Assembly (NCBI GenBank): GCA_964396965.1
Contig: CAYNGD010000006.1
Span: 8,771 to 72,770 of the forward strand
From: an uncultured Dehalococcoidales bacterium
Lineage (GTDB): Bacteria; Chloroflexota; Dehalococcoidia; Dehalococcoidales; BS750m-G39
Direction of reading: 5' to 3'
Length of the DNA: 64,000 nt
In this document: piece by piece, positions 1-64,000 of the stretch
How the letters are laid out: each line of letters begins with the position of its first letter
Position numbering within the stretch: the stretch's first letter is position 1
Translations under genes and position numbers: made by a program
The notes under the pieces: model-generated
Database searches by the model: none
What the model was told of the DNA's origin: nothing
The model's input: the letters and a program-made list of their open reading frames with translations, nothing else

Positions 1-416
1 TGCTCGACAAAGGTATCCAGCAGGTAGATAGGGGTACGGTCACCCAGCTGCTTCTGCCCCTCTTCCAGATGAGTCAATAGCTTTTCTCCATCCCAGTCGG
101 GCTTTATATGTATCGCCTTTATCAGCGGTTTTTCTATCTGGCGGCAGTACTCCCAGCCTTCGCCACCGCTGAGTTGCACCAGGTCAAGATTGCAGTCAGC
201 CGCCACCCTATTTACCTCGGCGGCGGGCGTGTTGGCGAATACCCCGACCACCGGCAGATTATGTTTTTTGACCTCTTCGGCTATCTGCCGAGCCTGCTCA
301 TAGCTGATCTGCCGGGGGCTGGGGGCAAAGACCACCCCGATAAAATCGGCCCGGGCCTCTATCGCCGCCCGGGCGTAAGCCACTTCAGTAACGCCGCATA
401 TCTTAATTTTGGTCAA
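1..416 (-). CDS. trpF: Phosphoribosylanthranilate isomerase, partial (C-terminus lies beyond the left edge)
   Basis: Absent from the ORF track because it runs off the window. Minus-strand translation from TTG at 416 reads (M)TKIKICGVTEVAYARAAIEARADFIGVVFAPSPRQISYEQ...DLVQLSGGE, which shows PRAI-like KICG and DFIGxVF motifs. The TTG overlaps the trpC stop (TTGA). Position fits trpEGDCF order. Confidence 0.8.
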   Translation of the reverse strand, partial: MTKIKICGVTEVAYARAAIEARADFIGVVFAPSPRQISYEQARQIAEEVKKHNLPVVGVFANTPAAEVNRVAADCNLDLVQLSGGEGWEYCRQIEKPLIKAIHIKPDWDGEKLLTHLEEGQKQLGDRTPIYLLDTFVE

Positions 417-1183
417 AGCAGCTCCTTTATCTTGGCGGTTACGTTATCGGCGCCGACCAGCGCCTCGCCAACCAGCATGGCGTTGACCCTCCATTCTTTC
501 AGCTTCCCGACCTCCTCCCGCCCCTTAATGCCGCTCTCGCTGACCACGATTCTGCCCCGGGGGATGGCGGGGCGAAGCTGGCCGGTAATGTTTATATCTA
601 CCTTCATGGTATCCAGGTCACGGTTATTAATGCCGATTATCCTGATGTCATGGGCCAGCGCCCTCTTGAGCTCGCTCCGGTTGTGCACCTCGACCAGGCA
701 CTGCATCCCCAGGGAGTGGCTCAGGGAGAGCAGCTCCTCAAGCCCGGCATCATCCAGTATGGCCACTATCAGGAGCACGGCGTCGGCTCCCCAGGCGCAC
801 GATTCAAATATCTGGTAGGGCTTCAGGATAAAGTCCTTTCTCAGCAGCGGGATATGGGGCAGAGCCCGCTTGGTAGACTCAAGGTCTTCCCGGCTGCCCT
901 TAAAATAGCGCGGCTCGGTAAGCACCGATATTGCCGCTGCTCCGCCCTTGGCGTAGCTTCTGGCCAGCCTGACCGGGTCGAGGTCGGCCTGTATCAACCC
1001 TCTGGAGGGCGAGGCCCGCTTGACCTCTGCGATGAGACGGAGGCCTTCGCCGCTGATGGCTTTGGCCAAATCCAGGGGCGCCGGCCTCTCTATAATGGCC
1101 GCCCTGAGCTTGGGCAGGGGGAAGGCCTTCTGCCTCCGCTCAACCTCTTTCAGCTTTTCGGCAATAATATCATCCAGAAACAT
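413..1183 (-). CDS. trpC: Indole-3-glycerol phosphate synthase
   Basis: 256 aa ORF with LIAEVKRASPS, LTEPRYFKGS, LLRKDFI and IGINNRDL motifs typical of IGPS. Lies in the trp operon. Confidence 0.9.
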   Translation of the reverse strand: MFLDDIIAEKLKEVERRQKAFPLPKLRAAIIERPAPLDLAKAISGEGLRLIAEVKRASPSRGLIQADLDPVRLARSYAKGGAAAISVLTEPRYFKGSREDLESTKRALPHIPLLRKDFILKPYQIFESCAWGADAVLLIVAILDDAGLEELLSLSHSLGMQCLVEVHNRSELKRALAHDIRIIGINNRDLDTMKVDINITGQLRPAIPRGRIVVSESGIKGREEVGKLKEWRVNAMLVGEALVGADNVTAKIKELL

Positions 1184-1188
1184 GGCTA

Positions 1189-2220
1189 TTACCTGTAACT
1201 TTGACTCAGTTTGATTAGACTCTGAAGCTTTTCCAGCGCCCGCCCGCTGTCTATCGTTTCTTCGGCTATCTCGGCGCCTGCCTTGAGGGCGGGCAGCCCG
1301 GAGCTGTTTTTAGTGCGGCTGCCGACGGCGATGCCGGCGGCGGCGTTCATAATCACCGCGTCTCTTCTCGGTCCCCTCTCCCCCTCCAGCACCGCCCGCA
1401 GTATGGCTGCGTTCTCCTGAGGGGTGCCCCCGGCAAGAGTATTTAGTCCGGCCATTCCAAGCCCGAAGTCCTCCGGCGATATTTGGTAGTCGGTAATCTT
1501 ACCGTCATTAAGTTCCCAGACACGTGACAGGCCGGACACCGAGATTTCATCCATCCCATTCAGGCTATAGACGACCAGGGCGTGCCTTGAGCCCAGGCGC
1601 TGGAGCACCTGCGCCATCTTTTCGCCCAGTTCCTGGCTGGCCACGCCCAGAACAATGGAATCGGCCAGCGCCGGGTTGGTCAGCGGGCCGAGGATATTGA
1701 ATACAGTCCTTATGCCCAGCTCGCGGCGGGGGGCGGCGGCGAACTTCATCGCCGGGTGGAAGAGAGGGGCGAACATGAAGCCGATGCCGACACGCTCGAT
1801 GCATTCCCTTACCTGGTTTGCGTCCAGCTCTATTTTCACCCCCAGCGCCTCCAGGACATCGGCGCTGCCGCACCGGCTGGTCATGGCCCGGTTATTGTGC
1901 TTGGCCACCTTTATCCCGGCGCCGGCGGCAACAAAGGCGGCGGCGGTGGAGATGTTAAAGCTTTTGGAGTTATCGCCACCGGTGCCGACGATATCAATCA
2001 CCGGCCCGTCTGTCTCCACGCGGATTGACTTGGCCCGCATGACGCTGGCCAGCCCGGCAATCTCGTCGGCGGTCTCGCCTTTTATTCTCAGGGCGGTAAC
2101 AAAAGCGCCGAACTGGGCGGTGGTTAGCTGGCCGGTGGTCATCTCCTTCATCACCTCAGCCGCCTGCTCCATAGTCAGGGAATGCCCGTCCACCAGCAGG
2201 CTGATGGCTTCTTTAATCAT
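1189..2220 (-). CDS. trpD: Anthranilate phosphoribosyltransferase
   Basis: 343 aa with DIVGTGGD and KHNNRAMTSRCGSADVLEALG motifs. Lies in the trp operon. Confidence 0.92.
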   Translation of the reverse strand: MIKEAISLLVDGHSLTMEQAAEVMKEMTTGQLTTAQFGAFVTALRIKGETADEIAGLASVMRAKSIRVETDGPVIDIVGTGGDNSKSFNISTAAAFVAAGAGIKVAKHNNRAMTSRCGSADVLEALGVKIELDANQVRECIERVGIGFMFAPLFHPAMKFAAAPRRELGIRTVFNILGPLTNPALADSIVLGVASQELGEKMAQVLQRLGSRHALVVYSLNGMDEISVSGLSRVWELNDGKITDYQISPEDFGLGMAGLNTLAGGTPQENAAILRAVLEGERGPRRDAVIMNAAAGIAVGSRTKNSSGLPALKAGAEIAEETIDSGRALEKLQSLIKLSQSYR

Positions 2221-2804
2221 TTTTCTACCTCACCCAGGTTATTTAGTTTTAGGAAGTTCCTCAATATGTCCTTGCCGTTCTGGGTCATAAAGGACTCGGG
2301 GTGGAACTGCACCCCCTCCACCGGGTATTTACGGCGGCGCAGCCCCATGATCGTCCCGTCCTCGGTCCAGGCGGTTATCTCCAGACAGTCCGGCAGGTTT
2401 TCGCGGGCGACCATCAGTGAGTGATAGCGGATGGCGGGGAAGGGATTAGGCAGGCCGTGAAAGACGCCGCTATCGTTATGGTAGATAAGTGAAGACTTGC
2501 CATGCATAATCGCCTTGGCCGGGCCGACGCTGCCCCCGTAGCTGTAGCCGAGGCACTGGTGTCCCAGGCAGACGCCTAGTATAGGCAGCCTCTCCCCGAA
2601 CTGCCTGATGACGTCGTTGGAGATACCGGCGTTTAAGGGGGTGGAGGGGCCGGGTGAGATGACGATGCGCTCCGGCTTCATCCTTTCGATTTCGTCCAGC
2701 GTTATCTTGTTATTGCGGACGACCAGAACCTCTTCCCCCAGCTCGCTCAAATACTGGAAGAGGTTGTAGGTGAAGCTGTCGTAGTTATCAATCAGCAGCA
2801 GCAT
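2217..2804 (-). CDS. trpG: Anthranilate synthase component II (glutamine amidotransferase)
   Basis: 195 aa class-I GATase with PILGVCLGHQ (catalytic Cys) and GVQFHPES. Overlaps trpD and trpE by a few nt. Confidence 0.9.
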   Translation of the reverse strand: MLLLIDNYDSFTYNLFQYLSELGEEVLVVRNNKITLDEIERMKPERIVISPGPSTPLNAGISNDVIRQFGERLPILGVCLGHQCLGYSYGGSVGPAKAIMHGKSSLIYHNDSGVFHGLPNPFPAIRYHSLMVARENLPDCLEITAWTEDGTIMGLRRRKYPVEGVQFHPESFMTQNGKDILRNFLKLNNLGEVEK

Positions 2805-4239
2805 GGCTAATCTCCGTAGCCTCGGCCTGCTCGATGGCTTTTATCAGGGCTCCGGCCTTGTTCATGGTCTCTTCATATTCCCGCTCAGGAACGCTGTCAT
2901 AGACGATGCCGGCGCCGGCCTGGATATGGGCGGTGCCGTTTTGGGTGACGATAGTCCTTATAGTTATGGCGGTGTCCATTCCGCCGGAGAAGCTGAAGTA
3001 GCCAACGCAACCGGCGTAGGGGCCCCTTTTGTCCGGCTCAAGCTCGGCGATGGCCTCCATGGCCCGTATCTTGGGTGCCCCGGAGACGGTTCCAGCGGGG
3101 AAACAGGCGCGCAGGGCATCGAAGGTGGTGAGTTCAGGTCTTAACCTGCCTTCGACATTGGTGACCAGGTGCATGACGTGGGAGTAGCGCTCAACATCCA
3201 TAAGCTCGCTGACCCTGACCGTCCCCGGCACGCTCACCCGCCCGATGTCATTTCTCCCCAGGTCAACCAGCATGATGTGCTCGGCGCGCTCCTTCTCGTC
3301 GGCGCGCAGTTCTTCTTCCAGGCGTTTATCTTCCTCCGGCGTTTTACCCCGAGGCCGTGTCCCGGCCAGGGGGCGGGTGGTCACCGTACCGTTAACCGCC
3401 CTGACCAGGATTTCGGGCGACGAGCCGATAAGCTGGAAGTCCTTGAAGTCCAGGAAGAACATGTAGGGCGAGGGGTTGATGCGTCTTAGGGCTTGGTAGA
3501 TGTCTAGGGGTGAGGCGGTGGTGGAGCGGCTCAGGCGCTGGGAGAGCACAATCTGTATGGCCTCGCCCTCGGTGATATACTGCTTTGCTTTCTTAACATT
3601 GGCCTCGAACTTGGCCCTGGTCAGATTGGACGAGATTTGGGCTGGTCTATCTGATTTCAGTGGTTGGGGATATTTAATGGGCTGCCTGAGTCTGTCGGCC
3701 AGTTCCTCTATCCTCTCTATCGCTTTCTGGTAGGCGCTTTCGGCGGTACCGTCGGGGCGGGCGCAGCTTGCGATTTTAATCTTGTTATTGGCGTGGTCGA
3801 AGATGAGCAGGCTATCAACAAAGATAAAGACCGCTTCCGGCAGCTTCAGCGGGTCGGAGTCCGGCGAAGGGAGTTCCTCAAAGCGCCTTACCGTTTCGTA
3901 GGCAAGGTAGCCGACGGCGCCGCCGCTGAAGTCGGGCAGGCCGCCCAGCGGCGCCAGCCGGTGCTTTTTCATCTCCCCGGCGATGAGCTTTAACGGGTCG
4001 GTCTTATCCCCCTCTCTGGTGCTGAGCACTCTATAAGGCTCGGTGCCGACAAAGCTGTAGCGCGCCGCCTTCCGACTATCCTCCACGCTCTCCAGGAGAA
4101 AACCGTAATCGCCGCGTTTCACCTTTAGTAGGGCCGAGACCGGCGTCTCGCTACCGGCGGCAACCTCCCGATAGACGGGCACTAGGCAGCCCGGCTCTCT
4201 CAGAGCTTTAAATTCTTCCATTGTCGGCTGGTACATCAT
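2788..4239 (-). CDS. trpE: Anthranilate synthase component I
   Basis: 483 aa with chorismate-binding motifs LAGTRPRG, AEHIMLVDLGRND, GAPKIRAME and RGPYAGCVGY. Confidence 0.92.
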   Translation of the reverse strand: MMYQPTMEEFKALREPGCLVPVYREVAAGSETPVSALLKVKRGDYGFLLESVEDSRKAARYSFVGTEPYRVLSTREGDKTDPLKLIAGEMKKHRLAPLGGLPDFSGGAVGYLAYETVRRFEELPSPDSDPLKLPEAVFIFVDSLLIFDHANNKIKIASCARPDGTAESAYQKAIERIEELADRLRQPIKYPQPLKSDRPAQISSNLTRAKFEANVKKAKQYITEGEAIQIVLSQRLSRSTTASPLDIYQALRRINPSPYMFFLDFKDFQLIGSSPEILVRAVNGTVTTRPLAGTRPRGKTPEEDKRLEEELRADEKERAEHIMLVDLGRNDIGRVSVPGTVRVSELMDVERYSHVMHLVTNVEGRLRPELTTFDALRACFPAGTVSGAPKIRAMEAIAELEPDKRGPYAGCVGYFSFSGGMDTAITIRTIVTQNGTAHIQAGAGIVYDSVPEREYEETMNKAGALIKAIEQAEATEISHAAAD

Positions 4240-4572
4240 AAATTCTCCAATAAAAAAACCTCTCGCCTTAGGGGCGAGAGGTTAATCCTTCGCGGTGCCA
4301 CCCTAGTTGATTGCCAAAAAGGCAACCATCTCTCTTCGGGTACAGCCTTGGCGATACCCTGGGCTTGCTAACGGTGCCCTTCCGTCAAAGCCTACTCGGT
4401 CATCCCTTTCGGTTTGCGGCTCCCGAGTCCATTCAGCCCCGGCGCTGGCGCCGGTTTCCACCACAAGGCCCAGAAAAATCTCCGATTTTCCCGGGGACCC
4501 TCATCCGGCTCTCTGCCGCCCCGTTCTGGAGCCTACTAGTCTCGTTCTCAGCCTTTGTGCCATATTCAGTTT
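4240..4572 (-). promoter_or_regulatory. T-box riboswitch leader, tryptophan specifier (UGG)
   Basis: Minus strand shows an AGAGA box, a specifier loop GAA-UGG-A (UGG = 4431..4429), an AGUA box, and the conserved T-box AGGGUGGCACCGCG (4304..4291), which competes with the 5' arm of the terminator. The UGGC bulge fits an NCCA end with discriminator G, as in tRNA-Trp. Confidence 0.85.
4252..4282 (-). terminator. Intrinsic terminator of the T-box leader
   Basis: Minus strand reads CCUCUCGCC-CCUAA-GGCGAGAGG followed by UUUUUUU, about 20 nt before the trpE RBS/ATG. Confidence 0.8.
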
Positions 4573-4578
4573 GGGGTA

Positions 4579-4607
4579 AGTATACATAATTAGTCGTTAT
4601 TTGTCAA
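4579..4607 (-). promoter_or_regulatory. Sigma-70-type promoter for the trp leader
   Basis: Minus strand reads TTGACA (4607..4602), a 17 nt spacer, then TATACT (4584..4579). Confidence 0.6.
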
Positions 4608-4664
4608 GTGGGCCTGGTTAGCGGCGATGGACGGGGGTCAAAACACCGGCCAGAGCGATCACGC

Positions 4665-4693
4665 TTGACTTTTAGTCCTTTCATTTTTATAAT
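4665..4693 (+). promoter_or_regulatory. Sigma-70-type promoter for the tRNA-tuf transcription unit
   Basis: TTGACT (4665..4670), a 17 nt spacer, then TATAAT (4688..4693), about 28 nt upstream of the first tRNA. Confidence 0.6.
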
Positions 4694-4721
4694 ATTCCAG
4701 TTGACCAGCGCCAGAACTATC

Positions 4722-4794
4722 GCCCGAGTGGCGCAATGGCAGCGCAACCGACTTGTAATCGGTAGGTTAGCGGGTTCGACTCCCCTCTCGGGCT
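4722..4794 (+). tRNA. tRNA-Thr (anticodon UGU)
   Basis: Acceptor GCCCGAG/CTCGGGC, D arm GCGC-AATGGCA-GCGC, anticodon arm ACCGA-CTTGTAA-TCGGT, and a TTCGACT T-loop. One imperfect pair in the T stem. No encoded CCA. Confidence 0.85.
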
Positions 4795-4814
4795 GGGATT
4801 TACTGGCGATGTGG

Positions 4815-4899
4815 GGAGGGGTGCCGGAGTGGTTAATCGGAGCAGACTGTAAATCTGCCGCCTGAAATGGCTACGCAGGTTCGAATCCTGCCCCCTCCA
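4815..4899 (+). tRNA. tRNA-Tyr (anticodon GUA), long variable arm
   Basis: Acceptor GGAGGGG/CCCCTCC, anticodon loop CTGTAAA, long variable arm, and T arm GCAGG-TTCGAAT-CCTGC. Confidence 0.9.
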
Positions 4900-4940
4900 C
4901 TGTAGCGTAAAAACTAGAAATATGGTATCTTGTTCATAGT

Positions 4941-5013
4941 GCCCACATAGCTCAGTCGGTAGAGCACCATCTTGGTAAGATGGGGGTCACCAGTTCGAAT
5001 CTGGTTGTGGGCT
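4941..5013 (+). tRNA. tRNA-Thr (anticodon GGU)
   Basis: Acceptor GCCCACA/TGTGGGC, D arm AGCTCAGTCGGTAGAGC, anticodon loop CTTGGTAAG, and T arm CCAGTTCGAATCTGG. Confidence 0.9.
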
Positions 5014-5031
5014 TAAATAAAGGGGGTTAAA

Positions 5032-6237
5032 ATGGCAAAAAAGAAATTCGAGAGGACCAAGCCCCATTGCAATGTGGGCACTATCGGTCATGTTGACCAC
5101 GGCAAGACGACCCTGACCTCGGCGATTACCTTGGTGCTGTCCAAGGCGGGCCTCGCTGGATACCGCGAGTTTGGCTCCATTGATAATGCGCCCGAGGAAA
5201 AGGCGAGGGGACTGACCATCGCTATTGCCCATATTGAGTATGAGACAGAGAAACGCCATTACGCGCATATCGATTGCCCGGGGCACGCCGACTACATTAA
5301 GAACATGATAACCGGCGCTGCCCAGATGGACGGCGCCATCCTGGTGGTGGCCGCCGATGACGGGGTGATGCCCCAGACCAGGGAGCACCTCCTGCTGGCG
5401 CACCAGGTGGAGGTGCCTTATATAGTGGTCGCCCTGAATAAGGTTGACCTGGTGGATGACCCCGAGCTGCTGGAGGTGACCGAGCTGGAGCTGAGGGAGG
5501 AGCTGTTGCCCAAATACGGCTTCCCCGGCAGCGAGGTCCCCATCATCAGAGTGAGTGCTCTCAAGGTTCTGGAGTGCGGCTGCGGCAAGCGGGACTGCCA
5601 GTGGTGCGGCGCCATCTGGAAATTGATGGATGCCGTTGATAGCTATATCCCGACCCCGGTGCGGCCTAAAGACCAGCCTTTCCTGATGTCGGTAGAGGAC
5701 GTCTTCAGCATCAAGGGGCGGGGTACCGTGCCCACCGGGAGGGTGGAGCGGGGGGTGATTAAGGCCGGGGACGAGCTTGAGATAGTCGGCCTGCACCACG
5801 AGCCCCACAAGACGGTGGCTACCAGCCTGGAGATGTTCCACAAGACCCTGGACTATGCCGAGCCGGGGGACGCTGTGGGCATACTGCTGCGTGGTGTTGA
5901 CCGGGACGAGATAGAGCGGGGCCAGGTTTTGGCCGCCCCCGGCACTATCAAGCCCCATACCTACGCCGAGGCCCAGGTATATGTTTTGAGCAAGGAGGAG
6001 GGAGGCCGGCATACCCCGTTCTTCAACGGTTACAAGCCCCAGTTTTATATCAGGACTACCGACGTTACCGGGACTATCGAGTTGCCGGAAGGGGTGGAGA
6101 TGGTCATGCCCGGCGATAACATCACTATGAAGATAAAGCTTATCTATCCGGTGGCTATGGAGCAGGGCCTGCGCTTTGCTATTAGGGAAGGGGGTAGAAC
6201 GGTAGGTGCCGGTACCATTGCCAGCATCATCGAGTAA
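5032..6237 (+). CDS. tuf: Elongation factor Tu
   Basis: 401 aa with [22 protein letters not shown] and SAL motifs. Full three-domain length. Confidence 0.97.
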
Positions 6238-6239
6238 GA

Positions 6240-6407
6240 ATGGCCAAAAAGGGTGAAGCCAGGAATATTATCTATCTCGCCTGCACCGAGTGCAGGGAGA
6301 GGACCTATACCACCAGCAAAAACCGGCACAATGACTCCCAGCGGTTGGAGCTCAAGAAGTATTGCCCCCGCTGTCGCACCCATACCCTCCACCGGGAGGC
6401 AAAATAG
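6240..6407 (+). CDS. rpmG: 50S ribosomal protein L33 (zinc-ribbon C+ form)
   Basis: Missed by the ORF track because it is under 60 aa. Translation is [55 protein letters not shown], with CxxC...CxxC. Canonical position between tuf and secE. Confidence 0.9.
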
Positions 6408-6441
6408 TGGGTGGCAATTAAGGAGGCAGTGAGGCTTTTTC

Positions 6442-6651
6442 ATGGCCCATCGCGCTACTACCAAGCGTTCCAGGTTCAGTCTTTTTGGCGAAATCATCGC
6501 CGAGATGAAGAAGGTGGTCTGGCTCACCAGGCGAGAGGCGGCCTATTTGACCTTTATGGTCTTGGTTGTGTCCATTATCGTGGGCCTGATTCTGGGAGGC
6601 TTTGACTACGGCTTTACCAACCTGGTCAACAAGTTCTTTCTGGGCAAATAA
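6442..6651 (+). CDS. secE: Preprotein translocase subunit SecE
   Basis: 69 aa with a basic N-terminus, KKVVWLTRRE, and a single TM helix. Lies directly upstream of nusG. Confidence 0.85.
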   Translation: MAHRATTKRSRFSLFGEIIAEMKKVVWLTRREAAYLTFMVLVVSIIVGLILGGFDYGFTNLVNKFFLGK

Positions 6652-6678
6652 GCGCCTACCCCTGGCTTTCCGGGCAGT

Positions 6679-7233
6679 TTGGTTCAAATGAGGTTATCGG
6701 TGGCAGGCAATCAGAAAAGTTGGTTCGTCGTCCATACCTACTCCGGGTATGAAGAACGAGTTAAGAAGAACCTTGAGCAGCGCATCAAGTATATGGACAG
6801 CGGGGAGGAAATCTCCCAGGTAATCATACCCACCGAGGTGGAGATTGAGGTCAAGGAAGGGCAGCGGCGCAACGTGAACAAAAAGATACTGCCCGGCTAT
6901 ATCCTGGTTCAGATGGAGCTGAGCGACCAGAGCTGGAATATAGTGCGCAACACCCCGGGTGTTACCGGCTTTGTCGGCAGCGGCAATAAGCCCACCCCCC
7001 TTGAGGAGGGGGAGGTCAACAAAATCTTAAAGCAGATGGAGGCGGAGGCGCCCCGGGTCAGGGTCGGTTTCCGCAAGGGGCAGAGCGTGCGGGTGACCAG
7101 CGGCCCCTTCATTGACTTTGTCGGCGTGGTGGATGAAATCAGCCTGGACAAGGGCAAGGTGAAGGTGCTCCTTTCCCTCTTCGGGCGGGAGACGCCGGTT
7201 GAGCTCGACTTTTTGCAGGTGGAGAAGCTTTAG
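6679..7233 (+). CDS. nusG: Transcription termination/antitermination factor NusG
   Basis: Shows [11 protein letters not shown] (NGN domain) and a C-terminal KOW ([11 protein letters not shown]). Start is uncertain: TTG 6679, ATG 6688, or GTG 6700. The last has a GAGG 6 nt upstream. Confidence 0.92.
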
Positions 7234-7655
7234 TGGCCAAGAAGATTGCCGCGGTAATTAAACTGCAGATTCAGGCGGGGAAGGCCACCCCGGCGCCGCC
7301 GGTAGGCCCGGCCTTGGGACAGCACGGGCTTAATATCATGGCCTTCTGCAAGGAGTACAACGAGCGCACTGCTGGCCAGGAAGGCTCTATCATCCCGGTG
7401 GAGATAACCGTATTCGAGGACCGCTCCTTTACCTTCATCACCAAGACGCCGCCGGCTACCGATCTGCTCAAGAAAGCGTCCGGCCTGGAGAAGGGTTCGG
7501 TCAGTCCCGGCCACGAAAAGGCGGGCAGGATAACCCGGGCCCAGCTCAGGGAGATAGCCCAGCTTAAATCTAAAGATTTAAACGCCAACAGCATCGAGGG
7601 GGCGGAGCGAATCATCGAGGGCACCGCCTGCAGCATGGGTATTGAGGTGGAATAA
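7233..7655 (+). CDS. rplK: 50S ribosomal protein L11
   Basis: 140 aa reading [37 protein letters not shown] start overlaps the nusG stop. Confidence 0.95.
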
Positions 7656-7657
7656 AT

Positions 7658-8371
7658 TTGGCCAAGCACGGTAAGAAATATAACGAGGCACTAGCCCTGG
7701 TGGACCGGGCCAGGCTCTATGAGCCCGCCGAGGCCATCGAGATGGCCAAGAAGGCGGCCTATACCAAGTTCGATGAGACGGTTGAGCTTCACCTGCGGAT
7801 GGGGATTGACCCCCGCGACGCCACCCAGCAGGTGCGCGGGGTAGCTTTATTGCCCCACGGGCTGGGCAAGAAGGTGCGGGTGCTGGTCTTTGCCCAGGGT
7901 GAGGCGGCCAGGAATGCCGAGAGCGCCGGCGCCGACTACGTCGGCGGTGACGACCTGGCTAAAAAGATTGAGGGGGGCTGGCTGGACTTTGACGTCACCA
8001 TCGCCACCCCGGATATGATGGGCAAGGTGGGCCGGCTGGGTAAGATCCTGGGGAGGCGGGGGCTGATGCCCAACCCCAAGTCGGGGACGGTGGTGGCCGG
8101 CGAAGACCTGCCCCGGGCCATCAACGAGGCCCGCCAGGGGCGGGTGGAGTTCAAGCTGGACCGGACGGCTATCATTCATCTCCCGCTGGGCAAGGCCAGT
8201 TTTGAGACGGATAAGCTGCTGGCCAACCTCACCGCCGTTATCGAGGCGGTGACCCGGGCCAAGCCCGCCGGGGCCAAGGGGCAGTATATCAAGACGGCCA
8301 CTTTAACCACCACCATGGGGCCGGGCTTTAAGCTCGACCTGAGACCAACCCTGTCGCTAACCTCCAGTTAG
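7658..8371 (+). CDS. rplA: 50S ribosomal protein L1
   Basis: 237 aa. TTG start with a GAGGTGGA RBS. Typical L1 sequence ([25 protein letters not shown]). Confidence 0.95.
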
Positions 8372-8401
8372 TAAAATCTAGACTGCAAAGGGGACGTTGA
8401 T

Positions 8402-9553
8402 ATGGAAGATGTTGCTATTATTGGTGCCGGACAGAGCGCCTTCAGCCGTAGCTGCGGTGAGTCTATCCGGGAGCTAGCTTTCGAGGCCTACAAGGAGGCG
8501 ATGGCAGGGCTGGATATCACCGGTGACAATATCGACGCCTCGGTTATCTGCTCGGCGCCGGAATATGATAAACAGCGCTCGCCTTCGGGCCTGATTTCGG
8601 AGTACCTGGAGCTGACCCCCAAGCCCACCTTCTATATTGAGACGGTCTGCTCCTCGAGCAGCACGGGCTTAAGGGTGGCCTGGTCGCTGATAAAGGCCGG
8701 GCTGCACCAGGTGGTAGCGGTAGTCGGCTTCCAGAAGATGTCCGAGCTCTCCTCCCGTGACGCCGCCGAGAGGATGGGGCGGGGGGGAGACATAATCTGG
8801 GAGTCGCCCTTCGGAATCACCATGCCCGCCGGCTACGCCATGTACGCCCGGGCCCATATGGAAAAGTACGGCACCACTGAGGAACAGATGGCTAAAATCC
8901 GGGTCAAGAACTCCCACTACGGGGCGACCAACCCCAAGGCCAACTACCGCAAGGAGCTGAGCCTGGAGGATATTTTAAATTCGGAGATGATAACCAGCCC
9001 CTTAAAGAAGTTTGACTGTTGCGCCAACGCCGACGGCTCCTCCTGCGTCATCCTGGCCCGGGGCGACGTGGCTAAGAGCATCACCAAGAAGCCCATCTGG
9101 GTTATCGGCCTGGGGGCGGCCACCGATACCATGAGCATGGCCGGAAGGCAGTCGCTCACCGGGCTGCGCTGTGCTCAGGAGGCGGCCAGGCAGGCCTATA
9201 AGATGGCCGGGGTCAAGCCCCGGGACATTGACGTGGCCGAGGTCCACGACTGCTTTACCATCTCCGAGATTCTGGCCTACGAAGACCTTGGCTTCGCCAA
9301 GCCCGGTGAGGGGGCGGGGCTGATTGAGGACAAAGAGACCTACGCCGACGGCAAGATACCGGTAAACGTTGATGGCGGCCTGCTCTCCAAGGGGCACCCA
9401 ATCGGTGCTACTGGCGGCTCGCAGATTCGGACTATCGTCCGCCAGCTGCGTGGGGCGGCCACCGAGGCCCAGGTGAAGAACGCCGAGATAGGTCTGGTGC
9501 ACAATATCGGCGGCGTCGGGCAGTACGGCAACGTCACCATTTTGAGGAGGTAG
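8402..9553 (+). CDS. SCP2/archaeal-type thiolase (acetyl-CoA C-acyltransferase-like)
   Basis: 383 aa with nucleophile Cys in ETVCSSSS, plus VHDCF, GHPIGATG and HNIGG motifs typical of the DUF35-associated thiolase family. Confidence 0.85.
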   Translation: MEDVAIIGAGQSAFSRSCGESIRELAFEAYKEAMAGLDITGDNIDASVICSAPEYDKQRSPSGLISEYLELTPKPTFYIETVCSSSSTGLRVAWSLIKAGLHQVVAVVGFQKMSELSSRDAAERMGRGGDIIWESPFGITMPAGYAMYARAHMEKYGTTEEQMAKIRVKNSHYGATNPKANYRKELSLEDILNSEMITSPLKKFDCCANADGSSCVILARGDVAKSITKKPIWVIGLGAATDTMSMAGRQSLTGLRCAQEAARQAYKMAGVKPRDIDVAEVHDCFTISEILAYEDLGFAKPGEGAGLIEDKETYADGKIPVNVDGGLLSKGHPIGATGGSQIRTIVRQLRGAATEAQVKNAEIGLVHNIGGVGQYGNVTILRR

Positions 9554-9556
9554 TTA

Positions 9557-9970
9557 ATGGGCTTTGAGAATTTCGGCACGGTCAGCTTTACTTCAGAGGC
9601 CAAGGTAACCGATTTCATCACCCAGCTGGAGGCGGGCAAAGTGATGGCCACCCGCTGCCGCCAGTGCGGGGGCAGCTACTTTCCCCCCAAGGCGGACTGC
9701 CCCAAGTGCCTCTCCAGTGATGTTGAGTGGTTCGAGGTTAAGAGCACGGGTAAGCTCCTGAGCTATACCGTGGTCAACTACGGCCCCACCGGTTTCGAGA
9801 ACGACGCCCCCTATATCCTGGCTCTGGTGCGGTTTTACGAGGGCATCCAGATTCTGGCCCGTCTTAGCCGGGATATCGCCGAGAAGGATATTAAGGTCGG
9901 TATGAGTCTTAAGGTCAGTCCGGTAAGGCTGGCCGATAACAGGATTGCCTACCAATTTAGCAGAGCCTAA
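9557..9970 (+). CDS. DUF35 protein (Zn-ribbon plus OB-fold)
   Basis: 137 aa with CRQCGGSYFPPKADCPKC (CxxC-x10-CxxC) followed by an OB-fold-like C-terminus. Only 3 nt downstream of the thiolase. Confidence 0.8.
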   Translation: MGFENFGTVSFTSEAKVTDFITQLEAGKVMATRCRQCGGSYFPPKADCPKCLSSDVEWFEVKSTGKLLSYTVVNYGPTGFENDAPYILALVRFYEGIQILARLSRDIAEKDIKVGMSLKVSPVRLADNRIAYQFSRA

Positions 9971-9984
9971 CAAGGAGGACAATC

Positions 9985-11391
9985 ATGGTTGGTATTACCT
10001 CATACGGCGCTTATGTGCCCCTCTACCGGCTGAGCCGGGAGGCGGTAGCCAGGGGCGCCCGCGGCGAGAAGGCGATATGTAACTTCGATGAGGACAGCAT
10101 CACAATGGCGGCGGCGGCGGCTATCGACTGCCTGACCGGCCTTGACCGGGAGAAGATTGACGGGCTCTATTTGGCCACCACCACCTCCCCCTACAGGGAG
10201 AAGTCGGGGGCGACTATCGTGGCCATGGCCGCCGACCTCAGAGAGGAAATCCTTACCGCCGATTTCGCCCATTCCCTGCGGGCGGGGACATCGGCATTCA
10301 GGTCAGCTATTGATGCGGTCAAGGCAGGCTCGGCCAAGAGGGTGCTGGTGACGGCGGCTGACTGCCGTCTGGGGCTTCCCGGCTCGGTCTATGAGCAGAA
10401 CTTCGGTGACGGTGCCGGTGCCCTCCTTATCGGCGACACTAATGTTATCGCCAACATTGAAGATAGTTACTCGGTCTATAACGAGATAACCGACGTCTGG
10501 CGATCTGCCGGCGACACCTTTATCCGTTCCTGGGAGGACCGCTTTACCACCACCCACGGCTACGCCACGGCGGTGAGCGAAGCGGTATCAGGGCTATTAA
10601 AGAAGACCGGCCTGAAGCCGGCCGATTTCGCCAAGGTTGTTCTCTATACCCCGGACGCCCGCCGCAGCGCCGACGTGGCTAAAAGACTGGGCTTTGACCC
10701 CAAGACCCAGCTCCAGGACCCCTTATTTAATTTTCTGGGCAACACCGGCAGCGCCCTCCCCCTGATGCTGCTGGCGGCGGCGCTGGAGGAGGCCAAGGCG
10801 GGCGACAGGATACTGCTGGCCAGCTACGGTAACGGCAGCGATGCCTTTGTCCTCCAGGTGACCGAACAGATAGCCAAAATCAAGCCCCGGCGCGGAATGA
10901 AGGGGCATCTGGCCTCGAAGAAGGTAATGGATGATTACCGCCAGTACCTCATCTGGCGGGGAATCCTGCCGATAGAGCCGCGCAAGGAGACGGTGGCCTT
11001 TATCTCCGCCCCGGCCCTGTGGCGGGAGCGAGACGCCAACCTGCGTCTGCGCGGGGTCAAGTGCAAGGTCTGCGGCACCATCCAGTTCCCGCCGCAGCGG
11101 GTCTGCATCAAGTGCCACAGCAAAGACCAGTTCGAGCCCTACCGCCTGTCGGACAAGAAGGCCAAGATATTCACCTTCTCCATGGACTATATCACCTATC
11201 CGGTGCTGGAGCGGCCGGTGGTCAACGTCACCGTTGACTTCGAGGGTGGGGGCAGGGCGCTACTGTATATGACCGACCGCGAGGCGGAGCAGGTCAAGTG
11301 CGGCCTGCCGGTGGAGATGAGCTTCAGGAAGCTGATGGTCAGGGACGGCATCCACAACTATTACTGGAAGGCGATGCCCTTAAGGACATAA
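9985..11391 (+). CDS. Archaeal-type HMG-CoA-synthase-like protein fused to a C-terminal DUF35 domain. Catalytic residues appear substituted.
   Basis: 468 aa. The N-terminal ~345 aa align by eye to archaeal HMGCS (VGITSYGAYVP, DVWR, GNTGSA, LASYGNGSDAF). The C-terminus carries CKVCGTIQFPPQRVCIKC plus an OB fold. The expected Glu/Cys/His positions read T/L/Y. Confidence 0.8.
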   Translation: MVGITSYGAYVPLYRLSREAVARGARGEKAICNFDEDSITMAAAAAIDCLTGLDREKIDGLYLATTTSPYREKSGATIVAMAADLREEILTADFAHSLRAGTSAFRSAIDAVKAGSAKRVLVTAADCRLGLPGSVYEQNFGDGAGALLIGDTNVIANIEDSYSVYNEITDVWRSAGDTFIRSWEDRFTTTHGYATAVSEAVSGLLKKTGLKPADFAKVVLYTPDARRSADVAKRLGFDPKTQLQDPLFNFLGNTGSALPLMLLAAALEEAKAGDRILLASYGNGSDAFVLQVTEQIAKIKPRRGMKGHLASKKVMDDYRQYLIWRGILPIEPRKETVAFISAPALWRERDANLRLRGVKCKVCGTIQFPPQRVCIKCHSKDQFEPYRLSDKKAKIFTFSMDYITYPVLERPVVNVTVDFEGGGRALLYMTDREAEQVKCGLPVEMSFRKLMVRDGIHNYYWKAMPLRT

Positions 11392-11419
11392 GCGACAGAA
11401 TAAAGGGGGAGGTAACCCT

Positions 11420-12598
11420 ATGGTAGGCATTAAAGATAGAGTGGCCATAGTGGGTATGGGTTGTACCCAGTTCGGCGAGCTCTGGGATAAAAGTCATAAA
11501 GATCTGCTGGTTGAGGCCTGCTACGAGGCCTTCGAGGACGCTGGCATCGAGCCCAAGGACATTCAAGCTGCCTGGTACGGCAGCCGCGAGACCGGCTTTA
11601 CCGGCACCCAGCTGGCCAATGCCATAAAGCTGGACTATATACCGGTCAGCCGGGTGGAGAACTTCTGCGCCGGCGGCACCGATACCTTCCGTAATGCCTG
11701 CTATGCCGTGGCCAGCGGCGTCTGTGAGATCGCCCTGGCAGTGGGGGTGGAGAAGTGCAAGGACCACTACGGCGGCTTCTGCATGGACATTCTCGACCCC
11801 TTTGACCGCAGCATGGTGGAGTGGGAACTGCCCCCGGCCAGTCAGTTCGCCCTGCTGGCCACCAGGTATATGCACCACTACGGCTGGAAGTACGAGGACT
11901 TCAAGCGGATACTCTCCATGATTGACGTCAAGAACCATCACAACGGCACCATGTCCCCCAAGGCCCAGTTCCGGCGGGAGATAACCATAGAGCAGGCCAT
12001 GAACGCCCCCATGATTTCCTACCCGCTGGGACTGTATGATGCCTGCGGGGTGAGCGATGGTTCGGCGGCGGCCATTATCACCACCCCTGAGATTGCCAAA
12101 AAGATGAGAAAAGACTACGTCCTGGTAAAGGCTTTAGCCCTGACCAACGGTGCCGGCCAGGCGGTAATGCAGCCGGAGTACAATTTTATCTCCATCCCGG
12201 AGACGGCAACCGCTGCCGAGCACGCCTACAGAGAGGCGGGTATAACCAAACCCCGCCATGAGATAGACGTGGCCATAGTCCATGACTGTTTTTCCATTAC
12301 CGAGCTGATGACCATGGAGGACCTGCAGTTCAGCCCCAGGGGTAAGGCCCCGGAGGATGTTGAGGCTGGCACCTTTACCCTGGAGGGAGAGCTGCCGGTT
12401 AATACTGACGGGGGGCTGAAATGCTTTGGCCATCCCCTTTCGGCCAGCGGGCTGAGGATGATTTATGAAGTCTACAAGCAGCTGCAGGGTAAGGCCGGCC
12501 CCAGGCAGCTGAAGAAAGCGGATATGGGTCTAACCCATAATGTGGGAGGTATCTGCGGCTTCTTTAACTGCACCGTGGCTTTGTTCGGTAGACCATAA
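11420..12598 (+). CDS. SCP2/archaeal-type thiolase (second copy)
   Basis: 392 aa with a Cys nucleophile in ENFCAGGT, plus VHDCF, GHPLSASG and HNVGG. Confidence 0.85.
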   Translation: MVGIKDRVAIVGMGCTQFGELWDKSHKDLLVEACYEAFEDAGIEPKDIQAAWYGSRETGFTGTQLANAIKLDYIPVSRVENFCAGGTDTFRNACYAVASGVCEIALAVGVEKCKDHYGGFCMDILDPFDRSMVEWELPPASQFALLATRYMHHYGWKYEDFKRILSMIDVKNHHNGTMSPKAQFRREITIEQAMNAPMISYPLGLYDACGVSDGSAAAIITTPEIAKKMRKDYVLVKALALTNGAGQAVMQPEYNFISIPETATAAEHAYREAGITKPRHEIDVAIVHDCFSITELMTMEDLQFSPRGKAPEDVEAGTFTLEGELPVNTDGGLKCFGHPLSASGLRMIYEVYKQLQGKAGPRQLKKADMGLTHNVGGICGFFNCTVALFGRP

Positions 12599-12650
12599 TC
12601 TGCTATAATAATACAAAATATATAAAATATTCCGGTGACAGCGGGTGCCG

Positions 12651-12774
12651 TCAGGGCTTAATAGACTGCCTGCCGAGGAGATAGAAGGCTTGAAGGTTAA
12701 GTCCTTGTGCGGCAGGCGCAGGGACTTGCTTTTTTAGGCGGATATCAAGTAGTGTTAATCGGGGGTTAAGGGAG
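12651..12774 (+). promoter_or_regulatory. Putative rplJ (L10) leader / attenuator
   Basis: Hairpin AAGTCCTTG...CAGGGACTT (12699..12727) followed by TTTTTT (12730..12735). Upstream CTGCCTGCCG can pair alternatively with CGGCAGGCG. Sits immediately before the rplJ RBS. Confidence 0.45.
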
Positions 12775-13299
12775 ATGTCCAGGGAAAAGAAAACGGAGAT
12801 TATCGAAAACCTGCAAGAGCTGTTTACTAGGTGCAGCGTGGCCATTCTGGCTGACTACCGGGGCCAATCGGCTAACCAGATGACCGAGCTGCGCCGCCGG
12901 CTCGGGGAGGCAGGGATTGACTTTAAGGTGGTCAAGAACACGCTGGCCAGCTTCGCCGCCCAGAGGTCGGGGAGGGAGGAGCTTTCCGGTTTCTTCGAGG
13001 GGCCGGTGGCGATTGCCTTCGGCTACGGCGATATCAACGGGCCGGCCAAGGCCTTGGCCGGCTATATCGAAGAAACGAAGGCCGGCATGACCATCAAGGG
13101 GGGCTTTTTAGCCGACCGGCTGCTTACCAAAGAGGAGGTAACCACCCTTTCTACTCTGCCATCGAAAGAGGTGTTACTAGCCAGGGTTGTGGGTGGGGTG
13201 CAGGGCCCCATCTCGGCCCTGGTCAGCCAGCTGGCTGACCCGATGACGGGGCTTATAGCTGGACTACAGGCGAGAATTCAACAACTGGAGGGAAGATAA
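12775..13299 (+). CDS. rplJ: 50S ribosomal protein L10
   Basis: 174 aa with typical L10 sequence ([19 protein letters not shown]). Followed by rplL. Confidence 0.93.
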
Positions 13300-13300
13300 G

Positions 13301-13915
13301 ATGCCACAAGAAGAAGCCAAAGGCAAAAAAACGGCCAAGGCCGAAGCCAAGGCTGAGGTAGAGGAACCCAAGGCTGAGGCTAAGGTAGAGGAAGCTAAGC
13401 CTGAGGTAGAGAAACCCGAAACCAAGCCTGAGGTAAAAGAACCTGAAGCTAAAGCTGAAGCAAAGGAACCCGCCGCCAAGGCTGAACCTGAAGCTAAGCC
13501 TGAGGCCAAGGAGGCCAAAGCCAAGGCCGGGGCGAAGAGCTCGGCTGCTGTTGAGCAGATAATGGCCAGCATCAAGAAGATGACGGTGCTTGAGCTATCG
13601 GAGCTGGTCAAGGCGCTGCAGGAAGAGTTCGGCGTCAGCGCTCCGGTAGCGGTAGCGGCACCGGCGGCAGCCGCCGCCGAGGCGGCCCCAGCCGCTGAGG
13701 AGAAGACGGAGTTCAGCGTTATTCTCAAGGAAGTCGGGGCTAACAAGATCAGCGTCATCAGAGCGGTGAGGGAGGTGACCACCCTCGGCCTCAAGGAGGC
13801 CAAGGACTTCGTGGAGAGCGCCCCTCAGACGGTAAAAGAAGGGATTAACCAGGAAGAGGCCAATAACATAAAACAGAAGCTGGAAGCGGCCGGGGCTAGC
13901 GTAGAGATTAAATAA
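13301..13915 (+). CDS. rplL: 50S ribosomal protein L7/L12 with an ~80 aa K/E/A/P-rich N-terminal extension
   Basis: The C-terminal ~125 aa are canonical L12 ([19 protein letters not shown] ... [14 protein letters not shown] ... AGASVEIK). ATG 13301 has a GGAGGGA RBS 7 nt upstream. The internal Met88 (13562) has no SD. Confidence 0.9.
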
Positions 13916-13933
13916 AGCTAAGGGGTTCTAGAC

Positions 13934-14191
13934 ATGCCTCTAAGCGATAAATTCATACTGATGGTCGTGGGTGGTATCTTCATCGTCCTGGGTATATTCC
14001 TGATTCTCTGGGGCAAGGGTGAGGAGAGGGGGTATTACCGTTCTCTGGCCGGCCGCCCCGACGCCAGGGAGTTTCTAGAACACTGGCCGCAGCGCCCCAG
14101 GGTGGGGGCGGGGAAGATAGGCGGCTGGATATCTCTGTCGGTCGGCCTGGTCCTGGCGGCGGTGGGCGGTGCTCTCTGGCTCTGGGGCTAA
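13934..14191 (+). CDS. Small membrane protein (2 predicted TM helices), unknown function
   Basis: 85 aa with two hydrophobic stretches. AAGGGG RBS upstream. Confidence 0.5.
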   Translation: MPLSDKFILMVVGGIFIVLGIFLILWGKGEERGYYRSLAGRPDAREFLEHWPQRPRVGAGKIGGWISLSVGLVLAAVGGALWLWG

Positions 14192-14351
14192 AAAACCTGA
14201 GAGTCTGCCCTGGCGGTGTAGCTTGTGCCCGGCGTCCTCACATTGCGAGGCCCTTTGAACTCCCTTTCCCCGTGGACTGGCCGCCCTTTCTCTAGCCCCA
14301 TAGTGAGGGGCTATCCTCTAGCTTGATTTTTGTTTAAGAGCACTTCAGATA

Positions 14352-15584
14352 GTGAGCATCTCTAAGAGCCAGACTAACGGAGCCAATTCCCGCTGGTATG
14401 CGCTTATCCTGGCAGCGCTGACCTTAACCTTTACCGTCGCCATGCAGCAGATCTGCATGTCGGTGCTTTTCAAGGAGATATCGGAGGAGCTTGGCCTGAG
14501 CCTGGTGCAGATAGGCCTTGTCTGGGGTACACCCGCCTTTTCTGGTTTTCTTATCGTCATTATCGGCGGGCTGCTCTCAGACCGCTACGGGGCCAGACGG
14601 GTTATTGGTGTTGCCTGTATTGTGGCGGGGATAGCCGGTGCCCTGAGGGGTACCGCCGGCGGCTTTGCCAGCCTGTTATTGTTCACTTTCCTGATGGGTC
14701 TGGCGATTTGGGTTATACCACCTAGTGCCTTCAAGAACAACGCCGCCTGGTTTTCAGGAAGGCGGCTGGTAATTGCCAACGGCGTGCTCTCAACCGGTAT
14801 GGGATTTGGTTTTACTTTGGGGTCCTTGGTTAGTGCCACCATACTATCGCCGTTTCTGGGCGGCTGGCAGAATGTGCTGTTCCTCTACGGTGGTATTGCC
14901 GTCGTGTTTGGTTTTCTCTGGCTTTTCACGGCCAAGGAGTTTACCGGGTCGGCGGCTCCGGTAAGTGGAGTGCCGCTGCGCCAGTCGATAGCGCATGTAT
15001 TTCCGGTCAAGTCTCTCTGGTTTATCGGTCTGACCCTGCTGGGCTATTCCGGTTGTATTCAGGCAGTTATCGGCTACATGCCTACCTATCTCCGTAATAT
15101 AGGCTGGACGGTGGCCAGCGCTGACGGCACGCTGGCTGCTTTTACTGCGGTCAGTACCCTGGGCGCTATTCCGCTGACCATGTTATCCGATAGAATCGGT
15201 TTGAAAAAGGCGCTGATTTTCCCGATACTTGTGGTCACCATTCTGTGTGTGGCCTTGCTGCCGGTAGCTGGTAACACCATGGTATGGGTGCTGATGATAT
15301 TGATGGGCGTATCCCGTGACGGGCTTATGGCCGTCTGCCTCACCATGAGCACCGAGACGGAGGGCATCGGCAGCGTCTATGCTGGAGCCGCTGTGGGGCT
15401 TACGCAGACTATTAATTATGTCGGCCAGCTTTTTGCCCCTCCACTGGGTAACAGCCTGGCCAGCCCGGCTAATCCCGCTTCGCCCTATCCCTTCTTCCTC
15501 TGGGCGGGCTTCGGGCTGCTGGGCTTGATTTCTTTCGTTTTCGTCAGGGAAACGGGGTGGAAGCGGAAAGAGCTAAGGCGATAA
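14352..15584 (+). CDS. MFS transporter
   Basis: 410 aa with about 12 hydrophobic segments and an MFS-like GGLLSDRYGARR loop motif. Start codon is uncertain (GTG, no clear RBS). Confidence 0.8.
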   Translation: MSISKSQTNGANSRWYALILAALTLTFTVAMQQICMSVLFKEISEELGLSLVQIGLVWGTPAFSGFLIVIIGGLLSDRYGARRVIGVACIVAGIAGALRGTAGGFASLLLFTFLMGLAIWVIPPSAFKNNAAWFSGRRLVIANGVLSTGMGFGFTLGSLVSATILSPFLGGWQNVLFLYGGIAVVFGFLWLFTAKEFTGSAAPVSGVPLRQSIAHVFPVKSLWFIGLTLLGYSGCIQAVIGYMPTYLRNIGWTVASADGTLAAFTAVSTLGAIPLTMLSDRIGLKKALIFPILVVTILCVALLPVAGNTMVWVLMILMGVSRDGLMAVCLTMSTETEGIGSVYAGAAVGLTQTINYVGQLFAPPLGNSLASPANPASPYPFFLWAGFGLLGLISFVFVRETGWKRKELRR

Positions 15585-15586
15585 GG

Positions 15587-15853
15587 TTATCTTCCGTACC
15601 TCAGTTTGGCGTAAAGCAGAGTGGCGGCCAGGGCGGCTCCGATGGCGTTCCAGACGATGACTGGCAGGAGTCCCAAGTAGAGCCCGTAAATTAACCAGGC
15701 GATGAGTCCCAGCAGGAGCGCGCCGGTAAAGAGCAGGCTTATCTCCCGGGCGCTTCTGAGCTTGAAGACACGGATTATCTGTGGAATCATGCTGCAGGTT
15801 ACTAACAGGCCGGCGAGAAGACCCAGAGCCTCTATCAAAGACAAGTTTGACAC
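15587..15853 (-). CDS. SemiSWEET / PQ-loop family transporter
   Basis: About 85-88 aa, three TM helices, PQ motif (MIPQIIRVFK). The likely true start is TTG at 15844, 6 nt after GGAGGTG. Confidence 0.7.
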   Translation of the reverse strand: MSNLSLIEALGLLAGLLVTCSMIPQIIRVFKLRSAREISLLFTGALLLGLIAWLIYGLYLGLLPVIVWNAIGAALAATLLYAKLRYGR

Positions 15854-15859
15854 CTCCGG

Positions 15860-17404
15860 TTAGGATACCAGGCTTCTTGGCCGGTACTGGATGGCTTCGG
15901 CGATATGGTGGGCCTTGATGATGTCGGCGCCCTCCAGGTCGGCCAGGGTGCGGCCTATTTTGAGGATGCGGTGGAAGGCCCGGGCGGAGAGGTAAAGCTG
16001 TTTCATGGCCGTCCTGAGCAGGCCCTGGGCCGACTCCTCGGTTGAGCAGAACTCCCTGACCTCGGTGGGGGTCATCTCGGCGTTGCAGGCGATAGCCGTC
16101 CCGTTAAAGCGCTGGCGCTGTATCGAGCGGGCGGCTTCCACCCTCTTCTGCACCTTTTCCGACCTTTCCCCCAGCCTGTCGTCGGCCAGCTTCTCGTAGT
16201 CAATGTGGGGCACCTCGACGAAGATATCCACCCGGTCGATGAACGGGCCGCTGATGCGCTTCTGGTAGCGGACAACCAGCCCCGGTGTGCAGGTACACGC
16301 CTTGAAGGGGTCGCCGTAGTAGCCGCAGGGGCAGGGGTTCATCGCTCCCACCAGCATGAAGTTGGCCGGGAAGGTGACGCTACCGTTGGCCCGGCTGATG
16401 GTGATTACCCGGTCCTCCAGGGGCTGGCGCAGCACCTCCAGCACCGAGTGGCCGAACTCGGGGAGCTCATCGAGGAAGAGCACCCCCCGGTGGCTCAGGC
16501 TTATCTCGCCCGGTTTGGGCCAGTGCCCGCCCCCCACCAGCCCGGCGTGGGAGATGGTGTAGTGGGGGGAGCGGAAGGGGCGCTCCCTCACCAGTGGGGT
16601 GTTGGCCGGAAGTAAGCCGCTGACGCTGTATATCTTGGTGACCTCCAGTGCCTCGGCGCTGGTCATCGGCGGCAGCAACGAGGGCAGTGAGCGCGCCAGC
16701 AGTGTCTTGCCGCTGCCCGGCGGCCCCATCATGATGATATTGTGGCCGCCCGCCGCCGCTACTTCCAGGGCCCGCTTGACGTGCTCCTGTCCCTTGATAT
16801 AGGCCAGGTCGGTGGGGGGTAGGGCGGAGGGGGAATATTTCTCGGCTGGCCTGGCCTGGAATTTGGGGGCCGGTATCTCCCCGCGAAAATAGCTGACCAG
16901 TTGGGGCAGGGAGGTAAAGGGGAGGATTCTGGTGCCGTCTATCAGCGACGCCTCCTGGGCGTCAACCTCGGGCACGATAGCGGTGGCCAGGTTTTCCTGG
17001 TGGGCCAGGGCCACCATGGGCAGGATGCCGTTGGTGTGGCGCAGGGCGCCGTCCAGGGCTAGCTCACCGAGGAGAACAGTCTGGGAGAGATCGGCGGAGA
17101 GCTGCTCCGAGCTGAGCAGGATGCCGACGGCGATGGGCAGGTCGTAGGCCGGCCCGGCCTTTTTAAGGCTGGCCGGGGCCAGGTTGACCACGATGCGCTT
17201 CATGGGGAAGTTGCAGCCCGAGTTACGGATGGCTGCCCGAACCCGCTCCCTGGCTTCCTGGACGGCGGCATCGGGCAGCCCCACGATGGTAAATGAGGGC
17301 AGGCCGGGGGAGATATCCACCTCGACCTCAACAATAGCCCCCTCCAGCCCGACCACGGCGCAGGTGGTTACTTTGGCTAGCATTAAAGCTATATTACCGC
17401 TCAA
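15860..17404 (-). CDS. comM: Mg-chelatase-like ATPase ComM/YifB
   Basis: 514 aa with an N-terminal Lon-protease-like domain, Walker A GPPGSGKT, LFLDELPEF, and a C-terminal ChlI-like region. Confidence 0.9.
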   Translation of the reverse strand: MSGNIALMLAKVTTCAVVGLEGAIVEVEVDISPGLPSFTIVGLPDAAVQEARERVRAAIRNSGCNFPMKRIVVNLAPASLKKAGPAYDLPIAVGILLSSEQLSADLSQTVLLGELALDGALRHTNGILPMVALAHQENLATAIVPEVDAQEASLIDGTRILPFTSLPQLVSYFRGEIPAPKFQARPAEKYSPSALPPTDLAYIKGQEHVKRALEVAAAGGHNIIMMGPPGSGKTLLARSLPSLLPPMTSAEALEVTKIYSVSGLLPANTPLVRERPFRSPHYTISHAGLVGGGHWPKPGEISLSHRGVLFLDELPEFGHSVLEVLRQPLEDRVITISRANGSVTFPANFMLVGAMNPCPCGYYGDPFKACTCTPGLVVRYQKRISGPFIDRVDIFVEVPHIDYEKLADDRLGERSEKVQKRVEAARSIQRQRFNGTAIACNAEMTPTEVREFCSTEESAQGLLRTAMKQLYLSARAFHRILKIGRTLADLEGADIIKAHHIAEAIQYRPRSLVS

Positions 17405-17435
17405 GCCTGCTGGGTGTCAACGAACTCAATTCTTT

Positions 17436-17572
17436 TATTCACCCCATCCCCCTTTATCCCCCTTCCCCTAGAGGGGAAGGGGGAAGTGATTTTAAGAGGG
17501 GGCATTAGCCCCCTCTCTATTTTTCTCCCCCTTTCCTTTCCAAGGGGGATTAAGGGGGTGAGGTTGCTAGAT
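17436..17572. repeat. Cluster of three G/C-tract hairpins (repeat copy R1, divergent member of the intergenic repeat family)
   Basis: Three hairpins: CCCCCTTCCCCT/AGGGGAAGGGGG palindrome, GAGGGGGC-ATTA-GCCCCCTC, and CCCCCTT...AAGGGGG. Flanked by TTCACCCCATCCCCC and GGGGGTGAGG. Confidence 0.6.
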
Positions 17573-17592
17573 AATCTCAATGGTCCTGAGTG

Positions 17593-17622
17593 TTGACAAA
17601 CTTTACCTCTATGTGATAGATT
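17593..17622 (+). promoter_or_regulatory. Sigma-70-type promoter of leader L1
   Basis: TTGACA (17593..17598), an 18 nt spacer, then TAGATT (17617..17622). Confidence 0.5.
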
Positions 17623-17629
17623 AAACGCG

Positions 17630-17818
17630 ATATGTTAAGTCAGGCTGTCTCCTGGAGTTTATTTGCCGATTTCGCCTTTACAGGGCGCACCCGGTGCGCT
17701 TGGGGGGCAGCTTGTTTGAAAATTTAAGGCTATTTAAGATATAAAGAAATCCAGAAGAGACCCTCCCAGGCGGAGGGATTTTTGTTTATTAAGGGAACTA
17801 ACCATAAGGAGGGGTAGC
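17630..17818 (+). promoter_or_regulatory. Structured 5' leader L1 with terminator/antiterminator (unclassified cis-regulatory RNA candidate)
   Basis: Terminator CCCTCC-CAGGC-GGAGGG plus ATTTTTGTTT (17761..17790). Upstream GCTTGGGGGG (17698..17707) is complementary to the terminator 5' arm. Paralogous to L2. Confidence 0.5.
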
Positions 17819-19027
17819 ATGGCTGGGCCTTTAGACGGGGTCAGGGTGGTGGAGATAACCATGTTTCAGCAGGGGCCGGTGGCCGGTATGAGGTTGGGTG
17901 ACCTGGGTGCCAAGGTGATTAAGGTTGAGGCTAAGACCGGAGACCCAGGTAGAGGGATGATGAGGATGGTCGGCGTCGATGCCGGCCTAAAGGGGCGAAA
18001 CTATTACTTTGAGAGCAATAACCGCAACAAGAGGAGCATCGTCCTTGACCTTAAGACGAGAAAGGGGATGAAGGTATTCTTAAAGCTGATTGACCGGGCT
18101 GATGTCTTTCTGACCAACATGAGCATCGAGGCACCGCAGAGGATGGGCATCAGCCCCGAGGTGTTGCTCAAGAGAAATCCACGGTTGATCTATGCCCATG
18201 CCTCCGGATGGGGCCGTAAAGGCCCGGATGCCAGCGAGCTTTCCTTCGACTATACCGGCATTGCCCGGTCGGGGACGATGATGATGTGTGGGGAGAGGGG
18301 TGATCCGCCGGGAATCCTGATACCGGGTATGGGTGATGAGCAGGGTGGGCTTATCTGCGCCTGGGCGGTGACCGCCGCCCTCTATGCACGGGAGAAGACA
18401 GGCCGGGGGCAGCTGGTCGATACCTCTTTGATGGGCAGCCTGATTTCCCTGCACGGGGTCAGCTTCTCGGCGCCTGGGGTTCTGGGACAGGAGTTCCCCA
18501 GACTACTCAGGTCGGAAGCGGGCAACCCGATTTATAACCACTATGGGTGTAAGGACGACAAATGGATTGTCTTGGCTCACCTCCAGCCCGACCGGTACTG
18601 GCCCAATGTCTGCCGGGCGATGGGGCTGGAGGAGCTGGAGCATGACCCCAAATTTAGCACGATAGAAGCCAGGCACGATAATGCCAGGGAGCTGGTGGCT
18701 ATCCTGGACGAGAGGTTCGCCACCAGGACCAGGGATGAATGGATGGAGATTTTTAAGAGGGAGGATGTAATCTATACCCCGGTCCAGTCAGCCAGCGAGG
18801 TCTTTGAGGACGGACAGGCGCTGGCCAATGACTATATCATCCCGGTTGACCATCCGGTCTGGGGCAGGATAAAGATGCTGGGCTTCCCCTGGACATTCCA
18901 CGAGACACCAGCCTCGGTGCAGAGGGAGGCCCCCGAGCTCGGCCAGCACACCGAGGAGATTCTGCTGGAGCTGGGCTATAGCTGGGAGGATATCGCTGCT
19001 TTAAAGAATGAAGAGGCGATACCTTAA
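17819..19027 (+). CDS. Class III (CaiB/BaiF family) CoA-transferase
   Basis: 402 aa with LDGVRVVEITMFQQGPVAGMRLGDLGAKVIKVE at the N-terminus and family-typical length. Confidence 0.88.
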   Translation: MAGPLDGVRVVEITMFQQGPVAGMRLGDLGAKVIKVEAKTGDPGRGMMRMVGVDAGLKGRNYYFESNNRNKRSIVLDLKTRKGMKVFLKLIDRADVFLTNMSIEAPQRMGISPEVLLKRNPRLIYAHASGWGRKGPDASELSFDYTGIARSGTMMMCGERGDPPGILIPGMGDEQGGLICAWAVTAALYAREKTGRGQLVDTSLMGSLISLHGVSFSAPGVLGQEFPRLLRSEAGNPIYNHYGCKDDKWIVLAHLQPDRYWPNVCRAMGLEELEHDPKFSTIEARHDNARELVAILDERFATRTRDEWMEIFKREDVIYTPVQSASEVFEDGQALANDYIIPVDHPVWGRIKMLGFPWTFHETPASVQREAPELGQHTEEILLELGYSWEDIAALKNEEAIP

Positions 19028-19047
19028 AGGCTGCTAAAAGGATGAGT

Positions 19048-19076
19048 TTGACAATAGCGCTTTTATATGTTAAGAT
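19048..19076 (+). promoter_or_regulatory. Sigma-70-type promoter of leader L2
   Basis: TTGACA (19048..19053), a 17 nt spacer, then TAAGAT (19071..19076). Confidence 0.5.
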
Positions 19077-19082
19077 TAGGTT

Positions 19083-19295
19083 TGCTTAAATATGGATGAG
19101 AATAAGATGTTAAATATCGCCTTCCAGGACTATTATTACGCCTATTATTTTACACCGAAAGGTGTGCTTGGGAGGTTTGCGGCCTGAAGCAGGGTAGTTA
19201 AGAGCTAAAAATAAACAGGAAAGCTAAAAGGAACCCTCCCAAGCGGGAGGGTTCTCCGTTTTTAGGAATATAACCAAAGGAGGACTAAAAATCAA
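19083..19295 (+). promoter_or_regulatory. Structured 5' leader L2, paralogue of L1
   Basis: Terminator AACCCTCCC-AAGC-GGGAGGGTT plus CTCCGTTTTT (19232..19263). Upstream GCTTGGGAGG (19166..19175) is an exact complement of CCTCCCAAGC in the terminator 5' arm. Confidence 0.5.
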
Positions 19296-20237
19296 GTGAC
19301 CGAAAGAATGGTTAAAAGAAGGTATGAAATCTTTACCATTGCCCCCAACTTTTACCAGCTGGGTACCCCCTCCTATCCGGCCTATCTGACGATGGGGGAT
19401 AAAGGGATGATTATCGAGGGGGGCACCGGGGCTACCTTTCCCATTATCGTTGCCCAGCTCCGGGAGCTGGGCAACGAGCCGGAGCGGATAGAATACGTTG
19501 CCCTTACCCATACCCACCCCGACCATTTCGGCGCCGTACCGCACCTAAAGAAGCTGTGGCCTCATCTGAAGGTTATCGCCAGCGACCTGGCGGCTAAGCT
19601 GCTGCAGAAGGAAGAAGTCATCAAGGACTTTGTCCGCATGGATCGCACCATCGCCGAGATTCTGCTGGTCAAGGGCGATATCGACTGGTGGCCCGTCGAG
19701 CTGGAAAACCCGGTCTTCAAAATTGATAGGATTGTCGGCGAGGGGGATAAGATAGACCTCGGTTCGGGTATGGTATGGACCGTTTATGAAACGCCGGGGC
19801 ATTCGCCCTGCCATATCTCCTTTCACAACGAAAGGGATGGCATACTGGTTATCGGGGACGCCACCGGGATATACGAGCCCGACAAAGAGGTCTTCTGGCC
19901 TAACTATTTCCAGTCCCTGGAGGAGTACTGCAACAGCATTCGCAAGCTGGCGGTGCTGCCGGCTAGGATAGGCGCCCGCAGCCACGGCGGTGTTGTCGGA
20001 GGGGAACCCGGGCACTATTTGCGGAGGGTTATAAAAGCTACCGAGGCTTATCACCGCGAGCTGATGGACCGGCTGGCTGGCGGTGAGAGTCCTGAGGCGA
20101 TTGCCCTGGATAAGGCGAAGTGGGTATATACCTTCACCAACCTACAGCCCTTTAAGCTGATACATGCCATGACCGGGCTTACCCTCAGGCTTTCTCAGGC
20201 GGCGGATGGTAAAGAAGGCCTGTTTGGTGTCCCCTGA
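19296..20237 (+). CDS. MBL-fold metallo-hydrolase
   Basis: 313 aa with the HTHPDH (HxHxDH) motif plus later His/Asp ligands. Start codon is uncertain because the RBS is 12 nt from the GTG. Confidence 0.8.
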   Translation: MTERMVKRRYEIFTIAPNFYQLGTPSYPAYLTMGDKGMIIEGGTGATFPIIVAQLRELGNEPERIEYVALTHTHPDHFGAVPHLKKLWPHLKVIASDLAAKLLQKEEVIKDFVRMDRTIAEILLVKGDIDWWPVELENPVFKIDRIVGEGDKIDLGSGMVWTVYETPGHSPCHISFHNERDGILVIGDATGIYEPDKEVFWPNYFQSLEEYCNSIRKLAVLPARIGARSHGGVVGGEPGHYLRRVIKATEAYHRELMDRLAGGESPEAIALDKAKWVYTFTNLQPFKLIHAMTGLTLRLSQAADGKEGLFGVP

Positions 20238-20279
20238 ACTCAGGCAAGGTGTTATAATACAGCGAAGAGGAGTAACGTT

Positions 20280-21437
20280 ATGCCAAGTGAGGCTATTGGC
20301 GGGCTGATGGCAGCCGATAAATACTACCAGGACTACGGCGCCAGGGCCAGAGAGCTTAAGAAGCAGGGGAAAAAGATAATAGGCTACCTGTGCGCCTTTA
20401 CCCCGGTGGAGATCATCACCGCCGCCGGCCTAGTGCCTTTCCGGATAAAAGGAGATGTTAACGAGCCCATCACTAAGGCCGATACTGAGATGGAGACCAT
20501 CGTCTGCCCCCTGGTGCGGAGCTGCTTTGATATGGCGCTTAAGGGAAACTATGAGTTCCTTGACGGCATCGTCATCCCCCACGCCTGTGACAGCATCTCC
20601 CGGACCTACGATGTCTGGAAGTATTCACTGAACCTCCCCTACTCCCATTTCATCAATATGCCCCACAGCACCGACGGGCCGTCACTCGAATTTTACAAGG
20701 CGCTGCTGGGCACGTTAAGGAAGAGCCTGGCCAAGTTTGCCGGAAGAGAGATTTCCGACCAGGACTTGAGAGAGGCAATAAAGCTCTACAACCAGAACCG
20801 GGCTAAAGTGCGGGAGCTGTATGAGCTGAGGAAGGCCTCGCCGCCCCTGATATCGGGTGCGGAGATAACCAGGGTGTTGGTAGGGGCAATTAGCCTGCCG
20901 GTTGAGGAGGCCACCCGGCTCGTTGACAGCGTTATCGAAGAGGTCAAGCAGCGGCCGCCGCTACCGGCCAAGGCAGCCCGGCTGATGGTGGTTGGTGCCG
21001 AGGTTGACGATATTGCCTTCATCGACCTCATCGAGGACAGCGGGGCCTGGGTGGTGGCCGACGACCTCTGCCCCGGGGCGAGGGAGTTCTGGGCCGATGT
21101 TGAGGTCACCAAGAATCCGATTGACGGCATCGCCGAGCGGTATTTAAGGAAGATAAACTGCGGCCGGACCTTCCGTGAGAGAAAAGGGAGCTATGACGAC
21201 TATCTCGAGGAGAGGTTCGGGCATATCGGGCGTTTTATTAAAGAATTTAAGGTGGATGGGGTGGTGCTCTATATTTACAAGTACTGCGACCCTTACGGCT
21301 TCGACGTGCCGCCGATGAAGGGCTACATCGAATCTAAGGGAACGCCGGTGCTCTACCTTGAGGACGAGTATTCCATGTCCACCATCGGCAGGCTCAGGAC
21401 CAGAATTCAGGCCTTCCTGGAATTGATTGCTAAATAG
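20280..21437 (+). CDS. Benzoyl-CoA reductase / 2-hydroxyacyl-CoA dehydratase family subunit (BzdN/BcrC/HgdB-like)
   Basis: 385 aa HGD-D-type sequence (IGYLCAFTPVEIITAAGLVPFRI, conserved Cys in CPLVRSC, PHACDS). Confidence 0.85.
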   Translation: MPSEAIGGLMAADKYYQDYGARARELKKQGKKIIGYLCAFTPVEIITAAGLVPFRIKGDVNEPITKADTEMETIVCPLVRSCFDMALKGNYEFLDGIVIPHACDSISRTYDVWKYSLNLPYSHFINMPHSTDGPSLEFYKALLGTLRKSLAKFAGREISDQDLREAIKLYNQNRAKVRELYELRKASPPLISGAEITRVLVGAISLPVEEATRLVDSVIEEVKQRPPLPAKAARLMVVGAEVDDIAFIDLIEDSGAWVVADDLCPGAREFWADVEVTKNPIDGIAERYLRKINCGRTFRERKGSYDDYLEERFGHIGRFIKEFKVDGVVLYIYKYCDPYGFDVPPMKGYIESKGTPVLYLEDEYSMSTIGRLRTRIQAFLELIAK

Positions 21438-21458
21438 TAGTTTATAAGGAGAACGGTT

Positions 21459-22796
21459 ATGACCGAGGAGAAGAAACCGGAGGAGAGAAAAAAGAGGAGG
21501 ACGGCCACCGAGGCGGCGGCCAAGATAGGGCCGATGGCCAAGGCGATGAACGCCGCCGTGCTTCAGGCGAGCCAGGATGGCGAGCCGATAGCCTACTCCT
21601 TTATCTACAGCGGCTATGACGAAATCATCCGGGCGATGGATATCGTCCCCGCCTGGACGGAGAACTACGCCGGAATCTGCGGTGCCAAGCGCGATGCCCA
21701 GCGGTTCCTGGAGAGGGCGGAGGGGGAGAACTTCTCCCGCTCCCTCTGCACCTACGCCCTCTGCGGCCTGGGCTTTGACAACTGGCGCGAGGAGCTGGGG
21801 GAGATGCCCCTGGATGCCCCCTGGGGTGGGCAGGCCCGGCCCACGGTGATGCTGGGCAGCGGCCAGGTCATCTGCGACCCCAGGTACAAGTGGTACCAGG
21901 CGGCCCAGCACTATATGACCGACGTGCCGGTCTATGTCGGCGGGCTGCCCTATCCCCCCTATGAGGAGGACTACGACTACCGCGAGGTGCAGGACTACTA
22001 CGTGAAATATATCGTCGGGGAGCTGCGGGGGCTGGTCGAGTTTCTGGAGAAGAATACTAATAGAAAGATGGACTGGGAGCGCTTGAGCCAAGTGGTTGAC
22101 ATCAGCGACCGCACCTGGAACACGATTTCCGAGGCCTACGACCTGCGCAAGGCGGTGCCCTGCCCGATGGGCACCGGCGACGCCATGAATACCATGGTGC
22201 CGATGACCTTCATGATGGGAACCCAGGAGGCCCTGGACTTCTTCAAGGACCTATATGATGAGCTTAAGTGCAAGATAGCCAACAAAGAGGGCGTAATTCC
22301 CGACGAGAAATACCGGCTGCTCTGGGGTGGGGGGCTGCCCTCGTGGTTTGCCCTGACTGATTTTAACTACTTCAACAGCAGGGGGGCGGTCTTTCCCGCC
22401 GAGACTACCTACCGGCTGCTGGAGCCGGTCTATAAGCTGGACTTACCTAAGGTCAGCGACCCACTGGAGCACCTGGCCTGGCGCTGGGTGAGGTACTGGA
22501 CCTGTCGTCATGACAGGGCCAGGAAACGCCCGGGCTCTACCCCTGAGGTTGAGCGCCTTATTGAGTATATCGAGGAATACAAGATAGACGGGGTGGTGAT
22601 GCACGAGGCCTTCTCCTGCCGCAGCTGGCACCCCGGCCTGATATGGCAGCTTAACCAGCTCAAACGGGTCTATAGTGATATACCATCGCTGGTTCTGGAG
22701 AGCGATATCGTTGACATCAGCTCCTATAACGAGGCCGACACCAGGGCCAGGATAGATGCCTTCATCGATACCCTGGAGGCGGTCAAGAGCCGGTGA
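21459..22796 (+). CDS. Benzoyl-CoA reductase / 2-hydroxyacyl-CoA dehydratase family subunit (BzdO/BcrB/HgdA-like)
   Basis: 445 aa, second HGD-D-type subunit with conserved Cys residues (SLCTYALCG, AFSCRSW). Tightly linked to its neighbours. Confidence 0.85.
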   Translation: MTEEKKPEERKKRRTATEAAAKIGPMAKAMNAAVLQASQDGEPIAYSFIYSGYDEIIRAMDIVPAWTENYAGICGAKRDAQRFLERAEGENFSRSLCTYALCGLGFDNWREELGEMPLDAPWGGQARPTVMLGSGQVICDPRYKWYQAAQHYMTDVPVYVGGLPYPPYEEDYDYREVQDYYVKYIVGELRGLVEFLEKNTNRKMDWERLSQVVDISDRTWNTISEAYDLRKAVPCPMGTGDAMNTMVPMTFMMGTQEALDFFKDLYDELKCKIANKEGVIPDEKYRLLWGGGLPSWFALTDFNYFNSRGAVFPAETTYRLLEPVYKLDLPKVSDPLEHLAWRWVRYWTCRHDRARKRPGSTPEVERLIEYIEEYKIDGVVMHEAFSCRSWHPGLIWQLNQLKRVYSDIPSLVLESDIVDISSYNEADTRARIDAFIDTLEAVKSR

Positions 22797-23638
22797 AAAG
22801 CCAGTATTTCGCCGGGGTTGACATCGGTTCCACCATGACCAAGGTGGTCATCATGGACCAGGCGACCCTGGCCTCGGTTATCGGCCCCACCGGCCCCGAG
22901 CACCGCAAGCTGGCCAACCGGGTGATGGAGGAGGCGCTAGGCAAGGCCGGACTTGCCTTCGAGGAGATAACCTACCTGGTGGCCACCGGCTACGGGCGGA
23001 TCAACGTCCCCTTCGCCGACAGGCAGATAACCGAGATATCCTGCCACGCCCGGGGGGTGGCCCACCTGCTGCCCGGGGTGAGGACGGTGATTGACATCGG
23101 CGGCCAGGACAGCAAGGGAATCAAGCTCAAAGACGGGCGGGCGGTGGACTTCGTTATGAACGACAGGTGCGCCGCCGGCACCGGCCGCTTTCTGGAGGTG
23201 ACCGCCGAGAGCCTCGGCGTCAGCCTGGAGGAGATGGGTAAATTAGCGCTGGAGGCTAAGAATAAGGTGGAGATAGGCAGCACCTGCACCGTCTTCGCCG
23301 CCCAGGAGGTAGTGGCCAAGCTCTCCGAGGGGGCGGCGCTGGCCGATATCATCGCCGGCCTGCACGAGGCGATTGCTACCCGGATATACGGCATGGTCCG
23401 GCGCCTGAAGATAGAGAGGGAGGTGGCCCTGACCGGCGGCGGGGCTAAGAATATTGGCCTAGTTAAGTCTATGGAAGCTAAACTGGGCTTCCCGGTGCTG
23501 CTGCCACCGGAGCCGCTGCTCACCGGGGCTATCGGGGCGGCGCTGCTGGGTGGGGATATAGTCAAGGAGGCGGAGAAGAAGGGAGAGAAACTAAAGAAAA
23601 GCCCCCGTCGCCTCACTGAGGCTACCTTGTTTACATAA
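22793..23638 (+). CDS. BcrAD/BadFG/HgdC-type ATPase (electron-activating subunit 1)
   Basis: 281 aa with GVDIGSTMTK, DIGGQDSK, cluster Cys motifs RCAAGTGRFLE and STCTVFA. GTG start overlaps the upstream stop (GTGA). Confidence 0.88.
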   Translation: MKSQYFAGVDIGSTMTKVVIMDQATLASVIGPTGPEHRKLANRVMEEALGKAGLAFEEITYLVATGYGRINVPFADRQITEISCHARGVAHLLPGVRTVIDIGGQDSKGIKLKDGRAVDFVMNDRCAAGTGRFLEVTAESLGVSLEEMGKLALEAKNKVEIGSTCTVFAAQEVVAKLSEGAALADIIAGLHEAIATRIYGMVRRLKIEREVALTGGGAKNIGLVKSMEAKLGFPVLLPPEPLLTGAIGAALLGGDIVKEAEKKGEKLKKSPRRLTEATLFT

Positions 23639-23653
23639 TATAGGAAGAAAATC

Positions 23654-24439
23654 ATGATATATGTTGCCGGGATTGATATCGGCTCCGCCTTCGCCAAGGC
23701 GGTGATAATGGCGGAGAATAAAATAGTCGCCCACCGGGTAAAGCCCTCCGGCGGGAACTACAGGCTCACCGCCGGGCAGGTTATGGATGAGGCTCTTGAC
23801 AAGGCCAGGCTATCTCAAAAGGATATAGCCGGTACCGTAGCCACCGGCTACGGCGCATCCAGCGTCTCTTCGGCCAGCCAGACAGCCTCGGATATATCCT
23901 GCCTGGCTAGGGGGGTGCACTATCTCTTTCCTGGTGCCCGCACCGTCATTGATATCGGCGGGCAGTTCACCCGAGTGCTTAAATTAGACGGGCGGGGGAG
24001 GGCCACCTCCTTCCTGCTCAGCGAGAAGTGCGCCGCCGGTAGCGGGCGATTTCTGCAGGTGATTGCCAGGGTGCTTCAGGTTAACCTTGATGACATCGGC
24101 GAGCTATCGCTAAAGTCCAAGAAAAGGGTTGACTTCAACACCGGCTGCGCCGTCTTCGCAGAGTCGGAGGCGGTATCCCGCATCGCCGAGGGGGCGGCCA
24201 AGGAGGATATTCTGGCCGGTCTGCACCGGGCTCTGGCGGCTAAGATTCAGGCCATGGTGGCCAGGCTCGGCCTTGAGCCTGAGTGTGCTGTGGTGGGGGG
24301 TGGGGCCAAGGATATCGGGCTGGTCAGGAGCATAGAGGCCGGGCTGGAGGGTAAACTGCTGATTCCCGACGAGCCGCAGATTGTGGCCGCCCTGGGGGCA
24401 GCCCGGCTGGCCGGGGAAAAGGTCGATCAGGGGGACTGA
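23654..24439 (+). CDS. BcrAD/BadFG/HgdC-type ATPase (electron-activating subunit 2)
   Basis: 261 aa with GIDIGSAFAK, DIGGQFT, KCAAGSGRFLQ and TGCAVFA. Distinct paralogue of the preceding gene. Confidence 0.88.
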   Translation: MIYVAGIDIGSAFAKAVIMAENKIVAHRVKPSGGNYRLTAGQVMDEALDKARLSQKDIAGTVATGYGASSVSSASQTASDISCLARGVHYLFPGARTVIDIGGQFTRVLKLDGRGRATSFLLSEKCAAGSGRFLQVIARVLQVNLDDIGELSLKSKKRVDFNTGCAVFAESEAVSRIAEGAAKEDILAGLHRALAAKIQAMVARLGLEPECAVVGGGAKDIGLVRSIEAGLEGKLLIPDEPQIVAALGAARLAGEKVDQGD

Positions 24440-24440
24440 T

Positions 24441-25832
24441 ATGATTGATAAGAAGATTATAACCGAACTACGCAAGACGGTAGGCGAGAACGCCGTCATG
24501 ACCTCAAAGGAGGACCTCAATGCCTACTCCTACGACGGCACCACTACCTGGGCTCACCCGCCCGACGTGGTGGTGCTGCCGACCACTGCCGAGCAGGTCT
24601 CCCACATCCTGAAGCTGGTTAACGAGCACAGGGTCCCGGTCACCCCCAGGGGGGCCGGCACCAACCTCAGTGGCGGCTCCATCCCGATAAAGGGGGGTAT
24701 CGTCCTCTGCACCACCAGGATGGATAAAATACTGGACATAAACAAGGCCAATCTGACCGCCACCGTCGAGCCCGGCGTGGTGCTCCAGGACTTCAATCTG
24801 GCCCTGGCCAAGCAGGGGTTGTTCTATCCCCCCGACCCCCAGAGCTTCCTAGGCTGCACCCTGGGTGGCAACGTGGCCGAGAATGCCAGCGGCCCCTACT
24901 GCGTCAAGTATGGGGTAACCAAGCAGTACGTGTTGGGGCTGGAAGTGGTCCTGGCCAACGGCTACATCATGAAGCTGGGTGGGGTGACGGTCAAGAACCG
25001 CACCGGCTATGAGCTGATGATGCTGTTCACCGGCTCCGAGGGAACGCTGGGGGTAATCACCAAGATAACCCTCCGGCTGCTGCCGATGCCGCCGGCCAAC
25101 CAGACGGTGATGGCTGTCTTTGACGATGTGGCCGTCGGTGGGCAGGCGGTATCCGATATCATGGCCAGCGGGGTGGTGCCGGCCAAGGTCGAGTTCGTTG
25201 ATAACTTCGTCCTGAGGCGAATCGAGGAGATGACCCCGATGGGTCTGCCGGTGGAGGCCAAGGCGCTGCTGCTGATCCAGACCGATGGCTCGCCGGCGGC
25301 GGTTGAGGCCGAAACTAAGCAGATTGTTGAAATACTGAAGAAGAGCGGGGCCAAGGAGGTCAGGGTGGCCAAGGACGCTGCCGAGGCGGCGATGTACTGG
25401 AAGATGAGGAGCGCCGGCTATGCTGCTACCTTCGGTGCCGCCCATACCGTCATGACCGAGGACGTGACCGTGCCCCGGGACCGGATGGCCGAGTTCATCC
25501 ACAAGCTGGAGGAGATATCGGAGAGGACCGGCTTCTTTATCTGCTACCTGGGCCATGCCGGCGACGGCAATTTGCACCCATCGATATTCACCGATATCAG
25601 GAACGAGGAGGAGTTCGCCCGCGCCCAAAAGGCGATGGAGGAGATATTCGAGTCGGCGCTCTCGGTGGGCGGCGTCCTCTCCGGCGAGCACGGCATCGGT
25701 CTGGAGAAACAGCGCTTCCTCAAGCGGGCGATGGACCCGGTGGCCCTTGACCTGATGATAAAGATAAAGGGAATTTTGGACCCCAACCATATCCTCAACC
25801 CGGGCAAGATATGGGAAGAGGAAAGGGTTTGA
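24441..25832 (+). CDS. FAD-linked oxidase, GlcD / D-2-hydroxyacid dehydrogenase-like
   Basis: ATG 24441 lies 1 nt after the upstream stop (the track ORF from 24381 is an upstream extension). Shows an FAD PCMH domain (PRGAGTNLSGGSIP) and C-terminal GEHGIG. Confidence 0.88.
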   Translation: MIDKKIITELRKTVGENAVMTSKEDLNAYSYDGTTTWAHPPDVVVLPTTAEQVSHILKLVNEHRVPVTPRGAGTNLSGGSIPIKGGIVLCTTRMDKILDINKANLTATVEPGVVLQDFNLALAKQGLFYPPDPQSFLGCTLGGNVAENASGPYCVKYGVTKQYVLGLEVVLANGYIMKLGGVTVKNRTGYELMMLFTGSEGTLGVITKITLRLLPMPPANQTVMAVFDDVAVGGQAVSDIMASGVVPAKVEFVDNFVLRRIEEMTPMGLPVEAKALLLIQTDGSPAAVEAETKQIVEILKKSGAKEVRVAKDAAEAAMYWKMRSAGYAATFGAAHTVMTEDVTVPRDRMAEFIHKLEEISERTGFFICYLGHAGDGNLHPSIFTDIRNEEEFARAQKAMEEIFESALSVGGVLSGEHGIGLEKQRFLKRAMDPVALDLMIKIKGILDPNHILNPGKIWEEERV

Positions 25833-25833
25833 T

Positions 25834-27123
25834 ATGGCCAGGACCGAGCTGGACAAATACCAGCAGATAAAGAGGTTTGAGGACGACCTGGGCCAGTGCA
25901 TGAAGTGCGGCTTCTGCACCTTCTGGTGCCCGGTCTACCGGGAGGAGCGGGTAGAACCTTCGGTGGCACGGGGCAAGGACATGATGATAAGAGGGCTGCT
26001 GGCCGGTGAGCTGGATTATACTAAGGAGTATGCCGACCGCCTGAACCAGTGCACCCTCTGCATGGCCTGCACCGCCAACTGTCCGGCCAAGGCCAACATT
26101 CCCAACGTCATCGTCGCCGCCAGGGCGGACACGACCAAAGCTCGTGGCTTGAAGTTTCCCTATAATATCGTCTACCGCTGGCTGCTGCCCCGCCGGACGC
26201 TTTTCGGTGGCGTGGTCCGCTTCGCCTCCTGGCTCCAGGGTATCTTTATGCCCAGGACCGAGGGCACCATCCGGCATCTATCCCTGTTCCTCTCGGCGCT
26301 AGGCCGGGGCCGGAACATACCCCAGATTGCCCCCCACTTCCTGAGGCAAACGGTGCCGGTGGTGAATAAGCCGCCGGAAGGCGTTAAGACGGTGATGACG
26401 GTGGGCTATTTCACCGGCTGTATGACCGACTTCGTTCTGCCTGAGCTGGGAAGGCATATTATCGACTTCCTGACCCGGAACGGGGTCGAGGTCATCGTGC
26501 CCCGCGAGCAGGGCTGCTGCGGATCGCCGGTTTTCCTGGGGGCGGGTGACTTCGACACCGGCCGGAAGATGGCCGATAGCAACGTTAAGGCCTTTGAGGA
26601 GGTGGACTACGTGGTCACCGACTGTGCCACCTGTGTCTCGACGCTTAAGGACTACCCCAAATTTCTGGCCGATAGCCCGGAGCGGGAGGAGGCCTACAAG
26701 AAGTTCGCTGGCAAAATACTGGATATCTCCCAGTTCCTGGTTGACGTGCTGAAATTACCGGCGTCGGCCTATCAACCCTCGGCGGAAGCCAAAGGCAAGA
26801 AGGTCACCTGGCACGACCCCTGCCACCTCAGCCGTTATCTGGGGGTAACCAGCCAGCCCCGGCAGATTATAAGGTCGATACCCGGTGTGGAGTACATCGA
26901 GATGCCTAACGCTGACCGGTGCTGCGGCATGGCCGGGACCTTCAGCTTTTACTACTACGACCTGTCCAAGCAGATTGCCGATAAGAAGGTGGCGGCAATC
27001 AAGTCCACCGGGGCCGATATCGTCGTCACCGGCTGCCCCGGCTGTGAGATTCAGCTTATTGACAGCCTGCTGCGGAACAAGGTCCCGGTAGAGGTGATGC
27101 ACATTATGGAGCTGCTGGCCTGA
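25834..27123 (+). CDS. Fe-S oxidoreductase, GlcF/HdrD-like (2x[4Fe-4S] plus two CCG domains)
   Basis: 429 aa with CMKCGFCTFWCP, CTLCMACTANCP, CCGSP and CCGMAG. Confidence 0.88.
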   Translation: MARTELDKYQQIKRFEDDLGQCMKCGFCTFWCPVYREERVEPSVARGKDMMIRGLLAGELDYTKEYADRLNQCTLCMACTANCPAKANIPNVIVAARADTTKARGLKFPYNIVYRWLLPRRTLFGGVVRFASWLQGIFMPRTEGTIRHLSLFLSALGRGRNIPQIAPHFLRQTVPVVNKPPEGVKTVMTVGYFTGCMTDFVLPELGRHIIDFLTRNGVEVIVPREQGCCGSPVFLGAGDFDTGRKMADSNVKAFEEVDYVVTDCATCVSTLKDYPKFLADSPEREEAYKKFAGKILDISQFLVDVLKLPASAYQPSAEAKGKKVTWHDPCHLSRYLGVTSQPRQIIRSIPGVEYIEMPNADRCCGMAGTFSFYYYDLSKQIADKKVAAIKSTGADIVVTGCPGCEIQLIDSLLRNKVPVEVMHIMELLA

Positions 27124-27144
27124 CGGGCTATCGCAGGCTCTGAC

Positions 27145-27178
27145 AGAGGCTGGTTTTTAAAGCCAGCCTCTTTTGTTT
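27145..27178 (+). terminator. Intrinsic terminator after the glcF-like gene
   Basis: AGAGGCTGG-loop-CCAGCCTCT followed by TTTTGTTT. Confidence 0.7.
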
Positions 27179-27242
27179 AAGTATTCTCTAAACTTGTTGC
27201 GTCTGGGGGCAAATGGTAAAATTTAAGAGGGAAGAGAGAAGA

Positions 27243-30119
27243 ATGCCGTTAGACAGCATCGTCGTTAAAGGGGCGAGGGAACACAACCTCAAGAACGTAG
27301 ACGTGGTGATACCCCGCGACAAGCTGGTGGTCATCACCGGCGTCTCCGGCTCGGGGAAGAGCTCGCTGGCCTTCGATACTATCTATGCCGAGGGGCAGCG
27401 CCGCTACGTTGAATCTCTATCGGCCTATGCCCGCCAGTTTCTGGGCCGGATGGAGAAGCCCGAGGTTGACTATATCGAGGGCCTGAGCCCGGCCATATCT
27501 ATAGACCAGAAGGGCCCCAGCAAAAACCCTCGCTCCACGGTGGGCACCGTCACCGAGACCTATGACTACCTGAGGCTGCTTTTCGCCCGCGTCGGCCACC
27601 CCCACTGCCCCCGGTGTGGCCGGGAGATAACCGCCCAGACGGTGCAGCAGATTGTTGACGCCATCCAGAATATAGCCGCGGGCAGCCGCATCATGATTCT
27701 GGCGCCGCTGGTCAGGGACCGCAAGGGCGAGTACCAGACCGTCTTTGACGACCTGCGCAAGGCGGGCTACGTAAGGGTGCGGGTTGACGGCGAGCTCCAC
27801 GACCTCTCCGAGGAGTTCCAGCTGGACAAGTACAAGAAGCACTCCATCGAGGCGGTGGTGGATAGGTTGATAACAGGGCAGCCGGAGGACAAGAGCCGCA
27901 TCGCCGACTCGGTAGAGACCGCCCTCAAGCTGGGGGCGGGGGTGGTGCTGGTGGCCGTCGAGGGCGGCGAGGAGCTGCTTTTCTCGGAGCACTTCGCCTG
28001 CGTCCACTGTGGCATCAGCCTGGGGGAGATCGCCCCCCGGACTTTCAGCTTTAACAGCCCTCACGGCGCCTGCCGGGAGTGCACCGGGCTGGGGGTCAAG
28101 CTGGAGATAGACCCCGAGCTGGTGCTGAACAAGGAACTTTCTATTATGGAGGGGGCCATCCGCCCCTGGCAGTTCCATAGCTGGTACTTCTACCGGCTGG
28201 AGCCGATGGCCCGGGCCCACGGCATCTCGCTGAACAAGCCTGTCAAGGACTTGACCCTGGAGCAGCTCAAGCTGCTGCTGTACGGGGAGGGGGGTGAGGC
28301 GAAGTACTACCGCAACCGCTTTGGTCGGCTCCGGCGCTACGATGACAGCTTCGAGGGCATCATCCCGACCATGCAGCGGCACTACCGGGAGACGGAGTCG
28401 GAGAACTCCAGGGCTAACATCGAGCGCTACATGGTGGCCCGGCCCTGCCCCGCCTGCGGCGGCAAGCGCCTCAAGCCGGAGTCTTTGGCGGTGACCATCG
28501 GCACCAAGAATATTGTTGAGGTCAGCGCCATGTCGGTCAGCCAGGCGATGGAGTGGGTGACCGCTATCAGCGGCGATGGTAAAAGGGCAATGCTCAACAA
28601 GCGGGAGAGGCTCATCGCCCACCAGATTATCAAGGAGATTCAGTCCCGCCTGGGATTTTTGAGGGATGTCGGCCTGGACTACCTCACCCTCGACCGCGCC
28701 TCGGCGACGCTGGCCGGCGGCGAGGCCCAGCGCATCCGGCTAGCCACCCAGATTGGCAGCGGGCTGATGGGGGTGCTCTATATCTGCGACGAGCCGACCA
28801 TCGGACTTCACCCCGCCGACGACTTCCGCCTGATTGAGACACTGAAACGCCTGAGAGACCTAGGCAACACCATACTGGTGGTGGAGCACGACGAGGCGAT
28901 GATGCGGGCGGCCGACCACATCATCGATATGGGGCCGGGGGCGGGGGAGCACGGCGGCTGGATTGTGGCCACCGGCACCATAGAAGATATCATGGCCTGC
29001 CCCGATTCCAAGACCGGGCAGTACCTGAGCGGTACCAAGAAGATACCCCTCCCCTCCCGGCGACGCCCCGGTAACGGCGAGGAGCTGGTCATCAAAGGGG
29101 CCAGGGAGAACAACCTTAAAAATATCGATGTCCATATCCCCCTGGGCAAATTTGTCGGTGTCACCGGCGTTTCCGGCTCGGGCAAGAGCACACTGATTGA
29201 CGATATTTTACATAAAAGGCTGGCCCAGCTCTTCTACCGTTCGCGGGAGCGGGCGGGCGACTGTGATGCTATCACCGGCACCGAGCACATTGACAAGGTG
29301 GTCAACATCGACCAGTCCCCCATCGGGCGCACTCCCCGCAGCAATCCGGCCACCTATACCGGCACCTTCACCCCCATCCGCGAACTCTTCGCCACCGTCC
29401 CCGAGGCCAGGATGAGGGGCTATAAGCCGGGGCGGTTCTCCTTTAACGTCAAGGGCGGGCGCTGCGAGGCCTGCCGCGGGGAGGGATTCATACAGATTGA
29501 GATGCAGTTCCTGCCCGACGTCACCGTCCCCTGCGAGGTCTGCCAGGGGAAGCGCTATAACCGCGAGGCGCTGGAAATCAGGTTTAAGGGCAAGAACATC
29601 GCCGAGGTGCTGGACATGACCGTGGAGCAGGCGCTGGCCTTCTTCGACCACTTCCCCAGGGTCAAGAACAAGCTGGAGACGCTGAGGGATGTGGGGCTGG
29701 GCTATATCCGCCTCGGCCAGCCGGCGCCGACCCTCTCCGGCGGCGAGGCGCAGCGGGTGAAGCTGGCCACCGAGCTATCCAAGCGCTCCACGGGCCGGAC
29801 GCTCTATATCCTCGACGAGCCGACCACCGGCCTCGCCTTCGATGACGTGGCCGCCCTGCTGCGGGTGCTGCAGCGCCTGGTTGACGCTGGTAACACGGTG
29901 GTGGTCATCGAGCACCACCTGGACGTCATCAAGAACGCCGACCATATCATTGACCTGGGGCCGGGGGCGGGCGACCGGGGGGGCTATATCGTCGCCACCG
30001 GAACGCCTGAGGAGATTGCCAGGGTTAAGTCTTCGGCCACCGGCCAGTATTTAGGCCGGGTGCTGCCTAAGGATGTGGAGTATGCTTTGACCGGCAAACC
30101 CCCGGCAGCGATAGATTAG
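27243..30119 (+). CDS. uvrA: Excinuclease ABC subunit A
   Basis: From ATG 27243 the protein reads [18 protein letters not shown], with two ABC modules and zinc-finger Cys clusters. The track start 27213 lies inside a likely extended -10 (TGGTAAAAT, 27214..27222), so 27243 is preferred. Confidence 0.95.
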
Positions 30120-32686
30120 TTCACCTCAATCGTTGAGCCTTCGGCGGTCTTGATAATATCAATCCGTGTCGGGAAGGAGTCCCTCATCTCCTCCATGTGG
30201 GTGATGACCAGTATCTTCTCGAAGTCGTCCTGAATCGAGTTTATCGCCTCTTTGACCTTTTCGATGCCGGCTACGTCCTGGGTGCCGAAGCCTTCATCTA
30301 TAATCAGGGTGGGGAGGGGTGCCCCCGCCCTCCGGGCTAAAAGCTTGGAGAGGGCGATGCGGACGGCAAAGTTAATGCGGAAGGCCTCGCCGCCGCTGAA
30401 CATCTCGTAGTTTCTTGTTCCCAGCTCATCGGCGATTTTTATATCCAGCGTCTCCTGAACTTCTCCCTTCTTGGTCTCCCGCTGGGTCTCAATCTTGACG
30501 TGCATCCGGTTATCGGTCATCTTGCCCAGCAGGCGGTTGGCTTCGTTCTCAATCTCGGGCAGCGCCATCTCGATGAGCAGCGCCTGTATCCCCTTCTTGC
30601 CGAAGGCCTGGGCCAGCTCCCGGTAGATTTTTTCCTCTTTGGCTGCCTGAGCTATCAGCCTGACCGTCTCCTTCTGCCTGGCCTCAAGCTCGGCGCAGCG
30701 ATCCAACCTGGCCCTGGCCTGCCAAGCCAGCTCCTGGGCCTGCTTCTGCTGGTTGTCCAGCGCTTGGTGTTCGGCCTCCGCCCGGGCTAATTCATCGGCC
30801 AGTTGAGGGAGGGCTTCCAGTTCTTGGTTTAGTTCTAGACTTTTCTGCTGGTCAGTCTCGAGCCTCTGCTTTAGCTCACGGCTGGCCTCCTCGGCCTTCT
30901 GGGCCGCATCCTTCTCCTGGCTTAAGAGCCTATCGGCCTCTTCCAGCTCCCGCTTGGGGCTTTCGTACTGCTCCAGCTCGCCGAGGCGCTGGCGCACCCG
31001 CTCGTGTTGCCCTGAATCGTAATCAAGCTTGGCTGTCTCTTCTTCGACTCTGGCTAACGCCTCCTGCTCACCGGCGGCGAAGTCCTTATTGGCCAGGCGC
31101 TGTTCAATCTCATTGAGGCTCTCTCTGGCCTGGGCTAGCTGGCTTTCTACCGCCTGGGCCTGGCTGATGCCCTGCTTTAATAGGCTTATCTGGCCCTGCA
31201 ATGAGGCCCTTTCCTGGTTCAGCCTGTCTTCCAGGGGGGCTATCTCGCCCTCCAGCGCCTCAAGCTCTGTCCTCTTACCGGCCAGTTCACTCTGGCCTTC
31301 CTCCAGGGATTTGGCTTTAGCCTTTTTGTCAGCGGTGTATTGGGTTTTAATTCGCTCCAGGCCTGCGCTGGTCAGCTCGGTCTTGCACAGGGGACAGCTG
31401 GCCCCCTCCTGGTGGGCCAGCATTTCGAGCTTTTCCTCTGTCTCATTTATCTCTTTCTCCAGGCGGTCCTGGCCGGACTCCAGGTAGTTCAGCTGCTTCC
31501 TTAGCTCCTGGGCCGCCTGCCTCTTCCGGCCTATCTCCGCTTCCTGTCCGGCCAGCCTGTCCAGCCTGGCTTCCGCCTGCTGTAAATTGGCCTTGAGCTG
31601 GGGCAGCCTGGCCGCCTCAGCCTCCAGCTGGCCGATTTGGCTCTGGGCCAGCTTGTGCTCGGTGATTAGTTCCGCCTGCGCCCGCTCGATGGCCATCTCC
31701 AGCTGGGCCTTGTGTTTATCCAGGACGACCGATTGCCTGAACTTTTGCTCGAATTCGCCATAGAGTGCCCGGGCTTCGGCCAGTTGAGCGTAGCCCTCTT
31801 CTATAGATTGGCGCCGGGCGATAAGCTCCTCGTATCCTTCAATGCGCGCCCGGTGCTCTTTAAGCTCCTGGTCGCGGCGCTCATGTTCCCTTTTAGTGGT
31901 ATTTATGTGCTCCTCAAGCTGGGCCAGCTGTGATTTTTTGTTCTCCAGCGTTTCTTTTTGCTGCCTTAGCCTGTCGAGCCTGGTCTGGTGTTCTTTGAGC
32001 GCCGCTGCGGCCTCGGCCAGCCCCTTCTCCGCCTCGGCCACCTCGGCCTCATAGACGGGCTTTTTGGCCAGCTCACTGGTAATCTCCTCGATAGAGCGGT
32101 CAAGCCGCTCCTTTTCCATCTCATGCTGTCTGGCGCGTTCTTTAGCTGCCTCCTCGAGCCGGTCATAGACGGCCAGCCCCAGGATATTGCCCAGCACCTC
32201 CTTGCGCTTGTTGGGGGGCTGGTTGGTGAACTCGTCGGCGTGGCCCTGCCTGAGGAAGGCGCTGTTGATGAAGGTGGTGTAGTCCATGTGCAGGGTATCG
32301 ATAATCCTCTGCTGGGTCTGGGTTACGCTGTCGGCGCTGATTGACCTAAAGCCACCGTCGGCGGCTATCTGGAACTCCAGCAGGGTCTTTCCCGAAGCCG
32401 CCCGCCTTCTGGGCTTGGAGTGCTTGCGGATGATGCGGTAGGCCTGCCCGCCCACGGCGAAGTCGAATTCGACCTCCGTCTCGCTCTGTCCCTGGTGGAT
32501 GAGGTCGTCGTCGCTCTTGGCCCTGGTCTTGCCCCAGAGCGCCCAGGTCATGGCGTCAATCAGGGCCGACTTGCCGTTGCCATTATCGCCGGCGATGCAG
32601 GCGGTGTGGATGCCGTTGAAATAGAGGGGGGGCACCCTGTCCCGGTAGGGCATGAAGTTGCGCACCGACAGCCTGATGGGAATCAT
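30116..32686 (-). CDS. sbcC: SbcC/Rad50-family SMC-like ATPase
   Basis: 856 aa with N-terminal Walker [21 protein letters not shown], a long coiled coil, a central CPLC zinc hook, and C-terminal FSGGE signature plus LIIDEGFG Walker B. Confidence 0.85.
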
Positions 32687-32707
32687 TTGTGGTTATTTTA
32701 GCACAAA

Positions 32708-34030
32708 TTAAGGGTGACGGGGCTTATGGCGCCGCAGCGATTTGATTGACCTTCCCGTGATGCGGCGGTAGATAACCTCAATAAGAAAGGCCGAACCGAC
32801 CATTACCACCAGTACCAGCAGTTCCCTGGGGGCGGTGGTGGCCCTCTGGGCAATCAGTATCGCCAGGGCGCTGAGGCAGACAATAGCGCCGATAACCGAT
32901 AGCCACCTCCGGGAACCGGTGGTGGCCGCCAGGCGGGCATTGGCGATGTTGACCGCAGCAAAGATGAGCAGAAAACCGGAGCTGCCCATGGTGGAGATGC
33001 GGGACAGGTCAAAGAGGTTGGCCACCGTCAGTGTCAGGGCTGAGGTTATCAGCAGTCCCTCGATGGGGCGCCTCCAGACCTCCCTGTCCAGGCCCTCGGG
33101 CAGCTCTCCCTCTTTGGCGATGACGTAGCTGACGCGGGCCGTCCCGTAGAGGGTGGCGTTGATGGCGGAGCCGGTTGATAGCAGGGCGGCGGCGGCAATC
33201 ATGGTGAAGCCAATAGCCCCCAGGAAGGGCCTGGCGGCTTCGGCCAGGGCGTAGTCTTCCGCTGATACTATGCTGGCTACGCTTAAGTTCCCGATGGTTA
33301 CCAGGGAGATAAGAACGTAAAGGGCAATAACGAAGCCAACCGCGGAGAAGTAGGCAAGGGGTAGCGTCCGGCGCGGGTTCCTCACGTTTTCGGCGGTGTT
33401 GGCGATAAGCTCAAATCCCTCGTAGGCCAGGAAAATAATCATCCCTCCCGCCACCAGCTGTACCGGAGCGCTCCAGGCCGCCGGCGCCAGCTGGGACACC
33501 TTAACGCTCCCCAGCCCCACCCCCAGAAAGACACAGAGTATGGCAATCTTTACCGCCACGATGTAGTTCTCCGATTTGCCGACCGTTTTAGCCCCCAGGA
33601 TATTCAGGCAGGTGAAAAGGATAACGGCGGCACTGGCGAGGATATGCTTCCAGATTAGCTGGACGCTTTCCGGGAAAAAGGTAGCCCCGTAGCTGCCAAA
33701 GGCATAGGCGTATAAGGAAAGCATAACGATGTAGCTCAGCCAGAGGAGAACGTTGAGGCCGCCGGTGAGCACTCCGGGGCCGAAGGCCTGGTTGAGGAAT
33801 TCAACGGTGCCTCCCTGGCTAGGGTAGGCGATAGATAGTTTGGCGTAGGAGTAGGCTGTTAGCAGGGCTACTATGCCGGCCAGGGCAAAGGCTATCGGCG
33901 TTCCGCCGTGGGCCAGCTGGACGGCCAGACCGAGGACGGCGAAGATGCCTCCTCCAACCATGCCGCCGATGCCGATGGCAACCGCCGACCAGTAGCCGAT
34001 TGCCCCTCTTCCGATAGGAGATACGCTCAC
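32708..34030 (-). CDS. APC-family amino acid permease
   Basis: 440 aa with about 12 TM segments. APC-like N-terminal GGGIFAV-type motif. Confidence 0.85.
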   Translation of the reverse strand: MSVSPIGRGAIGYWSAVAIGIGGMVGGGIFAVLGLAVQLAHGGTPIAFALAGIVALLTAYSYAKLSIAYPSQGGTVEFLNQAFGPGVLTGGLNVLLWLSYIVMLSLYAYAFGSYGATFFPESVQLIWKHILASAAVILFTCLNILGAKTVGKSENYIVAVKIAILCVFLGVGLGSVKVSQLAPAAWSAPVQLVAGGMIIFLAYEGFELIANTAENVRNPRRTLPLAYFSAVGFVIALYVLISLVTIGNLSVASIVSAEDYALAEAARPFLGAIGFTMIAAAALLSTGSAINATLYGTARVSYVIAKEGELPEGLDREVWRRPIEGLLITSALTLTVANLFDLSRISTMGSSGFLLIFAAVNIANARLAATTGSRRWLSVIGAIVCLSALAILIAQRATTAPRELLVLVVMVGSAFLIEVIYRRITGRSIKSLRRHKPRHP

Positions 34031-34131
34031 AGGCAGTGGTTCCCTTCAACTAACGTCGCTGGTAACTAACAGGAATAATAGCACACTGCCAGTTGTCTTT
34101 GACAGGGGGTTGGGCCCAGCCCGGCTTTAGA

Positions 34132-34572
34132 CTATTTTTTGGGTTTATCCTTTCTGATATACTGGCCGCCGGTGACCACGGTAAAGTGAAAGATGGGACG
34201 GTCAACACGCCTCAGTATCAGGGGGCAGTGTTTCATCCCGGCGGGGATAAAAATAAGGCAGCTCCTGGTGATGATATGTTTTTCGTCCTCCAGCCATATC
34301 TCTACCTCTCCGCCCAGGTCATAGGGGTCGTCGGCGTTATTGCCGTAAAAGCCGATAATCTCGTCGGAGTTATGCACATGGGGCTCGTTTTCAGTGGTGG
34401 TCGAGGCTTTCACAAACCAGGCGGTGTTCATGTGAAAGGCCCCCTCGACCACGTTTTCGTCCATCCACAGGATTCGTTTGGCATAGGTGGCGTAGAACTC
34501 GGCGATTTTCTTCTTGCCTTCGGGGATTTTAAGCTCGGTCACGATATATTTGCCGTACTTTGATTCTGCCAT
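34132..34572 (-). CDS. Cupin-fold protein, unknown function
   Basis: 146 aa with PHVHNSDEIIGFYG...GEVEIWL...IPAGMKH, resembling the two cupin motifs. AAGGAGG RBS, and TGTTATAAT extended -10 upstream. Confidence 0.5.
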   Translation of the reverse strand: MAESKYGKYIVTELKIPEGKKKIAEFYATYAKRILWMDENVVEGAFHMNTAWFVKASTTTENEPHVHNSDEIIGFYGNNADDPYDLGGEVEIWLEDEKHIITRSCLIFIPAGMKHCPLILRRVDRPIFHFTVVTGGQYIRKDKPKK

Positions 34573-34690
34573 CAGGTGTGACCTCCTTCAAGGCTTTTTT
34601 ACTCTTGATGTCCGACATTATAACACCTTTTCGGGCTGAAGCTTAAATCGGCTTGACCTTGAGACTCCACCCCCTTAGAATGAGGTTATC

Positions 34691-36019
34691 ATGTTTGAAG
34701 TACTGACCGATAAGCTAAGCGCCGTCTTCCGCAAACTCAGCAGCCGGGGGCGCTTAAGCGAGAAGGATATAGACGAGGCCCTGCGCCAGGTGCGCCTGGC
34801 CTTATTAGAGGCCGATGTCAATTTTAAGGTGGTCAAGGAGTTCACCGCCCGGGTGAGGGAGCGCTCGCTGGGGGCACAGGTGCTGGAGAGCCTCACCCCC
34901 GCCCAGCAGATGGTCAAGGTCGTCAACGAGGAACTGGTGAGGATACTGGGGGAGGGGGAGAGCCGCCTGGAGGCATCGGCCCATCCGCCTTCGGTGATAA
35001 TGCTGGCCGGCCTGCAGGGCTCGGGCAAGACCACCACCGCCGCCAAGCTGGCCCTGAACCTGAAGCACTCTGGGCAGAAGCCGCTTCTGGTCGCCGCCGA
35101 CAACCGCCGTCCCGCCGCCATCGAACAGTTGGTGACGCTGGGCGGGCAGCTCGATATTCCCGTCTATCACGAGACGGTGAAGTCAAAGAGTGTAGACGTC
35201 TGCGCCCACGCCCTGAAGAAGGCCAGGGAGCTTGGGGCCAGCTGGGCCATTGTTGACACCGCCGGGCGGATGCACATAGATGAAGAGCTGATGGCGGAGC
35301 TGGCCGGGGTCAAGAAAGGGCTTAACCCCACCGAGGTGCTGCTGGTGGTGGACGCCATGACCGGCCAGGACGCGGTCAGGATGGCCGAGGAGTTTAATTC
35401 CCGGCTGGGCCTGACCGGGCTTATCCTGACCAAGATGGACGGGGACGCCCGGGGCGGGGCCGCCCTTTCCATCAGGTGGGTGAGCGGGGTGCCGATCAAG
35501 TTTATCGGCATCGGCGAGAAGGTGGGCGACTTCGAGCCTTTCTACCCCGACCGTCTGGCCTCGCGCATCCTGGGCATGGGCGATGTGCTGACCTTTATCG
35601 AGAAGGCGGAGAAGACCTTCGACCAGAAGCGGATGAAAGAGCTGGAGAAGAAGGTCAAGACCGCCAGCTTTACCCTGGAGGACTTTCTCGGCCAGCTCGG
35701 CGAGATACAGAAGATGGGACCGGTAGCCCAGCTGGTGGAGATGCTGCCGGGGGCTTCGCAGCTGGCCAGGAGGATGCCCGCCGGCATGGAGGAGAAGCAG
35801 CTTAAGAAGGTGGAGGCGATGATACGCTCGATGACGCCGGAGGAGAGGCGGACCCCCAACATCATTGACGGCAGCCGGAGGCGGCGCATCGCCAAGGGGA
35901 GCGGGGTGATGACCCAGGATGTCAACCAGCTGTTGAACCAGTTTCGCCAGATGCAGAAGCTGATGAAGCTGGGGGTAAAGGGCAAGCTGCCCGGCAATCT
36001 AAAGGGGATTTTTGGGTAG
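34691..36019 (+). CDS. ffh: Signal recognition particle protein Ffh
   Basis: 442 aa with an NG domain (GLQGSGKTTT, DTAGR, TKMDGDARGG) and a Met-rich M domain. Confidence 0.95.
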   Translation: MFEVLTDKLSAVFRKLSSRGRLSEKDIDEALRQVRLALLEADVNFKVVKEFTARVRERSLGAQVLESLTPAQQMVKVVNEELVRILGEGESRLEASAHPPSVIMLAGLQGSGKTTTAAKLALNLKHSGQKPLLVAADNRRPAAIEQLVTLGGQLDIPVYHETVKSKSVDVCAHALKKARELGASWAIVDTAGRMHIDEELMAELAGVKKGLNPTEVLLVVDAMTGQDAVRMAEEFNSRLGLTGLILTKMDGDARGGAALSIRWVSGVPIKFIGIGEKVGDFEPFYPDRLASRILGMGDVLTFIEKAEKTFDQKRMKELEKKVKTASFTLEDFLGQLGEIQKMGPVAQLVEMLPGASQLARRMPAGMEEKQLKKVEAMIRSMTPEERRTPNIIDGSRRRRIAKGSGVMTQDVNQLLNQFRQMQKLMKLGVKGKLPGNLKGIFG

Positions 36020-36067
36020 TCCACAGTCGCCTTACCCGTTAATGGCTTGATACGAGGAGGATTGACC

Positions 36068-36406
36068 ATGGCAACCAAAGTGTTTGTACTGCTGAGCACC
36101 GGAGACCGGGAAGTGGCTTTGGAGGTTGGGCTGGTATACCCGCTCAATGCGGCCAGGCAGAAGTGGATGGATGAGGTCAAACTCATTATTTTTGGCCCCT
36201 CGGAGAAGCTCGCCGCCTATGATATGGAGGTTCAGGCGATGCTTAAAGATTTGCAGGGGGCTGGTGTTGAAGTTATCGCCTGCAAATGGTGCGCCGATAG
36301 AATGAAGATAACCGATTTGATTGAGAAAGCCGGAATAGAGGTTGTCTACGTCGGCCCGATAATCTCTCAGCTGTTAAAGAATGGTTGGGCCTCCTTGACA
36401 TTCTGA
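36068..36406 (+). CDS. DsrE/DsrF-like family protein
   Basis: 112 aa from ATG 36068 (GAGGAGGA RBS 7 nt upstream). Sequence KVFVLLSTGD...IACKWCADRM resembles the DsrE fold with a conserved Cys. Confidence 0.6.
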   Translation: MATKVFVLLSTGDREVALEVGLVYPLNAARQKWMDEVKLIIFGPSEKLAAYDMEVQAMLKDLQGAGVEVIACKWCADRMKITDLIEKAGIEVVYVGPIISQLLKNGWASLTF

Positions 36407-36431
36407 GGTAATGCTTAATGTGTGGTGAAGG

Positions 36432-37943
36432 TTATTCCAGATAGTCTTTCAGGCGGCGGCTGCGGCTGGGGTGGCGCAGCTTGCGCAGGGCCTTGGCCTC
36501 AATCTGGCGTATCCTCTCCCGGGTGACGTTGAACTCCTTGCCTACTTCCTCTAGAGTGCGGCTCCTGCCGTCCTCAAGGCCGAAGCGTAGCTGGAGCACC
36601 CTCTGTTCGCGGGGGCTGAGGCTGGAGAGAACCGAGTCTATCTGCTCTTTGAGAAGCTGCCGGGAGGCGGCATCGGCGGGGGGCAGGGCGTTGCGGTCCT
36701 CGATAAAGTCCCCCAGGTGGCTGTCCTCCTCCTCGCCCATGGGCGATTCCAGAGAAACCGGCAGCTGTGAGACCTTGACTATCTCCCCCACTTTTTCCGG
36801 AGGCATCTCCATCTCCTTGCCGATTTCCTTGGCGGTAGGCTCCCGGCCGTACTCCTGGGCCAGACGGCGGCTCACCCGCAGCAGCTTGTTGATGGTCTCC
36901 ACCATATGCACCGGGATGCGGATGGTCCGCGCCTGGTCGGCGATGGAGCGGGTGATGGCCTGGCGGATCCACCAGGTGGCGTAGGTGCTGAACTTATAGC
37001 CCTTGCGGTAGTCGAATTTTTCCACCGCCCGGATGAGGCCGATGTTGCCCTCTTGGATGAGGTCGAGCAGGGACATACCCCGCCCGATATGCTTCTTGGC
37101 CACGCTGACCACCAGGCGCAGGTTGGCCTCGATGAGGTGGCTTTCTGCCCTCTCCGCATCGAGCTCGATATTGTGCAGGTAAGCCTGGAGCTGTGTCTCG
37201 TAGGCCTGAATGTCGCTGACGAAGCCGGGGTCGTTGACTAGGTTCTCTATGCCCGCCGCCGAGACCTTCTCCCCGATGGCATCGAGTATCTCCTGCGGCA
37301 GCAGGTTGATATTGAGCGAAAGCTCGGTGAGAAAGAGCTCGGTCTCGGTGATTGATTTCTGGGAGTGGTGGGCCATCGCCAGGATGAGGTTGGGGCTTAT
37401 TTCGCTGTCAATGCTTTCCCGCAGTTTATTGTTATAGATTTTCTCCAGGAAGCTGGCCTCAGTTGGCAGCTCCAGGTGCTGGTGGATTAGGTTGATGATT
37501 GGGGCGGCCTGGGCCAGCTCGTGGAGTATGGCCAGTATTATCTCGGTGGCGGTCGGCTCTGAGCCGTATTTTTCCCGGTAGTCCTGTTTGACCTGTTTTA
37601 TGCGCCGCCCCTCCTCCATCTTTCGGGCCAGCTCCTTTTCCTCTTCGGCGGTGAGCAGGGAGACCCGCCCGATTTCGTGGAGGTACATCCGCACCGGGTC
37701 ATCGACCACCTCCGGCTCCCCCATCTGTTCCAGCGGTAACTCCAGCTCCAGGTCTGACGACTCGGGCTTTTCAATCTCGAGGTGCCTTATCTCGCGCCAG
37801 GGGGCGTCTTCGTTGCCGTTATCTCCGTTTTCCTCGTCCTCGGATTCGGCGAAGGAGCTCAATTCGGCTGGCTCTTCGACATCTGCGTCCAGCCGCTCGT
37901 CTTCGGTCTTTTCTTCCTCGTCCCTGTCATCTTTTTTGGCCAT
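36432..37943 (-). CDS. rpoD: RNA polymerase sigma factor RpoD (sigma-70)
   Basis: 503 aa with regions 1.2-4.2 recognisable ([56 protein letters not shown]). Acidic N-terminus. Confidence 0.95.
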
Positions 37944-39714
37944 TGTCTCTTCCTCTTTGTGCTGACCGCCGCTGGCTTTTCTGGGCCAGGACCTCGCCCA
38001 GCTGGCTGTTGACCTCGGTCCCCAGTTCCCTCAGCTTGGCCAGCTCGGCGGTAGTACCTCCTGACTGGGCCTCCAGGGCTAACACCGCTTCCTGTTTGTT
38101 TTTCAAGTTCCGCAGGAACTTTTCCCTTAAGTCCAGGGCGCACTGGGCGTATTTCTGCTCTAGATTGTTGCTCAGGAGCTGTCTGGTGAGCAGGGAGTCA
38201 AGGTGCTCGTGGATGGCCGGCTCTAGCCTGTCTTTTATCTCTTCTATTTTATCACTCTGCCGCCAGGCGATAAAGATTTCCCGGTTTTCGCTGTTTTCAA
38301 AATACTCTGGCTTCAGCCCTTCCTCCCGGCGCTTTAGCACCGGGTGCTGGAGTAGTAATGCCAGGCAGTACTCCTCTTTGGGGCTGGACAGGGTCGGGCG
38401 CACCGGTGCCGCCTCCGGCGCTCTGGCCTGGCCTCTGACCTGACTGGACTTGAGCCTGACCAGATCGGCTTCCAGCTCCCTTTCGGTTACCCTGAGCAGG
38501 CCGGCCAGCTTTTGTAAATAGTGGGCCTTGCGCACGTTGTCCCTTATCTCGGCGATGATGGGCAGCAGCCTGTCCCGGGCGGAGGTCTTGCCCCTGGCGG
38601 TGTTTAGGTCAAGCCCGGCGGTGGCCATATTAAAGGTGTAGTCAACGATGGGCACCGCCTTTTCCACCAGCCCCTGCCAGTTCTTCTTGTCCTTTTTGAT
38701 AACGTCGTCGGGGTCTTGGCCCTCCGGCATGATGGTGACCCTGACCTCGGCATCGAGGGTGTTCTCGTAGCCCACCGCCCTCAGGGTGGCCTCCTCGCCG
38801 GCGGCGTCGGCGTCCAGGGCCAGAATCAGGTTGCGGGTGAGCCTCTTTAATATATTGACCTGCCTTTCGGTGACCGCCGTGCCCATCGAGGCGACCACGT
38901 TGCTGAAGCCGTTCTGGTGGGCGGTGATGACGTCCATGTAGCCCTCGACGATGATGGCCGCATCCTTCTCCCTGATGGCATCCCTGGCCAGGTTGATCCC
39001 GTAGAGGGTGCCGCTCTTATCGAAGAGGGGGGTCTGTGGTGAGTTGATGTATTTGGGCAGCGAGTCATCCAGCACCCGCCCGCCGAAGCCGGTGACGCGC
39101 CCCCGCACGTCAAAGATGGGGAACATCAGCTTGTTGCGGAAGCGGTCGTGGGATTGTTTGCCTTCGGCCTCTATTATCAGGCCGGCGCTGAGCATCTCCT
39201 TTTCGGTATAGTCTCTCTCTAAAAGGTATTTTTTGAGAGCATCCCAGCTGTTGGCGCTGTAGCCCAGCTGGAACGCTTTTACCGTATCTTCGGTGAAGCC
39301 TCTTTTGGCGATATAGTCCTGCGCCTTCTGTCCCGCCGCTGAGTTAAGCAGCAGGTTGTGGAAGTACTGCGCCGCCGCCTGGTTTACATCGTAAAGCCGT
39401 TGCCTCTCCCCGCTCTCCGCCCCCGGCTCGAACCTTGACGGGATAACCACCCCCGCCTTCTGGGCGAGCTGCCTCAGGGCCTCGCCGAAGTCTATGTTCT
39501 GCTTTTTCATGACGAAGGAGAAGACATCGCCGCCGTTGTTGCAGCCGAAGCAGTGCCAGCTCTGCTGCTCCGGGTAGACATAGAAGGAGGGGTGCTTCTC
39601 GCCGTGGAAGGGGCAGAGGCCTTTAAAGGTTTTTCCGGCCTTGGTCAGCTTGATGTCCCGGCCAATGACCTCGACGATGTCTATCCTCTGCTTTACCTCG
39701 TCAACAGCGCCCAT
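37927..39714 (-). CDS. dnaG: DNA primase
   Basis: 595 aa with a zinc-finger [13 protein letters not shown]...CFGC, a TOPRIM domain ([16 protein letters not shown]), and 17 nt overlap with the rpoD start. Confidence 0.93.
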
Positions 39715-39784
39715 ATCTATATATTATATACCATTTTTACCGTCGTTTTGCTTCTAACCCCGCCCCATTTTTAAACCAGTGTTC

Positions 39785-39925
39785 TTTTTCCCATACCCAC
39801 CCGCCCTCAGAGGTTTCACCCTTTTAGACTCTTTTTCCCCTCCGCTCGAAAGGGGCTGACCTCTTTCACTCTTGGGGGGAGTAACCCTTTCCTTATAAGG
39901 GCGGCAGGGCGGGAATAGATAAATC
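39785..39925. repeat. Intergenic repeat copy R2 (G3/C3-tract inverted termini)
   Basis: Left end TTCCCATACCCACCCGCCC plus hairpin. Right end GGGCGGCAGGGCGGGAATAGATAAATC. Lies between dgt and dnaG. Confidence 0.7.
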
Positions 39926-41055
39926 TAGCGGGGTGGGGGAAACTCGTAGTCGCCGAAGAGTGGGAGACTCCTGGCCTGGGGTGGTTTCTTGGCCTTTGGC
40001 TTTCTAATGGGCGGCGGTTGCGGCTTGGGGGTGGGGAAGATCTCCTCAACCATTCTTATGGCGTACTGGTCGGTCATTCCGGCGATGTAGTCCACCACCC
40101 TCCGCTCCAGCTCGTCGCTGTAGAAGCGGTACTCCGCCGGCATTTTATCGGCATTCTCCTTGAAGTATTTATACAGGGTGCGGATTATCTCTCTGGCCTT
40201 CTCCGACTCCTCCTGGGCCGAGCGCACGTTATAGACCCGCTTGAAGAGGAAGTCGCGCAGGGCATCGGTCGCTGCCAGGACCTCCGGGCTCATGGTTATG
40301 GAAGGCCTTTCCCTGGTGTCCGTCATCGAGGGATAGCAGCGTTCGATGATGTCACAGACCATGGTGTTGATGCGCAGGGAGCGGGTGTTGCCCAGGACGG
40401 TGATGGCGGCCAGGGGCAGCTCGCCCTCGGAGAGCATGCCCGCCCTGATGGCATCGTCAATATCGTGGTTGATGTAGGCGATTGAGTCCGAAATCCTGAC
40501 CACCTCGCCCTCCAGTGTTCCGGCCTCCCCGCCCCTGATGCTCTCCCTCTCCTTGGAGTGGTGTAAAATGCCGTCCCTCACCTCCCAGGTGAGGTTGAGC
40601 CCATGGCCGTCGTTCTCCAGCAGGTCCACCACCCGCAGGCTCTGCTCGTTGTGCTTAAAGCCCTTGCGGTAGAGTTCGTTTAAGACATCCTCGCCGACAT
40701 GGCCGAAGGGGGTGTGCCCCAGGTCGTGCCCCAGGGCGATGGCCTCGGTCAGGTCTTCGTTCAGATTAAGCGCCCTTGAGATGGTGCGGGCTATCTGGGA
40801 AACCTCCAGGGTGTGGGTAAGCCGGGTGACGTAGTGGTCGCCCAGGGGGGCGATAAAGACCTGCGTCTTGTGCTTTAAGCGGCGGAAGGCCTTGCTGTGG
40901 ATGATGCGGTCACGGTCGCGCTGGAAGGCGGTGCGCACCGGGCAGGGCTCCTCTGGTCTGGCTCTACCCCGGGAGTACCTGCTCTTGGCGGCGTGCGGGG
41001 AGAGGCTTTCTTCCCTTTCTTCGGCGAGCTGTCGGATATTAAGCCGGCCAATCAT
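39925..41055 (-). CDS. dgt: dGTPase-like HD-domain triphosphohydrolase
   Basis: Shows FQRDRDRIIHSKAFRRLKHKTQVF and HDLGHTPFGH motifs. ATG 41055 overlaps the ppsA stop (ATGA), so it is preferred over the longer track ORF. Has a Pro/Lys-rich C-terminal tail. Confidence 0.85.
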   Translation of the reverse strand: MIGRLNIRQLAEEREESLSPHAAKSRYSRGRARPEEPCPVRTAFQRDRDRIIHSKAFRRLKHKTQVFIAPLGDHYVTRLTHTLEVSQIARTISRALNLNEDLTEAIALGHDLGHTPFGHVGEDVLNELYRKGFKHNEQSLRVVDLLENDGHGLNLTWEVRDGILHHSKERESIRGGEAGTLEGEVVRISDSIAYINHDIDDAIRAGMLSEGELPLAAITVLGNTRSLRINTMVCDIIERCYPSMTDTRERPSITMSPEVLAATDALRDFLFKRVYNVRSAQEESEKAREIIRTLYKYFKENADKMPAEYRFYSDELERRVVDYIAGMTDQYAIRMVEEIFPTPKPQPPPIRKPKAKKPPQARSLPLFGDYEFPPPR

Positions 41056-43310
41056 TTTTCTTTTAGCTTGGCTTCTGCCTTGGCGATTATCTCTCTGGTG
41101 GTGCCAATCATATCCGGGCTTATCGAGACCGAGGTGATGCCCCACTTTACCAGCTTTTCGGTGAGCTCGGGATATACCGAGGGCGCCTGCCCGCAGATAG
41201 ACGAGGTGACCCCCATCTTCCTGGTTATCTTGACCACCCTCTCCAGGGCGACCATCACCGCTTCGTCACGCTCATCGAAGGTCCCGGCCAGCTTTTCGCT
41301 GTCCCGGTCAATGCCCAGGATAAGCTGGGTCAGGTCATTGGAGCCGATGGAGATACCGTCGATGCCTACCTCTAAAAACTTCTCCAGAATCAAAACGTTG
41401 GAGGGCACCTCGACCATCATCCACAGCTTGAAGTCCTCGGAGCGCACCAGCCCCTCGGCCTCCATTATTTTCTTGGTCCCGATAAGCTCGTTGACCGTCC
41501 TGACGAAGGGAATCATCACCCAAAGGTTCTTGTGCTCTTTTCTGACCCTCTTGATGGCCTCCAGCTCCAGTTTGAACACCTCGATGTCGGTGATATAGCG
41601 CGAGGCCCCCCGGTAGCCAATCATGGGGTTTTCCTCTACCGGCTCGTAGTCCTGGCCGCCGGTGAGCTCCCGGTATTCGTTGGTCTTGAAATCGTTGGTG
41701 CGATAGACCACGGGGCGGGGGTCGAAGGCCTGGGCGAAGAGGTTGATGCCGTGGTAGAGCTTTTCCACGAATTCCTCTTCACGATGGTGCTTGATCATGT
41801 ACTGGGGGTGTTCACCAATCTGGGCCACGATGAACTCGGCCCTGAGAAGGCCCACCCCGTCCACGTTGTGGGCGGCTACCTTTTCCGCCAGCTCGGGCTG
41901 GGCCAGGTTTACGTAAACCCTGGTCTTGGTCCTGACCGCTTCCCGGAGCATATCGGATACGGCGGTGGTCTTTATCCTCCTTGTCACCTTGCCTTCGTAG
42001 ACCTTGCCGTGCGAACCGTCCACGGTGACTACCTGCCCGTTATTAAGGGTGGTGGTGGCGCGCTCGGTGCCGACCACGCAGGGGATGCCCAGCTCCCGGC
42101 TGACGATGGCGGCGTGGGCGGTCCGGCCGCCCCGGTCGGTGACGATGGCCACCGCCCGCTTCATCGCCGGGACGAAATCCGGGGTGGTCATCTCCGCCAC
42201 CAGTATATCGCCATCGTGCACCTTGTCTATCTGGGAGATATCTTTCATTATCTTGGCCGGGCCGGAGGCAATGCCCGGGCTGGCCTTATCGCCGGTGAGC
42301 AGTACCGGGGCTTTAATCTCCTCCTCTTCTTCGGTGGGCTTCTTGATGGTGGTTACCGGCCGGGTCTGGACGATATAGATTTTGTCGTCTTCCTTGGCCC
42401 ACTCGATGTCCTGGGGGAACTTGTACCACGCCTCGAGCTTTTTGCCCAGCTTGGCTATCTGGACTATTTCCTCATCGGTTACTTTTTGTTTCCCCTGCTC
42501 CGCCTCTGGGATTTCCTGCCAGATATTGGTCTCTTCGCTGGTAGCTTTGGGGTTCCTGACCAGCCGCTGCTCCTGCCGGGCCAGCTTCTTGCTGACTATC
42601 TTGGCCTCTTTTTTATCGACGATGTAAAGGTCAGGGGTTACCTCCCCGGAGACGATAGCCTCGCCCAGGCCGTAGACCGCCTCGATGATGATGTGTTCGG
42701 GGTCGCTGGTGACCGGCTCTATGGTGAACATCACCCCGGAGGCCCGGGACTGGACCATTTTTTCCACCGGCACGGCGATGCCCACCTTGAAGTGGTCGAA
42801 GCCCTGCTGGTGGCGGTAGAAGATGGCCCTCGGTTCAAAGAGAGAGGCCCAGCAGCCCAGGACGGCGGCGATCACCTCCCTCTTCCCCTCAATGTTGAGG
42901 AAGGTGCGCTGCTGGCCGGCGAAAGAGGCCTCGGGCAAATCTTCGGCGGTGGCCGAGGAGCGCACCGCCACCAGCCCGCCGCCCATCTCGGTGTAGGCCT
43001 GGCTGATTGCCCGGGCTGTTCCCGCGGGCATGGGGGTGTCGCTGATTAGCTGTTTGATCTGGCCGGCAATCTGGTGGAGCTGGTTGCTGTTGTCCGGGTT
43101 TAGCGACTTCAGCAGCCTGCCGATTTTGTCGTTGAGGCCTGTTTTGTCCAGAAAGTCAAAATAGGCTTCGGCGGTGACGATAAATCCGGGCGGGACCGGT
43201 ATCTTGGCCCTGGTCATCTCGCCGAGGTTGGCTCCCTTGCCGCCGGCGGTGGCTACATCATTTTTGGTAACCTCGTTGAACCAGACAACAAGCTTCAGGG
43301 CTGGGCTCAT
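41052..43310 (-). CDS. ppsA: Phosphoenolpyruvate synthase (pyruvate, water dikinase)
   Basis: 752 aa with an N-terminal ATP-grasp (GGKGANLGEM), a phospho-His domain (TDRGGRTAHAAIVSRELGIPCVVG), and a C-terminal PEP-utilising TIM barrel (GSNDLTQ). Confidence 0.9.
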   Translation of the reverse strand: MSPALKLVVWFNEVTKNDVATAGGKGANLGEMTRAKIPVPPGFIVTAEAYFDFLDKTGLNDKIGRLLKSLNPDNSNQLHQIAGQIKQLISDTPMPAGTARAISQAYTEMGGGLVAVRSSATAEDLPEASFAGQQRTFLNIEGKREVIAAVLGCWASLFEPRAIFYRHQQGFDHFKVGIAVPVEKMVQSRASGVMFTIEPVTSDPEHIIIEAVYGLGEAIVSGEVTPDLYIVDKKEAKIVSKKLARQEQRLVRNPKATSEETNIWQEIPEAEQGKQKVTDEEIVQIAKLGKKLEAWYKFPQDIEWAKEDDKIYIVQTRPVTTIKKPTEEEEEIKAPVLLTGDKASPGIASGPAKIMKDISQIDKVHDGDILVAEMTTPDFVPAMKRAVAIVTDRGGRTAHAAIVSRELGIPCVVGTERATTTLNNGQVVTVDGSHGKVYEGKVTRRIKTTAVSDMLREAVRTKTRVYVNLAQPELAEKVAAHNVDGVGLLRAEFIVAQIGEHPQYMIKHHREEEFVEKLYHGINLFAQAFDPRPVVYRTNDFKTNEYRELTGGQDYEPVEENPMIGYRGASRYITDIEVFKLELEAIKRVRKEHKNLWVMIPFVRTVNELIGTKKIMEAEGLVRSEDFKLWMMVEVPSNVLILEKFLEVGIDGISIGSNDLTQLILGIDRDSEKLAGTFDERDEAVMVALERVVKITRKMGVTSSICGQAPSVYPELTEKLVKWGITSVSISPDMIGTTREIIAKAEAKLKEK

Positions 43311-43450
43311 GCTGCTCCTCCTTGTAGTTGTCTTTTAACCGGTGCCGGGGATAAGAACGGGGTCTTTTAATGTCTTGAATTAAGGACTAAAGGGCTTCTC
43401 CTTTGCCTTGATGGTTTAATTATAACATTTAAATACCGCCAAGCAAAAGC

Positions 43451-43607
43451 GGGGGATTCCCCGGTTTTTAAAGTACGTTTTGTTTCCCACTCTCCCACCC
43501 TTCGGAGGCATGGCCTCCAAATCCTTATTCTTGGGGTGGGGGAAAGGGCTTTAGCCCTTTTATATTAAGGGCGGCAGGTGGGAAAAGATATAAAAAGGGG
43601 TGGGGTA
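43451..43607. repeat. Intergenic repeat copy R3
   Basis: Left 50 nt are nearly identical to R6 (CCGGTTTTTAAAGTACGT..TTTCCCAC.CTCCCACCC). Right end reads GGGCGGCAGGTGGGAAAAGATATAAAAAGGGGTGGGG. Confidence 0.75.
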
Positions 43608-43669
43608 AGGAGATTGTAAATAGGCAAAAAACGACGTTTGAAAAGCGAGGGAGGGTGACCTTTTCTTTA

Positions 43670-43698
43670 TTGACAGTGGGGGTGTTGTGGAGTAAAAT
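43670..43698 (+). promoter_or_regulatory. Sigma-70-type promoter for the nuclease gene
   Basis: TTGACA, a 17 nt spacer, then TAAAAT. Confidence 0.55.
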
Positions 43699-43733
43699 TT
43701 ATTTTGCTGGTGTGAAGCAGAGGAGGTAGTTCC

Positions 43734-44282
43734 ATGATAGAGATGACGATTGATAGTATCCGGGTTAGCCTGATGAACTACCAGCGGGTGGTCATTCTGA
43801 AGGAGAAGGACGCCGACCGTTACCTGCCCATCTGGATTGGCCCCGCCGAAGCCGACGCCATCGCCGTAAAGCTCCAGGACGTCACCGTGCCCAGGCCGCT
43901 CACCCACGACCTGCTGCGCTCGGTCATTGACTCTCTGGGGGCTACCATCAACTCAATAATCGTCAGCGAGCTTAAGAACGACACCTTCTACGCCAAGATT
44001 ATCCTCAATGTGGACGGGGGGCAGATGGAGGTTGACTCCCGCCCCAGTGACGCCCTGGCCCTGGCGGTGAGGGCGGGGGTGCCTATCTATGCCGAGGAAA
44101 CGGTCCTGGACCGGGCTGGCATTCTGCTGGACAAGGAGACGGGCAAGCCTATTCCCCAGTCCGGTGAGGGTGAGGCGGGTGGCATTATGGAGGTGAGCGA
44201 GGAAGAGCTGGGCCGGATGTCCGCCTTCCGGGACTTCATCGATACTCTTGACCTGGACGACTTCGACAAGCGCAAGTCTTAA
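43734..44282 (+). CDS. Bifunctional nuclease (BFN/DUF151) domain protein
   Basis: 182 aa with VVILKEKDADRYLPIWIG..EADAI...RPLTHDL...SRPSDALALA, typical of DUF151. Confidence 0.8.
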   Translation: MIEMTIDSIRVSLMNYQRVVILKEKDADRYLPIWIGPAEADAIAVKLQDVTVPRPLTHDLLRSVIDSLGATINSIIVSELKNDTFYAKIILNVDGGQMEVDSRPSDALALAVRAGVPIYAEETVLDRAGILLDKETGKPIPQSGEGEAGGIMEVSEEELGRMSAFRDFIDTLDLDDFDKRKS

Positions 44283-44348
44283 AAGCAACTTAAGAAATAA
44301 AAGGGGCTCCGGGCGAAAGTTCTGGGGCTTTTTCTTAGCCGGCAGAGG

Positions 44349-44377
44349 TTGACCGGCCGAGGCAGATTTGGTATGCT
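44349..44377 (+). promoter_or_regulatory. Sigma-70-type promoter of the atp operon
   Basis: TTGACC, a 17 nt spacer, then TATGCT, ending 9 nt before the first ATG. Confidence 0.5.
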
Positions 44378-44386
44378 GGTCACGGC

Positions 44387-44611
44387 ATGGGCAGATGGGC
44401 AGTGGCCTTTAGGTTCATTGGGGTGGGGTGGTTTGTGGCTATATCAATCCTGTTGGGAGTGTGGGGTGGTCTCTGGCTGGATGATAAACTCGGTAGTGCG
44501 CCTGTTATGCTAATAGTGGGCTTATTTTTGGGTCTGACGGTTGCTTTTTACGGTGTTTATCGTATGCTGTTACCCCTCATGCGCAACAAGCGGGACAAGG
44601 AGGACGGTTAG
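44387..44611 (+). CDS. atpZ: AtpZ/AtpI-like small membrane protein
   Basis: 74 aa with two TM helices. First gene of the atp operon. Its stop overlaps the atpB GTG. Confidence 0.65.
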   Translation: MGRWAVAFRFIGVGWFVAISILLGVWGGLWLDDKLGSAPVMLIVGLFLGLTVAFYGVYRMLLPLMRNKRDKEDG

Positions 44612-45621
44612 TGCCTGAGCAGGACGAGACAGGACAGGGAGCAGCGCCCAAAAAGGGCTGTCTGGGTTGCTCCTTCCCCCTTTTGATCGGTCTGTCGCTT
44701 GTTTTGCTGGCTCTCTTTCTCATTGGTCTTGCTGCTGGCCCGGTGGGTAAAGGGTTGCTCGGTGTGTTTGGTGTCAGCTTGAATTTCCCCAGCTGGCTTA
44801 TTGTTCCCCAGCCGGAGCTTAGACTGCCCGCCGAGACCGTCTTTCACATCTTCGGCTTCCCCATAACCAACAGCGTTATCGCTGCCTGGATTACCATCGT
44901 CTTTCTGGTGGGGTTTTCCTATGCCATTACCCGCCGCCTGAAGCTGGTCCCGGGCCGGCTTCAGGCTATTTTTGAGTTCCTGGTGGGCTGGCTCCATGAC
45001 CTCTGCACCGGCGTTGTTGGCGAGGAGTACGGGCGCCGTTTCTTCCCGGTGGTGGCCACCATCTTTCTCTTCGTCGCCTTTAACGCCTGGCTGGGGCTGC
45101 TGATTCCGGGCTTCGGCTCGATAACTATCCATACCGCCGAAGGGCAGGTGCACCTGCTCCGGGAGGCCAACACCGATATCAATATGCCGCTGGCGCTGGC
45201 GTTGACTTCTTTTGCCTTTTTCTGGTACTTTGGCTTCAAGGCGCTGGGCGTCCGCTTTACCAAGGATTTTGTTAATTTCGATGAGTTGAGTAAGGGATTC
45301 CGCCAGCTTTTCAAGGGCAAGCTTGTGGACGGTCTGATGGGGGTTGTCACTGGGTTTATGACCCTCTTTGCCGGAGCGCTGGAGTTTTTAAGCGTGTGTA
45401 TCCGCGTTCTCAGCCTGACCTTCCGTCTCTTCGGCAACATGACCGCCGGTGAAATACTGGTCTTTGTCATGCTTTTCCTTATCAGTATGCTGTCTTTCCT
45501 TGTCCTGCCGCTCTACGGGCTGGAGCTGCTTATCGGCTTCATACAGGCCATTATCTTCGGTGGCCTGACCCTTATCTACCTTACCACGGCGGTGCAGCCT
45601 CATGAGGAAGAGGCGCACTGA
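44611..45621 (+). CDS. atpB: F-type ATP synthase subunit a (with N-terminal extension)
   Basis: 336 aa with the conserved Arg region LSLTFRLFGNMTAGE. Start codon is uncertain. Confidence 0.9.
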   Translation: MPEQDETGQGAAPKKGCLGCSFPLLIGLSLVLLALFLIGLAAGPVGKGLLGVFGVSLNFPSWLIVPQPELRLPAETVFHIFGFPITNSVIAAWITIVFLVGFSYAITRRLKLVPGRLQAIFEFLVGWLHDLCTGVVGEEYGRRFFPVVATIFLFVAFNAWLGLLIPGFGSITIHTAEGQVHLLREANTDINMPLALALTSFAFFWYFGFKALGVRFTKDFVNFDELSKGFRQLFKGKLVDGLMGVVTGFMTLFAGALEFLSVCIRVLSLTFRLFGNMTAGEILVFVMLFLISMLSFLVLPLYGLELLIGFIQAIIFGGLTLIYLTTAVQPHEEEAH

Positions 45622-45660
45622 AATAATGCTTATAAACTAAACTAGTGAAGGAGGTTCGGT

Positions 45661-45891
45661 ATGGATCCTGCAACAATGAAGATGCTGGCGATAGGGCTGG
45701 GGGTTGGTCTGGGGATGCTGGGGCCGGGGCTGGCCCTGGGGCTTATCGGCTATTCCGCTCTGCAGGGGATAGCCCGTAACCCCGAGGCGAGGGGGCCGAT
45801 TCTGACCAACATGATTCTGGTGGCCGGCCTGGCCGAGGCTGTCGGCATTTACGTCCTGATTGTGGCTATTCTTCTGGTATTCGTGGCTTAA
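45661..45891 (+). CDS. atpE: F-type ATP synthase subunit c
   Basis: 76 aa hairpin with an ARNPEA loop and carboxylate in GLAEAVGIY. Confidence 0.92.
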   Translation: MDPATMKMLAIGLGVGLGMLGPGLALGLIGYSALQGIARNPEARGPILTNMILVAGLAEAVGIYVLIVAILLVFVA

Positions 45892-45904
45892 CTAGGAGGA
45901 AACG

Positions 45905-46015
45905 ATGGAACAGGATGGACTACCTTCTTTTGCCGGTATGATAATCGCCGCAGCCATAGTGGGGGTGCTGGTTATAGCCGGCATCGTGCTGCTGGCGGTG
46001 TTTACCCTTTTATAA
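45905..46015 (+). CDS. 36 aa single-TM micro-protein between atpE and atpF (hypothetical)
   Basis: Below the ORF-track threshold. AGGAGGA RBS 5 nt upstream of the ATG. Translation is MEQDGLPSFAGMIIAAAIVGVLVIAGIVLLAVFTLL. Confidence 0.4.
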   Translation: MEQDGLPSFAGMIIAAAIVGVLVIAGIVLLAVFTLL

Positions 46016-46092
46016 TGGCCCGCCGCTTTAAAGAGAGCTTGCCTTTGGCTTGTTCTTTTAGCGGGCAGCCGTCTATTTGAGCGGTCTAGGGG

Positions 46093-46611
46093 GTGAAAAT
46101 GGGAAATTTGACAGGGAGTTTAGGTATAAATCCGGCGACCCTGCTGGCGCAGGTTGTCAACGTGGTCATCCTTCTCGGCCTGCTCTACCTGGTGGCCTAT
46201 AAGCCGATTATGCGCATGATGGACGAGCGCTCCAACAAGATTAAGGAGAGCATGGACAACACCGAGTACATCAGGCAGCAGGCGGAGCGCGCTGAGGAGG
46301 AGGCGGCTAAGCGCATCGAGGTGGCGGCCAAGGAGGGGCAGGAGGCCATCGCCCGGGCGGTGCGCACCGGGGAGGAAGTGAGGCAGGAGGCGCAGCAGAA
46401 GGCCAAGAGTGAGGCCGAGGCCATGATTGCACGGGCCCGGGTCGAGATTCAGCGGGAACGGGACGAGGCTGTTGAACAGCTGCGCCGGGAGTTCGCCGAT
46501 ATAACCATCGAGGCGGCGGGCAAGGTCATTGACCGCACCTTGGACAAGAAGGCCCACCGCGATATTATCGATAAGGTTCTTAAAGAGAGCACCATACTTA
46601 GGAAGGGCTAG
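46093..46611 (+). CDS. atpF: F-type ATP synthase subunit b
   Basis: About 170 aa with an N-terminal TM helix and a long charged helix. Start is GTG 46093 or ATG 46099. Confidence 0.85.
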   Translation: MKMGNLTGSLGINPATLLAQVVNVVILLGLLYLVAYKPIMRMMDERSNKIKESMDNTEYIRQQAERAEEEAAKRIEVAAKEGQEAIARAVRTGEEVRQEAQQKAKSEAEAMIARARVEIQRERDEAVEQLRREFADITIEAAGKVIDRTLDKKAHRDIIDKVLKESTILRKG

Positions 46612-46631
46612 TCTTATTTTTAGGAGATAGC

Positions 46632-47165
46632 GTGGCCAGAAGGTTTTATGCCCGCCGCTACGTCCAGGCGGTGTTTGACATCGCCCGGGAGAAGAAAGAG
46701 CTGGATAGGTGGCAGTCCGACCTGAACAAGGTGGCCGCTTTGAGCGCTGACGCCACCGTTGCGGCGCTGCTGGAGAACCCTAGGGTTCCTTTTGAGGCTA
46801 AGGCCAAGCTATTGTCCGGGCAGCTGGGCGGTATCGAGCCACTGGCCCTGAACCTGGTCTATCTGCTGGTGAGCCGGGGCAGGCTGGGTATGCTCGGCGA
46901 TATTGCTCACGAGTACCAGCTCCTGCTGGACGACTACCGCGGCATAGAGAGGGCTGAGGTTACCACCGCCATTGCCCTTGATGCTAAGGATATCGCCTCG
47001 CTTGAGGAGCGGCTGGGGACGATGGTGGGCAAGAAGGTGGTGGTGGAGGCCAGGGTTGATAGCGGTCTTGTCGGCGGGATGGTGGCCCGGGTGGGGGGCA
47101 AATTGCTCGACGGCAGCACCATCACTAAACTAACGGCGATGAGGAAGGCGCTGGCGGGCGGCTAA
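46632..47165 (+). CDS. atpH: F-type ATP synthase subunit delta
   Basis: 177 aa, OSCP-like (YARRYVQAVFDIA). GTG start with an AGGAG RBS. Confidence 0.85.
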   Translation: MARRFYARRYVQAVFDIAREKKELDRWQSDLNKVAALSADATVAALLENPRVPFEAKAKLLSGQLGGIEPLALNLVYLLVSRGRLGMLGDIAHEYQLLLDDYRGIERAEVTTAIALDAKDIASLEERLGTMVGKKVVVEARVDSGLVGGMVARVGGKLLDGSTITKLTAMRKALAGG

Positions 47166-47195
47166 GATGAACAGTCAGTTAAGGAGGTGGCTTAA

Positions 47196-48707
47196 GTGAC
47201 ATCTAGAGGTCAGGATATCGTCTCCGTTATCAAACAGCAGATTGAGCAGTTCGGCACGGAGCTGGCCATGGTTGACGTCGGCACCGTGATTGAGATTGGC
47301 GACGGCATCGCCCGCATCCACGGGCTGGCGGCGGCCAAATACAACGAATTGCTTGAGTTCCCCAACGATGTTATGGGCATCGCCCTTAATCTGGAGGAGG
47401 ACGGCGTGGCCGCCGTTGTCCTGGGCGACTACACCGGCATCAAAGAGGGGGACGAGGTCAAGTGCACCGGCCGAATCGCCGAGGTGCCGGTGGGTGAAGC
47501 CCTTATCGGCCGGGTGGTCGATTCACTGGGAAGGCCGCTGGACGGCAAGGGCCCGGTCAAGACCAGTAAGGCCCGCCCCCTGGAGAGGGTGGCCCCCAAT
47601 GTCACCAAGCGCCAGTCGGTGGATACCCCGGTGCAGACCGGAATCAAGGCGGTTGACAGCATGTTCCCCATCGGCAGGGGACAGAGAGAGCTCATTATCG
47701 GCGACCGCTCCACCGGGAAGACCGCCATCGCCCTTGACGCCATCATCAACCAGAAGGGCGGCGATTTAATCTGTATCTATGTCGCCATCGGCCAGAAGAC
47801 CTCGCGTGTAGCCCGGGTAGTCAACACCCTGGAGAACTACGGGGCGATGGAACACAGCATCGTGGTGGTGGCCAACGCCGCCGACTCTGTCGCCATGCAA
47901 TACCTGGCCCCCTACGCCGGCTGCGCCATCGGCGAGGAGTTCATGGAGGCGGGCAGGGACGTTTTGATTGTCTATGACGACCTCTCCAAGCACGCCTGGT
48001 CCTACCGTCAGCTCTCCCTGCTTTTGCGCCGCCCCCCGGGGCGGGAGGCCTACCCCGGCGACGTATTTTACCTGCACAGCCGCTTACTTGAGAGGGCGGC
48101 CAAATACGCTGACGAGTTCGGCGGCGGCTCCCTTACTGCTTTACCCATCATCGAGACGCAGGCCGGGGACGTCTCCGCCTATATCCCGACCAACGTTATT
48201 TCAATTACCGACGGCCAGCTCTATCTGGAGACCGACCTCTTTAACGCCGGCATCAGGCCGGCGCTGAACGTTGGCCTGTCGGTGTCCCGGGTGGGCAGCG
48301 CCGCCCAGACCAAGGCCATGAAGCAGGTGGCCAGCCGCCTCAAGCTGGATATGGGCCAGTACCGAGAGGTGGCCGCCTTCGCCCAGTTCGGCACCGCCGA
48401 GCTGGATAAGGCCACCCGGGCCCAGCTTGAGCGTGGCCAGCGCATCACCGAGGTATTGAAGCAGCCCCAGTACGTGCCAGTGCCTTTGGAGAAGCAGGTC
48501 ATGATTCTCTACGCCGCCATCAACGGCTACCTGGACGATGTACCGGTGGATAAGGTCACCGCCTTTGAGGCCAACTTCCACCGCTTTATGGAGGCCAACC
48601 ACCCCAAGATAGGCGACCAGATTGCGAAAGATAAAGAGATCAAACCGGAGACCGAGGATAAACTGAAAGCCGCCATCGCCGAATTTAAGAAGGATATGGC
48701 TTTATAG
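47196..48707 (+). CDS. atpA: F-type ATP synthase subunit alpha
   Basis: 503 aa with GDRSTGKT Walker A and canonical alpha sequence. Confidence 0.97.
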
Positions 48708-48714
48708 GAGAGGG

Positions 48715-48900
48715 CGTTTCTCTTCCCACCCTGACCCGCCCTACAGAGGCTTAGCCTCTAAAACTCCTTAAAAAAGGGGAGTGAAAAACCGAATACGGGG
48801 GAGGCGAAGGTAATATCTCCCCCTTCGTTGGGGGTGGGGAGGAACAAGAAGGCCTAAAAGGGTGAAACCTTTTTGGGCGGGTGGGTATAGGAAGTAAAAC
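48715..48900. repeat. Intergenic repeat copy R4 (inside the atp operon)
   Basis: Left end TTCCCACCCTGACCCGCCC plus hairpin AGAGGC-TTA-GCCTCT. Internal GGGGGAG...CTCCCCC hairpin. Right end GGGCGGGTGGGTATAGGAAGTAAAAC. Confidence 0.75.
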
Positions 48901-48923
48901 ATAAATTTGAGGGATGAAGGGGA

Positions 48924-49271
48924 ATGGAAAAGATGATTGCGTACTGCGGGATAACCTGCACTGAGTGCCCGGCTTTTCTAGCCACCCAGGATGACGACGA
49001 CGCCAAAAGGAAAGAGACCGCCGAGCTGTGGACCAAACAATATAACGTTGATATCAAGCCTGAAGATATAAACTGCGATGGTTGCCTTAGCGATACAGGC
49101 AGACTGGTGGGTCACTGCTACGTCTGCGAGATGAGAAAGTGCGGGCAGGAAAGGGGCGTGGCCAACTGTGCCTACTGCAACGATTACGGCTGCCAGAAAC
49201 TAGAGAAGTTCTTCGAGATGGCGCCGATGTACAGAGCTACCCTGGATGAAATCAGGAAGGGATTACAGTAA
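48924..49271 (+). CDS. Cys-rich DUF3795-like protein
   Basis: 115 aa with 11 Cys in the pattern YCGITCTECP...CDGC...CYVCEMRKC...CAYCNDYGC. Confidence 0.7.
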   Translation: MEKMIAYCGITCTECPAFLATQDDDDAKRKETAELWTKQYNVDIKPEDINCDGCLSDTGRLVGHCYVCEMRKCGQERGVANCAYCNDYGCQKLEKFFEMAPMYRATLDEIRKGLQ

Positions 49272-49273
49272 GT

Positions 49274-50131
49274 TTGGCTAATATTCGTTTAATAAGACGC
49301 CGGATACGCGGCATCCAGTCCACCGCCAAGATAACCCGCGCCATGGAGATGATTGCTACCTCCAAGATGAGGAAGGCCCAGGAGCGGGGTCTGGCCGGGC
49401 GCCCCTACGCCGAGAAGATTATGAAGGTGATGGCCGACTTGGCGGCGCTGCGGCGGGAGGGGGAGGAGATGCACCCCCTGCTGCAAAAGCGGCCAGTGGA
49501 GAAAATCGGCCTACTGCATATCACCCCCGACCGCGGCCTGTGCGGCGGGCTCAACACCAACCTGAACCGCCGCACCACCAGCTTTATCCTGGAGCAGGAG
49601 GTGCTGGTGAGCCTGGTGGTGGTGGGGCGAAAGGGGCGGGACTTTATGCGGCGCTACCGGCGGGAAATCCGCGCCGAGTTTACCAACCTCGGCGACCGCC
49701 CTGGCTGGCTGGATACTCTGCCTATATCCCGCATAATCATTGACGACTACACCAGCCGCGAGATAGACCGGGTCTATATCGTCTATCCCCAGTTTATCTC
49801 CACCATGGTGCAGAAGCCGGTTGTCCAGCAGATACTGCCGGTTGAGCCGGCGGCGATACCCACCGCCCAGAATGTTGACTATATCTATGAGCCCGGCCCG
49901 GCCCAGGTGCTGGGCCAGCTGTTGCCTAGGTTTGTCGAGATGGAGGTCTATCACGCTATTCTGGAGTCTATCGCCAGCGAGCAGTCGGCGAGGATGGTGG
50001 CCATGCGCAACGCCACAGATAGCGCCAATGAGCTTATCGAGGAGCTTACCCTGATGTATAATAAGGCACGTCAGGAGATGATAACCAAGGAGCTGCTGGA
50101 TATTACTGGCGGGGCGGCAGCCCTGGCCTGA
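49274..50131 (+). CDS. atpG: F-type ATP synthase subunit gamma
   Basis: 285 aa with IRRRIRGIQSTAKITRAMEMIATSKMRKAQ and C-terminal ITKELLDITGGAAAL. TTG start. Confidence 0.92.
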   Translation: MANIRLIRRRIRGIQSTAKITRAMEMIATSKMRKAQERGLAGRPYAEKIMKVMADLAALRREGEEMHPLLQKRPVEKIGLLHITPDRGLCGGLNTNLNRRTTSFILEQEVLVSLVVVGRKGRDFMRRYRREIRAEFTNLGDRPGWLDTLPISRIIIDDYTSREIDRVYIVYPQFISTMVQKPVVQQILPVEPAAIPTAQNVDYIYEPGPAQVLGQLLPRFVEMEVYHAILESIASEQSARMVAMRNATDSANELIEELTLMYNKARQEMITKELLDITGGAAALA

Positions 50132-50147
50132 AATAAGGAGGTGTGAC

Positions 50148-50423
50148 ATGCCTATCACTAGCAAAGATTTCGACAGGAGTGACCGTAAGTCCGAGATTAT
50201 ACTGATGGACTTCCTCCGCTCCCATCCCCTTGAGGCCTACAGCCTCGACGAGCTGGTCAAGACGATGGCAGTCCAGGGCCGGAAGCTGAGCAAGGAAGAG
50301 CTGGGCAATATGCTGATGCTGATGGAGTACGGCCGAAAGATAATATCGAAGAAAATAGGCGGGGTGACCTATTACCGCTACCGCCAGTTTGCTGGTTACG
50401 GTCCCCCGGCCGGAGCTAAATAG
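50148..50423 (+). CDS. Small winged-helix-like protein, unknown function
   Basis: 91 aa. Strong AAGGAGGTG RBS. Helix-rich, followed by a KKIGGVTYYRY beta-hairpin-like wing. Confidence 0.5.
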   Translation: MPITSKDFDRSDRKSEIILMDFLRSHPLEAYSLDELVKTMAVQGRKLSKEELGNMLMLMEYGRKIISKKIGGVTYYRYRQFAGYGPPAGAK

Positions 50424-51833
<1,410 letters not shown>

Positions 51834-51838
51834 AACAG

Positions 51839-52273
51839 ATGGCAACAACCAGGCTGGATATTGTTACCGCGGAACGGGTGGTCTATTCCGAGGACGTGGA
51901 TATGGTCATCGCTCCCGGTATTGAGGGTCAGCTGGGAATCCTGCCCCACCACGCCCCCCTGATGACCACGCTTATACCCGGTGAGTTACTGGTGAGGAAG
52001 GGCGGGCAGGAGCTTCCCCTGGCCATTACCGGGGGCTTTATCGAGGTGCGCCCCGACCGGATTATAATCCTGGCTGATGCCGCCGAGAGGGTTGAAGAGA
52101 TTGACGTGGCCAGGGCCGAGGAGGCCAAGCGCCGTGCCGAAGAGAGGCTTAAGGTTCGGGCTCCTGAGGTGGATCTATTGCGGGCGGAAGCAGCCCTGCG
52201 CCGCTCTCTGGTCCGCCTTGAGGTTGCCGCTAGGCGAAGAAGGCGCAGCAAAACCCAGCCTCCACCGGGCTAA
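51839..52273 (+). CDS. atpC: F-type ATP synthase subunit epsilon
   Basis: 144 aa with an N-terminal beta-sandwich ([12 protein letters not shown]) and a helical, Arg-rich C-terminus. Confidence 0.9.
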
Positions 52274-52391
52274 AGTAAATGGGTTAGCGGGCGCAGGTTA
52301 GCGGGGGAAAATCAGTTTGGTTTGCCTTGATTTCCACGGGGGCCGGGACTAAAGCCCCGGCGATTGATTACCGTTAGACGAGCTTTAAAGG

Positions 52392-52691
52392 TTAGAGAAT
52401 CTCCAGGGTAGCCCTGGTGCCGGCTTTGGCCGCTTTCACCCTTATCAGGGTGCGCATGGCCTGGGCGACACGGCCCTGACGGCCAATAATTCTCCCCTTA
52501 TCCTCCTCGGCGACCTGTAGCTTGAGTATGATGCCCTGCTCATCGGTTTCCTCGGTGACGGTAACCTCATCGGGTACGTTCACGATGGATTTGGCGATGA
52601 ATTCGACTAGTTCCTTCATACCTTTTACTTCTTTCGGGCTTTCTTGTGTCTCCGGGGCCTCCTGTTCTTCCGGGTTTTCTTGGTCTTTCAT
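52392..52691 (-). CDS. KH-domain RNA-binding protein (YlqC/UPF0109-like)
   Basis: 99 aa with [17 protein letters not shown] (GxxG KH motif). Directly downstream of rpsP (ATGA overlap). Acidic N-terminal extension. Confidence 0.8.
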
Positions 52692-53251
52692 GATGGCTCC
52701 TCGCTTGTTTCGGTGCTTGGTTCGGCTGGTTCCTCGCTAGTCGCGGGTTCTTCTATGGTGGCTGTTTTCGGGTCCTCCTTGCTTGCTTTAGGTTTTGCAG
52801 TGGTGCTGGCTTCCGGTTTTTCAGCCAGACCAGCCTCTGGTTCCTTGATTGCAGCTTCTGGTTCCTTGGCAGCTTTGGCCTCTTCCTTGACTGCCTTGGG
52901 TGCTTCGGCGACTTCAGCCTTGGCTTCTGCCGGAGCAGCCGCCTTGGCCCTCTTCTTCTTGCCGACCTTGGGGGCGCTGGCCTTCATTCTCTCTTTCCTT
53001 GAGGCGGGCTCTTCGATAATGCCGGCCTTGGCCAGCAACCGGGCGGCGGTATCGGTTGGCTGGGCGCCCGATTTAAGCCAACTCTGCGCTTTTTCCTGGT
53101 CGATAACTATTGTTTCGGGGTCGGTAAGGGGGTTGTAGTGACCAATAGCGGCGATGAAGGCTCCATCACGAGGGGCTCTGGAATCAGCTACCACGATACG
53201 GTAACTCGGGGTCTTTTTGGCTCCAATGCGGCGTAGTCTGATTTTTACCAA
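52688..53251 (-). CDS. rpsP: 30S ribosomal protein S16 with a ~100 aa K/E/A/P-rich C-terminal extension
   Basis: From TTG 53251 (GGAGAAAAAGGA upstream) the protein reads (M)[29 protein letters not shown]..., canonical S16 for about 85 aa, then a low-complexity tail. Confidence 0.9.
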
Positions 53252-53316
53252 TTTATTTCCTTTTTCTCCACAGGGTATTATGCGGTATAACGGCTTGCTT
53301 GTCAATGGCTGGGTTT

Positions 53317-53736
53317 TTATGCTCGTCTCAACGCCCGGGTGATAAAGAATCCGGGCAGGCCGACAATCACCACTGTGGCCAATGTAAAAAGAGCGTCAAC
53401 CCACCAGGACGGGTTTCTGGTTAAAGTTATGAATATGGCAGCCGCCACAATCACTCCCAGAGCGGCAACATAGTAAACCGAGGTGCCTACCAGCGACAAT
53501 ATCCTGCCCGCCGAAAATTTACCGCGTATCAGTAACAGTATGAACCCGGCGATGAGAACCAGAATTCCAAGCATCGGGGCAAATAGGGCCACCGAACTGG
53601 CACTCTGCCCGATATCGGAGGCGGTGCCATGAAAGTAGGCTAGAGCAAAGCCAAAACTATATCGAAATCCCATAAGGAGCAGCATGAACCCCGCCCCAAG
53701 CGCATAGAGCAGGACCCAGAGCCACGTAAGCCGCAT
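53317..53736 (-). CDS. Integral membrane protein (4 TM), unknown function
   Basis: About 139 aa from ATG 53736 (GGAGGTG RBS 6 nt upstream). Hydrophobic throughout. Confidence 0.55.
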
Positions 53737-53768
53737 CCTTGGCACCTCCCACTGTGTTAAGCTGCCCC

Positions 53769-53797
53769 AATATAAGTGATTAATTACAGTGTGTCAA
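53769..53797 (-). promoter_or_regulatory. Sigma-70-type promoter for the membrane protein gene
   Basis: Minus strand reads TTGACA, a 17 nt spacer, then TATATT. Confidence 0.5.
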
Positions 53798-53823
53798 TAG
53801 CTTGAATAGGGCTGTTTAAGAGG

Positions 53824-54008
53824 ACGTTTTATTTCCCACCCTGACCCGCCCTTCGGAGGGTTTGCTTCCCATCCTTGAATTTTTGGGGTTAGGGGAAAAG
53901 GGAGGTTAATTCTCTCCTCTGGGGGTGGGGTGAGAAAGTGTTAGAAGCGGAGCTTACATGGGTGGGTGGGTATGGGAAGAAAAACTGACTTTAAAAGGGG
54001 GTGGGGTT
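53824..54008. repeat. Intergenic repeat copy R5
   Basis: Left end TTTCCCACCCTGACCCGCCC plus hairpin. Right end GGGTGGGTGGGTATGGGAAGAAAAACTG ... GGGGGTGGGG. Confidence 0.75.
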
Positions 54009-54033
54009 GACCTGACTATGGTATAATCGGGTT

Positions 54034-54753
54034 ATGAAGGTAAAAAACCTGCACAGCTGGCAGGTCAGCACCGCCCAGGCCTTTGATATACAGCTGAGGC
54101 TGGCATCACAGGTATCCAGGACTAACGAACTGACTAACCCCCGCTATATCGCCGGGGTGGATATATCGGTTGACCGGATTCGGGGGGTGGCCCGGGGGGC
54201 GGTGGTGGTCCTGAGCTACCCCGAACTCAGGCTGGTGGAGAGCCAGGTGGTGAGCGGGGAGGTCGATTTCCCCTATGTCCCCGGCCTGCTCTCCTTCCGG
54301 GAGGCGCCGCTGACCCTGGCCGCCTTCGAGCGGCTGGAGACTGCCCCCGACCTTGTCCTCTTCGACGGGCAGGGCATCGCCCACCCCAGGCGGCTGGGGC
54401 TGGCGGCGCACCTGGGGCTTTTTCTGGACAGGCCCTCTATTGGCTGCGCCAAGTCGCGGCTGTGCGGCTCTCACAATACGCTGGGTCTGGAGCCGGGCAG
54501 CTATGCCGAGCTAGTGGATGGGGGGGAGGTTATTGGCGCCGTTCTCCGGACGAAAGCGGGGACAAAACCGGTCTATGTTTCAATCGGTCATAAGATTGAT
54601 TTGAAAAGCGCCATCGACTGGGTGATGCAGTGCTGCCGGGGCTACCGCCTGCCCGAGCCTACCCGGCTGGCCCACCTGGCGGCGGGGGGAAAGCTGGAGA
54701 GCAGAGAAGCCCCGGTTACGGCGGCAGACTATCAAGGGAGGCTTTTTGAATAG
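54034..54753 (+). CDS. nfi: Endonuclease V
   Basis: 239 aa with AGVDIS, YVPGLLSFRE, DGQGIAHPRRLGLA and GCAKS motifs. Confidence 0.9.
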   Translation: MKVKNLHSWQVSTAQAFDIQLRLASQVSRTNELTNPRYIAGVDISVDRIRGVARGAVVVLSYPELRLVESQVVSGEVDFPYVPGLLSFREAPLTLAAFERLETAPDLVLFDGQGIAHPRRLGLAAHLGLFLDRPSIGCAKSRLCGSHNTLGLEPGSYAELVDGGEVIGAVLRTKAGTKPVYVSIGHKIDLKSAIDWVMQCCRGYRLPEPTRLAHLAAGGKLESREAPVTAADYQGRLFE

Positions 54754-55846
54754 ATGCAGGAGCTGAGGGATAAGCTGAAGGACTTGCGGTCCAGAGTCTC
54801 TATAGCCATGGTGCATCTTTGACGTAGCCGGCAGAGAAAAGGAAATCGCCCGTCTGGAGAAGCAGTCGGCTGATCCCGATTTCTGGCAGGAGCCGGAAAG
54901 GGCGCAGGGGGTAATGCGACAGCTTGCCGAGCAGAAGAGGGTGGTTGAGCGCTGGCGGGTGATGGAGGAGAGGACGTCTGAAGTTGCCGAGCTGGTTTCT
55001 TTAGGGGACGAGTCATTACGGGCGGATATTGAGGCCGAGGTGGAGAGATTAGCTTCCCGCCTCGATAAAATGGAGCTTGAGGTGGCCTTCGGTGGTGATT
55101 ACGACGCCAGGAACGCCATCCTGTCGATACACGCCGGGGCGGGGGGGACCGAGTCGCAGGACTGGGCGCAGATGCTGGTGAGGATGTACCTGCGCTGGGC
55201 GGAACGGCGCCACTATCAGGCCGAGGTGCTCGACCTTTCTCCGGGGGAGGAGGCGGGGGTAAAGAGCGTGGTCATCGGGGTTAAAGGCGATTACGCCAAT
55301 GGCTATCTGAAATCGGAGCACGGCGTTCACCGCCTGGTGAGACTTTCCCCGTTTGACGCCGACCACGCCCGGCACACCTCTTTCGCCCTGGTGGAGGTGA
55401 TGCCCGAGGCCGAGGCCGGCGTTGACGTAAGGATAGAGCCGGAAGATTTGAAGGTGGAGACCTTCCGTTCCAGCGGGCCGGGGGGACAGCACATGCAGAA
55501 GACGAGCAGCGCGGTGAGGCTCACCCACCTGCCCACCGGCCTGACGGTCTCCTGCCAGAGCGAGCGCTCCCAGCACCAGAACAAGGAAATCGCCCTGAAG
55601 ATACTCCGCTCCCGCCTTCTGGAGCTTGAGCTGGAGAAAAGGGCGGAGGAGAGGGCTAAACTGAAGGGGAAGCGCATCGCCGCTGGCTGGGGTAACCAGA
55701 TACGGAGCTACGTCCTCCACCCCTACAAGATGGTCAAGGACCACCGAACCGAATACCAGACCAGCGATGCCGATGCCGTCCTCGACGGAGAGCTGGACGG
55801 CTTTATCAATGCCTATTTGCGGTCAATCATGGGCGAGAAGGAATAA
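54754..55846 (+). CDS. prfB: Peptide chain release factor 2, requires programmed +1 frameshift: join(54754..54819,54821..55846)
   Basis: Frame 0 reads MQELRDKLKDLRSRVSIAMVHL and then hits CTT TGA C. The +1 frame continues DVAGREKEIARLEK... and carries SPF and GGQ motifs. Confidence 0.93.
54808..54823 (+). promoter_or_regulatory. RF2 autoregulatory +1 frameshift site
   Basis: ATGGTG CAT CTT TGA C: the canonical CUU UGA C slippery/stop context, with a weak SD-like GGUG 3 nt upstream of CUU. Confidence 0.85.
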
Positions 55847-55850
55847 AAGA

Positions 55851-56057
55851 GGGAATTACCCGGTTTTTAAAGTACGTATTATTTCCCACCCTCCCACCCT
55901 CAAAGGCTGCGCCTCTGAAACTTGCTGCCCAGCCCCTCCACCGGGGGAGAGTTAGAGTTTCCCTCCCGCTGGGGTGGGGCAGGTAAGTATAAGAGGGTGA
56001 AACTCTTTTGGGAGGGAGGATATGGGAAGAAAAACTGGGTTATAATGGGGGAGGGGA
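55851..56057. repeat. Intergenic repeat copy R6
   Basis: Left end CCCGGTTTTTAAAGTACGTATTATTTCCCACCCTCCCACCC. Right end GGGAGGGAGGATATGGGAAGAAAAACTG ... GGGGGAGGGG. Confidence 0.75.
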
Positions 56058-56064
56058 AAGAAGA

Positions 56065-57183
56065 ATGATTAAGAAGATTGGTATATTAGTTCTGGCGGTC
56101 TTGCTGCTCCTGGCCGTATTAAGCCCGGCCCTGGTGCAGGCTCAGAGTGGGCTGACAGTAACCTCAAGCTCGGCGGAGGCCAATTTCCCCCAGCAGCTCA
56201 ACTTTAGTCTATCCGCCACCAGCAACGTCAATATCACTGATATTCGCCTATGCTATGCCATTGAGCATATCGGCTTCGCCGATGTTACCAGTGAGGCCTA
56301 TGTTGATTTTACCCCCGCCGCCAGCGTTAAGGTGAGCTGGTCACTGGATATGGTCAAGATTGGCGGGCTGCCGCCCGGCTCCGTCGTGGATTACTGGTGG
56401 AAAATAGAGGACGGGAACGGCGACCGTCTGGAGACGGCCCCGGCGCAGGTGCAGTTTGATGACACCCGCTACCAATGGCGCAGCCTCACCGAGGGCAACC
56501 TGACCCTTTACTGGTACAGTGGTAATGACGCCTTCGCCCAAGAGCTGATGGCGGCCGCCCAGCAGGCTATGGCCAAGCTGGCCAATGACACCGGTGCCGA
56601 GCTGGAGAAACCGGCTAAGCTCTATGTCTACGCCAACTCCAGCGACCTGCAGGGCTCGATGATTTACCCCCAGGAGTGGACGGGCGGTGTGGCCTTTACC
56701 CGCTACAGCACCATGGCTATCGGCATAGCGCCCAGTGATATCGACTGGGGCAAGAGGGCCATCGCCCACGAGCTGACCCACCTGGTTATCCACCAGATAA
56801 CCCTCAACCCCTATAACGATCTGCCTACCTGGCTGGACGAAGGTCTGGCGGTACGCAGCGAAGGGCCGCTTGAGCCGGCTTTCAGCTCCAGCCTGGCCAG
56901 CGCTATCGCTTCGGGCAGCCTCATCTCGGTGCAGAGCCTGGCCAGCCCCTTCTCTGCTTTTCCCGACCAGGCAGTTCTCTCCTATGCCGAGAGCTACAGC
57001 CTGGTCGATTTCCTCATCACCAGCTACGGGCAGGCCAAGATGTTCCAGCTCTTGAGCGTTTTCCGGCAGGGCAGCGGCTACGACCAGGCGCTCGAGGAGG
57101 TCTACGGCTTTGATATGGGTGGCCTGAATAGCCTGTGGCAGAAATACGTCACCGATAAATACCAGGCGGCGGTGGGCGCTTGA
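56065..57183 (+). CDS. Secreted zinc metallopeptidase (peptidase MA-like, HExxH)
   Basis: From ATG 56065 the protein reads MIKKIGILVLAVLLLLAVLSPALVQAQS (signal peptide). Shows HELTHLVIH and WLDEGLA motifs. Confidence 0.75.
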   Translation: MIKKIGILVLAVLLLLAVLSPALVQAQSGLTVTSSSAEANFPQQLNFSLSATSNVNITDIRLCYAIEHIGFADVTSEAYVDFTPAASVKVSWSLDMVKIGGLPPGSVVDYWWKIEDGNGDRLETAPAQVQFDDTRYQWRSLTEGNLTLYWYSGNDAFAQELMAAAQQAMAKLANDTGAELEKPAKLYVYANSSDLQGSMIYPQEWTGGVAFTRYSTMAIGIAPSDIDWGKRAIAHELTHLVIHQITLNPYNDLPTWLDEGLAVRSEGPLEPAFSSSLASAIASGSLISVQSLASPFSAFPDQAVLSYAESYSLVDFLITSYGQAKMFQLLSVFRQGSGYDQALEEVYGFDMGGLNSLWQKYVTDKYQAAVGA

Positions 57184-57878
57184 ATAAAGAGAAGAAATCG
57201 TTTACCATCCGTGACCTGCCGCTGGCCGAGCGGCCCCGGGAGAGGCTACAGAAGTTCGGTGCCGAGGCTTTATCCGCCCAGGAGATACTGGCGGTACTGC
57301 TGGGGCGGGGGGTCTCCGGCGAATCGGTGATGGTCACCGCCCAGAGGCTGCTGGCCCGCTTCGGCGGCCTTAAGGGGATTGCCGAGGCCTCGGTAGAGGA
57401 GCTCTCCGGGGTCAGGGGAATCGGCCTGGCCAAGGCGGCCCAGATTAAGGCCGCCTTCGAGCTTTCCGGCCGGCTGGGCGGCTATGCCGATAGTCAGGAC
57501 AGGCCGGTGCTGGATACGCCGGAGGCGGTGGCTGGCTTGGTCGGGGGCAGGCTGGGGGGCAAGAAGAAGGAGCATTTCCTGGCGCTGCTGATTGACACCA
57601 GGAACCAGCTGATAAAGCTGGCCGAAATCTCGGTGGGCAGCCTGGACGCCAGCATCGTCCACCCCAGGGAGGTATATAAGGAGGCGATAGCCGCCAGCGC
57701 TGCCTCGGTAATCTTTGTCCACAACCACCCCTCGGGCGACCCCACTGCCTCGGAAGACGACATAAAGCTGACCAGGGGGCTGGTCGAGGCGGGGGCGATT
57801 CTGGGCATAGAGGTCCTGGACCACGTCATCATCGGTGACAAAAAATACCTCAGCCTGAAGCGTGAGGGGCTGTTTTAA
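57180..57878 (+). CDS. radC: RadC-like JAB-domain protein
   Basis: 232 aa with an N-terminal HhH region (LSAQEILAVLLGRG) and a JAMM motif HNHPSGDPTASEDD. Confidence 0.88.
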   Translation: MNKEKKSFTIRDLPLAERPRERLQKFGAEALSAQEILAVLLGRGVSGESVMVTAQRLLARFGGLKGIAEASVEELSGVRGIGLAKAAQIKAAFELSGRLGGYADSQDRPVLDTPEAVAGLVGGRLGGKKKEHFLALLIDTRNQLIKLAEISVGSLDASIVHPREVYKEAIAASAASVIFVHNHPSGDPTASEDDIKLTRGLVEAGAILGIEVLDHVIIGDKKYLSLKREGLF

Positions 57879-57893
57879 GCGGAGTCGGTTCTC

Positions 57894-58181
57894 CTAGCTG
57901 GCGCTGGTTTCCCCGGTCTTACCCCAGGCGATGTCAACCAGCTTTAGGGCCATGGTCTTGGCGGCCCTCTCGCCGGCCTCGTTTAAGGAGAAGGTGTGGA
58001 TAACATATTCGGCGCCCTTGGCGGAGTGGAAAACGACGGCCCAGTCCTGCGCCCGTTTTATCGCCACCCAACGCCCCGGTGCCGAATCCCCGGGCGGTGT
58101 CTCCCCCGCCTCCCATTCGTAACCATGCCCGGTTTTACCCAGGCCCAGCTCCTGCGGCGTTCTTAGCTGTTCCATGGCCAT
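57894..58181 (-). CDS. Hypothetical protein
   Basis: 95 aa ORF with no recognisable motif. Preceded by an AT-rich region with a TATAAT on the minus strand. No clear SD. Confidence 0.4.
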   Translation of the reverse strand: MAMEQLRTPQELGLGKTGHGYEWEAGETPPGDSAPGRWVAIKRAQDWAVVFHSAKGAEYVIHTFSLNEAGERAAKTMALKLVDIAWGKTGETSAS

Positions 58182-58337
58182 ACTACTTTGGTACTATTCC
58201 AACTACCCACTATTGTACTATTATAATTACGGCGTTTCATTACACTTTTTGGTAATTTTTGTCACGATTTCGTGTAATTTCTTTGCCTGTTTTCGCTACA
58301 ACGTGCTATTATTAGCGGTAGAGGACGGGAGGAAGCG

Positions 58338-58739
58338 TTGTATTATTTTGCCTACGGCTCCGACCTGAGCAAGAAGCAGATGAGAGAGCGCTGCCCGATG
58401 GCCAAGCCGGTGTCCGCGGTCACCCTGCACCACTACCGGCTGGTCTTCAGCGGCTGGTCCCGTAACTGGCGGGGTGGGGTGGCCACCATCCAGCCCTTCC
58501 GGGGGGAGAAGGTGGCGGGGGCTATCTACGAACTCTCTGAGGAGGATATGAGGCGGCTGGACAAGTACGCGGACTGTCCCGCCACCTATAATCGGCTTAA
58601 AATAGGGGTGAACAACGACTTCGGTGAGTTGATAGAGGCGGTGACCTATATCAGAGCCCGGCGCGCCGAAGAGGCGCCGCCTTCCAAGGACTACCTGGCG
58701 GTTATCCAGCAGGGCTACCGGGACTGGGGGATTATCTAG
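58338..58739 (+). CDS. Gamma-glutamylcyclotransferase / AIG2-like protein
   Basis: 133 aa with YYFAYGSDLSKKQMRERCP at the N-terminus, typical of the GGCT fold. TTG start after a GGGAGGA RBS. Confidence 0.75.
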   Translation: MYYFAYGSDLSKKQMRERCPMAKPVSAVTLHHYRLVFSGWSRNWRGGVATIQPFRGEKVAGAIYELSEEDMRRLDKYADCPATYNRLKIGVNNDFGELIEAVTYIRARRAEEAPPSKDYLAVIQQGYRDWGII

Positions 58740-58740
58740 G

Positions 58741-60327
58741 ATGAAGAGAGCCTTATATCTGGTTCTGGCGCTGTTGGTATTAAGCAGCCTGCTGGCTATC
58801 GGCTGCCCGGGCGGCGGGGTGACGCACCCCGCCAGCGGCACCGTCCTTAACCTCTACGGCATTGACCCCTATACCCTGGACCCGGCCGTTTCCAGCGAGA
58901 TGACCTCCCACGTCTATCTGATGCAGATATTCAGCGGGCTGCTGCGCCTCGATGACAAGCTGGAGCCAGCGCCGGACATCGCCAAGAGTTGGGATATAAG
59001 CAATAACGGCCAGACCTATACCTTCCATCTCAGGCAGGACGTCAAGTTCCAGGACGGCAGGCCGGTCACCGCCGCCGACTTCAAGTATTCCTGGGAGCGG
59101 GCCTGCACCCCCCAGACCGGCTCGAGCACAGCGGCCACCTACCTGGGCGATATCGTTGGGGTGTCCGAGGTCCTGGCCGGGCAAGCCACCGAAATCAGCG
59201 GGGTAAAGGTCATTGACAACTACACCCTTCAGGTGACCATAGATGCCCCTAAGTCCTATTTCCTTTCCAAGCTGACCTACCCTACCTCCTTCGTCGTTGA
59301 TAAGGCCAACGTGGCGGCGGGCAAGCAGTGGTGGCGCTCTCCCAACGGCACCGGCCCTTTTAAGCTGGCGAAGTGGCAGCAGGGCCAGCAGTTGGTGCTG
59401 GAGAAGAACGAGCTTTACTACGGCGATATGGCCAAGGTGGACCAGGTCGTCTTCAAGCTCTGGAGCGGCATCCCGATGGATATGTACGAGACCGGCGATA
59501 TTGACGTTACCGAAGTCGGCGCCGACTATATCGAGAAGGTCACCGATAAGGCCGGGCCATTTTACCAGGACCTGAGCATCGTCCCCGAGCTGAGCTTTTA
59601 TTATATCGGTTTTAATGCCGCCAAGCCACCCTTCGATGACGCCAACATCCGCCGCGCCTTCTCCATGGCTATTGACAAGGAGAAGATAATTTCGCTGGTC
59701 TATAAGGGTACCATGGAGCCGGCCTACGGCATCCTGCCCCCGGGCATGCCCGGCTATAATGAAAATCTGGCCGGTCTGCACTATGACGTAGCCAAGGCTA
59801 AGGAGCTGATTGCCCAGTCTAGCTACGGTGACGTCTCCAAACTGCCGCCCATCACCATCACCACTGTGGGTGAGGGGGGTGCCATTCCCAGCGATTTGGA
59901 GGCGGTTATCTACCAGTGGCAGCAGAACCTGGGGGTGGAGGTAAAGGTGAGGCAGCTGGAGCCGGAGCGGTTCCTCTATCACCTGAACGATGAGGTGGAC
60001 GAGATGTTCTATACTGGCTGGGTTGCCGACTACCCTCACCCTCAGGACTTCTTGGACATCCTCTTTCACAGTGGTTCTGAGTCTAACTCCGGTGGCTACA
60101 GCAACCCCGAGGTGGATGCCCTGCTGGATAAGGCGGGGGTGGAGCCGAACAGCGCTTTAAGCCTGAGGCTTTACCAGCAGGCCGAGCAGATGCTGGTTAA
60201 CGATGCTGCCTGTCTCCCGCTGGGCTTCGGGCGGGACTATGTCTTGGTCAAGCCCTACGTTAAAGGCTATAACCTGAACCCCCTCGGTTTTGCCATGCTC
60301 GATACGGTTTCGGTTGAGCCTCATTAG
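58741..60327 (+). CDS. ABC transporter substrate-binding protein, family 5 (peptide/nickel type), lipoprotein
   Basis: 528 aa with a lipobox-like LLAIGC signal and SBP_bac_5-like sequence (TFHLRQDVKFQDGRPVTAADFKYSWER). Confidence 0.85.
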   Translation: MKRALYLVLALLVLSSLLAIGCPGGGVTHPASGTVLNLYGIDPYTLDPAVSSEMTSHVYLMQIFSGLLRLDDKLEPAPDIAKSWDISNNGQTYTFHLRQDVKFQDGRPVTAADFKYSWERACTPQTGSSTAATYLGDIVGVSEVLAGQATEISGVKVIDNYTLQVTIDAPKSYFLSKLTYPTSFVVDKANVAAGKQWWRSPNGTGPFKLAKWQQGQQLVLEKNELYYGDMAKVDQVVFKLWSGIPMDMYETGDIDVTEVGADYIEKVTDKAGPFYQDLSIVPELSFYYIGFNAAKPPFDDANIRRAFSMAIDKEKIISLVYKGTMEPAYGILPPGMPGYNENLAGLHYDVAKAKELIAQSSYGDVSKLPPITITTVGEGGAIPSDLEAVIYQWQQNLGVEVKVRQLEPERFLYHLNDEVDEMFYTGWVADYPHPQDFLDILFHSGSESNSGGYSNPEVDALLDKAGVEPNSALSLRLYQQAEQMLVNDAACLPLGFGRDYVLVKPYVKGYNLNPLGFAMLDTVSVEPH

Positions 60328-60356
60328 GTGGGAGGGACAGCTGTGCCTGAATTCGG

Positions 60357-60445
60357 CGGAGGGGGTGGGATTCGAACCCACGGCCCCGGTTTCCCGGAGC
60401 AACGGTTTTCAAGACCGTCACCATAAACCGCTCGGACACCCCTCC
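60357..60445 (-). tRNA. tRNA-Ser (anticodon UGA), long variable arm
   Basis: Minus strand shows acceptor GGAGGGG/CCCCTCC, D arm GTCCGAGCGG, anticodon loop CTTGAAA, a long variable arm, and T arm GTGGGTTCGAATCCCAC. Confidence 0.9.
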
Positions 60446-60535
60446 GCGGCTTTAGATAGTATAGTTAGTTGGCTTCTGGCCGTCAAACTTTAGTGGTGGT
60501 GAACATGATGGGCGGACTTGACATCTTAGTGATTT

Positions 60536-60776
60536 AAGGGGTGTCTCTCGTCCCACCCTGGCCCGCCCTAAAGAGGTTTCACCTCTAAGGTGTGGAAAAT
60601 CCCCCTTATTCCCCCTTTACTAAAGGGGGAGACTGTTCTGAAGGGCAGAAAGGGCTTTAGCCCTACCATAAACGGCGGTGGGTGAAGACTATCTTGCTCC
60701 CTTCCCCTTGGGGGCGTAGCCCCTTCCATATAAGGGCGGCAGGGCGGGAATAGATAATTAATAAAGGGGCGGGGGT
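60536..60776. repeat. Intergenic repeat copy R7 (composite, three terminus modules)
   Basis: Left end TCCCACCCTGGCCCGCCC plus hairpin. Middle module GGCGGTGGGTGAAG. Right end GGGCGGCAGGGCGGGAATAGATAATTAATAAAGGGGCGGGGG, nearly identical to the R2 right end. Confidence 0.75.
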
Positions 60777-60780
60777 TCTC

Positions 60781-62028
60781 TTATTTGATAAACCTCTCCC
60801 CCACAAAATCCTGCAATACTTCGGGCACTAATATAGTCCCGTCGGACTGCTGGTAGTTCTCCATAATAGCGATGAGGACACGTGGTAGCGCTAATCCAGA
60901 GCCGTTCAGGGTGTGGACGAACCGGGGCTTTTCCTCCGGGGTGGGGCGGTAGCGGATGTTGGCTCGCCGCGCCTGAAAGTCGCCGCAGTTGGAGCAGGAG
61001 CTTACCTCCAGCCACTCCTCGCAGCCCGGCGCCCACATCTCGATGTCGTAGGACTTCTGTGAGGCAAAGCCAAGCTCGCCGGTGCAGAGCTGCTTTATGC
61101 GGTAGGGAAGCTCCAGCTTCTGGCAGACGTCTTCGGCATCATTGAGTAGCTTTTCCAGCTCGTCGTTGGAGGCTTCCGGCGCGGTGAACTTGTAAAGCTC
61201 AACCTTATCGAACTGGTGGCCCCTTTTAATGCCGCGGGTATCTTTTCCCGCCGACATCTTCTCCCGGCGGAAGCAGGCGGTGTAGGCGACGTAGTAAACG
61301 GGCAGGGTGCCCGGCGGGATAATCTCGCAGCGGTAGAGGTTGGTCAGGGGCACCTCGGCGGTGGGCACGAACCAGAGGTCGTCGGCCTCATCATGGTAGA
61401 GGTTATCGGCGAACTTGGGCAGGTTGCCCGAGCCGACCATGCACTCCCGCTTGACCATGAAGGGCGGGTAAATCTCCTGATAGCCGTGTTTTGAGGTGTG
61501 CAGGTCGAGCATAAAAGATATGATGGCCCGCTGCAGCCTGGCGCCCAGCCCTTTGAGCACGTAGAAGCGGGTGCCGGAGAGCTTTACTCCCCGCTCGAAG
61601 TCGATGATGCCCAGGTCTTCGCCCAGCTTCCAGTGGGGGGAGGGGGTGAAGCTGAAGCTCTTGGGCTCCCCCCAGGAGCGGGTGATAACGCTGTCGTCCT
61701 CGTCGGCACCGACGGGTACGGAGGGGTGGGGGATATTGGGCACCTGGAGCAGGAGTTCTCCCAGCTGGCTATCCAGCTCTCTCAGCTCGTCCTCCAGCCC
61801 CCTGATTATGGCGCGCAGGTCGCGGCCTTCCTCAACGGTAGCCTTGTCCGATTTTCTCTTCTGGGCGGTCTGTTTTTTCTGGTGCCTCAGGCTCTCCAGC
61901 TCTAACAGCTTCTGGCGACGCTCGCCGTCAAGCTCCATGATTTCGTCCAGCGGGGCGCTGTCCTTACGGTCTTCTATCGCCCTGCGCACAAGGTTAATGT
62001 TGTCCCGGATAAATTTAAGGTCAAGCAT
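60781..62028 (-). CDS. serS: Seryl-tRNA synthetase
   Basis: 415 aa with an N-terminal coiled-coil arm and class II motifs (FRRE, GSGLA). Confidence 0.95.
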   Translation of the reverse strand: MLDLKFIRDNINLVRRAIEDRKDSAPLDEIMELDGERRQKLLELESLRHQKKQTAQKRKSDKATVEEGRDLRAIIRGLEDELRELDSQLGELLLQVPNIPHPSVPVGADEDDSVITRSWGEPKSFSFTPSPHWKLGEDLGIIDFERGVKLSGTRFYVLKGLGARLQRAIISFMLDLHTSKHGYQEIYPPFMVKRECMVGSGNLPKFADNLYHDEADDLWFVPTAEVPLTNLYRCEIIPPGTLPVYYVAYTACFRREKMSAGKDTRGIKRGHQFDKVELYKFTAPEASNDELEKLLNDAEDVCQKLELPYRIKQLCTGELGFASQKSYDIEMWAPGCEEWLEVSSCSNCGDFQARRANIRYRPTPEEKPRFVHTLNGSGLALPRVLIAIMENYQQSDGTILVPEVLQDFVGERFIK

Positions 62029-62047
62029 AATGATTTACCAACCTTCT

Positions 62048-63535
62048 TTACTTCTCCTTCTCCCTCAGTTGGGGGAATAAAATAACCTCTCTTATGGCTG
62101 GCTGGTTGGTCAGGAGCATCACCAGGCGGTCGATGCCCACCCCCAGCCCCCCGGCGGGTGGCATGCCGTACTCCAGCGCGGTGAGGTAGTCTTCGTCGAT
62201 TGACCAGCGCTCCTCGTCTTCGGCCTGTCTCTCTTTTAGCTGCTCCTCAAAGCGCTCCCTCTGCTCCAGCGGGTCGTTGAGCTCGGTGTAGGCGTTGGCA
62301 ATCTCAAGGCCGCCGGCGATGGCCTGAAAGCGCTCCACCACCCTCTCTTCGCCCGGCTTGTTCTTGGCCAGCGGCGACATCGAGGCGGGGTAGTCAAAGA
62401 TTATGGTCGGCTGGATGAGCTTGGGCCTGACGAAGTCCTTGATAAGCTGGTCAACCAGTTTAGCCCAGTTCTTCTTGGGGTCAACCTCGATGTTAAGTGA
62501 GCGTACCTTCTCTCGCAGCCCGTCGGCGGTGGGGTGGGTAACGAAGTCGATGCCGCTGTACTTCTTGACGGCGTCGCGCAGGGTTATTCGCGGCCAGGGC
62601 GGCTTAAAGTTGATAGTGTCTTCGCCGAACTTAGTTTTGGTGGTGCCCAATACCTCCTGGCTGGCCGATGATACCATCTCCTCAAGCATATCCATGACAT
62701 CGTTGTAGTCGGCGTAGGCTTCGTAGCTTTCCAGCATGGTGAACTCGGGGTGGTGCTCGGTGGAGACCCCCTCGTTGCGGAAGATGCGCCCGATTTCATA
62801 GACCTTATCGAAGCCGCCCACCAGCAGCCGCTTGAGGTGGAGCTCCAGGGCGATGCGCAGGTAGAAGTCCTGGTCTAAAGCGTTGTGGTGGGTGGTGAAG
62901 GGGTTGGCCAGGGCCCCGCCGGCAGAGGGCTGCAGCACCGGCGTTTCCACCTCGATAAAGCCACGCTTATTTAAAAACTGGCGGATAGCGGCGATAGCCC
63001 GGCTGCGCACTAGGAAGACCTCCCTGGCCGGGGCGTTGGCGATGAGGTCAAGGTAGCGCTGGCGGTAGCGCGTGTCCACATCGGCCAGGCCATGCCACTT
63101 CTCCGGCAGGGGCCGGAGCGACTTGGCCAGCAGGGTGAATCTCTCGACATCGAGGGTGGGCTCGCCGGTCTTGGTGCGGAAGAGCTTGCCGCCGGCCCCG
63201 ATGATGTCGCCGATGTCCAAGTCCTGAAATAGCTCAAGGCTTTTTCCATCAAAGTGGTCTTTGTAGAAGCAGAGCTGGATTTTGCCCTCGCCGTCGCGCA
63301 GGTCGGCAAAAGAGGTCTTGCCCATCTTTCTCATGGCGGTAAGCCGCCCGGCGAGAGTGACTGCTTTTGTTTTAGCCTGGCCCCTCTTCTCCTGTCTCTC
63401 CAGAAGCTCCAAAGCCTGCCGGGTGGTATGGCTGCGGTTGTAGCTGGAGGGGTAGGGGTCTATGCCCTGCTTGCGGAGCCGCTCAAGCTTTTGTCGGCGC
63501 CGTTGGGTGATACGGTCCAATCTGGTTGTCATCAA
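62048..63535 (-). CDS. lysS: Lysyl-tRNA synthetase, class II
   Basis: 495 aa with an OB anticodon-binding domain and class II motifs (FRNEG, GGLGVGIDRLVMLL). Confidence 0.95.
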   Translation of the reverse strand: MMTTRLDRITQRRRQKLERLRKQGIDPYPSSYNRSHTTRQALELLERQEKRGQAKTKAVTLAGRLTAMRKMGKTSFADLRDGEGKIQLCFYKDHFDGKSLELFQDLDIGDIIGAGGKLFRTKTGEPTLDVERFTLLAKSLRPLPEKWHGLADVDTRYRQRYLDLIANAPAREVFLVRSRAIAAIRQFLNKRGFIEVETPVLQPSAGGALANPFTTHHNALDQDFYLRIALELHLKRLLVGGFDKVYEIGRIFRNEGVSTEHHPEFTMLESYEAYADYNDVMDMLEEMVSSASQEVLGTTKTKFGEDTINFKPPWPRITLRDAVKKYSGIDFVTHPTADGLREKVRSLNIEVDPKKNWAKLVDQLIKDFVRPKLIQPTIIFDYPASMSPLAKNKPGEERVVERFQAIAGGLEIANAYTELNDPLEQRERFEEQLKERQAEDEERWSIDEDYLTALEYGMPPAGGLGVGIDRLVMLLTNQPAIREVILFPQLREKEK

Positions 63536-64000
63536 TCTGCCCCCTCAAAGAGTCCAGCCAGGCGGTTGACTTTACCTCTCTCTCCAGGAGGTAGCGGAGG
63601 TAGTTCCTCATTACCATCTCCAGCTGGTGAGATAGCTCCCGGTCAATTTCCAGCCCGCATACCGCGCTATAGTCGCTGGTCTGCAGTAATAGTAGCACTT
63701 TTCGGGCTTTTTCGGAAAGGGGGTAGGCTGGCTGGCTCTGGCCGCAGCCGGGGCAGAGCATACCGCCGGCGCCGGGGGAGAACAGATTGGCGGCCTCCTT
63801 TAATGCCGCTTTGCAGGCGACGCAATACTGGAGCTGGGGGCGGTAGCCGGCGGTATCCAAAAGGTGCAGCTCGAAGTAGCGCAGTATTAAATCGCTATCG
63901 CCGCCCTGGCATAAGCTCTGGAGGGTCTCCACTAATAGCTGGAAAAGGGGGTAGTCCTCCACGTTATCGGCGGCGAACTGGTTGACAAGCTCAGTGGCGT
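63483..64000 (-). CDS. recO: DNA repair protein RecO, partial (N-terminus beyond the right edge)
   Basis: The reading frame stays open to the window edge upstream of the track ORF. Shows the CVACK...CPGC zinc motif and RecO-like C-terminal helices. Confidence 0.8.
   Translation of the reverse strand, partial: ATELVNQFAADNVEDYPLFQLLVETLQSLCQGGDSDLILRYFELHLLDTAGYRPQLQYCVACKAALKEAANLFSPGAGGMLCPGCGQSQPAYPLSEKARKVLLLLQTSDYSAVCGLEIDRELSHQLEMVMRNYLRYLLEREVKSTAWLDSLRGQIDDNQIGPYHPTAPTKA

Follow-up and report, generated by a model that had tools for sequence, protein, structure and literature searches.

Four-tract G arrays as the best-conserved core of a two-armed intergenic repeat family in Dehalococcoidales

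Whether bacterial G-quadruplexes have selected functions is debated, and the evidence consists mostly of motif counts in single genomes. The same question is raised by a C-rich and a G-rich tract that face each other upstream of nfi, between positions 53835 and 53976 of a 64,000-nt stretch of DNA (the window) from an uncultured bacterium of the Dehalococcoidales, an order with small, streamlined genomes. The initial annotation had read these tracts as the termini of a recurrent repeat, able to form either a long terminal hairpin or G-quadruplex and i-motif structures. It is therefore asked here whether such tracts are due to chance, what kind of repeat they belong to, and which of these structures, if any, is under selection. 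The tract runs proved to form the core, and the part conserved best, of a two-armed family of intergenic repeats that is as yet undescribed.

The tract strings of R2, R4, R5, R6 and R7 were all found at the coordinates first assigned to them (Table 1). The canonical four-G3 form that had been ascribed to them is present in both tracts of R5, in the R2 tract, and in the left tracts of R4, R6 and R7, but not in the right tracts of R4 and R6, which are broken. The left arm of R3 likewise has one broken tract, and the canonical form is thus carried by six of the nine type-1 arms in the window. G4Hunter scoring, which had been proposed as a check, gave values of 1.76-2.4, and the tracts are quadruplex-competent by sequence.

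Table 1. Positions of repeat elements, their parts and neighbouring promoter-like sites in the window, and of filled and empty sites in related metagenome contigs
Feature	Position	Strand	Sequence or remark
R2 element	39745-39938	- (reverse orientation)	between HD-domain gene stop and dnaG start
R2 right-type tract	39790-39806	G-rich on -	CCCATACCCACCCGCCC; - strand GGGCGGGTGGGTATGGG
R2 partner (type-2 arm)	39877-39938	G-rich on +	GGGCGGCAGGGCGGG
R3 element	43448-43605	+	between divergent PPDK and bifunctional-nuclease genes
R3 left-arm tract	43486-43500		CCCACTCTCCCACCC; broken
R3 right arm (type-2 arm)	43546-43605		
Promoter downstream of R3	43670-43698		TTGACA-17-TAAAAT; conserved promoter of nuclease gene
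R4 element	48705-48921	+	between atpA stop codon and DUF3795 gene, within atp operon
R4 left C tract	48725-48741	G-rich on -	CCCACCCTGACCCGCCC
R4 hairpin	48745-48759		AGAGGC-TTA-GCCTCT
R4 right G tract	48875-48891	+	GGGCGGGTGGGTATAGG; fourth tract broken to GG (TATAGG)
Promoter-like site	53769-53797	-	TTGACA-17-TATATT; outward-facing, 38 nt past R5 left tract
R5, complete element	53815-54006	+	arm model 59.1 and 45.2 bits
R5 left tail	53815-53834		
R5 left C tract	53835-53851	G-rich on -	CCCACCCTGACCCGCCC; - strand GGGCGGGTCAGGGTGGG, four G3, loops 1, 3, 1; G4Hunter 2.0
R5 interior run	53921-53930		GGGGGTGGGG
R5 hairpin	53945-53955		AAGC-GGA-GCTT
R5 right arm		+	TTAGAAGCGGAGCTTACATGGGTGGGTGGGTATGGGAAG
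R5 right G tract	53960-53976	+	GGGTGGGTGGGTATGGG; four G3, loops 1, 1, 3; G4Hunter 2.12
R5 right A-rich tail	53977-53996		
R5 right outer run	53997-54006		GGGGGTGGGG
Extended -10 box	54019-54027	+	TGGTATAAT; just past R5 right arm, ends 6 nt ahead of nfi ATG (54034)
R6 element	55849-56062	+	between prfB and peptidase-MA gene
R6 left C tract	55885-55899	G-rich on -	CCCACCCTCCCACCC; - strand GGGTGGGAGGGTGGG
R6 right G tract	56010-56026	+	GGGAGGGAGGATATGGG; third tract broken to GG (GGA)
R7 element	60516-60772	+	between tRNA-Ser promoter and serS 3' end
R7 left C tract	60552-60568	G-rich on -	CCCACCCTGGCCCGCCC
R7 type-2 arm	60712-60772		
Filled/empty site	L196:1680-1990		versus L177:6997-7012, L108, L157
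Filled/empty site	L177:5905-6120		versus L196:824-832
Filled/empty site	L160:3140-3330		versus L136

Counts of motifs alone are weak evidence here, and only compact motifs, together with where they lie, reach significance. The window shows no enrichment of the bare pattern GGGNGGGNGGG (7 against 5.07 expected), nor of loose quadruplex motifs with loops of up to 7 nt (17 against 12.6 ± 3.5). A regular-expression scan for compact four-G3 motifs with loops of 1-3 nt recovered 7 in the window, compared with 2.1 ± 1.5 in shuffled sequence. Six of these 7 fall within the non-coding part, which by our own gene calls makes up 9.6% of the window, every one of them in a repeat arm (the right tract of R5 on the + strand; the R2 tract and the left tracts of R4, R5, R6 and R7 on the - strand), and the tracts are therefore not due to chance. 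A compact four-tract motif in a coding region, GGGGTGGGTATGGGTAAGGG at 19501-19520 (-), resembles the right-arm core GGGTATGGG; because it is accompanied by neither hairpin nor tail, it is probably a chance occurrence. The first 39 kb of the window contain no repeat arm. Among the ordinary features, which have no connection with the repeats, are a T-box leader at 4267-4558 (-), a tRNA-Thr/Tyr/Thr cluster at 4722-5013 (+) and an L10 leader at 12614-12740 (+), and imperfect tandem repeats spaced 21-45 nt apart (GAAGCYAAGSCTGAGG...) occupy 13343-13537.

When nhmmer searches were iterated, the "left" and "right" ends merged into one module present in both orientations. Read along its G-rich strand, this arm of ~55-70 nt consists of a small hairpin with a stem of 4-6 bp (typically AGAGG-YGAAR-CCTCT), a variable link of 3-4 nt (TTT, GTA, TGA, ATA and others), four G3 tracts (GGG-Y-GGG-N1-3-GGG-(T or TAT)-GGG) and an A-rich tail (AAG-AAAAAC-N5-TTAAAA), often with GGGGNGGGG. 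The description of the tracts as repeat termini had to be abandoned: the inverted repeat runs ~20-35 nt beyond them, continuing outward as TTTAAAGTNCGTTTT..TTCCC and often up to an outer GGGGNGGGG or CCCCNCCCC run, so that the tracts are internal to longer arms rather than the true ends of the repeat.

Two arm subtypes could be distinguished by what precedes the last tract, which is TAT in right-type arms and T in left-type arms. In the latter the middle loop varies (A, T, CT, TT, TCA, TTA and others), and many of their tails end with a terminator-like hairpin and a T run, as on the left of R6, an element whose tail is mutated to TATAAT. A third arm type (type-2), represented by 21 copies in the window and genome loci, reads GGGCTTTAGCCC-N11-GGGYGGCGGGYGGG-AAAAGATATAAAAC-GGGGNGGGG, with TTCCTTAAA standing between the GGGCTTTAGCCC hairpin and GGGYGGCGGGYGGG. 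The GGGYGGCGGGYGGG stretch is a conserved 3-2-3-3 G pattern and not a canonical quadruplex motif. Type-2 arms are more homogeneous and supply the partner arm in R2, R3 and R7; they often stand directly after a right-type arm, and the elements are thus mosaics of at least three modules.

The initial annotation had also proposed that each strand carries a C-rich 5' end and a G-rich 3' end, and this was borne out by all 65 adjacent arm pairs in the metagenome loci, in which hairpins point inward and tails outward, with 0 pairs in the reverse arrangement. The family therefore obeys a fixed orientation rule, which makes its elements polar. By composition, 53 of these pairs are left+right, 12 left+left and 0 right+right, and the two subtypes are combined in 24 of 25 pairs of the genome set. 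The interior between paired arms is variable in length (35-250 nt). In R4 (48790-48845), R5 (53895-53930) and R6 (55925-55982) the interior shows a G-run/C-run/G-run order, e.g. GGGGGAG..CTCCCCC..GGGGGTGGGG.

Searches with nhmmer placed 91-94 arms in the window and 38 genome loci, and a metagenome set fetched with the left-type pattern added 276 arms in 119 loci. A scan of a genome collection with the right-end pattern matched many contigs of Dehalococcoidales MAGs, some of them in bins labelled "Deltaproteobacteria", and the proteins of the window share 63-89% amino-acid identity with syntenic stretches of these Dehalococcoidales MAGs. The loci do not include the genome from which the window itself comes. 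The repeats are an undescribed modular, polar intergenic family in a marine/estuarine-sediment Dehalococcoidales clade that includes the organism of the window. A full-text literature search returned no description of such repeats in Dehalococcoidia, and literature on MITE or REP elements in Dehalococcoidia or on G-quadruplexes in Chloroflexi yielded nothing specific.

Because the loci had been fetched with patterns that themselves contain tracts, conservation was judged only on arms that fail the retrieval pattern. A tract pattern that is lost among copies had been named at the outset as the observation that would speak against the proposal, and the pattern is kept. Intact four-tract arrays are present in 81 of 91 arms of the window and genome loci and, among arms not chosen by the search pattern, in 39 of 47 (genome set) and 132 of 151 (metagenome set); in the set retrieved via left-type arms, 60 of 65 right-type arms are intact. 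Four G3 tracts are thus kept in 83-92% of arms not picked by search patterns, although these fractions are somewhat inflated, since detection by nhmmer partly rewards G tracts.

The contrast within the arm is pronounced. The 12 G positions of right-type arms in the metagenome set are 98.8% conserved, compared with 60.6% at hairpin and tail positions. The middle loop occurs in more than 11 variants of 1-3 nt that differ in sequence and length, loop 1 is always C or T, and the T ahead of the last tract and the AAG behind it are conserved. Identity outside the tracts is 0.657 within a genome and 0.642 between genomes; as copies in the same genome are no more alike than copies in different genomes, they are old, and conservation of the tracts does not come from recent copying. 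Constraint on the G3 tracts is much stronger than on other parts of the arm, with loop sequence and middle-loop length free to drift, and the data favour the G tracts themselves as the target of selection, which would act via a quadruplex or via G-tract recognition. Arms that face gene starts are not more often intact than those that face gene ends (89% vs 84%), and broken tracts showed no relation to transcribed context.

A perfect stem of at least 4 bp is found beside the tract in 74% of arms, compared with 14% of shuffled sequences and 35% of chimeras joining halves of different arms, and the stems comprise 27 distinct sequences. These values indicate that the two halves of the arm hairpin co-vary. 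The per-sequence stem search with its chimera control was used in place of the pair count from a covariance-model alignment, which gave 60.4% paired against 52.4% shuffled, yet reached 67.9% when slid by +2, as purine-run/pyrimidine-run stems can slip. RNAalifold returned no structure for the ungapped arm alignment because hairpin registers differ.

The single strand of a whole element can also form a long stem via its C and G tracts, with modest fold z-scores (-1.3 to -2.4). Under the G-quadruplex model of ViennaRNA, a single arm is predicted to fold at -25.6 instead of -5.6 kcal/mol, a gain of ~20, and for the intact elements R5 (-72.5 vs -63.0 kcal/mol, RNA parameters) and R2 (-58.8 vs -51.2) the predicted fold with a quadruplex beats the long stem; no quadruplex fold is predicted for R4 and R6, in which the right-arm tract is broken. 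The long terminal hairpin was ruled out as a selected feature by the variable sites of the two arms, which are independent or even anti-correlated. The cross-arm variable site is complementary in 19 of 60 cases in the metagenome set, where 28.3 would be expected, and reads GC 7, GT 6, AC 6, AT 4 and AA 1 in the genome set. Neither the TAT insertion nor any middle loop finds a matching counterpart in the partner arm, and the arms differ systematically. Selection is therefore not keeping left-right pairing beyond the tracts. As for the i-motif, which was not supported, the four C3 tracts that its formation calls for are present on the complementary strand; i-motifs of C3 tracts are unstable at neutral pH.

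Copies of the family flank housekeeping genes, including dnaG, an HD phosphohydrolase, pyruvate phosphate dikinase (PPDK), the atp operon, nfi, prfB, a peptidase and serS. Spacers were classed from the calls of a codon-usage gene caller. The 57 spacers with elements comprise 24 divergent, 31 tandem and 2 convergent ones, against 85, 374 and 81 in the background (chi-square ~32), so that divergent spacers are enriched (24/57, or 42%, vs 16%) and convergent spacers depleted (2/57 vs 15%), which argues against a role as terminators. An apparent bias of right ends toward gene starts (17 of 24) vanished after this classing: 16 elements in tandem spacers are aligned and 11 anti, and with no bias of polarity there, the early impression of orientation is attributed to the divergent spacers. 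Strong outward sigma-70-like sites follow 52 of 265 arms in the metagenome set compared with 7 inward-facing, and outward promoter-like sites follow 19 of 90 arms in the genome set compared with 6 inward and 4.4 ± 2.0 in shuffles, at a tract-to-promoter spacing that is broad and not fixed. The elements are found preferentially in spacers that contain promoters, on the upstream side of those facing outward.

In the case of R5, the distance from the extended -10 box to the start codon of nfi, the gene for endonuclease V, suggests that the nfi mRNA is leaderless. To the other side of R5 lies a 142-aa ORF (53317-53745, -) that has no Pfam match and scores poorly for coding, yet is preceded by the promoter-like site 53797-53769, which abuts the R5 left arm. 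The DUF3795 gene behind R4 (48924-49271) sits between atpA and atpG in the ATP synthase operon. The neighbour of R6, prfB (release factor 2), contains a programmed +1 frameshift site, CTT TGA C, at 54817-54823, and for this reason is split in the ORF list into a 310-aa ORF that begins at 54914 and a short one upstream, which starts at the ATG at 54754.

Related loci were also compared for the presence of elements. The PPDK/nuclease spacer and the spacer upstream of nfi hold elements both in the window and in the MAG W73_232 (L032), with differing arm types and numbers. In three comparisons of filled and empty sites in related metagenome contigs, whole units of ~200-290 nt are present or absent; one insertion starts directly past a stop codon, and another alters the last codons of a gene.

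Such presence or absence of whole units is what would be seen if the elements were MITEs, in which the G/C tracts would simply belong to the terminal inverted repeats that a transposase encoded at another site recognises, and inverted arms of ~55 nt in many copies, intergenic without exception, would fit as well. We nevertheless regard this origin as quite improbable. The arms are inverted copies of one module, as MITE ends should be, but their subtypes differ systematically between the two ends, and the indel boundaries lie outside the arms, near the outer G/C runs, with no consistent target-site duplication at the three filled/empty sites. A parent insertion sequence was sought, and no arm pair spans 0.5-3.5 kb in 848 kb of metagenome loci; the genome loci gave no candidate either, the two sets together amounting to ~1.1 Mb of element-rich DNA in which neither an autonomous element nor a transposase was found, and the single ORF between arms is glycosyltransferase-like (GT87-like). 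The interior length of 35-250 nt and the equal divergence of copies within and between genomes also speak against MITEs, as do searches of plasmid and phage collections, which gave no match, and of viral contigs, which gave one chance hit only. A role of the elements as RNA, in which hairpins and an RNA quadruplex or long stem of UTR structures or small RNAs would control stability, termination or translation, is likewise improbable, although several observations are consistent with it: the covariation of the hairpin, the predicted RNA quadruplex fold that beats the long stem, the place of R4 inside the atp operon, the starts of R2, R4 and R6 within 0-19 nt after stop codons, and the terminator-like hairpin and T run of many left tails. 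Against these stand the absence of a polarity preference in tandem spacers, the 42% of elements in divergent spacers upstream of outward promoters with no known transcript across them, and the depletion of convergent spacers, which would be unexpected of a terminator; Rfam covariance models matched no element at the gathering score, nor at E ≤ 5.

Two explanations remain, both of which concern the G tracts. A quadruplex constraint predicts invariant G3 runs joined by loops of no fixed sequence or length, and the likeliest constraint is tentatively taken to be a quadruplex or else recognition of the G-tract array. This explanation leaves the restricted loop 1 and the conserved T and AAG without a reason, and these, together with the non-canonical 3-2-3-3 pattern of type-2 arms, hint at sequence-specific recognition. 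Also against it, three of nine arms in the window are broken, arms are not more often intact at gene starts than at gene ends, the spacing from tract to promoter is broad, the intact fractions are somewhat inflated by nhmmer, and in duplex DNA the complementary strand competes with the quadruplex. The limitation of loop 1 to C or T, the invariant T and AAG on either side of the fourth tract and the conservation of GGGYGGCGGGYGGG would be accounted for if the tracts were duplex sites for a sequence-specific protein (nucleoid-associated, a regulator or a repeat-spreading enzyme) with GGGN-periodic recognition, the quadruplex potential being incidental, and a position upstream of promoters fits an activator or architectural protein. 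However, rigid duplex recognition sits awkwardly with a spacing of tract pairs to which the middle loop contributes up to 2 nt of variation and TAT a further 2. The tracts also stand at no fixed distance from the promoter, and the co-varying hairpin points to a single-stranded state; duplex recognition is accordingly considered rather unlikely.

The best reading is that the family is a BIME-like mosaic whose arms are hairpin and G-tract modules under purifying selection, placed preferentially upstream of promoters. Selection would act on the G-tract array of each arm separately, and the simplest cause would be that hairpin and quadruplex form once the G-rich strand is unpaired, be it by negative supercoiling behind diverging RNA polymerases, by replication or in read-through RNA. 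The folded structure, or a protein that reads it, could then modulate or insulate neighbouring promoters. A further-reaching proposal, which we hold to be unlikely, is that this would be the first bacterial interspersed repeat with a selected core of G-quadruplex and hairpin, serving either as a promoter-upstream structural DNA switch or as a single-strand site for a copying enzyme. As a switch, placed especially between divergent genes, it would adopt its fold on the non-template strand when transcription generates negative supercoiling, and would adjust or insulate expression across the genome; alternatively, the folded arm would be the single-strand recognition site of an enzyme responsible for copying the units.

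Hundreds of copies, old and diverged and spread over many genomes, amount to a natural comparative experiment in which the four G3 tracts are retained as loops, stems and flanks drift, and the tracts are a promising candidate for a selected G-quadruplex. The family offers ready test sequences, including natural broken-tract controls (R4, R6) and a clear context of promoters and divergent genes, and it documents a substantial repeat load in Dehalococcoidales.

With respect to known quadruplexes, left-type arms such as ATGAGGGTGGGAGGGTGGGAAG and TGAGGGTGGGAGGGTGGGAAG are almost identical to c-MYC Pu22 (TGAGGGTGGGTAGGGTGGGTAA) and T30695 (GGGTGGGTGGGTGGGT). Both are very stable parallel three-tetrad quadruplexes with 1-nt loops, and the MYC element lies upstream of its promoter, where negative supercoiling can unpair the DNA. 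The promoter-upstream position is shared by the arms, but these are bacterial, multi-copy and hairpin-flanked, and the likeness is one of sequence. Correia elements of Neisseria are promoter-adjacent bacterial MITEs with a TA duplication, homogeneous copies and defined inverted ends. They resemble the present elements as small two-ended intergenic repeats that often lie beside promoters, whereas no TA duplication, homogeneous copies or defined inverted ends were found for the arms described here.

Two other families of G-rich repeats have been considered from the viewpoint of DNA structure. The boxC/TMECO intrastrand-triplex repeats of E. coli, with the compact pattern CCCTCNCCC-N3-6-GGGNGAGGG-N3-GGGNGAGGG, adopt a non-B structure in vitro and have been associated with local rearrangement (Holder et al. 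2015, PMC4666352). They too are intergenic repeats with G and C tracts, and the G-run/C-run/G-run interiors of R4, R5 and R6 are of that general type, whereas the C and G tracts of the arms lie at least 70 nt apart, each with four G3/C3 blocks, and do not show the TMECO pattern. The GGGNATC repeats of Xanthomonas and Nostoc are tandem heptamer microsatellites that occur preferentially where the neighbouring ORFs are aligned and are under-represented where these diverge (Rehm et al. 2015, PMC4692102). They are likewise abundant and intergenic, with a preference for exactly four G tracts and with quadruplex formation as the proposed constraint (PMC4692102), whereas the elements described here have single four-tract arrays with 1-3-nt loops in a hairpin-bearing arm and are enriched between divergent ORFs.

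The closest likeness in architecture is to the REP/BIME/REPIN repeats. REPs and BIMEs are mosaic arrays in proteobacteria with two REP subtypes in alternating orientation, and REPINs are mobilised by RAYT transposases. The present arms also form inverted palindrome pairs of two subtypes with linker motifs, and the two systems have in common short hairpin units with co-varying stems, linker modules that give rise to mosaics, and hundreds of intergenic copies. The GTAG that stands next to the REP hairpin is not invariant here and occurs only in a subset of arms, the conserved core being instead the four-tract G array. No RAYT gene was noticed in the genome fragments of 8-15 kb on which the analysis drew. 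Furthermore, REPs form a tight cluster of near-identical sequences, whereas the arms are highly diverged within a genome, and REPs and BIMEs are located at gene 3' ends or in operons, whereas the elements described here are enriched in divergent, promoter-bearing spacers.
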